This document shows, piece by piece, positions 1 to 7,760 of a stretch of 7,760 nucleotides of DNA. The first letter of the stretch is position 1. Each line of letters begins with the position of its first letter. Source of the stretch: Candidatus Woesearchaeota archaeon (lineage in GTDB: Archaea; Nanobdellota; Nanobdellia; Nanobdellales; CAZNIQ01). The notes under the pieces are model-generated. The model was not told the origin of the DNA. It saw nothing but the letters and a program-made list of their open reading frames with translations, and did no database searches. The position numbers and the translations under genes were made by a program. The stretch covers positions 1 through 7,760 of the forward strand of contig CAZNIQ010000001.1 of NCBI GenBank assembly GCA_964573185.1, written 5' to 3'.

Positions 1-689
1 ACAGCTTCATCAATAGATATTCCATCTGCGATAATCCTGCCACCTTTTATTACAATGATTCTTTCAGCATAAGATGCTACTTTAGGATCATGTGTAACTA
101 CAATTATGGTCTTTCCGTCTCTATGCAACTTCTTAAATAAATTCATTACTATTTTTGCAGATTCTACATCTAAAGCTCCGGTAGGCTCATCTGCTAAAAT
201 TAAATCAGGATCATTTGCTAGGGCTCTTGCAATAGCTACTCTCTGTTGCTGTCCTCCTGAAAGTTCAGAAGGTTTGTGATACAATCTATCTCCAAGACCT
301 ACCCATTCTAATAATTCTTTTGCTCTCTTAATTCTTTTCTTTTTTGGTATTCCTGCAAATATCATTGGTAATTCTACATTCTCTATAGCAGTCAAAGTCG
401 GTATTAAATAAAACATCTGGAAAACAAATCCAATTCTTTTATTTCTTATTTTTGCCAACTGATTATCATTTAATTTAGAGATATCTTTTCCAAAGATATA
501 AACTTTTCCCTTAGTAGGTTTGTCTAGACATCCTATTAAGTGTAATAAAGTTGATTTCCCAGATCCGGAAGGACCCATGATAGAAACGAACTCCCCCTCC
601 TTTATTCTAAGAGAAACATCTTTCAGAGCAATTACCTTCGTTTTTCCTAACTTATACACTTTCCAAACGTTCTCCAGCCTAACAATCAT
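1..689 (-). CDS. ABC transporter ATP-binding protein, LolD/MacB-type (COG1136-like). The 3' end runs off the left window edge.
   Basis: My reverse-complement translation from the ATG at 689..687 reads MIVRLENVWKVYKLGKTKVIALKDVSLRIKEGEFVSIMGPSGSGKSTLLHLIG...FVFQMFYLIPTLTAIENVELP...LSGGQQQRVAIARALANDPDLILADEPTGALD...IIVVTHD. Walker A is GPSGSGKST (549..575) and the ABC signature is LSGGQQQR (240..263). A Q-loop, Walker B (LILADEPT) and H-loop (VTHD) are also present. The frame stays open to position 1, which explains its absence from the ORF track. Confidence 0.93.
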   Translation of the reverse strand, partial: MIVRLENVWKVYKLGKTKVIALKDVSLRIKEGEFVSIMGPSGSGKSTLLHLIGCLDKPTKGKVYIFGKDISKLNDNQLAKIRNKRIGFVFQMFYLIPTLTAIENVELPMIFAGIPKKKRIKRAKELLEWVGLGDRLYHKPSELSGGQQQRVAIARALANDPDLILADEPTGALDVESAKIVMNLFKKLHRDGKTIIVVTHDPKVASYAERIIVIKGGRIIADGISIDEA

Positions 690-712
690 TAAAAAAGTAT
701 ATTACAGAAAAA

Positions 713-720
713 CTTATAAA
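713..720. promoter_or_regulatory. Candidate shared, bidirectional archaeal TATA box in the 52-bp divergent intergenic region.
   Basis: The site reads cTTATAAA on the plus strand and TTTATAAG on the minus strand. Its centre is about 25.5 nt from the plus-strand ATG at 742 and about 27.5 nt from the minus-strand ATG at 689. An A-rich, BRE-like run (agaaaaa, 707..712) lies on the plus-strand upstream side. This spacing would give leaderless transcripts in both directions. The call rests on the motif and its spacing alone. Confidence 0.4.
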
Positions 721-722
721 TG

Positions 723-737
723 GTAAGAAATTCTTAC
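723..737. promoter_or_regulatory. 15-bp perfect palindrome, a candidate operator between the TATA box and the AbrB-like start codon.
   Basis: GTAAGAA-a-TTCTTAC is perfectly self-complementary around a central A at 730. The half-site GTAAGAA recurs at 748..754, inside an imperfect 17-bp palindrome CTAGTAAGAATTTCTAG (745..761) that spans codons 2-7 of the AbrB-like gene. The palindromes are seen directly; their operator function is inferred. Confidence 0.35.
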
Positions 738-741
738 AATC

Positions 742-1020
742 ATGCTAGTAAGAATTTCTAGAGTATCTTCTAAAGGACAAATAGTCATACCTCAAGTAAT
801 AAGAGCAAAATTAAAGATAAAGGAGGGAGATTTATTTCTTTTCATACCATTAAGTCATGATTTAATATTGTTGAAGAGAATAAGTTTTGATACCGAAGAT
901 TATAAGAAATTTACTGAAGAGTTAGTGGAGGAGCTTAAGAAATTGAGAGTACAGATAAAAAAGGAGATAATAGACAAGGCCTTAAAAAACCTAATAAAAA
1001 AGTATCAAGAAAATGAATAG
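742..1020 (+). CDS. AbrB/SpoVT (MazE-like swapped-hairpin) family DNA-binding protein with a charged helical C-terminal tail.
   Basis: The N-terminus MLVRISRVSSKGQIVIPQVIRAKLKIKEGDLFLF matches the SpoVT-AbrB pattern (x-V-x-xx-GQIxIPxxIRxxLxIxxGD). The C-terminal half is a K/E-rich predicted helix. The start is ATG, and the last 8 nt overlap the next gene (1013..1020). Confidence 0.8.
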   Translation: MLVRISRVSSKGQIVIPQVIRAKLKIKEGDLFLFIPLSHDLILLKRISFDTEDYKKFTEELVEELKKLRVQIKKEIIDKALKNLIKKYQENE

Positions 1021-2383
1021 AATTTCTTTAATATTTTCCTTATTTTTAATTCCAGTAGCATTTTCATTGTATTTTGATTTAACAAAAAGCTATACTGTTC
1101 CGAAGATCATAGAACCAAATAAGGACTTTACTTACTTTTTATATTTGGTAAATAACGAGGGCACTCCTGTATATGATGTTAAAGTAAAATTTTATCCCCC
1201 AGAATGTCTAAAGCTTTCCAAAGATGAATACGATATAGATACATTATATAACATATACGTAATTCCTTTAAAAGTAGAAAACAATTGTGGAGAAGGTACT
1301 TATTGGATTGATGCAAAAATAGAATATTACAACAATAAAGGATATCAAGAGATAAAAGAAACGATACCAATAATAGTTACAAGCGTACCTAATATTCTTA
1401 TCAAAAAAGTAGAAAGTAAAAATGCGTATCCCGGTAAAATAGCAAATATAACAGTTTATTTAGATAAAAGGAATGTTTATGATTTGAGAGTTTATATAAA
1501 TAGCACTTGTGTATATCCTAAAACCTCTTATATTTATGTAGGAGATTCTAACAGCTTCTGGTTTGAGGTACATGTACCGTATAGGACCTACGGAATTTGC
1601 CCTATTGTTTTAACATTTGTCTATCAAGATTGGCAAGAAAATCAATATAAAGACGTAAAAGCTATTAGTATAAAGATAAATAAATTGCTGGGAGATGTAG
1701 AATTATATAATTATACTGTAAAAAATGATAATTTGATAATTAAAATAAAAAATAATTGGAATACTAAGATTTATAATGTTCATTTGGTTTTATCCTCTAG
1801 AGATATTTTATTCAAGAAAAGTGAGGCATACATAAAGGAGCTACAGCCTTATCAAATATATGAATTGAGATTTCCATTTATTAAAGATAAAGAAGGTAGA
1901 TTTCTCGTAACAATAAATATGTTTTATACAGATGAAAATGGAAACCTATACAATAAAACATTAGTAATACCGGTTGAAATCTTTAGTAAACCCGATGTAT
2001 TGGTAAAACTTCAGAAGGTAGAAGGAAATGACATTAGATTAATAGTGATAAATTCTGCAAACAGTGATGTAAAATCTTTATACTTAGAACTTTTACCCGG
2101 AGATTATAAAATAATTGGGAGTAGAATTATTTATATAGGGGATCTAGAGGCTAATGATTATGATACTGCAGAATTTAAGATTATACCATTAAATAAAACG
2201 GTTATCTTAAAGTTAAAAGTGTATTTTAAGGATGCTTTAGGCAAAGTACATGTTCTATCTAAAAATATAACAGTTACCTTTCCAGAAGAAAAGAAAAATA
2301 CCTCAATATATTATGCGCTATTGGTAATAGTCCCAGTGATAATATACTTTGTATTTAAGAAGAGAAAAAGAGAGGAAGAATGA
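1013..2383 (+). CDS. Membrane-anchored surface protein with four tandem CARDB/COG1361-like ('S-layer domain'-type) beta-sandwich repeats.
   Basis: An N-terminal signal-like segment (MNRISLIFSLFLIPVAFSL) is followed by four repeats of about 100 aa, at roughly aa 27-122, 123-222, 223-323 and 324-423. Repeat 4 is the clearest: IRLIVINSANSDVKSLYLELLPGDYKIIGSRIIYIGDLEANDYDTAEFKIIP...LKVYFKDALGKVHVLSKNITVTF. A C-terminal TM helix (IYYALLVIVPVIIYFVF) precedes a basic tail, KKRKREEE. There are seven N-x-S/T sequons. The gene overlaps its upstream neighbour by 8 nt and its downstream neighbour by 4 nt. Confidence 0.8.
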   Translation: MNRISLIFSLFLIPVAFSLYFDLTKSYTVPKIIEPNKDFTYFLYLVNNEGTPVYDVKVKFYPPECLKLSKDEYDIDTLYNIYVIPLKVENNCGEGTYWIDAKIEYYNNKGYQEIKETIPIIVTSVPNILIKKVESKNAYPGKIANITVYLDKRNVYDLRVYINSTCVYPKTSYIYVGDSNSFWFEVHVPYRTYGICPIVLTFVYQDWQENQYKDVKAISIKINKLLGDVELYNYTVKNDNLIIKIKNNWNTKIYNVHLVLSSRDILFKKSEAYIKELQPYQIYELRFPFIKDKEGRFLVTINMFYTDENGNLYNKTLVIPVEIFSKPDVLVKLQKVEGNDIRLIVINSANSDVKSLYLELLPGDYKIIGSRIIYIGDLEANDYDTAEFKIIPLNKTVILKLKVYFKDALGKVHVLSKNITVTFPEEKKNTSIYYALLVIVPVIIYFVFKKRKREEE

Positions 2384-3561
2384 AATTATTAGATTTTTTA
2401 TACTTAGCTTTTAGGAATTTACAAAGAAGAAAGCTTAGGTCATGGTTAACTACTTTAGGTATAATTATTGGAATTGCTACAGTCGTTTCTATCGTTTCTT
2501 TAAGTAAAGGGATGGAGAAGGCAATAGTAAGTTCTTTAGAAAAAATGGGAAAGGATAAAATAATGATATTACCTGGTCAAAAATCCTTTTCTCCGGGAAC
2601 TTTATTTGTAGGAAAACCCTTTTCAGAAGAAGATGTAAAGAAAATAGAGAGGTTGCCAGACATAGAATATGTTATTCCAATTACATTTACAACTAAGCAA
2701 ATTATTTTTAAGAATGAAATTTTTCCTACAATTATTTATGCTGTCCCTGTAGATAAGAAAATAGAGGTTTTCGGATATGAACTTTTAGATGGAAGATTTC
2801 TAAGCAAAAATGATAAAAACAAATGTAGAGTTTTATTAGGATATCAAATAGCGAAACACGTTTTTTCAAAAGAAATAGAAGTTGGAGATAAAATTATAAT
2901 TAATAATTACGAATGTAAAGTTGTTGGTATTTTGAAATCAACCGGATCTAGGTTTGATGATTATGCAATATATTTGCCATACTCCTTTGCAAAAGAACAT
3001 CTTGGGATGAAAGATATTAATCTTATACTTGTTAAAGCAGAAGATATTGAAAAAGCTAAAAAGGAATTAGAAAAATTATTAGAAAAAATTAGAGGAAAAG
3101 ATTTTTCTATATTAACTCCAGAACAGTTTATAGAGCAAGTAAAAACTATTCTAAATATTTTATCTTTCTTTGTAACAATCATTGCTAGTATATCTTTGTT
3201 AGTATCAGCTATTGGTATTATGAATACTATGTACATGGCTGTAGTTGAAAGAATAAGAGAAATAGGTATTCTAAAAGCTATAGGTGCAAGGAAAAGGGAC
3301 ATTATGTTAATATTTCTTTTAGAATCAGGTTTGATGGGGCTTATAGGTGGTATTATTGGTACTTTTGTAGGAATTCTTTTATCGTATGTTGCTGAATATA
3401 TAGCTCAAAATATAGGATTAATTATGTTCAAAGCTTACATAGATCCGTTATTTATAATAGGAGTATTAATATTTGCTTTCTTCGTAGGAGTAATTTCTGG
3501 AATTTTACCAGCAAGATCAGCAGCGAACCTAGATCCTGTAAAAGCTTTAAGATATGAATAA
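2380..3561 (+). CDS. ABC transporter permease, MacB/FtsX type (COG0577-like).
   Basis: The N-terminus FRNLQRRKLRSWLTTLGIIIGIATVVSIV provides TM1. A soluble extracytoplasmic domain of about 210 aa follows, then a C-terminal FtsX-type three-helix bundle with the conserved ERIREIGILKAIGARKRDIMLIFLLES motif and the ending LPARSAANLDPVKALRYE. The start overlaps the previous stop as ATGA. GAGG lies about 7 nt upstream. Confidence 0.92.
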   Translation: MKLLDFLYLAFRNLQRRKLRSWLTTLGIIIGIATVVSIVSLSKGMEKAIVSSLEKMGKDKIMILPGQKSFSPGTLFVGKPFSEEDVKKIERLPDIEYVIPITFTTKQIIFKNEIFPTIIYAVPVDKKIEVFGYELLDGRFLSKNDKNKCRVLLGYQIAKHVFSKEIEVGDKIIINNYECKVVGILKSTGSRFDDYAIYLPYSFAKEHLGMKDINLILVKAEDIEKAKKELEKLLEKIRGKDFSILTPEQFIEQVKTILNILSFFVTIIASISLLVSAIGIMNTMYMAVVERIREIGILKAIGARKRDIMLIFLLESGLMGLIGGIIGTFVGILLSYVAEYIAQNIGLIMFKAYIDPLFIIGVLIFAFFVGVISGILPARSAANLDPVKALRYE

Positions 3562-3566
3562 TAATT

Positions 3567-3914
3567 ATGAAGCTTGTTGTAGTCGTTAGAACGGATTTAA
3601 ATATGGGGAAGGGAAAAATTTGTGCTCAGGTTGCACATGCGGCAGTAGAATGTGTTTTAGAAACTTTAAAAAGAAATCCAGAAAAAGTTGAAAAATGGAG
3701 AAATGAAGGAGCTAAAAAAATTGTTCTAAAAGTTAAATCTGAAAAAGAATTAATTAAAATATATGAGAGAGCAAAGAAAGAGGGTTTAGTAACTGTTTTG
3801 ATTAAAGACGCTGGCTTAACACAGATTCCCCCCGGAACTATCACATGTGTAGGAATTGGGCCTGATGAGGATGAAAAAATTGATAAAATTACAGGTCATT
3901 TGAAGTTGTTATGA
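3567..3914 (+). CDS. pth2: Peptidyl-tRNA hydrolase, archaeal/eukaryotic Pth2 type.
   Basis: The protein is 115 aa with hallmark Pth2 segments: KLVVVVRTDLNMGKGKICAQVAHAAV and DAGLTQIPPGTITCVGIGP. It starts 5 nt after the permease stop, and its own stop overlaps the next ATG (ATGA). Confidence 0.93.
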   Translation: MKLVVVVRTDLNMGKGKICAQVAHAAVECVLETLKRNPEKVEKWRNEGAKKIVLKVKSEKELIKIYERAKKEGLVTVLIKDAGLTQIPPGTITCVGIGPDEDEKIDKITGHLKLL

Positions 3915-4291
3915 GTATAGAAGATATTATTACTCAGTTAGAAAAATACAATTTAAAAGGAAAGAAAATTATCATGAGAATTGTATATGAAGACGAAAGG
4001 TTAACAATACCACCATTAGAAAGCGTTACTATCAGAACGAACAACAATACTTTCTTTATTACTAAATCAGAAATCATTTGTGATGAAGGAAATTATGAAG
4101 AACAAGGTGTTTATATTTTATACTCTAAAGGGCATGTTAGGATCATTCATAGAGAGATAGAAGCTAGTCCTTATTTGGGAAGACCGGTTGCAGTAATAAT
4201 TATGAAACTTTCTGAAGTAACTATTCACTATAGCAGAAAATGTTATGAGTTGTTAGGAAATCACTGTGCTTACTTGGACTGTCGTATCTAA
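3911..4291 (+). CDS. Hypothetical protein of 126 aa; I recognise no family.
   Basis: The frame is intact, with an ATGA overlap to pth2 that suggests translational coupling, and composition like the neighbouring genes. A Cys-containing C-terminus reads CYELLGNHCAYLDCRI. No diagnostic motif was recognised. The coding call rests on ORF length, coupling and the absence of a competing frame. Confidence 0.55.
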   Translation: MSIEDIITQLEKYNLKGKKIIMRIVYEDERLTIPPLESVTIRTNNNTFFITKSEIICDEGNYEEQGVYILYSKGHVRIIHREIEASPYLGRPVAVIIMKLSEVTIHYSRKCYELLGNHCAYLDCRI

Positions 4292-4581
4292 ATTATTTTT
4301 ATTGGCCTTCCCTCAATTATTGCTTGAATAATTTTTTTTCTAGCAGAATTTACCAACCTTGAAACTTTTGACCTTGATACTTTCATTTTTTCTGCAGCTT
4401 GTTCTTGTGTTAAACCTTCATAATCCACTAATCTTAAAGCTTCTAATTCCTCTTTAGTTAAAACAATTGGTTCTGCATTTTTTATGGGGACTGGTATTAA
4501 TTGTTGAACATCATATTCAAAAGAGATAAAAACGGGTAGAGGTGGTCTCCCCCTATGTCTGTGCCTCCATCTCCATCCCAT
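4288..4581 (-). CDS. DUF134/UPF0251-family (COG1342-like) putative DNA-binding protein with a sigma-70 region-4-like HTH.
   Basis: The segment IVLTKEELEALRLVDYEGLTQEQAAEKMKVSRSKVSRLVNSARKKIIQAIIEG matches the DUF134 core. I place the start at the ATG at 4581..4579 (MGWRWRHRHRGRPP...), not at the track's TTG at 4596. That ATG overlaps the upstream stop as TAATG. Confidence 0.85.
   Translation of the reverse strand: MGWRWRHRHRGRPPLPVFISFEYDVQQLIPVPIKNAEPIVLTKEELEALRLVDYEGLTQEQAAEKMKVSRSKVSRLVNSARKKIIQAIIEGRPIKII
4293..4303 (+). terminator. Possible archaeal oligo-T termination signal for the plus-strand unit that ends at 4291.
   Basis: The sequence ttatttttatt has a T5 run at 4296..4300, immediately after the TAA at 4289..4291. 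It lies inside the 3' end of the convergent minus-strand gene. The call is based on the motif only. Confidence 0.25.
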
Positions 4582-4952
4582 TATTTCCAACCCCAACCTC
4601 TTCTGCCCGCTTGAATACCTAAAGGTAACTCTCCTTTTTCAGCTTTTACTGCAGCTTCTTTTACTGTAATTGGCGGTGAAGAGAATAATTTAACTCCCGA
4701 TTGTGATAATATAGCATAAGCATTTCCACCAAACTGACCGGCAACAACAGCATCTACATTTTTAGATAATATGAATTGTGCTAGTGCAACACCCTTACCT
4801 TTGCCGGTTATTAATCCCGGATTTTGATATACTTCATAATTTTTGATTTCTCCATTTTCTACTTCAACTATTATTATGTATGGAGCTTGTCCGAAGCTAG
4901 GACTAACTAGTGAATTTAAATCAGGTCCCAAAGATGCTATTGCCACCCTCAT
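4581..4952 (-). CDS. NifX/NifB-C-terminal-like protein (dinitrogenase FeMo-cofactor-binding family, COG1433-like).
   Basis: MRVAIASLGPDLNSLVSPSFGQAPYIIIVEVENGEIKNYEVYQNP...GVALAQFILSKNVDAVVAGQFGGNAYAILSQSGVKLF follows the family pattern (MKIAVAS...VSPHFGRAPYF..V....GEI..., then ..VIAG.IG..A...L...GI.V.). I chose the ATG at 4952 rather than the track's start at 5015. The family normally begins directly at this beta-strand, and the longer version would consume the promoter and palindrome region. The protein carries an unusual C-terminal tail, GRRGWGWK. Confidence 0.88.
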   Translation of the reverse strand: MRVAIASLGPDLNSLVSPSFGQAPYIIIVEVENGEIKNYEVYQNPGLITGKGKGVALAQFILSKNVDAVVAGQFGGNAYAILSQSGVKLFSSPPITVKEAAVKAEKGELPLGIQAGRRGWGWK

Positions 4953-4976
4953 AAGTTTAACATTTTTAATAAGCTT

Positions 4977-5004
4977 TATAAAATTTTCTATAGAAAATTT
5001 TATA
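4977..5004. promoter_or_regulatory. Perfect 28-bp palindrome containing two divergent TATA boxes: a candidate bidirectional promoter and operator.
   Basis: TATAAAATTTTCTA|TAGAAAATTTTATA is exactly self-complementary; I checked it base by base, and pairing fails at 4976/5005. The plus-strand TATA (TTTATATA, 4999..5006) is centred about 25.5 nt upstream of the ATG at 5028. The minus-strand TATA (TTTATAAA, complement of 4975..4982) is centred about 26.5 nt upstream of the ATG at 4952. This predicts two leaderless divergent transcripts. Confidence 0.5.
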
Positions 5005-5027
5005 TATTTTTGCACAAATGTTCAGAT

Positions 5028-5282
5028 ATGCCAAGGGGTTGGTGCTGGTATTGGATACTACAAGGAAAAGTACCAGAAATACAGATAGGAAATCAAAGAA
5101 TACCATTAGTACCCGGAAGAGGAATGGGATGGTTAATATGGTACAGCATGTTAACAGGACAGCAACCTCAAATTAAGGTAACGGAAAAGAACGATATAGA
5201 AGAATTAAAAGAAATAGTAAAGCAACTTGCAATACAAATAGAAGAATTAAAGAGAAGGATTGAAGAATTAGAAAGAAGATGA
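5028..5282 (+). CDS. DUF5320-like small protein: an MPRG N-terminus, a G/R/W-rich middle and a C-terminal coiled coil.
   Basis: The sequence reads MPRGWCWYW...PGRGMGW...EKNDIEELKEIVKQLAIQIEELKRRIEELERR. DUF5320 proteins, as I recall them, start MPRGDGTGP, carry G/R-rich repeats and end in an E/L/K coiled coil. They commonly sit beside DUF134 and NifX-like genes. I chose the ATG at 5028 rather than the track's TTG at 5010. The stop overlaps the next ATG (ATGA). Confidence 0.65.
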   Translation: MPRGWCWYWILQGKVPEIQIGNQRIPLVPGRGMGWLIWYSMLTGQQPQIKVTEKNDIEELKEIVKQLAIQIEELKRRIEELERR

Positions 5283-5659
5283 AATTGCTAAAGGAATTCT
5301 TGAAGGTAAATGCCTTAATTTTTTCCATTCTTTTTATTTTTAATTTAATTCAAACTTTTGTAAATATAGAACAGATTTTAATAAACGTCAATAATATTAC
5401 AGGCATCCTTATTTCAGCAATACTTGGTGGAATTTTAATAGGAAATCCGAGTGTTTCTTATGTAATTGGTTACAAATTATTGAATTTAGGAGTACATCCT
5501 TGCATTGTAGGGACTTTTGTTTTAGCTTGGCTAACGGTAGGATTTCTTAACATACCTATAGAAGCAAAATATTTTGGAATTAAGTTTAGTATAAAGAAAA
5601 ATGCTTTATTCTTTGCGTTAGCAATAATATTTGGAATAATATGCTGGCTGATATATTAA
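5279..5659 (+). CDS. Small integral membrane protein, about 4 TM; half-size permease-like, partner 1.
   Basis: The 126-aa protein has four hydrophobic segments, at about aa 10-28, 40-55, 75-90 and 109-126. Its motif string GNP...YKLL...IP...GIK is colinear with the next gene's. It may be distantly related to the COG0701/DUF318-type 'predicted permease' repeat unit, which I have not verified. It overlaps the upstream gene by 4 nt and the downstream gene by 19 nt. Confidence 0.65.
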   Translation: MKLLKEFLKVNALIFSILFIFNLIQTFVNIEQILINVNNITGILISAILGGILIGNPSVSYVIGYKLLNLGVHPCIVGTFVLAWLTVGFLNIPIEAKYFGIKFSIKKNALFFALAIIFGIICWLIY

Positions 5660-6048
5660 TAAAAACTATACACGATTATTTGAGGATATTTCCATTTATA
5701 GTACTAGCATATATTTTAATTTATCTACTAAGAAAATTTAAAATAAAACAATATGCGAAGAAAGTCAAAAACAAAATACTATTGGCTTACGTTTTAGGGA
5801 TACTTTCTCATGGTCCTATTTACGCATGGTACCCCTTACTGAAGGAATTGGAATTCTCCGAAGAGGAACTTCTAGCTTTCTTTTACTTAAGAGGAATAAA
5901 GCTACCGCAAATACCATTACAAATAGCTTTACTAGGATTAAAGTTAACATTATTATTAAATTCGTATCTTCTTATAGTACCTTTTCTATTTCTTATTAAA
6001 GATTTAAAAAGTATTAAATTAAAGAAAGAAAGTGCTCTTCGGAAATAG
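5641..6048 (+). CDS. Small integral membrane protein, about 4 TM; half-size permease-like, partner 2.
   Basis: The 135-aa protein has hydrophobic segments at about aa 16-30, 46-63, 90-106 and 108-119. Its motif string HGP...YPLL...IP...GLK falls at nearly the same offsets as in the preceding protein. It starts with ATG and overlaps its neighbours by 19 nt and 17 nt. Confidence 0.65.
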   Translation: MLADILIKTIHDYLRIFPFIVLAYILIYLLRKFKIKQYAKKVKNKILLAYVLGILSHGPIYAWYPLLKELEFSEEELLAFFYLRGIKLPQIPLQIALLGLKLTLLLNSYLLIVPFLFLIKDLKSIKLKKESALRK

Positions 6049-6688
6049 AGTTCTATATGCTGGGTGTATGTACAAATTTGCATTGAAGGACAAATTTGAA
6101 GGATACAGAAAGTTACTACAGAGATATATGGATATAATCATCTTGCCAGAAGAATTTTGTTGCGGGAGACCCGTTATGAATTTAGGGTATTTGGATGATT
6201 ATAAAGAGCTCGTTAAAAGGAATTTTGAGCTATTTAAAAAGTACAATGTTAAAGAAATAATTTGTCCTTGTCCAGCTTGCTATAAAACCTTTAAAGAAGA
6301 ATATCCAAAAATACTCGGTAATAAATGGAAAATAAAAGTAAAGCATGTGTCCGAAGTTTTATTAGAATTGGCTAAAAAAGGAAAGCTAAAGAAAAAAGAC
6401 GTAAAGAAAGTTATATATCATAAAAATTGCCATTTAAGGGATACAAATTTTGTAGAAGAATTATTGAAGGAATTAAAAATTGAATATACTATCTTAAATG
6501 GTTGTTGTGGTGCTGGTGGAGGATTTAGAGCAAACTTTCCTGAAATAGCTAGAGAAATAGCTTGGAAATTAACAGAAGGCTTAAGAGGCACCATTCTTAC
6601 TGCTTGTCCAATGTGTTATTATCATTTAAGAGAAAGTACTTGCAGATGTAGGCTGGAAATTTTAGATTTAATTGATATAGTCCTATGA
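6032..6688 (+). CDS. (Fe-S)-binding protein with two CCG cysteine-rich domains; LutA / HdrB / GlpC-like (COG0247-like).
   Basis: There are two copies of the CCG-domain cysteine pattern. The first is C12...C43-C44-G...C78/C80..C83 (FCCGRP...CPCPAC). The second is C133...C158-C159-G...C192..C195 (GCCGAGGG...CPMC). The N-terminus RVLYAGC resembles the usual KVALFxxC start of LutA-type proteins. That supports the GTG start at 6032, since no in-frame ATG precedes this motif. Confidence 0.88.
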   Translation: MLFGNRVLYAGCMYKFALKDKFEGYRKLLQRYMDIIILPEEFCCGRPVMNLGYLDDYKELVKRNFELFKKYNVKEIICPCPACYKTFKEEYPKILGNKWKIKVKHVSEVLLELAKKGKLKKKDVKKVIYHKNCHLRDTNFVEELLKELKIEYTILNGCCGAGGGFRANFPEIAREIAWKLTEGLRGTILTACPMCYYHLRESTCRCRLEILDLIDIVL

Positions 6689-7760
6689 TGAAAGTTCGTT
6701 CTATAAGAGAAAAAGTTCTTGAAAACTTATTTTACTATTTAGATAAAGCTAAAGAAAATTTAGAGAAAAATGGATGTTACGTTTATGAAGCTAAAGATTC
6801 TAAAGAAGCTTTAAAAATAATTAAAGAATTAGTAGGAGAAGAAAAGTTAGTTTTAAAATCCAAAACAAATGTTGGGAAAGAGATACATTTAAAAGAAGAG
6901 TTAAGAAAGAGCGGGATTGAAATAATTGAAACGGATTGTGGTGACTTTATTATAGATTGCTTAGGACTTGAAGGAAATCATCCAGTAATTCCTTGCTATG
7001 GATTAACTTTAGAAAAAATTGCTGAAGGATTGTCTAAAAAATTGGGAGTAAAAGTAGAGCCGAATCCAGAGTCTATAGTAAATGCTGTTAGAAATTATGT
7101 AAAAAGCAAGTTAAATGAAGCAAAAATTGGAATTACTGGAGCCAATGCCATTTCTTCTGAAGGATCTATATTCCTTGTTGAAAATGAAGGAAACATATCT
7201 TTTGTTTCTAGATTGGAAAAGCATATTGTTTTGGCTGGTATTGAAAAAGTAAATCCTACAGATGAAGATTGCATAAAAATATGTAAAGCGCAAGCAGAGG
7301 CATTAGGAATTCCGTGGACTTATATAAACGTTATTTCAGGACCAAGTAAAACAGGAGATATTCCGAATACTATAGTTAAAGGAATGTATGGAGCAAAAGA
7401 AGTACATGTAATTTTCTTAGATAATGGAAGAAGAAAATTATATGAGTCTGAATTTAGAGAAATATTGATGTGTCTTGGATGCGGGGCTTGTCTATTAGAA
7501 TGTCCTGTATTTAATATTCTATTAGGAGAATTGGGATTTGAACATAAAGGAGTAAGAGGAATAATACTACAATTCTTTCAAAAAGAATTAAGTGATATTT
7601 TCAAAAAAGCATATTATTGCATATGCTGTGGGAGGTGTAAGGATAGATGTCCCGTAGAACTAGATATCCCAGAATTAGTAAGAAAAATGAGATATAAATT
7701 AATAAAAGCTGGTTTAGAAACAGAAGTGAACAAAAAAATGATAGAGAAAATAAGAAAATA
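6685..7760 (+). CDS. LutB-like iron-sulfur protein (LUD/DUF162 domain plus a 2x[4Fe-4S] ferredoxin domain, COG1139-like). The 3' end runs off the right window edge.
   Basis: My translation from the ATG at 6685 is open to the window end, about 358 codons. It begins MMKVRSIREKVLENL and contains GITGANAISSEGSIFLVENEGN, the LUD-domain hallmark. Two CxxCxxCxxxCP motifs follow: CLGCGACLLECP (7471..7506) and CICCGRCKDRCP (7618..7653). The start overlaps the previous stop (ATGA). It is absent from the ORF track because no stop lies within the window. Confidence 0.9.
   Translation, partial: MMKVRSIREKVLENLFYYLDKAKENLEKNGCYVYEAKDSKEALKIIKELVGEEKLVLKSKTNVGKEIHLKEELRKSGIEIIETDCGDFIIDCLGLEGNHPVIPCYGLTLEKIAEGLSKKLGVKVEPNPESIVNAVRNYVKSKLNEAKIGITGANAISSEGSIFLVENEGNISFVSRLEKHIVLAGIEKVNPTDEDCIKICKAQAEALGIPWTYINVISGPSKTGDIPNTIVKGMYGAKEVHVIFLDNGRRKLYESEFREILMCLGCGACLLECPVFNILLGELGFEHKGVRGIILQFFQKELSDIFKKAYYCICCGRCKDRCPVELDIPELVRKMRYKLIKAGLETEVNKKMIEKIRK

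Follow-up and report, generated by a model that had tools for sequence, protein, structure and literature searches.

The window (the whole 7,760-nucleotide stretch of DNA that was analyzed) opens with a cassette in which an ABC ATPase gene on the minus strand diverges from three plus-strand genes encoding, in order, an AbrB-like protein, a 456-aa membrane-anchored chain of Ig-like domains, and a MacB_PCD/FtsX permease (Table 1). The first two plus-strand genes overlap by 8 nt and the last two by 4 nt. An earlier note on this DNA had described the same layout, and all of its coordinates, including the 52-bp divergent region and both overlaps, proved correct; its gene identities were borne out by profile searches and structure models. 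As a reference for orthologue comparisons, we used a 21-kb locus on a contig of a close relative (L002). The dN/dS values of the module genes against L002 were 0.05 to 0.19, showing that the cassette genes are real, and identity fell from 93% for the ATPase through 88% for the AbrB-like protein and 78% for the permease to 62% for the 456-aa protein, whose gene is the fastest evolving in the module (dN 0.27). An archaeal origin is supported by Pth2, which lies within the window; MCM, eIF-1A, and eIF-2beta are among the L002 neighbors.

Table 1. Features of the cassette, with the evidence for each
Feature	Position	Strand	Evidence
ABC ATPase (NBD), MacB/LolD-type	1..689	-	ABC_tran 5.6e-37; MJ0796, 60% identity; catalytic motifs
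Divergent control region, 52 bp, common to the ATPase gene and the AbrB-surface protein-permease unit	690..741		Sequence
Near-palindromic TATA-like box TTATAAAT	714..721		Read from sequence; kept in L002
Perfect palindrome GTAAGAA-A-TTCTTAC, candidate AbrB operator	723..737		Repeat search
AbrB/SpoVT-type swapped-hairpin protein, 92 aa, with C-terminal helical extension	742..1020	+	TIGR01439, MazE_antitoxin
Third GTAAGAA half-site, first codons of the AbrB-like gene	748..754	+	Repeat search
456-aa membrane-anchored protein, four beta-sandwich domains	1013..2383	+	AF2, mean pLDDT 86.9
Predicted Sec signal peptide, aa 1-18 (MNR, hydrophobic core, AFS/LY)	1013..1066	+	Hydrophobic stretch, aa 1-24
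Distal beta-sandwich domains D1 (aa 25-122), D2 (127-222), D3 (229-323)	1085..1981	+	AF2 limits (approximate)
Membrane-proximal domain D4 (aa 329-422)	1997..2278	+	Family alignment
C-terminal TM anchor (aa 429-450), cytoplasmic basic tail KKRKREEE, and stop	2297..2383	+	Hydrophobicity, AF2
MacB-type (type VII ABC) permease, 393 aa	2380..3561	+	Pfam, PDB sequence match, AF2 and Foldseek

The ATPase reads for 229 aa from an ATG at 689, and its frame continues past the window edge, so that about 6 C-terminal residues are missing, judging from the 235-aa relative in L002. Its best NCBIfam matches are MacB, LolD, and FtsE-type NBDs, its best solved relative is MJ0796, and its translation contains an intact Walker A motif (GPSGSGKST), signature (LSGGQQQR), Walker B motif (LILADEPT), and H-loop (VTHD). 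The permease, whose start is preceded by a GAGG Shine-Dalgarno-like element, matched both of the Pfam families proposed for it by the earlier note (MacB_PCD, 2.9e-36; FtsX, 1.9e-22) and, among PDB sequences, MacB (2.1e-45). It has four hydrophobic stretches and is laid out as an N-terminal amphipathic helix, TM1, an ~190-aa periplasmic core domain, TM2, a coupling helix, TM3, and TM4. In Foldseek, its AF2 model (pLDDT 85.5) resembled MacB (5gko; E 6.7e-26, TMq 0.69) and Spr0695 (5xu1_M; TM 0.69/0.70), with HrtBA and BceAB also among its structural neighbors.

The signal peptide, four beta-sandwich repeats, and C-terminal anchor previously proposed for the 456-aa protein agree with its AF2 model, in which the four domains are all-beta and a helix spans residues 431 to 455, and with its two hydrophobic segments. 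The -3/-1 rule places a predicted cleavage site between AFS and LY; S18 is invariant in close relatives, and pLDDT is low in this region. D1 and D2 each carry a cysteine pair (C65/C92 and C166/C196), and D4 bears the signature N347-x-G, Y374-I-G-x-L-D/E-x-D/N-D-x-x-T-x-x-F388, and Y/F405-x-D407. The protein is bitopic: it is exported via its own predicted signal peptide, so that its export does not require the ABC system, and its C-terminal TM helix holds it in the same membrane. Foldseek returned only generic tandem Ig/MG/ASH/S-layer repeats for its model (TM ≤ 0.27), with no known transporter partner; we found no NCBIfam match to PGF-CTERM or other sorting-signal models and no published function for the Ig-chain protein.

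We collected 547 cluster representatives of the Ig-chain family (E ≤ 1e-3). The expectation that Pfam domains such as CARDB, DUF11, or NPCBM_assoc would be recognized failed for the window protein, which had no Pfam or NCBIfam match at all, but held for its relatives, 6 of 15 of which matched CARDB and 4 of 15 NPCBM_assoc. Toward its weaker members, the family shades into generic CARDB proteins. D4 plus the anchor forms its universal core (coverage of 98% and 77%, respectively), and the distal domains vary and come and go: among 151 representatives, alignment to the window protein extended over D4 in 98%, D3 in 58%, D2 in 16%, and D1 in 22%, and the distant matches P0003 and P0004 aligned in the D4 region alone. 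Within D4, 100% of the representatives have G376, 99% have N347, and 95% have D382. A C-terminal TM segment was present in 140 of 152 members, and every one of the 152 had at least three K/R in its last 15 residues; the character of the anchor is thus conserved but its sequence is not, and the alignment columns before it are variable.

The linkage of this family to the transporter was surveyed in 17 distinct loci reached via the 456-aa protein from the best 150 of the 547 representatives, covering genomes of Woese-, Undin-, and Parvarchaeota and Archaeoglobaceae as well as metagenome contigs. A MacB_PCD/FtsX permease lay within the cluster in all 16 assessable loci and directly adjoined the Ig-chain gene in 14, the two genes overlapping or lying no more than 30 nt apart in nearly all loci (a 4-nt overlap in five). 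The ABC ATPase was found in 15 of 17 loci; none was found within 5 kb in two related Archaeoglobaceae-type loci that have the Ig-chain and permease genes. Flanking genes were unrelated between loci and the order was permuted (ATPase-surf-perm, ATPase<>AbrB-surf-perm, surf<>perm-ATPase, and perm-ATPase-surf-regulator, where surf is the Ig-chain gene), yet the trio was kept, in one locus (L022) despite inserted methyltransferase genes. Homologues of the Ig-chain protein and the permease on the same contigs ranked in parallel by similarity (P0002/P0163, P0006/P0166, and P0008/P0168). A reverse search via the permease revealed this trio in two cultured Methanococcales, Methanococcus maripaludis and Methanocaldococcus vulcanius, the Ig-chain member beside each permease scoring E 5e-41 and 2e-50, respectively, against the family profile. 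The trio is therefore conserved as a unit in distant archaea. These counts support the recurrence of CARDB-like "S-layer domain" genes beside MacB/FtsX permeases and ATPases in archaea to which the earlier note had pointed, and the lack of enrichment next to such permeases for which it had allowed did not appear. Of the linkage that it had thought worth tracing, that of Ig-chain protein, permease, and ATPase held, whereas the regulator did not keep its type, since AbrB, PadR, or ArsR-like HTH proteins occupy the equivalent place in different lineages.

The control region is 88.5% identical to its L002 counterpart, compared with 70% for the DNA of the neighboring 456-aa gene. Measured from its center, the TATA-like box is ~25 nt away from the start codon on the plus strand (ATG, 742) and ~28 nt away from that on the minus strand (ATG, 689), a spacing that suggests transcripts with little or no leader on either side; a Woesearchaeota module (L008) has an analogous box, TTTAAAAA, ~25 nt ahead of the start codon of its AbrB gene. 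Between the box and the AbrB start codon sits the perfect palindrome, a candidate AbrB operator. GTAAGAA occurs five times in the window against ~2 expected, and three of the five copies fall within 723 to 754, although the third half-site may reflect coding needs, as it encodes a conserved V-R-I motif. The palindrome arms are kept in L002, and TTCTTAC also lies between TATA box and ATG in L008. The AbrB-like protein scored 39.4 bits against TIGR01439 (cutoff 28.3; E 3.6e-10) and above the cutoff for MazE_antitoxin (8.3e-06), with weak PDB matches to SpoVT and AbrB. It is retained in three modules, with full-length orthologues in L008 (46%) and L002. It is probably the operon repressor: it would bind the palindrome and thereby autoregulate, the putative operator lying between the shared TATA box and AbrB's own predicted leaderless start and overlapping what would be the BRE side of the ATPase promoter. 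Such a position at both promoters would let a single repressor control both transcription units.

Could the Ig-chain gene merely have come to lie between regulator and transporter genes? The commonness of CARDB-like proteins among archaea is the sole point for this, and the 17-locus survey effectively refutes it, given linkage in every assessable locus amid unrelated flanks and permuted order. We think it unlikely, though worth serious attention, that the genes are co-regulated and their products physically independent, forming no stable complex, with the transporter a stand-alone exporter or detoxifier (e.g., of antimicrobial peptides or lipids) and the Ig-chain an envelope or adhesion protein of the same response that shields from, binds, or senses the compound. 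The generic CARDB/Ig adhesion-type folds, the varying number of distal domains, and the differing stress-type regulators heading the operons fit this, as does the existence in bacteria of MacB-family systems that function without an adaptor, HrtBA and BceAB among them. However, adjacency, often with overlapping codons, has been kept in very distant archaea despite rearrangement, a tighter link than co-regulation alone usually leaves, and conservation is found in the domain next to the membrane instead of at the exposed tip.

By analogy with LolCDE, which pulls lipoproteins from the membrane, the Ig-chain protein might instead be the transporter's substrate, a client that the MacB-type motor extracts, releases, repositions, or quality-controls for delivery to the S-layer or surface. 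Linkage would be equally strict, the universal anchor and adjacent domain could equally be a recognition element, and rapid evolution is expected of an exposed surface protein; nevertheless, we consider this distinctly improbable. Extraction would have to pull the strongly basic tail across the membrane, a single client retained so long by one transporter would be unusual, the variable columns ahead of the TM segment hold no sorting motif, and the translational coupling of the two genes points to stoichiometric assembly with the permease, not to the ratios of an enzyme and its substrate. As for the AbrB-like protein, there is very little prospect that it is a degenerate type II antitoxin (MazE/VapB/PrlF-like) or a non-DNA-binding cytoplasmic subunit rather than a transcription factor. 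Its best Pfam match is indeed MazE_antitoxin (the PrlF and VapB models were weak), and its gene overlap here, like the overlap with the ATPase gene in L008, is compatible with a structural role, but no toxin gene (PIN, MazF, or YhaV) was found in the window, L002, or L008, the AbrB-family model was passed, a perfect palindrome and repeated half-sites lie exactly at its promoter, and bona fide transcription factors fill the equivalent slot in other lineages.

On balance, we favor the view that this cassette specifies an archaeal ABC system of type VII (MacB superfamily, mechanotransmission) that regulates itself, with the Ig-chain protein serving as its dedicated accessory subunit on the extracytoplasmic side. 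The system has three structural parts: the ATPase, which is MJ0796-like; the MacB-type permease, which combines four TM helices with an extracytoplasmic core domain; and the bitopic protein with its four Ig-like domains of CARDB type. Persistence of the trio despite unrelated flanks and permuted order supports this view, as does the finding, in line with the earlier note, that profile searches detected no membrane-fusion/HlyD-type (MFP) adaptor gene in the window or the 21-kb L002 locus. The parallel similarity ranks of the two proteins and the predicted signal peptide, which frees the Ig-chain protein from needing the transporter for export, count in the same direction. Overlapping or closely spaced genes, typical for subunits of co-translated complexes, favor co-assembly of the Ig-chain protein with the permease, and a conserved D4 and anchor beneath variable distal domains are expected if the membrane-proximal end touches a conserved partner. 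The view is weakened by the unconserved anchor sequence, the Foldseek search without a transporter partner, and the two loci without an ATPase.

As an accessory subunit, the Ig-chain protein would be roughly stoichiometric, its D4 and anchor docking on the periplasmic core domain and TM bundle of the permease and its distal domains reaching perhaps ~10 to 15 nm into the pseudo-periplasm, toward the S-layer. As ATP drives the permease dimer to close and open, the movement would work on this scaffold or by way of it, so that substrate would be expelled or handed over from the membrane's outer face, a role like that of MacA-type adaptors, LolA, or EnvC/PcsB in bacteria. Linked as it is to the motor across the related archaeal loci examined, the Ig-chain protein is probably an uncharacterized working partner of the pump.

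The 456-aa protein encoded between the AbrB-like regulator and the permease (referred to here as the Ig-chain protein) matched no Pfam family at E ≤ 0.1 and no NCBIfam model, and a sequence search of the PDB found no relative of it. Hydropathy analysis gave a hydrophobic N-terminal stretch (residues 1-24; MNR, a core, and AFS|LY), interpreted as a signal peptide, and a sole C-terminal TM segment (residues 429-450) followed by KKRKREEE, in agreement with the signal peptide and C-terminal anchor that an earlier note had proposed from the DNA alone. That note had also described four beta-sandwich repeats, and it was right: an AlphaFold2 model built with a 15-sequence family alignment (mean pLDDT, 86.9) has a tandem Ig-like beta-sandwich fold made up of four all-beta domains, D1 to D4 (about residues 25-122, 127-222, 229-323, and 329-422; pLDDT of ~90), and a helix at 431-455. 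The pTM of the model is low (0.45), as beads on a string would give. The note's gene coordinates were reproduced exactly by the ORF map and direct translation.

Foldseek searches of the PDB with this model returned generic tandem Ig-like chains alone (TM ≤ 0.27), namely, HYDIN/ciliary ASH domains, complement/alpha-2-macroglobulin MG domains, the S-layer protein SbsB, and adhesin repeats, with no known transporter partner among the matches. When the CARDB and NPCBM-associated models that the note had pointed to were searched, CARDB (PF07705) was found in 6 of the 15 aligned relatives (best E value, 3.9e-12) and NPCBM_assoc (PF10633) in 4, and neither was found in the window protein itself. Because relatives match these models, the domains of the window protein can be called CARDB-type by indirect homology, but the protein itself is too diverged to show the match directly. 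Like the CARDB/NPCBM_assoc archaeal surface proteins (COG1361), which are named just “putative S-layer domain” proteins in the literature, it combines all-beta repeats, a signal peptide, and a TM anchor with N-glycosylation sequons (seven N-x-S/T sites) and Cys pairs (one in D1 and one in D2); the sequons and Cys pairs fit an exposed archaeal surface protein. Sorting by an archaeosortase of the PGF-CTERM type was rejected, as no NCBIfam sorting signal matched at E ≤ 0.1 and the alignment columns preceding the TM segment are variable.

An exhaustive HMMER search over 1.84 billion cluster representatives (threshold, E ≤ 1e-3) identified 547 relatives of the protein; word-indexed searches with the protein and with its profile gave only 4 and 6 matches, and the 15-sequence alignment offered no conserved stretch for a pattern scan. 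Full-length relatives were few (representative P0002 at 63% and P0005 to P0009 at ~30%), and most of the 547 aligned to query residues ~240-454 only. Coverage of the query by the family was 22% for D1, 16% for D2, 58% for D3, 98% for D4, and 77% for the anchor. Among the best 152 relatives, a C-terminal TM segment is found in 140 and an N-terminal hydrophobic segment in 121, and every one has at least three K/R residues within its last 15 positions. D4 carries a signature (N347-x-G; Y374-I-G376-x-L-D/E-x-D/N-D382-x-x-T-x-x-F388; Y/F405-x-D407) in which G376 is conserved in 100%, N347 in 99%, and D382 in 95%, whereas the distal domains vary in number and sequence (family lengths, 189-547 aa). 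The conserved core of the family is thus the membrane-proximal domain D4 together with the anchor. We define the family by an N-terminal signal, at least two beta-sandwich domains, the D4 signature, a C-terminal TM segment, and a basic tail; the window protein has this architecture and, in the same gene cluster, the permease that makes it a MacB-linked Ig-chain protein. What sets this family apart from the CARDB/NPCBM_assoc surface proteins at large is the D4 signature, together with its linkage to a MacB-type transporter in all assessable loci.

Searches that started from the 456-aa protein or from its relatives led to 17 distinct loci, which were annotated with phmmer and precomputed Pfam calls: the window (L001 and L013); the contig of a close relative (L002, the same as L003); L004 (the same as L005); L006 (the same as L007) and L008, both from Woesearchaeota; L009 (the same as L014; Undinarchaeota); L010 (Parvarchaeota); L011 (Archaeoglobaceae); L012 (close to L017); L015 and L016, two separate loci; and the six loci L018 to L023. 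Pattern scans of genomes and metagenomes gave 5 loci each. A MacB_PCD/FtsX permease gene was clustered with the Ig-chain gene in all 16 assessable loci, and an ABC ATPase gene was present in 15 of the 17, so that the linkage across archaea on which the note's proposal chiefly turned was borne out. The permease gene lies directly downstream of the Ig-chain gene in 14 loci; the junction is a 4-nt overlap in five loci and within 30 nt in nearly all. Two related Archaeoglobaceae-type loci have no ABC ATPase gene within ~5 kb on either side, and their ATPase must be encoded elsewhere or shared.

The nearest named homologues of the permease are in Methanococcales and DPANN lineages. In Methanococcus maripaludis, the order is permease, ATPase, a 410-aa protein, and an ArsR-like HTH protein, and in Methanocaldococcus vulcanius, the gene for a 399-aa protein diverges from a permease-ATPase pair; these two proteins match the family profile at E values of 5e-41 and 2e-50, respectively, and both have the D4 signature and a basic-tailed anchor. 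Homologues of the Ig-chain protein and of the permease run parallel in similarity rank and lie on the same contigs, and the flanking genes are unrelated (pth2 downstream in the window versus an MCM-intein region in L002). Because four gene orders keep a constant trio of permease, ATPase, and Ig-chain protein across this phylogenetic distance, we regard the linkage as strong evidence that the trio is a functional unit, and chance adjacency of the 456-aa gene and the transporter can be dismissed.

Several loci depart from the compact arrangement. Two N6_N4 DNA-methyltransferase genes and an ORF of unknown function interrupt the module in L022 (1630-8898), and a Bro-N gene lies downstream, which suggests that the operon took a mobile-element insertion and kept all three components. 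Small cytoplasmic ORFs (135, 157, 152, and 159 aa) with no Pfam match lie among the ATPase, Ig-chain, and permease genes of L004 (5592-7826), where two of them separate the Ig-chain and permease genes, and of L006 (2983-3462); these DPANN ORFs may encode further module-specific components or regulators. In L002 (13422-18021) and L018 (3663-7057), the module adjoins the same block of housekeeping genes (MCM, an OB-fold tRNA_anti-codon protein, eIF-2beta, and DUF424). The occurrence of this block in two distant relatives hints at an ancestral chromosomal position of the module; the downstream context in the window is different.

Features of the window, with conservation against the close relative's contig (L002), and the two loci that have no nearby ATPase gene
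Feature	Position (nt)	Strand	Identity to L002	dN/dS	Remarks
ABC ATPase	1-689	minus	93%	0.065	229 residues in the window; ATG at 689
Spacer, 52 bp	690-741				Between the ATPase and AbrB-like genes
TATA-like box TTATAAAT	714-721				Near-palindromic; read from the sequence
Perfect palindrome GTAAGAA-A-TTCTTAC	723-737				Between the TTATAAAT box and the AbrB start
AbrB/SpoVT-type protein, 92 aa	742-1020	plus	88%	0.046	TIGR01439, 39.4 bits (cut-off, 28.3)
Third GTAAGAA half-site	748-754				Inside the AbrB-like gene
Ig-chain protein, 456 aa	1013-2383	plus	62%	0.19	8-nt overlap with the AbrB-like gene
Permease, 393 aa	2380-3561	plus	78%	0.13	4-nt overlap with the 456-aa gene; preceded by a GAGG element
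Pth2 peptidyl-tRNA hydrolase	3567-3914	plus			PF01981, 9.4e-48
126-aa ORF	3911-4291	plus			4-nt overlap with pth2; no Pfam/NCBIfam family
DUF134 (sigma-70 region 4-like HTH) gene	4288-4596	minus			
NifB/NifX-type Nitro_FeMo-Co domain gene	4581-5015	minus			
Small hydrophobic ORFs, 126 and 135 aa	5279-5659, 5641-6048	plus			Overlapping; no Pfam match
CCG cysteine-rich domain protein, LutA/HdrD-like	6032-6688	plus			1.2e-19
LUD-domain + 4Fe-4S protein, LutB-like	6676-7760	plus			8.3e-37; runs off the end
Ig-chain + MacB-type permease genes, Archaeoglobaceae type	L011 5302-7775; L012 4897-7366 (also L017)				Genes overlapping

The permease matched both Pfam domains that had been named for it beforehand, MacB_PCD at 2.9e-36 (126.2 bits; gathering cut-off, 27) and FtsX at 1.9e-22 (80.0 bits; gathering cut-off, 25.5), and MacB structures in the PDB matched its sequence at 2.1e-45. 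Its AlphaFold2 model (24 homologues in the alignment; pLDDT, 85.5) runs from an N-terminal amphipathic helix through a long TM1 stalk, an alpha/beta core domain of ~190 residues, a TM2 stalk, and a short coupling helix to TM3 and TM4 (helices at 21-56, 247-290, 292-300, 305-344, and 356-382; mixed alpha/beta domain at 57-246). Hydropathy and the model together give the topology of the class, with four TM segments, a large extracytoplasmic domain between TM1 and TM2, stalks, and a coupling helix between TM2 and TM3. The best whole-chain Foldseek match was Streptococcus pneumoniae Spr0695 (5xu1_M; TM, 0.69/0.70); MacB itself (5gko) matched at an E value of 6.7e-26 (TMq, 0.69), and LolC/E, YtrF, HrtB, and YbbP were also among the top matches. 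The permease scored 189.4 bits against 966 for NF007826 (the equivalog of fused NBD-permease MacB proper), 104.5 against 362.45 for lolCE, and 38-46 bits against cut-offs of 225-255 for the FtsX models; because it misses all of these equivalog cut-offs, we place it in the MacB superfamily yet in no characterised subfamily. The transporter is a bona fide MacB-superfamily (type VII ABC) system. The single permease gene in the window suggests that the permease acts as a homodimer; a second permease gene is present in three related loci.

The ATPase matched ABC_tran at 5.6e-37 (Pfam). Its best NCBIfam matches are to MacB-, LolD-, DarD-, and FtsE-type NBDs, and the Walker A, signature, Walker B, and H-loop motifs are all intact in its translation, making it an NBD of the MacB/LolD/FtsE type with its catalytic motifs preserved. 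Since the L002 relative is 235 aa long, ~6 C-terminal residues lie beyond the window. Like the permease, it falls below the equivalog cut-offs, with 281.7 bits against 966 for MacB (NF007826), 257 against 307.75 for LolD, and 227.3 against 264.85 for FtsE. The best-known archaeal NBD of this class is MJ0796 of Methanocaldococcus jannaschii (PDB 1f3o, 1l2t, 3tif), which has served as a structural model for decades and for which we know of no physiological role. Among solved structures, it is the one nearest to the window ATPase (E value, 5e-79; 60% identity), which also matches the NBD of the 5xu1/5f9q group at 1.6e-78. The module ATPase of M. vulcanius (locus L025, 6191-6862) is only 57% identical to MJ0796 (1f3o) of its sister species, so that Methanocaldococcus must have at least two paralogous MacB-type systems. 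MJ0796, called LolD/MacB-like in the literature (PMC8277102), was thus rejected as the orthologue of the module ATPase, because its identity to the window and M. vulcanius proteins is 57-60%, and the window ATPase is its paralogue.

Members of the MacB family are expected to use mechanotransmission with an extracytoplasmic partner. The window permease shares its fold and topology with the MacB of MacAB-TolC systems (Escherichia coli, Acinetobacter baumannii, and Aggregatibacter actinomycetemcomitans; 5nik, 5gko, and 5lil), including the four TM segments, the periplasmic TM1-TM2 core domain, the coupling helices, and the NBD type, but its NBD is a separate, unfused polypeptide encoded on the opposite strand, and the system has no MacA/HlyD adaptor, TolC, or outer membrane. 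A tripartite MacAB-TolC-type pump was therefore rejected: the lack of a bacterial-type adaptor anticipated by the note was confirmed by family searches, which found no HlyD/MFP/MacA adaptor or outer-membrane factor in any window ORF or in the 21-kb L002 locus. In contrast to MacA, the partner candidate is a C-terminally anchored Ig-like chain with no similarity to membrane-fusion proteins. In organisation, the transporter is closest to the systems of single-membrane Gram-positive organisms, Spr0693-0694-0695 of S. pneumoniae (5xu1) and YknXYZ of Bacillus subtilis (YknZ, 5f9q), in which NBD and permease are likewise encoded by separate genes. The partners in those systems, Spr0693 and YknX, are membrane-fusion proteins, whereas in the window an all-beta Ig-repeat protein unrelated to them fills the corresponding slot. 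LolCDE and FtsEX-EnvC/PcsB share the permease superfamily and the principle of using cytoplasmic ATP hydrolysis for work on a protein outside the membrane, but the window proteins score far below the Lol and FtsX cut-offs and no LolA-, EnvC-, or PcsB-like gene is present. We know of no Lol lipoprotein pathway in archaea.

The first gene of the transporter operon, which is translationally coupled, encodes a protein whose N-terminal 45 residues pass the AbrB-family model (TIGR01439) and are weakly matched by SpoVT and archaeal AbrB structures; PF04014 is also above its cut-off (26.1 bits; cut-off, 24.7). It shares the swapped-hairpin N-terminal domain of AbrB/SpoVT transcription factors but differs from them in this operon position and in a distinctive C-terminal helical extension, which is conserved in the L008 orthologue (46% identity over the full length, C-terminal helix included). 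A type II toxin-antitoxin reading (MazE/VapB/PrlF) was rejected because none of the neighbouring genes in the window, L002, or L008 belongs to a toxin family. Other lineages carry PadR (L020) or an ArsR-like HTH protein (M. maripaludis) at the equivalent position, so an in-operon repressor is recurrent but exchangeable.

In the spacer, the TTATAAAT box is centred ~25 nt away from the start codon on the plus strand and ~28 nt away from that on the minus strand. A TATA-to-ATG spacing of ~25-28 nt is typical of archaeal leaderless transcripts, and a single box may therefore serve both directions. The palindrome next to it is a candidate operator at which the AbrB-like protein would bind its own promoter. 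GTAAGAA occurs five times in the 7.76-kb window, against ~2 expected, and three of these copies lie inside 32 nt (723-754); the intragenic copy falls in codons for a conserved V-R-I motif and may therefore be a coding by-product. Spacer identity to L002 is 88.5%, compared with 70% DNA identity for the adjacent 456-aa gene, and L008 has a TTTAAAAA box ~25 nt upstream of the AbrB ATG with TTCTTAC between them. Scans of the window for bacterial sigma-70 promoters and intrinsic terminators, irrelevant for an archaeon, stayed at background level, and the window contains no tRNA and no Rfam family.

All four genes are under purifying selection between the window and L002. Conservation along the permease is highest in TM1 and at the beginning of the core domain, and divergence is greater at core residues 81-160 and 201-240 and in the TM3-TM4 region (~321-360). 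From this pattern and the per-gene rates, it is the exposed components that evolve fastest, which is compatible both with the Ig-chain protein as a partner of the transporter and with the Ig-chain protein as its client. The dS of the ATPase gene is 0.50 (window 1-689 versus L002 8972-9679), two- to three-fold below that of the three adjacent genes (1.1-1.5); the ATPase half of the divergent pair may have been recombined or replaced, or its codons or mRNA may be strongly constrained.

Downstream, pth2 starts 5 nt past the permease stop codon, and it may be cotranscribed with the transporter operon because no terminator-like element intervenes; neither pth2 nor the 126-aa ORF that follows it lies beside the module in L002. 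The DUF134 and Nitro_FeMo-Co genes overlap each other by 16 nt and converge on this ORF. The two small hydrophobic ORFs beyond them may each encode half of a membrane protein or permease, and the LutA/HdrD-like and LutB-like genes look like a lactate-utilisation-type redox pair, which suggests a metabolically capable host.

MacB-type transporters do not move substrates across the membrane; ATP-driven zipping of the TM1/TM2 stalks moves the periplasmic core domain, which does work on something outside via a partner. To our knowledge, every MacB-type (type VII) system studied needs or acts on a specific extracytoplasmic partner (MacA-TolC, LolA, or EnvC/PcsB), and archaea have many MacB-type transporters and none of these partners. 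The Ig-chain protein bears a signal peptide, is anchored at its C terminus with its conserved part beside the membrane, and is usually translationally coupled to the permease. We consider it somewhat better than an even bet that it is a dedicated accessory subunit of the transporter, which would dock on the permease via D4 and the anchor, project its Ig chain 10-15 nm into the pseudo-periplasm, and act there as a scaffold, conduit, or acceptor for what the motor expels or extracts. The fast evolution of the exposed parts would equally suit a transporter that handles the anchored Ig-chain protein itself, but the strongly basic cytoplasmic tail and the absence of a sorting motif are hard to square with such a client, and we regard this explanation as quite improbable. 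A looser functional association, in which the two are linked without forming a stable complex, seems to us unlikely.

In a bolder form of the accessory-subunit proposal, the Ig-chain protein would do in archaea what the periplasmic adaptor does in bacteria: multiple copies of it would ring the MacB-type dimer through D4 and the TM helix, and their stacked Ig domains would span the pseudo-periplasm as a conduit or strut reaching the S-layer. We think it quite doubtful that matters go this far; if they did, this would be the first described envelope-spanning, ATP-driven efflux or mechanotransduction assembly of archaea, built on a fold unrelated to membrane-fusion proteins. More speculatively still, the motor might mechanically actuate a surface Ig chain in DPANN episymbionts.

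The neighbourhood itself is presumably already visible in COG/arCOG resources, and as a gene neighbourhood it is no surprise; comparative-genomics resources already hint at it. The full-text literature yielded no functional study of the Ig-chain/MacB pairing, as the earlier note had supposed, or of archaeal MacB-type systems generally. What is new here is a type VII ABC system whose proposed partner belongs to a non-MFP class not characterised before, and the value of the finding lies in a defined architecture, a conserved core, and clear experiments. The partner candidate is linked to the transporter in every locus sampled, is structurally simple, and is present in genetically tractable methanogens such as M. 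maripaludis, in which the role of archaeal MacB-type systems and their coupling to the envelope are directly testable. If borne out, the proposal would explain what some of the many unannotated CARDB-like “S-layer domain” proteins do, and the D4 signature would provide a practical means to tell transporter-linked proteins from generic adhesins.

Follow-up and report, generated by a model that had tools for sequence, protein, structure and literature searches.

A conserved tryptophan-arginine-glycine motif in three neighboring proteins of a Woesearchaeota locus and its possible link to IssA-type iron-sulfur handling

The window analyzed here is a 7,760-nucleotide stretch of a Candidatus Woesearchaeota contig, from a genome with approximately 30% GC. 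In this window, genes for a NifX-like protein and a DUF134 helix-turn-helix protein are transcribed divergently from a DUF5320-like gene and two membrane-protein genes (Table 1), and a second genome, represented by the related contig L001, keeps the same six-gene block. The stop codon TAA of the NifX-like gene (4583-4581) overlaps the ATG of the DUF134 gene (4581-4579). An earlier sequence-only reading had proposed that these two genes are translationally coupled, which the sequence bears out; in L001 the corresponding genes (9575-9988 and 9282-9578) overlap by 4 nt as ATGA. The ATG of membrane protein 1 also overlaps the DUF5320-like stop as ATGA, and the genes of the two membrane proteins overlap by 19 nt. 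The starts and stops given in the earlier reading were right, and the motif segments described below are translated. The start chosen by the gene caller for the NifX-like gene (GTG 5015) is probably too far upstream, judging from homologs that begin with MKIAV or MRIV. A frameshift or read-through fusion of the NifX-like and DUF134 genes was rejected, since the DUF134 reading frame is no longer open immediately upstream of TTG 4596.

Table 1. Genes, motif segments, and regulatory features of the locus (positions in the window).
Feature	Position	Strand	Length	Remarks
DUF134/UPF0251 helix-turn-helix gene	4288-4581	-	97 aa	PF02001
DUF134 N-terminal arm MGWRWRHRHRGRPP	4540-4581	-		W-containing basic arm, unstructured in the AF2 model
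NifX-like (Nitro_FeMo-Co) gene	4581-4952	-	123 aa	From MRVAIA, ATG 4952; PF02579
NifX-like C-terminal tail GRRGWGWK, followed by the stop	4584-4607	-
TAATG stop/start overlap, NifX-like/DUF134	4579-4583	-		Direct sequence reading
Divergent promoter region	4953-5027	none		Between NifX-like and DUF5320-like genes
Perfect palindrome	4977-5004			Core AAAATTTTCTATAGAAAATTTT at 4980-5001; inverted-repeat search
DUF5320-like gene	5028-5282	+	84 aa	W/R/G-rich N-terminal half and C-terminal coiled-coil helix
DUF5320-like motif MPRGWCWYW	5028-5054	+
DUF5320-like motif PGRGMGWLIW	5112-5141	+		Internal, residues 29-38
Small membrane protein 1	5279-5659	+	126 aa
Small membrane protein 2	5641-6048	+	135 aa

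The promoter region shared by the two divergent units is approximately 95% identical to that of L001. Its palindrome has a TATA-like element on each arm, and the sole difference from L001 within the palindrome is mirrored on the opposite arm. The palindrome core occurs once in the window and was otherwise found only in L001, L002, and three contigs that carry the window's own locus (L088-L090). Both membrane proteins are kept in L001, protein 1 at the same position, and hydropathy indicates several hydrophobic segments in protein 1. Searches of Pfam and NCBIfam at thresholds as lax as E = 10 assigned no family to these two proteins or to a 126-aa upstream protein, and among the 80 surveyed loci only L001 has relatives of them.

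The family assignments of the earlier reading held for two of the three motif-bearing proteins. The NifX-like protein matches PF02579 (IPR003731) over residues 13-103 (69.5 bits; cut-off 26.3), and the DUF134 protein matches PF02001 over residues 10-94 (80.2 bits; cut-off 27), although it stays below the cut-off of the NCBIfam equivalog PRK04217 (92.6 bits vs. 115). In the AF2 model of the DUF134 protein, residues 39-97 have pLDDT values of 92-98, no secondary structure precedes residue 39, and residues 1-10 have a pLDDT of 49. In Foldseek, this model superposes over 41-47 residues with SigD region 4 and the DeoR DNA-binding domain (rmsd 0.6-0.9 Å), with weak E-values of approximately 0.05-0.2 that reflect the small size of the domain. 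The model confidently predicts a sigma-70 region 4-like helix-turn-helix fold. The PDB contains no DUF134 structure, and a search of the literature on DUF134, DUF5320, UPF0251, and COG1342 yielded very little of relevance.

The third assignment remained sub-threshold: the DUF5320-like protein scores 19.5 bits against PF17253 (E = 0.0023), below the gathering cut-off of 27. An hhalign comparison with 20 DUF5320 proteins (19 assigned by Pfam) gave a probability of 97% and E = 9.5e-11 over the last 36 columns only, a score that coiled-coil composition of the C-terminal helix may inflate. The N-terminal half was not aligned, and all that it has in common with the DUF5320 signature is MPRG. By eye, PGRGMGWLIW is similar to G(Y/W)R(W/Y)RRMYYLTGLPGW, the DUF5320 core of L012, L016, and L082, a correspondence that hhalign did not align. 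The AF2 model has a mean pLDDT of 67 and a pTM of 0.30, with a helix at residues 54-83 (pLDDT 81-85), whereas the hydrophobic W segments (WCWYWIL and GWLIWYSML) appear as short helices of low confidence (pLDDT 54-66). The subfamily is rare, with three real clusters among 1.84e9 representatives in an exhaustive profile search. Word-index searches returned four matches for this protein and six for the NifX-like protein, the exhaustive profile search gained only two further real relatives, and a metagenome scan with the DUF5320-like alignment returned nothing. The candidate relative P0038 was discarded as a spurious repeat protein. The contigs of relatives P0036 and P0037 are shorter than 1 kb; in the divergent member P0036, the first residues of the next gene look NifX-like by eye only.

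All nine Trp residues of the three proteins (304 aa) lie within R/G-rich motif segments, three of which are at protein ends and one internal. By comparison, the eight other window proteins contain 11 Trp in 1,661 aa (0.66%). The claim that such clusters exceed chance was confirmed: the binomial probability is 1.2e-3 per terminus for at least two Trp in eight residues and 6e-6 for at least five Trp in 39 residues. The segments are also kept in homologs of all three proteins, including those of L001. In the NifX-like protein, G116, R117, G119, and W120 are invariant across seven relatives with identity down to 42%, and R-x-G-W is unchanged in seven homologs, including Thermococcus tails of the form GMGRGMGRGMGHGRGGW. 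The tails of these homologs are longer GMGRG repeats, and that of L001 is GRRGWK, which differs from the window by an indel of one GW unit. The R-W-R...GRP arm was found again in approximately 10 DUF134 homologs. In the DUF5320-like protein, W5 and W7 are invariant across six relatives with identity down to 33%, PGRGMGWLIW is kept in four close homologs, and P0037 carries a longer form of MPRGWCWYW, MPWGWRGRGWGRGFCWYLL. Synonymous changes (GGG/GGA, AGA/AGG, and CAC/CAT) separate the motif codons of the window from those of L001. From these sequence comparisons, the Trp-Arg-Gly motif of the three neighboring proteins is judged to be non-random, conserved, and translated.

The sequence-only reading had regarded the motif as a lineage-specific tag, which does not hold. 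R/G/W segments of the same kind are also found in Thermococcus, Desulfurococcales, Bathyarchaeia, Aenigmatarchaeota, Asgard, and other archaea. The W-free termini with which the window had been contrasted (MPRGDGTGP and MPRPRK) are bacterial forms, and the archaeal forms are W-rich: a W-containing basic arm is present in 15 of 24 archaeal but only 4 of 60 bacterial DUF134 proteins, and W-rich DUF5320 variants are common in archaea. Under our first, permissive definition, which allowed K and H, 13 of 398 background archaeal genes (3.3%) carry the motif in a terminal stretch of 25 residues, and 15 of 24 DUF134 proteins have it anywhere in the sequence. At one Thermococcus locus the motif is found on four proteins, namely, IssA, a NifX-like paralog, a 72-aa membrane protein that starts with MPRGMGRGYGRGFGR, and a DUF134 protein that starts with MPMGMGRGWGRGRGRRRK. 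The families are also joined in fusions. Those of Nitro_FeMo-Co with DUF5320 (L012 and L084) and of DUF134 with Nitro_FeMo-Co (L052 and L073) are confirmed by Pfam, and L085 combines DUF134 with a sub-threshold DUF5320 N-terminus. Furthermore, fusions of cation-efflux (CDF) and NifX domains and an EncFtn-like neighbor were seen in the surveyed loci; these point to metal handling.

Among solved structures, the NifX-like protein is closest to MTH1175 (1eo1; E = 3.7e-20), which has been assigned to the IssA clade (PMC5524996); a PDB protein annotated as "probable NifB" is a more distant match (E = 1.9e-6), and NafY gave no match. It is 40% identical to the Thermococcus piezophilus IssA orthologue but nearer to a 137-aa Thermococcus paralog (45% identity) than to IssA. 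In a neighbor-joining tree of the domain alone, which has no support values and contains no bona fide NifB, NifX, or NafY references, it is placed beside the T. piezophilus IssA orthologue. The R/G-tailed proteins in this tree form two adjacent leaf groups apart from the Cys/His-tailed ones, interrupted by a few tail-less proteins. The T. piezophilus orthologue has a 75-aa tail (9 P, 17 G, 11 R/K, 16 aromatic, and 1 C), a composition that agrees with the published description of IssA. One of the features that define the IssA clade is a cationic Gly-rich C-terminal tail with conserved W, G, and R, which can be short or absent (PMC5524996). The earlier view that NifX-like cores usually have no tail of this kind does not apply to this clade. 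GRRGWGWK has the W/G/R cationic composition of these tails, and the protein has a high pI of 9.26, as in the clade. By this grouping, the NifX-like protein is probably a short-tailed member of the IssA clade.

We put the odds at about one in two that this uncultured, AT-rich archaeon encodes here a compact module for IssA-type Fe-S handling; both the ligand and the regulation at the window locus are what we infer rather than observe. The motif, [R/M]-G-W-x-W, would be a condensed local form of a cationic, aromatic, Gly-rich segment that is typical of this neighborhood across Archaea and was first described as the C-terminal tail of IssA (PMC5524996). IssA, a soluble protein that forms nanoparticles and is induced by sulfide and iron, stores Fe and S in thioferrate form; electrostatic binding of the anionic (FeS2-)n thioferrate polymer has been proposed for its tail, and its isolated domain itself binds Fe and S (Vaccaro et al. 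2017, PMC5524996). By analogy, the motif segments may attach electrostatically to a polyanion, helped by stacking of Trp, and the favored candidate would be thioferrate-like (FeS2-)n or a related Fe-S species that the NifX-like domain holds. The DUF5320-like protein may supply extra tails in trans on an oligomerizing helix, as NifX and DUF5320 fusions would do in cis. The DUF134 protein, coupled to the NifX-like gene, is the likely local regulator, and its W-rich extension just ahead of the RGRP arm may aid DNA contact or sense the same Fe-S species. Among the fallback ideas of the sequence-only reading, a cofactor contact comes nearest to this presumed Fe-S polyanion contact. Overall, that reading described a motif that is real, non-random, and translated, and the part that did not stand is its interpretation as a lineage-specific tag; mutual recognition gained no support.

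Several observations weigh against the Fe-S reading. Compared with approximately 70 residues in IssA, the tail in the window has only eight, with three cationic side chains, and could be a vestige. Even for IssA, thioferrate binding by the tail has only been proposed, and a Mössbauer study of ΔIssA suggests that thioferrate-like iron still forms in the absence of IssA. MinD/Fer4 ATPases are absent from the window and L001, unlike in classical clusters. The W segments of the DUF5320-like protein are hydrophobic helices in the low-confidence AF2 model, not a disordered R/G tail. Finally, in archaea the W-arm of DUF134 shows no association with an IssA-clade gene within 10 kb (6/9 vs. 6/3, Fisher p = 0.40). 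An earlier pass with a crude cut of the N-terminus likewise gave no co-variation (p = 0.66 and 0.35). The only strong co-variation signal is that between Archaea and Bacteria, which phylogeny confounds.

The same result bears on the idea that cation-pi and aromatic contacts between the R/G/W segments hold the three proteins together in a complex or condensate with no inorganic ligand. Co-variation of the motif across the proteins had been proposed as a check of mutual recognition; since it was not found within archaea, such a tag lacks support. Like-charged, Arg-rich segments should also repel each other without a counter-ion polymer, as argued for IssA (PMC5524996). We therefore consider co-assembly by the motif unlikely, even though several proteins of one Thermococcus neighborhood carry it, the genes are translationally coupled, the families are fused pairwise as physical partners often are, and NifX-like proteins form the multiprotein ORP complex in Desulfovibrio (PMC6345978).

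A role of the segments as RGG-box-like or AT-hook-like arms for DNA or RNA, above all in DUF134, appears similarly doubtful. The DUF134 protein has a confidently modeled sigma-70 region 4-like fold, and its arm WRWRHRH directly precedes the RGRP core (HRHRGRPP in the sequence). An AT-hook core consists of R-G-R-P with basic flanks, which would suit a genome of such low GC content, and the divergent promoter contains a palindrome as a potential target. Moreover, a survey of archaeal G-quadruplex-binding motifs listed DUF134 and DUF5320 proteins of M. mazei among its four top RG-motif matches (PMC7565180). However, the Pfam AT_hook model gave no match to the DUF134 protein at E <= 0.01, an absence that weighs little with so short a model. 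The basic arm is present but free of Trp in bacterial DUF134 proteins, so Trp is not needed for DNA binding by this family. Nucleic-acid contact also leaves the tail on the NifX-like metal-cluster domain and the segment on the membrane protein unexplained.

A bolder form of the Fe-S reading, to which we give a low probability, is that the W/G/R segment is a portable binder of Fe-S polyanions through which DUF134 senses these species directly. Thioferrate-like (FeS2-)n resembles the DNA backbone in being a linear polyanion, and it would vie with operator DNA for the W/R-RGRP arm, such that stored Fe-S directly controls transcription of the divergent IssA-like and DUF5320-like operons. Nanoparticle size would then be set by DUF5320 proteins acting as detachable tails in trans. 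If true, this would give a function to DUF134 and DUF5320 and a dedicated regulator to the IssA system.

It is quite improbable that the segments, comparable to (RW)n peptides, are membrane-interface anchors that dock the proteins on anionic lipid or on the membrane proteins encoded at 5279-6048. Trp/Arg peptides prefer membrane interfaces, an ATGA overlap couples the DUF5320-like gene to the two conserved genes for membrane proteins, AF2 models the hydrophobic W segments of its product as short helices, and the MPRGMGRGYGRGFGR N-terminus in Thermococcus is joined straight to transmembrane helices. Nevertheless, that AF2 model is of low confidence, the two membrane proteins match no transporter or other family in Pfam and NCBIfam, a membrane-bound DNA-binding regulator would be unusual, and IssA is soluble and nanoparticle-forming with the same kind of tail (PMC5524996). 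The last explanation, that the motif is compositional noise or a nucleotide signal at the gene junctions (G-runs, Shine-Dalgarno, or RNA structure) with no function at the protein level, is largely refuted by the conservation data: the coding strand of the NifX-like/DUF134 junction is rich in G-runs (GGTTGGGGTTGGAAATAATGGGATGGAGATGGAGG) and a terminator-like hairpin is predicted at 4537-4555, but the Trp excess is far above chance, the motif residues are invariant in GC-rich and AT-rich lineages alike, their codons show synonymous substitutions, and a nucleotide-level origin was rejected because the junction RNA fold is ordinary (z = -0.41) and Rfam gave no match.

Besides IssA-type thioferrate storage, no other biological store of Fe-S mineral is known; this storage is presumably important to anaerobic archaea that use sulfide, S0, or pyrite. 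The occurrence of IssA-like tail chemistry on DUF134, a widespread helix-turn-helix family, on DUF5320, and on small membrane proteins of the same neighborhoods, together with the fusions between these families, provides candidates for the regulator and the assembly partners. We found no description in the searchable literature of a regulator and a DUF5320 partner bearing the same kind of motif. The window locus, with its short tail, six genes, and no ATPases, would be a convenient minimal system. Should the motif prove to be no more than a general arm for polyanions or DNA, the result shrinks to a family annotation.

Among known systems, the ORP complex of Desulfovibrio vulgaris also contains NifX-like single-domain proteins in a metal-sulfur cluster complex (PMC6345978), and ORP (2wfb) is a detectable relative of the NifX-like protein (E = 1.2e-7). 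It differs in that its proteins lack R/G/W tails, the complex is built around MinD/Mrp ATPases that the window locus lacks, and regulation is by sigma-54 rather than DUF134. Compared with DUF134/UPF0251 (PF02001, COG1342), the window protein shares the full-length Pfam match, the three-helix sigma-70 region 4-like domain, the basic G-R-x-P arm, and the usual linkage to NifX-like genes, including fusions. It has the archaeal extension G-W-R-W-R-H-R-H, which bacterial MPRPKKxRR members lack, and is without the C-terminal zinc ribbon of many bacterial members. The DUF5320-like protein resembles DUF5320 (PF17253) in its R/G/aromatic N-terminal half, its C-terminal E..L..Q...L...I.KRL.EL helix, and its genomic company, and W-rich archaeal variants of that family exist. 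It lacks the MPRGDGTGPMG...GYC signature (MPxGDxTGPxGxGPxTGRGxGxC), and its N-terminal half is hydrophobic/aromatic rather than an R/G repeat. Compared with IssA of P. furiosus (SipA, PF2025), the tail of the NifX-like protein is far shorter and has neither the proline-rich spacer nor Cys, and the likeness is known from sequence rather than from Fe-S or thioferrate chemistry. This likeness comprises the same globular domain, a basic pI, and a W/G/R C-terminal segment, and, as at the Thermococcus locus, DUF134 and small R/G-motif proteins are its neighbors.

The motif-bearing termini of all three proteins lie exactly where the sequence-only reading had placed them, in a region of two divergent, densely packed gene sets (see table), and the TAATG overlap that it described between the NifX-like and DUF134 genes is seen in the window sequence. 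The window is AT-rich (GC 26-37%), and Trp makes up 0.66% of residues in its eight other proteins. The NifX-like, DUF134, and DUF5320-like proteins contain nine Trp in 304 residues, all nine inside the motif segments. The view that these clusters exceed chance held up, with probabilities of 1.2e-3 for at least two Trp in an 8-residue terminus and 6e-6 for at least five in 39 residues. W5 and W7 stay unchanged among DUF5320-like relatives down to 33% identity, as does G-R-x-G-W of the NifX-like tail down to 42% identity, GC-rich Thermococcus included. Motif codons show synonymous differences between the window and L001, a contig from a second genome (GCA_054017035.1). On these alignments, the motif segments are translated and subject to protein-level selection. 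At the nucleotide level, RNA folding at the NifX-like/DUF134 junction is not unusual (z = -0.41), and Rfam gave no match within the window. As sources of the motif, both chance and a signal at the nucleotide level are effectively ruled out. A terminator-like hairpin at 4537-4555 (-), GGGGGAGACCACCTCT followed by a T-run, lies within the DUF134 codons for RGRPPLPVF; it is probably a chance feature because the whole junction folds no better than shuffled sequence.

Genes of the motif region and related proteins
Source	Feature	Position	Strand	Remarks
Window	NifX-like gene	4581-4952	-	PF02579, 69.5 bits
Window	DUF134 gene	4288-4581	-	PF02001, 80.2 bits
Window	DUF5320-like gene, 84 aa	5028-5282	+	best Pfam match DUF5320, 19.5 bits, under cut-off 27
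Window	small membrane-protein gene 1	5279-5659	+	linked to DUF5320-like gene via ATGA
Window	small membrane-protein gene 2	5641-6048	+	19-nt overlap with membrane-protein gene 1
L003	protein with CDF (Cation_efflux) N-terminus	455-1657		Pfam
L015	protein with CDF (Cation_efflux) N-terminus	3991-5379		Pfam
Thermococcus piezophilus	NifX-like protein, 182 aa			tail ...GFGWGRGRSWGRGWGRGGRGWG...RWLYGWW
Thermococcus piezophilus	NifX-like paralogue, 137 aa			motif-bearing
Thermococcus piezophilus	membrane protein, 72 aa			N-terminus MPRGMGRGYGRGFGR
Thermococcus piezophilus	DUF134			N-terminus MPMGMGRGWGRGRGRRRK

The gene order PTH2 – unknown – DUF134 – NifX-like / DUF5320-like – TM – TM is kept in L001, whose context is archaeal (S-layer, RNase P p29, GatD, and FtsZ genes), and metagenome contigs of hydrothermal type also contain window sequence. 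Neither Pfam nor NCBIfam recognised a family for the two small membrane proteins. The unknown 126-aa gene (3911-4291, +) is convergent with DUF134, their ends overlapping by 4 nt (4288-4291); its product has a counterpart in L001 (E = 1e-20) and matched no Pfam or NCBIfam family. For the NifX-like gene, the GTG start at 5015 chosen by gene callers gives 144 aa with the extension VQKYIKFSIENFIKLIKNVKL, which is probably untranslated promoter DNA because most homologous proteins (P0007-P0009) begin at the MRVAIA/MKIAV position. The 75-bp intergenic region (4953-5027) is ~95% identical between the window and L001, above the identity of flanking coding DNA, and holds a perfect 28-bp palindrome, TATAAAATTTTCTATAGAAAATTTTATA (4977-5004). 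In L001, a single difference, AAAATTTT to AAAAATTT, is matched by a mirror change in the other arm; the palindrome is thus preserved. It could be a putative DUF134 operator, or merely two inverted TATA/BRE elements.

Several other features were noted on these contigs. Downstream of a CCG-domain protein resembling LutA or HdrB (6032-6688, +), a LutB-like LUD-domain protein with two 4Fe-4S motifs extends to the window end at 7760 (+), where it is cut off; this pair is probably unrelated to the motif module because the syntenic L001 block lacks it. A chain of overlapping genes at window 742-3561 (+) encodes a 92-aa MazE/AbrB-like protein, a 456-aa protein of no family whose C-terminus bears a hydrophobic anchor, and a MacB/FtsX-type permease; an ABC ATPase signature can be seen around positions 100-280 of the opposite strand. 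In L001, bacterial-type fatty-acid/phospholipid genes (6283-8508; FakA-like/Dak2, PlsY (G3P_acyltransf), and DegV) are surrounded by S-layer, RNase P p29, GatD, and Hef-like helicase genes; the rest of the contig is archaeal.

The motif had been proposed to be lineage-specific, which was not borne out, as homologues of all three proteins carry it. Relatives of DUF134 begin with MRWRHRHRGLP, GYRWRWRGGRGRP or KKLWRHRHRRGRP, NifX-like relatives end with GRWKGWRRRGWRGPNW or GMGRGMGRGMGHGRGGW, and distant DUF5320-like relatives begin with MPGWGWWFLL or MPWGWRGRGWGRGFCWYLL. A single locus of T. piezophilus has R/G/W chemistry on four proteins. In a DUF134 survey scanning one genome per species (80 loci analysed with 10-kb flanks), a W-containing basic extension precedes the conserved G-R-x-P-K-P-R arm in 15/24 archaeal proteins (e.g., GFGWRWGWRRKGPGRPPKPR and PPWRWCWRREGRGRRPKPR), whereas bacterial proteins begin with MPRPKKxRR without Trp and only 4/60 were flagged with a W-arm (p = 2e-7), three of these four probably being over-extended ORFs. 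This Archaea versus Bacteria difference is the sole association of the W-arm; the co-variation proposed as a test was not seen within archaea, where W-arm presence showed no association with IssA-clade genes located up to 10 kb away (p = 0.40). Many bacterial DUF134 proteins (L019, L023, L024, L029, L032, L038, L059, L063, L065, L066, L069, and L077) have a C-terminal CxxC...CxxC zinc ribbon and then an R/G/C-rich tail (GRGQGRCCRG, GHGQGRWGRGWSGG), so their R/G motif is at the end opposite to the archaeal one. Protein P0029 has the C-terminus RGRCGWRHRHRGNRC, similar to the window DUF134 N-terminal arm. Among DUF5320 proteins collected from surveyed loci, 19/20 were Pfam-confirmed. They include very W-rich archaeal variants. 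Extremely Trp-rich DUF5320 forms occur at L012 2106-2369 (-), L016 7959-8267 (+), and L008 1430-1891 (-); MWWLAASHWYPYVYWFWRCWWFPWLPRWWWTG has 12 W among residues 1-42, and another has repeated AYPWYW units. The DUF5320-like profile also hit P0038 (E = 7e-4), a 1074-aa predicted protein with ~19 copies of a GGMPGWCWWYVVGC-containing repeat; GC-rich tandem-repeat DNA, spuriously translated, is almost certainly its origin.

Fusions link the three families. Nitro_FeMo-Co + DUF5320 fusions are Pfam-confirmed in two Bathyarchaeia proteins, in which the NifX-like R/G tail passes directly into the DUF5320 coiled coil, and DUF134 + (zinc ribbon) + Nitro_FeMo-Co fusions are Pfam-confirmed in two bacteria; a DUF134 + DUF5320 N-terminal motif fusion is sub-threshold in Pfam. 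Judged by these fusions, the IssA-type tail and the R/G region of DUF5320 appear to be one kind of module, in cis or in trans. In related loci, a NifX-like domain is also joined to cation-efflux (CDF) transporters, and an EncFtn-like gene lies close by (in L003, near the fusion gene); this fits metal handling. L022 7332-8597 and L082 5217-6455 are candidates of the same kind as the L003 and L015 proteins, the Pfam evidence for CDF coming from the latter two only. The L015 protein ends in ...GRRGRGPRWRR.

In AF2 models, DUF134 has a three-helix sigma-70 region 4-like domain (pLDDT 92-98; closest folds, SigD region 4 and the DeoR DNA-binding domain), preceded by 38 residues of low confidence without secondary structure (W/R arm pLDDT 49). 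The DUF5320-like model is poor (pLDDT 67), with a confident C-terminal helix and the W-rich stretches as two short hydrophobic helices about a hairpin. Profile-profile comparison with DUF5320 (97% probability) aligned this C-terminal helix alone; by this criterion, the 84-aa protein is DUF5320-like in architecture rather than a demonstrated member.

The best-supported reading is that the cationic-aromatic, Gly-rich segments touch a polyanion common to the module. By analogy with IssA, the Fe-S storage protein of Pyrococcus furiosus, this would most likely be a thioferrate-like Fe-S species carried by the NifX-like domain; further tail segments may come from the DUF5320-like protein, borne on an oligomerising helix, and DUF134 may regulate the divergent promoters. 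Against this reading, the role of the IssA tail is itself a proposal, the window tail has eight residues only, no MinD/Fer4 ATPases were found nearby, and the W-arm of DUF134 shows no within-archaea link to nearby IssA-clade genes. Mutual recognition or co-assembly of the three proteins through these segments is unlikely. RGG or AT-hook-like nucleic-acid binding, supported in the case of DUF134 by its RGRP core and by a survey flagging M. mazei DUF134 and DUF5320 as RG-motif proteins (PMC7565180), appears improbable for the motif. A membrane-interface anchor, plausible for the hydrophobic DUF5320-like segments given that this gene is coupled with the membrane genes, is quite improbable.

A W/G/R tail on a NifX-like protein is known and published. 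In the searchable literature, we found no description of the same tail chemistry on DUF134, DUF5320, or a small membrane protein, or of pairwise fusions among the three families. The main yield is a set of regulator and partner candidates for thioferrate storage; DUF134 and DUF5320, two uncharacterised families, also gain a first functional context.

The MrpORP paper (PMC6345978) pointed to IssA. The IssA tail has been proposed to hold an anionic (FeS2-)n chain electrostatically, with aromatics stabilising the assembly, and some members of the clade are short-tailed or tail-less, e.g., MTH1175 (PMC5524996). In our domain-only tree, NifX-like proteins with R/G(W) tails form two adjacent leaf groups with a few tail-less ones interspersed, and those with Cys/His-rich tails group apart. 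MTH1175 is the best solved relative of the window NifX-like protein (E = 3.7e-20), which has a pI of 9.26 and shares 45% identity with the 137-aa T. piezophilus paralogue and 40% with the T. piezophilus protein whose tail agrees in composition with what was published for IssA. Because of the MTH1175 match, these identities, the pI, and its grouping with both T. piezophilus proteins in a tree without support values or Nif references, we read the window protein as a putative short-tailed member of the IssA clade.

Follow-up and report, generated by a model that had tools for sequence, protein, structure and literature searches.

The window analysed here, positions 1 to 7,760 (7,760 nucleotides) of contig CAZNIQ010000001.1 from a Candidatus Woesearchaeota archaeon (assembly GCA_964573185.1), carries two divergent sets of genes separated by a dyad-symmetric promoter/operator. 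On the minus strand lie the gene for a NifX-like protein of 123 aa with a Nitro_FeMo-Co domain (4581..4952, ATG at 4952; PF02579, 69.5 bits) and, second of the pair and having 1 nt in common with it, the gene for a DUF134 helix-turn-helix (HTH) regulator of 97 aa (4288..4581, ATG at 4581; PF02001, 80 bits), which is also called as a gene in L001, is kept in the nearest relative, L003, and additionally matches a sigma-70 region 4-like HTH. The plus strand encodes a DUF5320-like small protein of 84 aa (5028..5282); memA (5279..5659; 126 aa, ~4 TM segments by hydropathy) and memB (5641..6048; 135 aa), the halves of a split ArsP_1 (PF03773)-type permease; a cytoplasmic LutA/HdrB-like protein of 218 aa with two CCG domains (6032..6688); and a LutB-like protein with a LUD domain and an HdrC-like 2x[4Fe-4S] domain (6685..7760, where it leaves the window). 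The contig reaches 1.2 kb beyond the window, and the LutB-like gene ends there at window-equivalent position 7815, giving a full-length protein of 376 aa that terminates in EFFCC.

Gene packing and the divergent promoter

Read directly from the sequence, all four plus-strand start/stop overlaps are present: ATGA at the DUF5320-like stop and memA start (5279-5282), 19 nt between memA and memB (5641-5659), 17 nt between memB and the CCG gene (6032-6048) and ATGA again between the CCG and LutB-like genes (6685-6688). The GTG start of the CCG gene at 6032 is consistent with homologues beginning M..MLFGN.LYYPGC. A TATA-like AT-rich stretch lies upstream of 6032, as is expected by chance in 30% GC DNA. 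L003 keeps the first two junctions, the first as GTGA (9932-9935) and the second as an overlap of 19 nt (10294-10312). The plus-strand genes of this DPANN-type archaeon are indeed arranged as a co-directional, tightly packed set; start/stop overlaps are, however, frequent in compact prokaryotic operons, and those seen here show tight packing, not conservation of a five-gene unit. The initial annotation had taken the five genes for one translationally coupled unit, of which the four overlaps stand, but the five-gene linkage is, among the loci compared, confined to this contig. The overlaps argue for probable co-transcription across the memB/CCG boundary in this organism, although an internal promoter would also be compatible with the 17-nt overlap at that point.

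The symmetric divergent promoter that had been proposed is borne out by a dyad with arms of 32+32 nt (4959..5022) and a perfect 13+13 core, ATAAAATTTTCTA and TAGAAAATTTTAT, at 4978-5003. Each half contains a TATA-like box facing outward, the site is found just once in the window and in L001, and the L003 dyad keeps its perfect 13+13 core by means of a mirrored substitution. Gene callers extend the NifX-like gene across the dyad to a GTG at 5015; the extension (4953-5015), however, falls within a region ~92% identical to L003 at the DNA level and carries the symmetric compensatory change, and both features favour a non-coding stretch. DUF134 may bind the dyad and co-regulate both divergent operons, and transcription from this promoter is predicted to be leaderless.

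The split permease and its usual neighbours

The DUF5320-like protein is rich in Gly and Trp at its N-terminus and forms a coiled coil at its C-terminus, and its Pfam match is sub-threshold (E=0.0023; 19.5 bits vs a cut-off of 27); in L107 (60.7 bits) and L140, bona fide DUF5320 genes precede the split permease at the equivalent position. Neither memA nor memB matches Pfam directly. Homologues of the two are PF03773 (ArsP_1) proteins of half size, which upholds the earlier reading of a split permease, and the two family profiles match each other, so that memA and memB are homologous halves. Of the domain calls first made from the sequence, those for the CCG, LutB-like, NifX-like and DUF134 proteins hold, whereas DUF5320 is reached only below threshold and the membrane pair only via homologues.

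The memA family comprises 199 representatives among 1.84 billion proteins, and 23 of the 149 listed representatives (23 fusion clusters) are NifX-memA fusions whose N-terminal domains match the NifX-like protein of the window down to E=4e-18. For memB, which carries the invariant SHGPIYAWYP motif, there are 61 homologues, mostly ~170-aa PF03773/YraQ proteins; the last ~16 residues of the window protein are without counterpart in L003. The two genes form an adjacent pair in 56 of 78 metagenome loci, most commonly with a 4-nt overlap. Among the 34 permease loci that are well flanked, NifX genes occur in 17, DUF134 in 13, DUF5320 in 12 and MinD-type ATPases in 10, the last figure agreeing with a link between NifX/DUF134/DUF5320 clusters and Mrp/MinD ATPases that the initial annotation had named. 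A DsbD-like/thioredoxin (Trx)-fold neighbour is found in eight, with direct adjacency in three and, in L107, the order DUF5320-DUF134-memA-memB-Trx/DsbD-like; because several are near-duplicates, these eight loci represent roughly four or five lineages.

The CCG/LutB-like pair and the genes beyond the window

The CCG protein carries two PF02754 domains, each with an intact CX(n)CCX(n)CXXC motif (C12-x30-CC-x35-CxxC and C133-x24-CC-x32-CxxC), and 68/68 complete homologues likewise have the two motifs. Its best NCBIfam matches, the TfrB C-terminus and LdhH, are all below cut-off. The LutB-like protein combines the LUD domain with two CxxCxxCxxxCP motifs, and its structure model (pLDDT 84, with the last ~15 residues a low-confidence coil) matches the folds of Bacillus subtilis LutB (9a6l_B, TM 0.85), LutC (2g40) and HdrC. 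The CCG protein of the window has no hydrophobic segment, and such segments were found in 0/68 CCG proteins and in 1/75 LutB-like proteins. Homology to the LutA/LutB type, as originally claimed, is sound, with identities of 29% (CCG protein to YkgE) and 31% (LutB-like protein to YkgF) to the Escherichia coli proteins. However, the LutB-like protein scores 270 against a TIGR00273 cut-off of 444.8 and is without the DUF3390 C-terminus; in its place stands a tail, [LFMIW][YF]CC, that is invariant in 75/75 complete relatives and in the best 120 database matches (120/120) but missing from YkgF. The pair is best read as putative HdrBC-like redox machinery, not as a lactate utilisation system.

A lutC gene had been expected just past 7760. 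Instead, the LutB-like gene is followed by a gene for a 285-aa DsbD/CcdA-like membrane protein with two Pro-Cys motifs and then by one for a signal-anchored secreted protein. The membrane protein has no direct match in Pfam or NCBIfam, but aligns at 32% identity (E=2e-28) with the TM domain of a relative that is fused to Trx and scores above the Pfam DsbD_TM cut-off; members of the family share the NPC and E[IL]PC motifs of TM1 and TM4 with little or no variation. The contig stops within the last gene, leaving an 89-aa fragment of a membrane-anchored protein whose putative Trx-fold identity rests on one short motif common to the fragment and its full-length relatives, which have a CPHC thioredoxin-fold domain.

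Among 80 loci sampled around LutB-like genes in DPANN/CPR genomes, a CCG gene is nearby in 67, a DsbD-like membrane protein in 58 and a Trx-fold protein in 52, and all three occur together in 48, in several permuted orders; in the closest LutB-like relative, at 54% identity, the genes run LutB-Trx-TM-CCG. In 27 loci the Trx-fold partner and the membrane protein are fused, and in ~25 more they are adjacent; in 53 of 55 Trx-bearing proteins a hydrophobic segment precedes the CxxC. In 20/80 loci the LutB-like gene stands with the CCG gene only or alone, so the relay partners are non-obligatory neighbours. The CCG/LutB-like pair looks like the cytoplasmic Fe-S part of a membrane thiol-relay module widespread in ultra-small archaea and bacteria, of which we found no published description. 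Permease, DUF5320, NifX and DUF134 genes are near the LutB-like gene in none of these 80 loci, and the permease lies next to a CCG/LutB pair in none of 158 other loci (the 80 plus the 78 permease loci). L003 has the DUF134/NifX genes, the conserved dyad, DUF5320 and the split permease, but at the equivalent site the CCG/LutB pair and the DsbD-like gene are absent, and DNA similarity to L003 stops at the memB 3' end, as expected for a rearrangement junction. Among all these loci, the direct linkage of DUF5320 and the permease to CCG/LutB is thus found in this contig alone.

Two proposed modules, rival readings and known systems

We consider it probable that two separately conserved modules have here undergone a lineage-specific join, both being linked elsewhere to one DsbD-like/Trx hub. 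Module A (4288-6048) comprises the NifX-like/DUF134 operon and the divergent DUF5320-like gene, memA and memB around their common dyad promoter/operator. The two permease halves would assemble into one transporter, with the NifX-like protein docking on its cytoplasmic face to give or take a ligand, which may be a metal-sulfur species. Module B, which extends from 6032 to about 8969 (window-equivalent), comprises the CCG, LutB-like and DsbD/CcdA-like proteins and the putative Trx-fold protein and would act as a transmembrane thiol-disulfide relay whose cytoplasmic partner is an HdrBC-like Fe-S module, not thioredoxin. Electrons could pass from the LUD site through the two [4Fe-4S] clusters to the CCG clusters; dithiol/disulfide exchange would then carry them to the Cys pair of the membrane protein and on to the external Trx-fold protein, and the invariant Cys-Cys tail of the LutB-like protein may serve as a swinging shuttle. 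We lean slightly towards outward (reductive) flow, because every component runs that way in known systems. Against such a relay, we know of no DsbD system with an Fe-S partner.

The foremost alternative, though an unlikely one, is oxidative folding, with the CPHC protein acting like DsbA, the DsbD-like protein substituting for DsbB/VKOR without quinone, and the CCG clusters oxidising its dithiol, in the way that TfrB oxidises thiols, while electrons exit via the LUD site to a small acceptor. CPHC, present in 38 of the 52 Trx-fold partners, is the motif of E. coli DsbA and of MdbA, DPANN and CPR organisms, as far as is known, largely lack quinones and c-type cytochromes, and the CCG protein has its best NCBIfam match in TfrB, a thiol-oxidising enzyme. 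In addition, CPR genomes are enriched in MdbA-like oxidoreductases, with VKOR adjacent in only 88/750 (PMC6744442). However, the Trx-fold domain of this family is small and glutaredoxin-like, without the DsbA helical insert, and weakly matches YruB and MJ0307-type proteins. Since MJ0307 is reducing although its site is of the CPHC type, the potential cannot be read from the motif. To our knowledge all characterised DsbD/CcdA proteins carry electrons outward, and the LUD site would have no known acceptor.

Next, and likewise unlikely, all eight components might form one integrated machine for membrane export, import or maturation of metal-sulfur or thiol-reactive species, making the join functional. 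The permease has independent links to the DsbD-like/Trx family (8/34 loci), to MinD-ferredoxin ATPases and, through fusion, to NifX; the CCG/LutB pair has these DsbD-like/Trx partners as well; and the genes are co-directional here, spaced by overlaps or a 33-nt gap. Nonetheless, CCG/LutB and the permease are together only in this contig, the L003 site is without the former and without the DsbD-like gene, similarity to L003 ends at the memB 3' end, and the eight linked loci shrink to the few lineages noted above.

It is quite improbable that lactate or another 2-hydroxy acid is imported by the permease and oxidised, under regulation, by the LutA/LutB-like pair. The homology is true, and the Lut-like genes run in the same direction as the permease, with an overlap between them; yet the equivalog score and C-terminus depart from LutB, L003 has the permease without the pair, and ArsP, the characterised PF03773 member, exports organoarsenicals rather than importing carboxylates. 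Moreover, LUD_dom was not found among the recurrent families of 121 neighbour proteins from the 80 related loci, although lutC could lie elsewhere in the genome, off this contig. Since the permease-CCG/LutB link is unique to this contig and lutC is absent from it, there is little support for the proposed regulated uptake and oxidation of a small organic acid. The other original reading, a membrane-associated redox system, comes closer, but the membrane partner conserved with the Fe-S pair is not the permease; it is the DsbD-like gene, which lies beyond the window. Least probable of all is that the DsbD-like protein is an ordinary LysE/SfLAP/ArsG-type small-molecule exporter with a metabolic link to CCG/LutB. 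In its favour, 17/22 family members match Pfam SfLAP, a transporter family of the LysE/DsbD clan, and not DsbD_TM; the best NCBIfam match, to the ArsG efflux permease, falls far short of the cut-off; and a profile search matched no solved structure. Against it, the Pro-Cys motifs are conserved, one fused member passes the DsbD_TM cut-off, and fusion or adjacency to a secreted CxxC thioredoxin-fold domain is a hallmark of DsbD-type relays.

Both modules resemble known systems in part. Orange-protein (ORP)-type clusters of anaerobes such as Desulfovibrio contain a NifX-like ORP, Mrp/MinD Fe-S ATPases, DUF134 and DUF5320; the window has the NifX-like, DUF134 and DUF5320 set in divergent operons, and MinD-ferredoxin ATPases adjoin the split permease elsewhere (10/34 loci), but the ATPase is absent in the window and L003, and the split permease and thiol-relay module are attached. 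As for ArsP (PF03773, ArsP_1/YraQ/UPF0718), memA/memB relatives match either half of its 294-position model, whereas the window permease is two genes of the ~130-190-aa class without Pfam match, and the split family lacks a conserved cysteine, has the invariant SHGPIYAWYP and forms NifX-like fusions. With LutABC/LldEFG/YkgEFG the locus shares a two-CCG LutA-like protein, a LUD plus 2x[4Fe-4S] LutB-like protein and the gene order A then B; it differs in being without LutC (also near relatives) and the DUF3390 region, in its C-terminal Cys-Cys, in scoring under the equivalog cut-off and in its conserved DsbD-like and secreted Trx-fold neighbours. Module B is like DsbD/CcdA relays (CcdA-ResA, CcdA-Etrx-MsrAB, ScsB) in that its membrane protein has two TM helices with a single Pro-Cys motif apiece and is fused to, or neighbours, a signal-anchored thioredoxin-fold domain with a CxxC, but its conserved cytoplasmic neighbours are Fe-S proteins (CCG and LUD/ferredoxin) rather than thioredoxin, its membrane protein is closer to SfLAP than to DsbD_TM, and its hosts are DPANN/CPR, which are not known to have c-type cytochromes. 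Finally, the CCG/LutB-like pair, with best family similarities to TfrB, LdhH, GlpC, HdrB and DsrK, shares with HdrBC/TfrB/DsrK the two complete CCG motifs and an HdrC-like 2x[4Fe-4S] domain in the partner. Unlike those systems, it has a LUD domain in place of HdrA, TfrA or a membrane cytochrome as electron donor/acceptor, and its presumed thiol substrate would be a protein Cys pair (in the membrane protein or the CC tail) and not CoM-S-S-CoB; DsrK offers a precedent for a CCG domain acting on the C-terminal Cys arm of a protein.

Gene content of the window and of its nearest relative

The window is AT-rich (~30 % GC) and archaeal, as it encodes an archaeal-type Pth2; this protein, the archaeal neighbours within the nearest relative (L003) and best matches in Aenigmatarchaeota and Nanobdellati point to a DPANN-type affiliation. 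On the plus strand, a DUF5320-like ORF (5028-5282), memA (5279-5659), memB (5641-6048), a gene for a protein with two CCG domains (6032-6688) and a LutB-like gene encoding a LUD domain and two 4Fe-4S motifs (6685 onward) follow one another. The four overlaps that had been claimed for this string, i.e. ATGA, 19 nt, 17 nt with a GTG start, and ATGA, are exactly those obtained by reading the ORFs, and the ORF coordinates together with Pfam and NCBIfam matches thus confirm the gene string and its junctions. Among the domain labels of the initial annotation, CCG, LUD/4Fe-4S and, on the minus strand, Nitro_FeMo-Co and DUF134 are borne out by Pfam/NCBIfam, whereas the DUF5320 and permease labels have no above-threshold match in the window proteins. 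The DUF5320-like protein has only a sub-threshold match (PF17253, 19.5 bits vs a gathering score of 27), and MemA and MemB, which belong to no Pfam or NCBIfam family, are without a Pfam match even at E<=10.

The start of the window is taken up by a MacB-type ABC system that is unrelated to the CCG/LutB-like or permease genes. It consists of an ABC ATPase gene running off the window start (3-689, minus strand), whose product is the sole P-loop protein of the window, and of plus-strand genes for a 92-aa AbrB/MazE-like protein (742-1020), a 456-aa signal- and TM-anchored protein that matches no Pfam family (1013-2383) and a MacB_PCD/FtsX permease (2380-3561); the plus-strand genes overlap by 8 and 4 nt. 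The Pth2 gene (3567-3914, plus strand) overlaps by 4 nt a gene for a 126-aa protein without a family (3911-4291, plus strand), and the stop of the latter runs into the 3' end of the DUF134 gene, which is convergent with it. This neighbour is kept beside Pth2 in L003 (137 aa), and both versions terminate in ...DCRI.

The nearest relative is a 124-kb NCBI contig that also carries S-layer, RNase P p29, GatD and ATP-dependent DNA ligase genes. It is syntenic with the window from Pth2 through DUF134, NifX-like, DUF5320-like, memA and memB (the last five hereafter module A), with GTGA and 19-nt overlaps conserved. DNA similarity ends at the 3' end of memB; window MemB has ~16 extra C-terminal residues relative to L003, and it is their codons that overlap the CCG gene. 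Past memB, L003 goes on to the gene for ribosomal protein S11, which is on the opposite strand, and the CCG/LutB pair is missing at this site. Conversely, family HMMs run over the whole ±7 kb found memA, memB, DUF5320, NifX and DUF134 at 0/80 loci with LutB-like genes. The five-gene operon, which had been presented as a unit, is therefore lineage-specific rather than conserved. A foreign origin for the CCG/LutB-like genes and those beyond them (module B) finds no sign in base composition, as GC is 0.26-0.32 throughout and module B is not set apart. Elsewhere on the L003 contig (5969-8194), FakA-like, PlsY (G3P_acyltransf) and DegV genes stand in a row, i.e. bacterial-type fatty-acid/phospholipid genes on an archaeal contig.

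The CCG/LutB-like pair and its membrane partners

Within the CCG protein, PF02754 matches in two stretches (E=1.2e-19), with Cys motifs at residues 12/43/44/80/83 and 133/158/159/192/195, and both CX(n)CCX(n)CXXC motifs are complete in the window protein and in 68/68 complete homologues. The protein is 29 % identical to YkgE, and its best curated similarities are to TfrB, LdhH, GlpC, HdrB and DsrK. The LutB-like protein has LUD and Fer4 domains, and its AlphaFold model (pLDDT 84, pTM 0.84) superposes on B. subtilis LutB (9a6l_B, TM 0.85); the LUD domain of the model matches LutC and eIF2B/ribose-1,5-bisphosphate isomerase folds, and the Fe-S domain matches HdrC (5odc_I, 8rwn_C). Based on the complete CCG motifs, the TfrB/HdrB-type similarities and the HdrC fold match, the pair is a predicted HdrBC-like thiol:disulfide module joined to a LUD domain. 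As to length, the window LutB-like protein is without ~45 N-terminal residues of most relatives (~420-425 aa; alignment over window 6685-6830); a few other short forms (375-392 aa) are known. The CCG protein, at 218 aa, falls short of most of its relatives by ~20-30 aa.

The initial annotation had raised the uptake and oxidation of a small organic acid (here the lactate reading) as one reading of the locus and predicted lutC just past 7760. An ENA contig identical to the window contig (L001; window coordinate = L001 + 1918) reaches 1.2 kb further and completes the LutB-like protein at 376 aa, with the C-terminus ...EFFCC. After a 33-nt gap lies a gene whose 285-aa polytopic membrane product shows the motifs 'DSINPC' and 'ELPCTG' (DsbD-like, see below), and this gene is overlapped by 4 nt by one for a signal-anchored protein that is cut by the contig end; the contig's own putative thioredoxin-fold (Trx-fold) partner is thereby reduced to an 89-aa N-terminal fragment. 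No lutC lies in the 1.2 kb of contig past the window, where the DsbD-like membrane gene and the secreted-protein gene occupy its expected place. Moreover, phmmer found no second LUD ORF, and LUD_dom was not among the 25 commonest Pfam families (each in at least two proteins) in 121 neighbour proteins from 80 loci, a ranking in which a single LUD-only neighbour would go unlisted. The discriminating prediction therefore counts against the lactate reading, as does the LutB equivalog model, TIGR00273, which scores 270 bits vs a cut-off of 444.8 (model positions 38-385 of 432). DUF3390 is also missing among the Pfam matches of the full-length LutB-like protein (P0064).

The LutB-like protein has thousands of relatives, and the best 120 are largely from DPANN archaea where the organism is named. 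A scan of one genome per species yielded 80 loci that span Aenigmatarchaeota, Woesearchaeota, Pacearchaeota, Iainarchaeum, Micrarchaeales and many Patescibacteria (CPR). The pattern-based locus search reaches only relatives in which the chosen peptide motifs are retained. ORFs were taken by simple longest-ORF calling, families were assigned by purpose-built, domain-limited Trx and TM profiles, and a neighbour was a gene within four genes; the resulting counts are lower bounds, since many loci are cut by contig ends. A CCG gene lies near the LutB-like gene in 67/80 loci, a member of the DsbD-like membrane protein family in 58/80, a Trx-fold CxxC protein in 52/80 and all three in 48/80. The CxxC of the Trx-fold neighbour is CPHC in 38 loci, and in 27 loci the membrane protein carries the Trx-fold domain as an N-terminal fusion. 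The commonest orders are Trx/TM-CCG-LutB, LutB-Trx-TM-CCG and LutB-CCG-TM-Trx, the second of these being that of the closest relative of the window LutB-like protein (54 % identity). Such permuted gene orders are the signature of a predicted functional module.

Other genes recur at these loci. A membrane-anchored winged-helix regulator (DUF7343) is a neighbour in 34/80; this DUF7343/MarR-like protein is ~150-175 aa and often divergent (e.g. L018 6357-6836, minus strand; L029 4498-4974, plus strand), and the sequenced stretch of the window contig has no DUF7343-type gene. An AMP/thymidine-phosphorylase-family gene (~496 aa) adjoins CCG-LutB in six CPR loci (L041, L044, L045, L059, L060, L065) and is also found at L092 5554-7050, beside the closest archaeal relative. 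L092 has, in addition, an IF-2B/ribose-1,5-bisphosphate-isomerase-family gene nearby, which is of the same fold class as the LUD domain.

In the membrane protein family, P72-C73 (TM1) and P198-C199 (TM4) are invariant or nearly so among 22 aligned members, including the window-contig protein. The latter has no Pfam or NCBIfam match; of the 22 relatives, 17 match SfLAP and 2 match DsbD_TM/DsbD_2. A Trx-fused relative in L029, 32 % identical to the window-contig protein (E=2e-28), reaches 28.0 bits against DsbD_TM (cut-off 27.1). The family profile had no match among PDB sequences, and curated NCBIfam models name no membrane or Trx component of module B. A hydrophobic segment lies N-terminal to the CxxC in 53/55 Trx-bearing proteins and is present in 0/68 CCG proteins and 1/75 LutB-like proteins, which argues for a topology with the Fe-S proteins inside and the Trx-fold outside.

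Another constant of the family is its C-terminus. The ending [LFMIW][YF]-Cys-Cys-COOH occurs in 75/75 complete LutB-like relatives in loci L012-L091 and in 120/120 best database matches; that of the window protein is encoded at L001 5840-5897 (window-equivalent 7758-7815), and in the model it sits on a low-confidence, predicted flexible coil. In MerA and insect thioredoxin reductase, vicinal cysteines at the C-terminus serve as mobile shuttles for redox or metal transfer, and the CCG protein DsrK acts on the C-terminal arm of DsrC as its substrate. From the invariance of the coil-borne cysteines and these precedents, we infer by analogy that the tail may be a shuttle that swings from the CCG site to the membrane Cys pair and back.

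The split permease, its divergent partners and their promoter

Sixty-one homologues of MemB are detectable, mostly ~170-aa proteins carrying PF03773 (ArsP_1/YraQ), and on bacterial contigs the memB-type gene is preceded by a memA-like one (~140-165 aa), the two usually overlapping by 4 nt. The PF03773 matches of MemA and MemB homologues are often weak or under the 32.3-bit cut-off. An exhaustive profile search among 1.84 billion proteins recovered 199 representatives of the MemA family, vs 2 by word-indexed search. Relatives of memB were located at 78 metagenome loci; memA and memB are adjacent at 56 of these, with a 4-nt overlap at half of the junctions (28/56). BLASTP gave no match between MemA and MemB; their profiles match each other, and the two are therefore homologous halves. 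The term 'split permease' in the initial annotation was thus apt, and the arrangement is recurrent. C75 is the sole Cys in the conserved core of MemA and is Ser in L003.

Among 149 MemA-family representatives listed, 23 are NifX-MemA fusions (~252-269 aa; e.g. P0197, P0212), in which an N-terminal Nitro_FeMo-Co (NifX-like) domain precedes a C-terminal MemA-type half-permease. Their N-terminal domains match the window NifX-like protein down to E=4e-18, and the fusions thus tie together the window's two divergent operons. At 34 loci with at least 8 ORFs (exemplars confirmed by Pfam, several metagenome loci being near-duplicates), the split permease is accompanied by NifX-like in 17, DUF134 in 13 and DUF5320 in 12. 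A MinD/Mrp-ferredoxin ATPase is present in 10/34, in keeping with the link of such clusters to Mrp/MinD-type ATPases given in the initial annotation; an Mrp/MinD-type Fe-S P-loop ATPase is absent from the window, L001 and the L003 locus. In position and architecture, the window DUF5320-like gene matches the genuine DUF5320 genes that precede memA in two of the permease loci, L107 (60.7 bits) and L140.

In 8/34 permease loci (~4-5 lineages) there is a Trx(CxxC)/DsbD-like protein from the family encoded just past the window, and in 3 of the 8 it directly adjoins the permease. The order is DUF5320-DUF134-memA-memB-Trx/DsbD-like in L107, and DUF5320, DUF134, NifX, MinD-ferredoxin, memA, memB, NifX, Trx-like, DsbD-like in L115. 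Hence, in the other loci examined, the DsbD-like/Trx pair has links both to the permease module and to the CCG/LutB pair, but these two never occur with one another, and the window contig is the only place seen with permease, CCG/LutB and DsbD-like genes all strung together. (L123, considered as a second permease + LutB locus, was rejected, its match being only a ferredoxin/MvhD-like protein.) Because both gene sets are separately tied to the DsbD-like/Trx pair and all are joined here, the join may be more than accidental; that the permease and CCG/LutB genes form one integrated machine is nevertheless an unlikely reading of this lineage-specific arrangement.

Between the NifX-like ATG (4952) and the DUF5320-like ATG (5028) lies a 32+32-nt dyad with a perfect 13+13 core (4978-5003). 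The dyad region is ~92 % identical to L003, vs 66-73 % protein identity for the adjoining MemA and MemB, and the L003 core is kept perfect by a mirrored substitution, AAAATTTT becoming AAAAATTT on one arm and AAATTTTT on the other. In each half, an outward TATA-like box stands ~24-27 nt from the respective start codon. This arrangement suggests divergent transcripts without leaders and a candidate site for a dimeric regulator, most simply DUF134. The dyad is unique in the contig and does not recur ahead of the CCG or DsbD-like genes, and Rfam and tRNA scans of the window gave no matches. Gene callers start the NifX-like gene at GTG 5015, within the dyad; the ~92 % DNA identity and the symmetric compensatory change favour a probable start at ATG 4952, with a non-coding operator at 4953-5015.

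Proposed working and comparison with known systems

Module A would be a DUF134-regulated transporter built of two half-permeases, with which a cytoplasmic NifX-like ligand carrier would cooperate. Module B would be a transmembrane dithiol/disulfide relay leading from the external Trx-fold protein to the TM Cys pair and on to the cytoplasmic CCG clusters, with the CC tail perhaps shuttling between the latter two, and thence to the two [4Fe-4S] clusters and the LUD site; along this path, flow could go either way. DPANN/CPR organisms are, to our knowledge, without quinones and respiratory chains, and every component of module B, as far as we know, runs outward (reductive) in known systems. LutAB oxidises a substrate, HdrBC reduces disulfides and DsbD exports electrons, and the CcdA-Etrx-MsrAB system of S. 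pneumoniae is a non-cytochrome use of a CcdA-type relay. An inward direction, i.e. oxidative folding, is suggested by the DsbA-type CPHC motif of the Trx-fold protein, although that motif is not decisive, given that MJ0307-type CPHC proteins are reducing. Further in favour of inward flow are the thiol-oxidising TfrB as best match of the CCG protein and the shortage of VKOR beside CPR oxidoreductases, CPR genomes being enriched in MdbA-like oxidoreductases that mostly lack an adjacent VKOR (PMC6744442).

Whichever the direction, we tentatively propose, as a possibility held at rather less than even confidence, that the CCG/LutB, DsbD-like and CPHC Trx-fold proteins make up a previously undescribed transmembrane thiol-disulfide system that works without thioredoxin or quinone and is the main extracytoplasmic disulfide machinery of DPANN/CPR organisms, with an HdrBC-like module wired to a LUD site, a CC tail as mobile shuttle and, here, coupling to a NifX-linked split permease in one transcription unit. 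The full-text literature searched contains no account of a module that combines CCG, LUD, DsbD-like and Trx proteins, nor of what DUF5320 and DUF134 do, and DsbD flavinylation systems (eLife, PMC8238504) are a different module. In hundreds of DPANN/CPR genomes, genes are annotated as encoding 'LUD domain-containing' or 'lactate utilization' proteins; if these LutB-like genes encode the cytoplasmic end of a thiol relay, lactate oxidation is over-called in metabolic reconstructions of these symbionts. How DPANN/CPR organisms oxidise or reduce the cysteines of surface proteins (pili, adhesins) becomes a testable question, and an Fe-S (HdrBC-like) partner of a DsbD-type transporter would newly connect cytoplasmic metabolism with extracytoplasmic thiol chemistry. 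The NifX-permease fusions and the dyad operator, for their part, offer a concrete entry point for the long-uncharacterised NifX-like/DUF134/DUF5320 clusters. The wider interest is in the module exposed, not in the lineage-specific five-gene string.

ArsP binds trivalent organoarsenicals through a conserved cysteine pair, which has no counterpart in the MemB alignment, where no Cys is invariant. Relative to ORP-type clusters, the window locus is without the Mrp/MinD ATPase. Compared with LutABC, the window CCG protein has the two CCG domains of LutA, yet the LutB-like protein has neither the LutB equivalog assignment nor the DUF3390 C-terminal feature and the window contig encodes no LUD-only LutC subunit, such that a pair homologous to LutA/LutB lacks two of three membership features; furthermore, E. 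coli YkgF ends in ...QEKKNG, without the Cys-Cys of ...EFFCC. The two Cys motifs and the HdrC-like dicluster ferredoxin partner of HdrB-type CCG modules are both present in the CCG/LutB-like pair. With DsbD/CcdA transporters, the membrane protein family shares one Pro-preceded Cys in each of two TM helices and, in 52/80 loci, an extracytoplasmic CxxC Trx-fold partner. However, the electron donor of DsbD/CcdA is cytoplasmic thioredoxin, whereas gene context here points to the CCG/LutB-like Fe-S proteins as the candidate counterpart. Module B is rated as a putative DsbD-type relay with an Hdr/Lut-type Fe-S partner.
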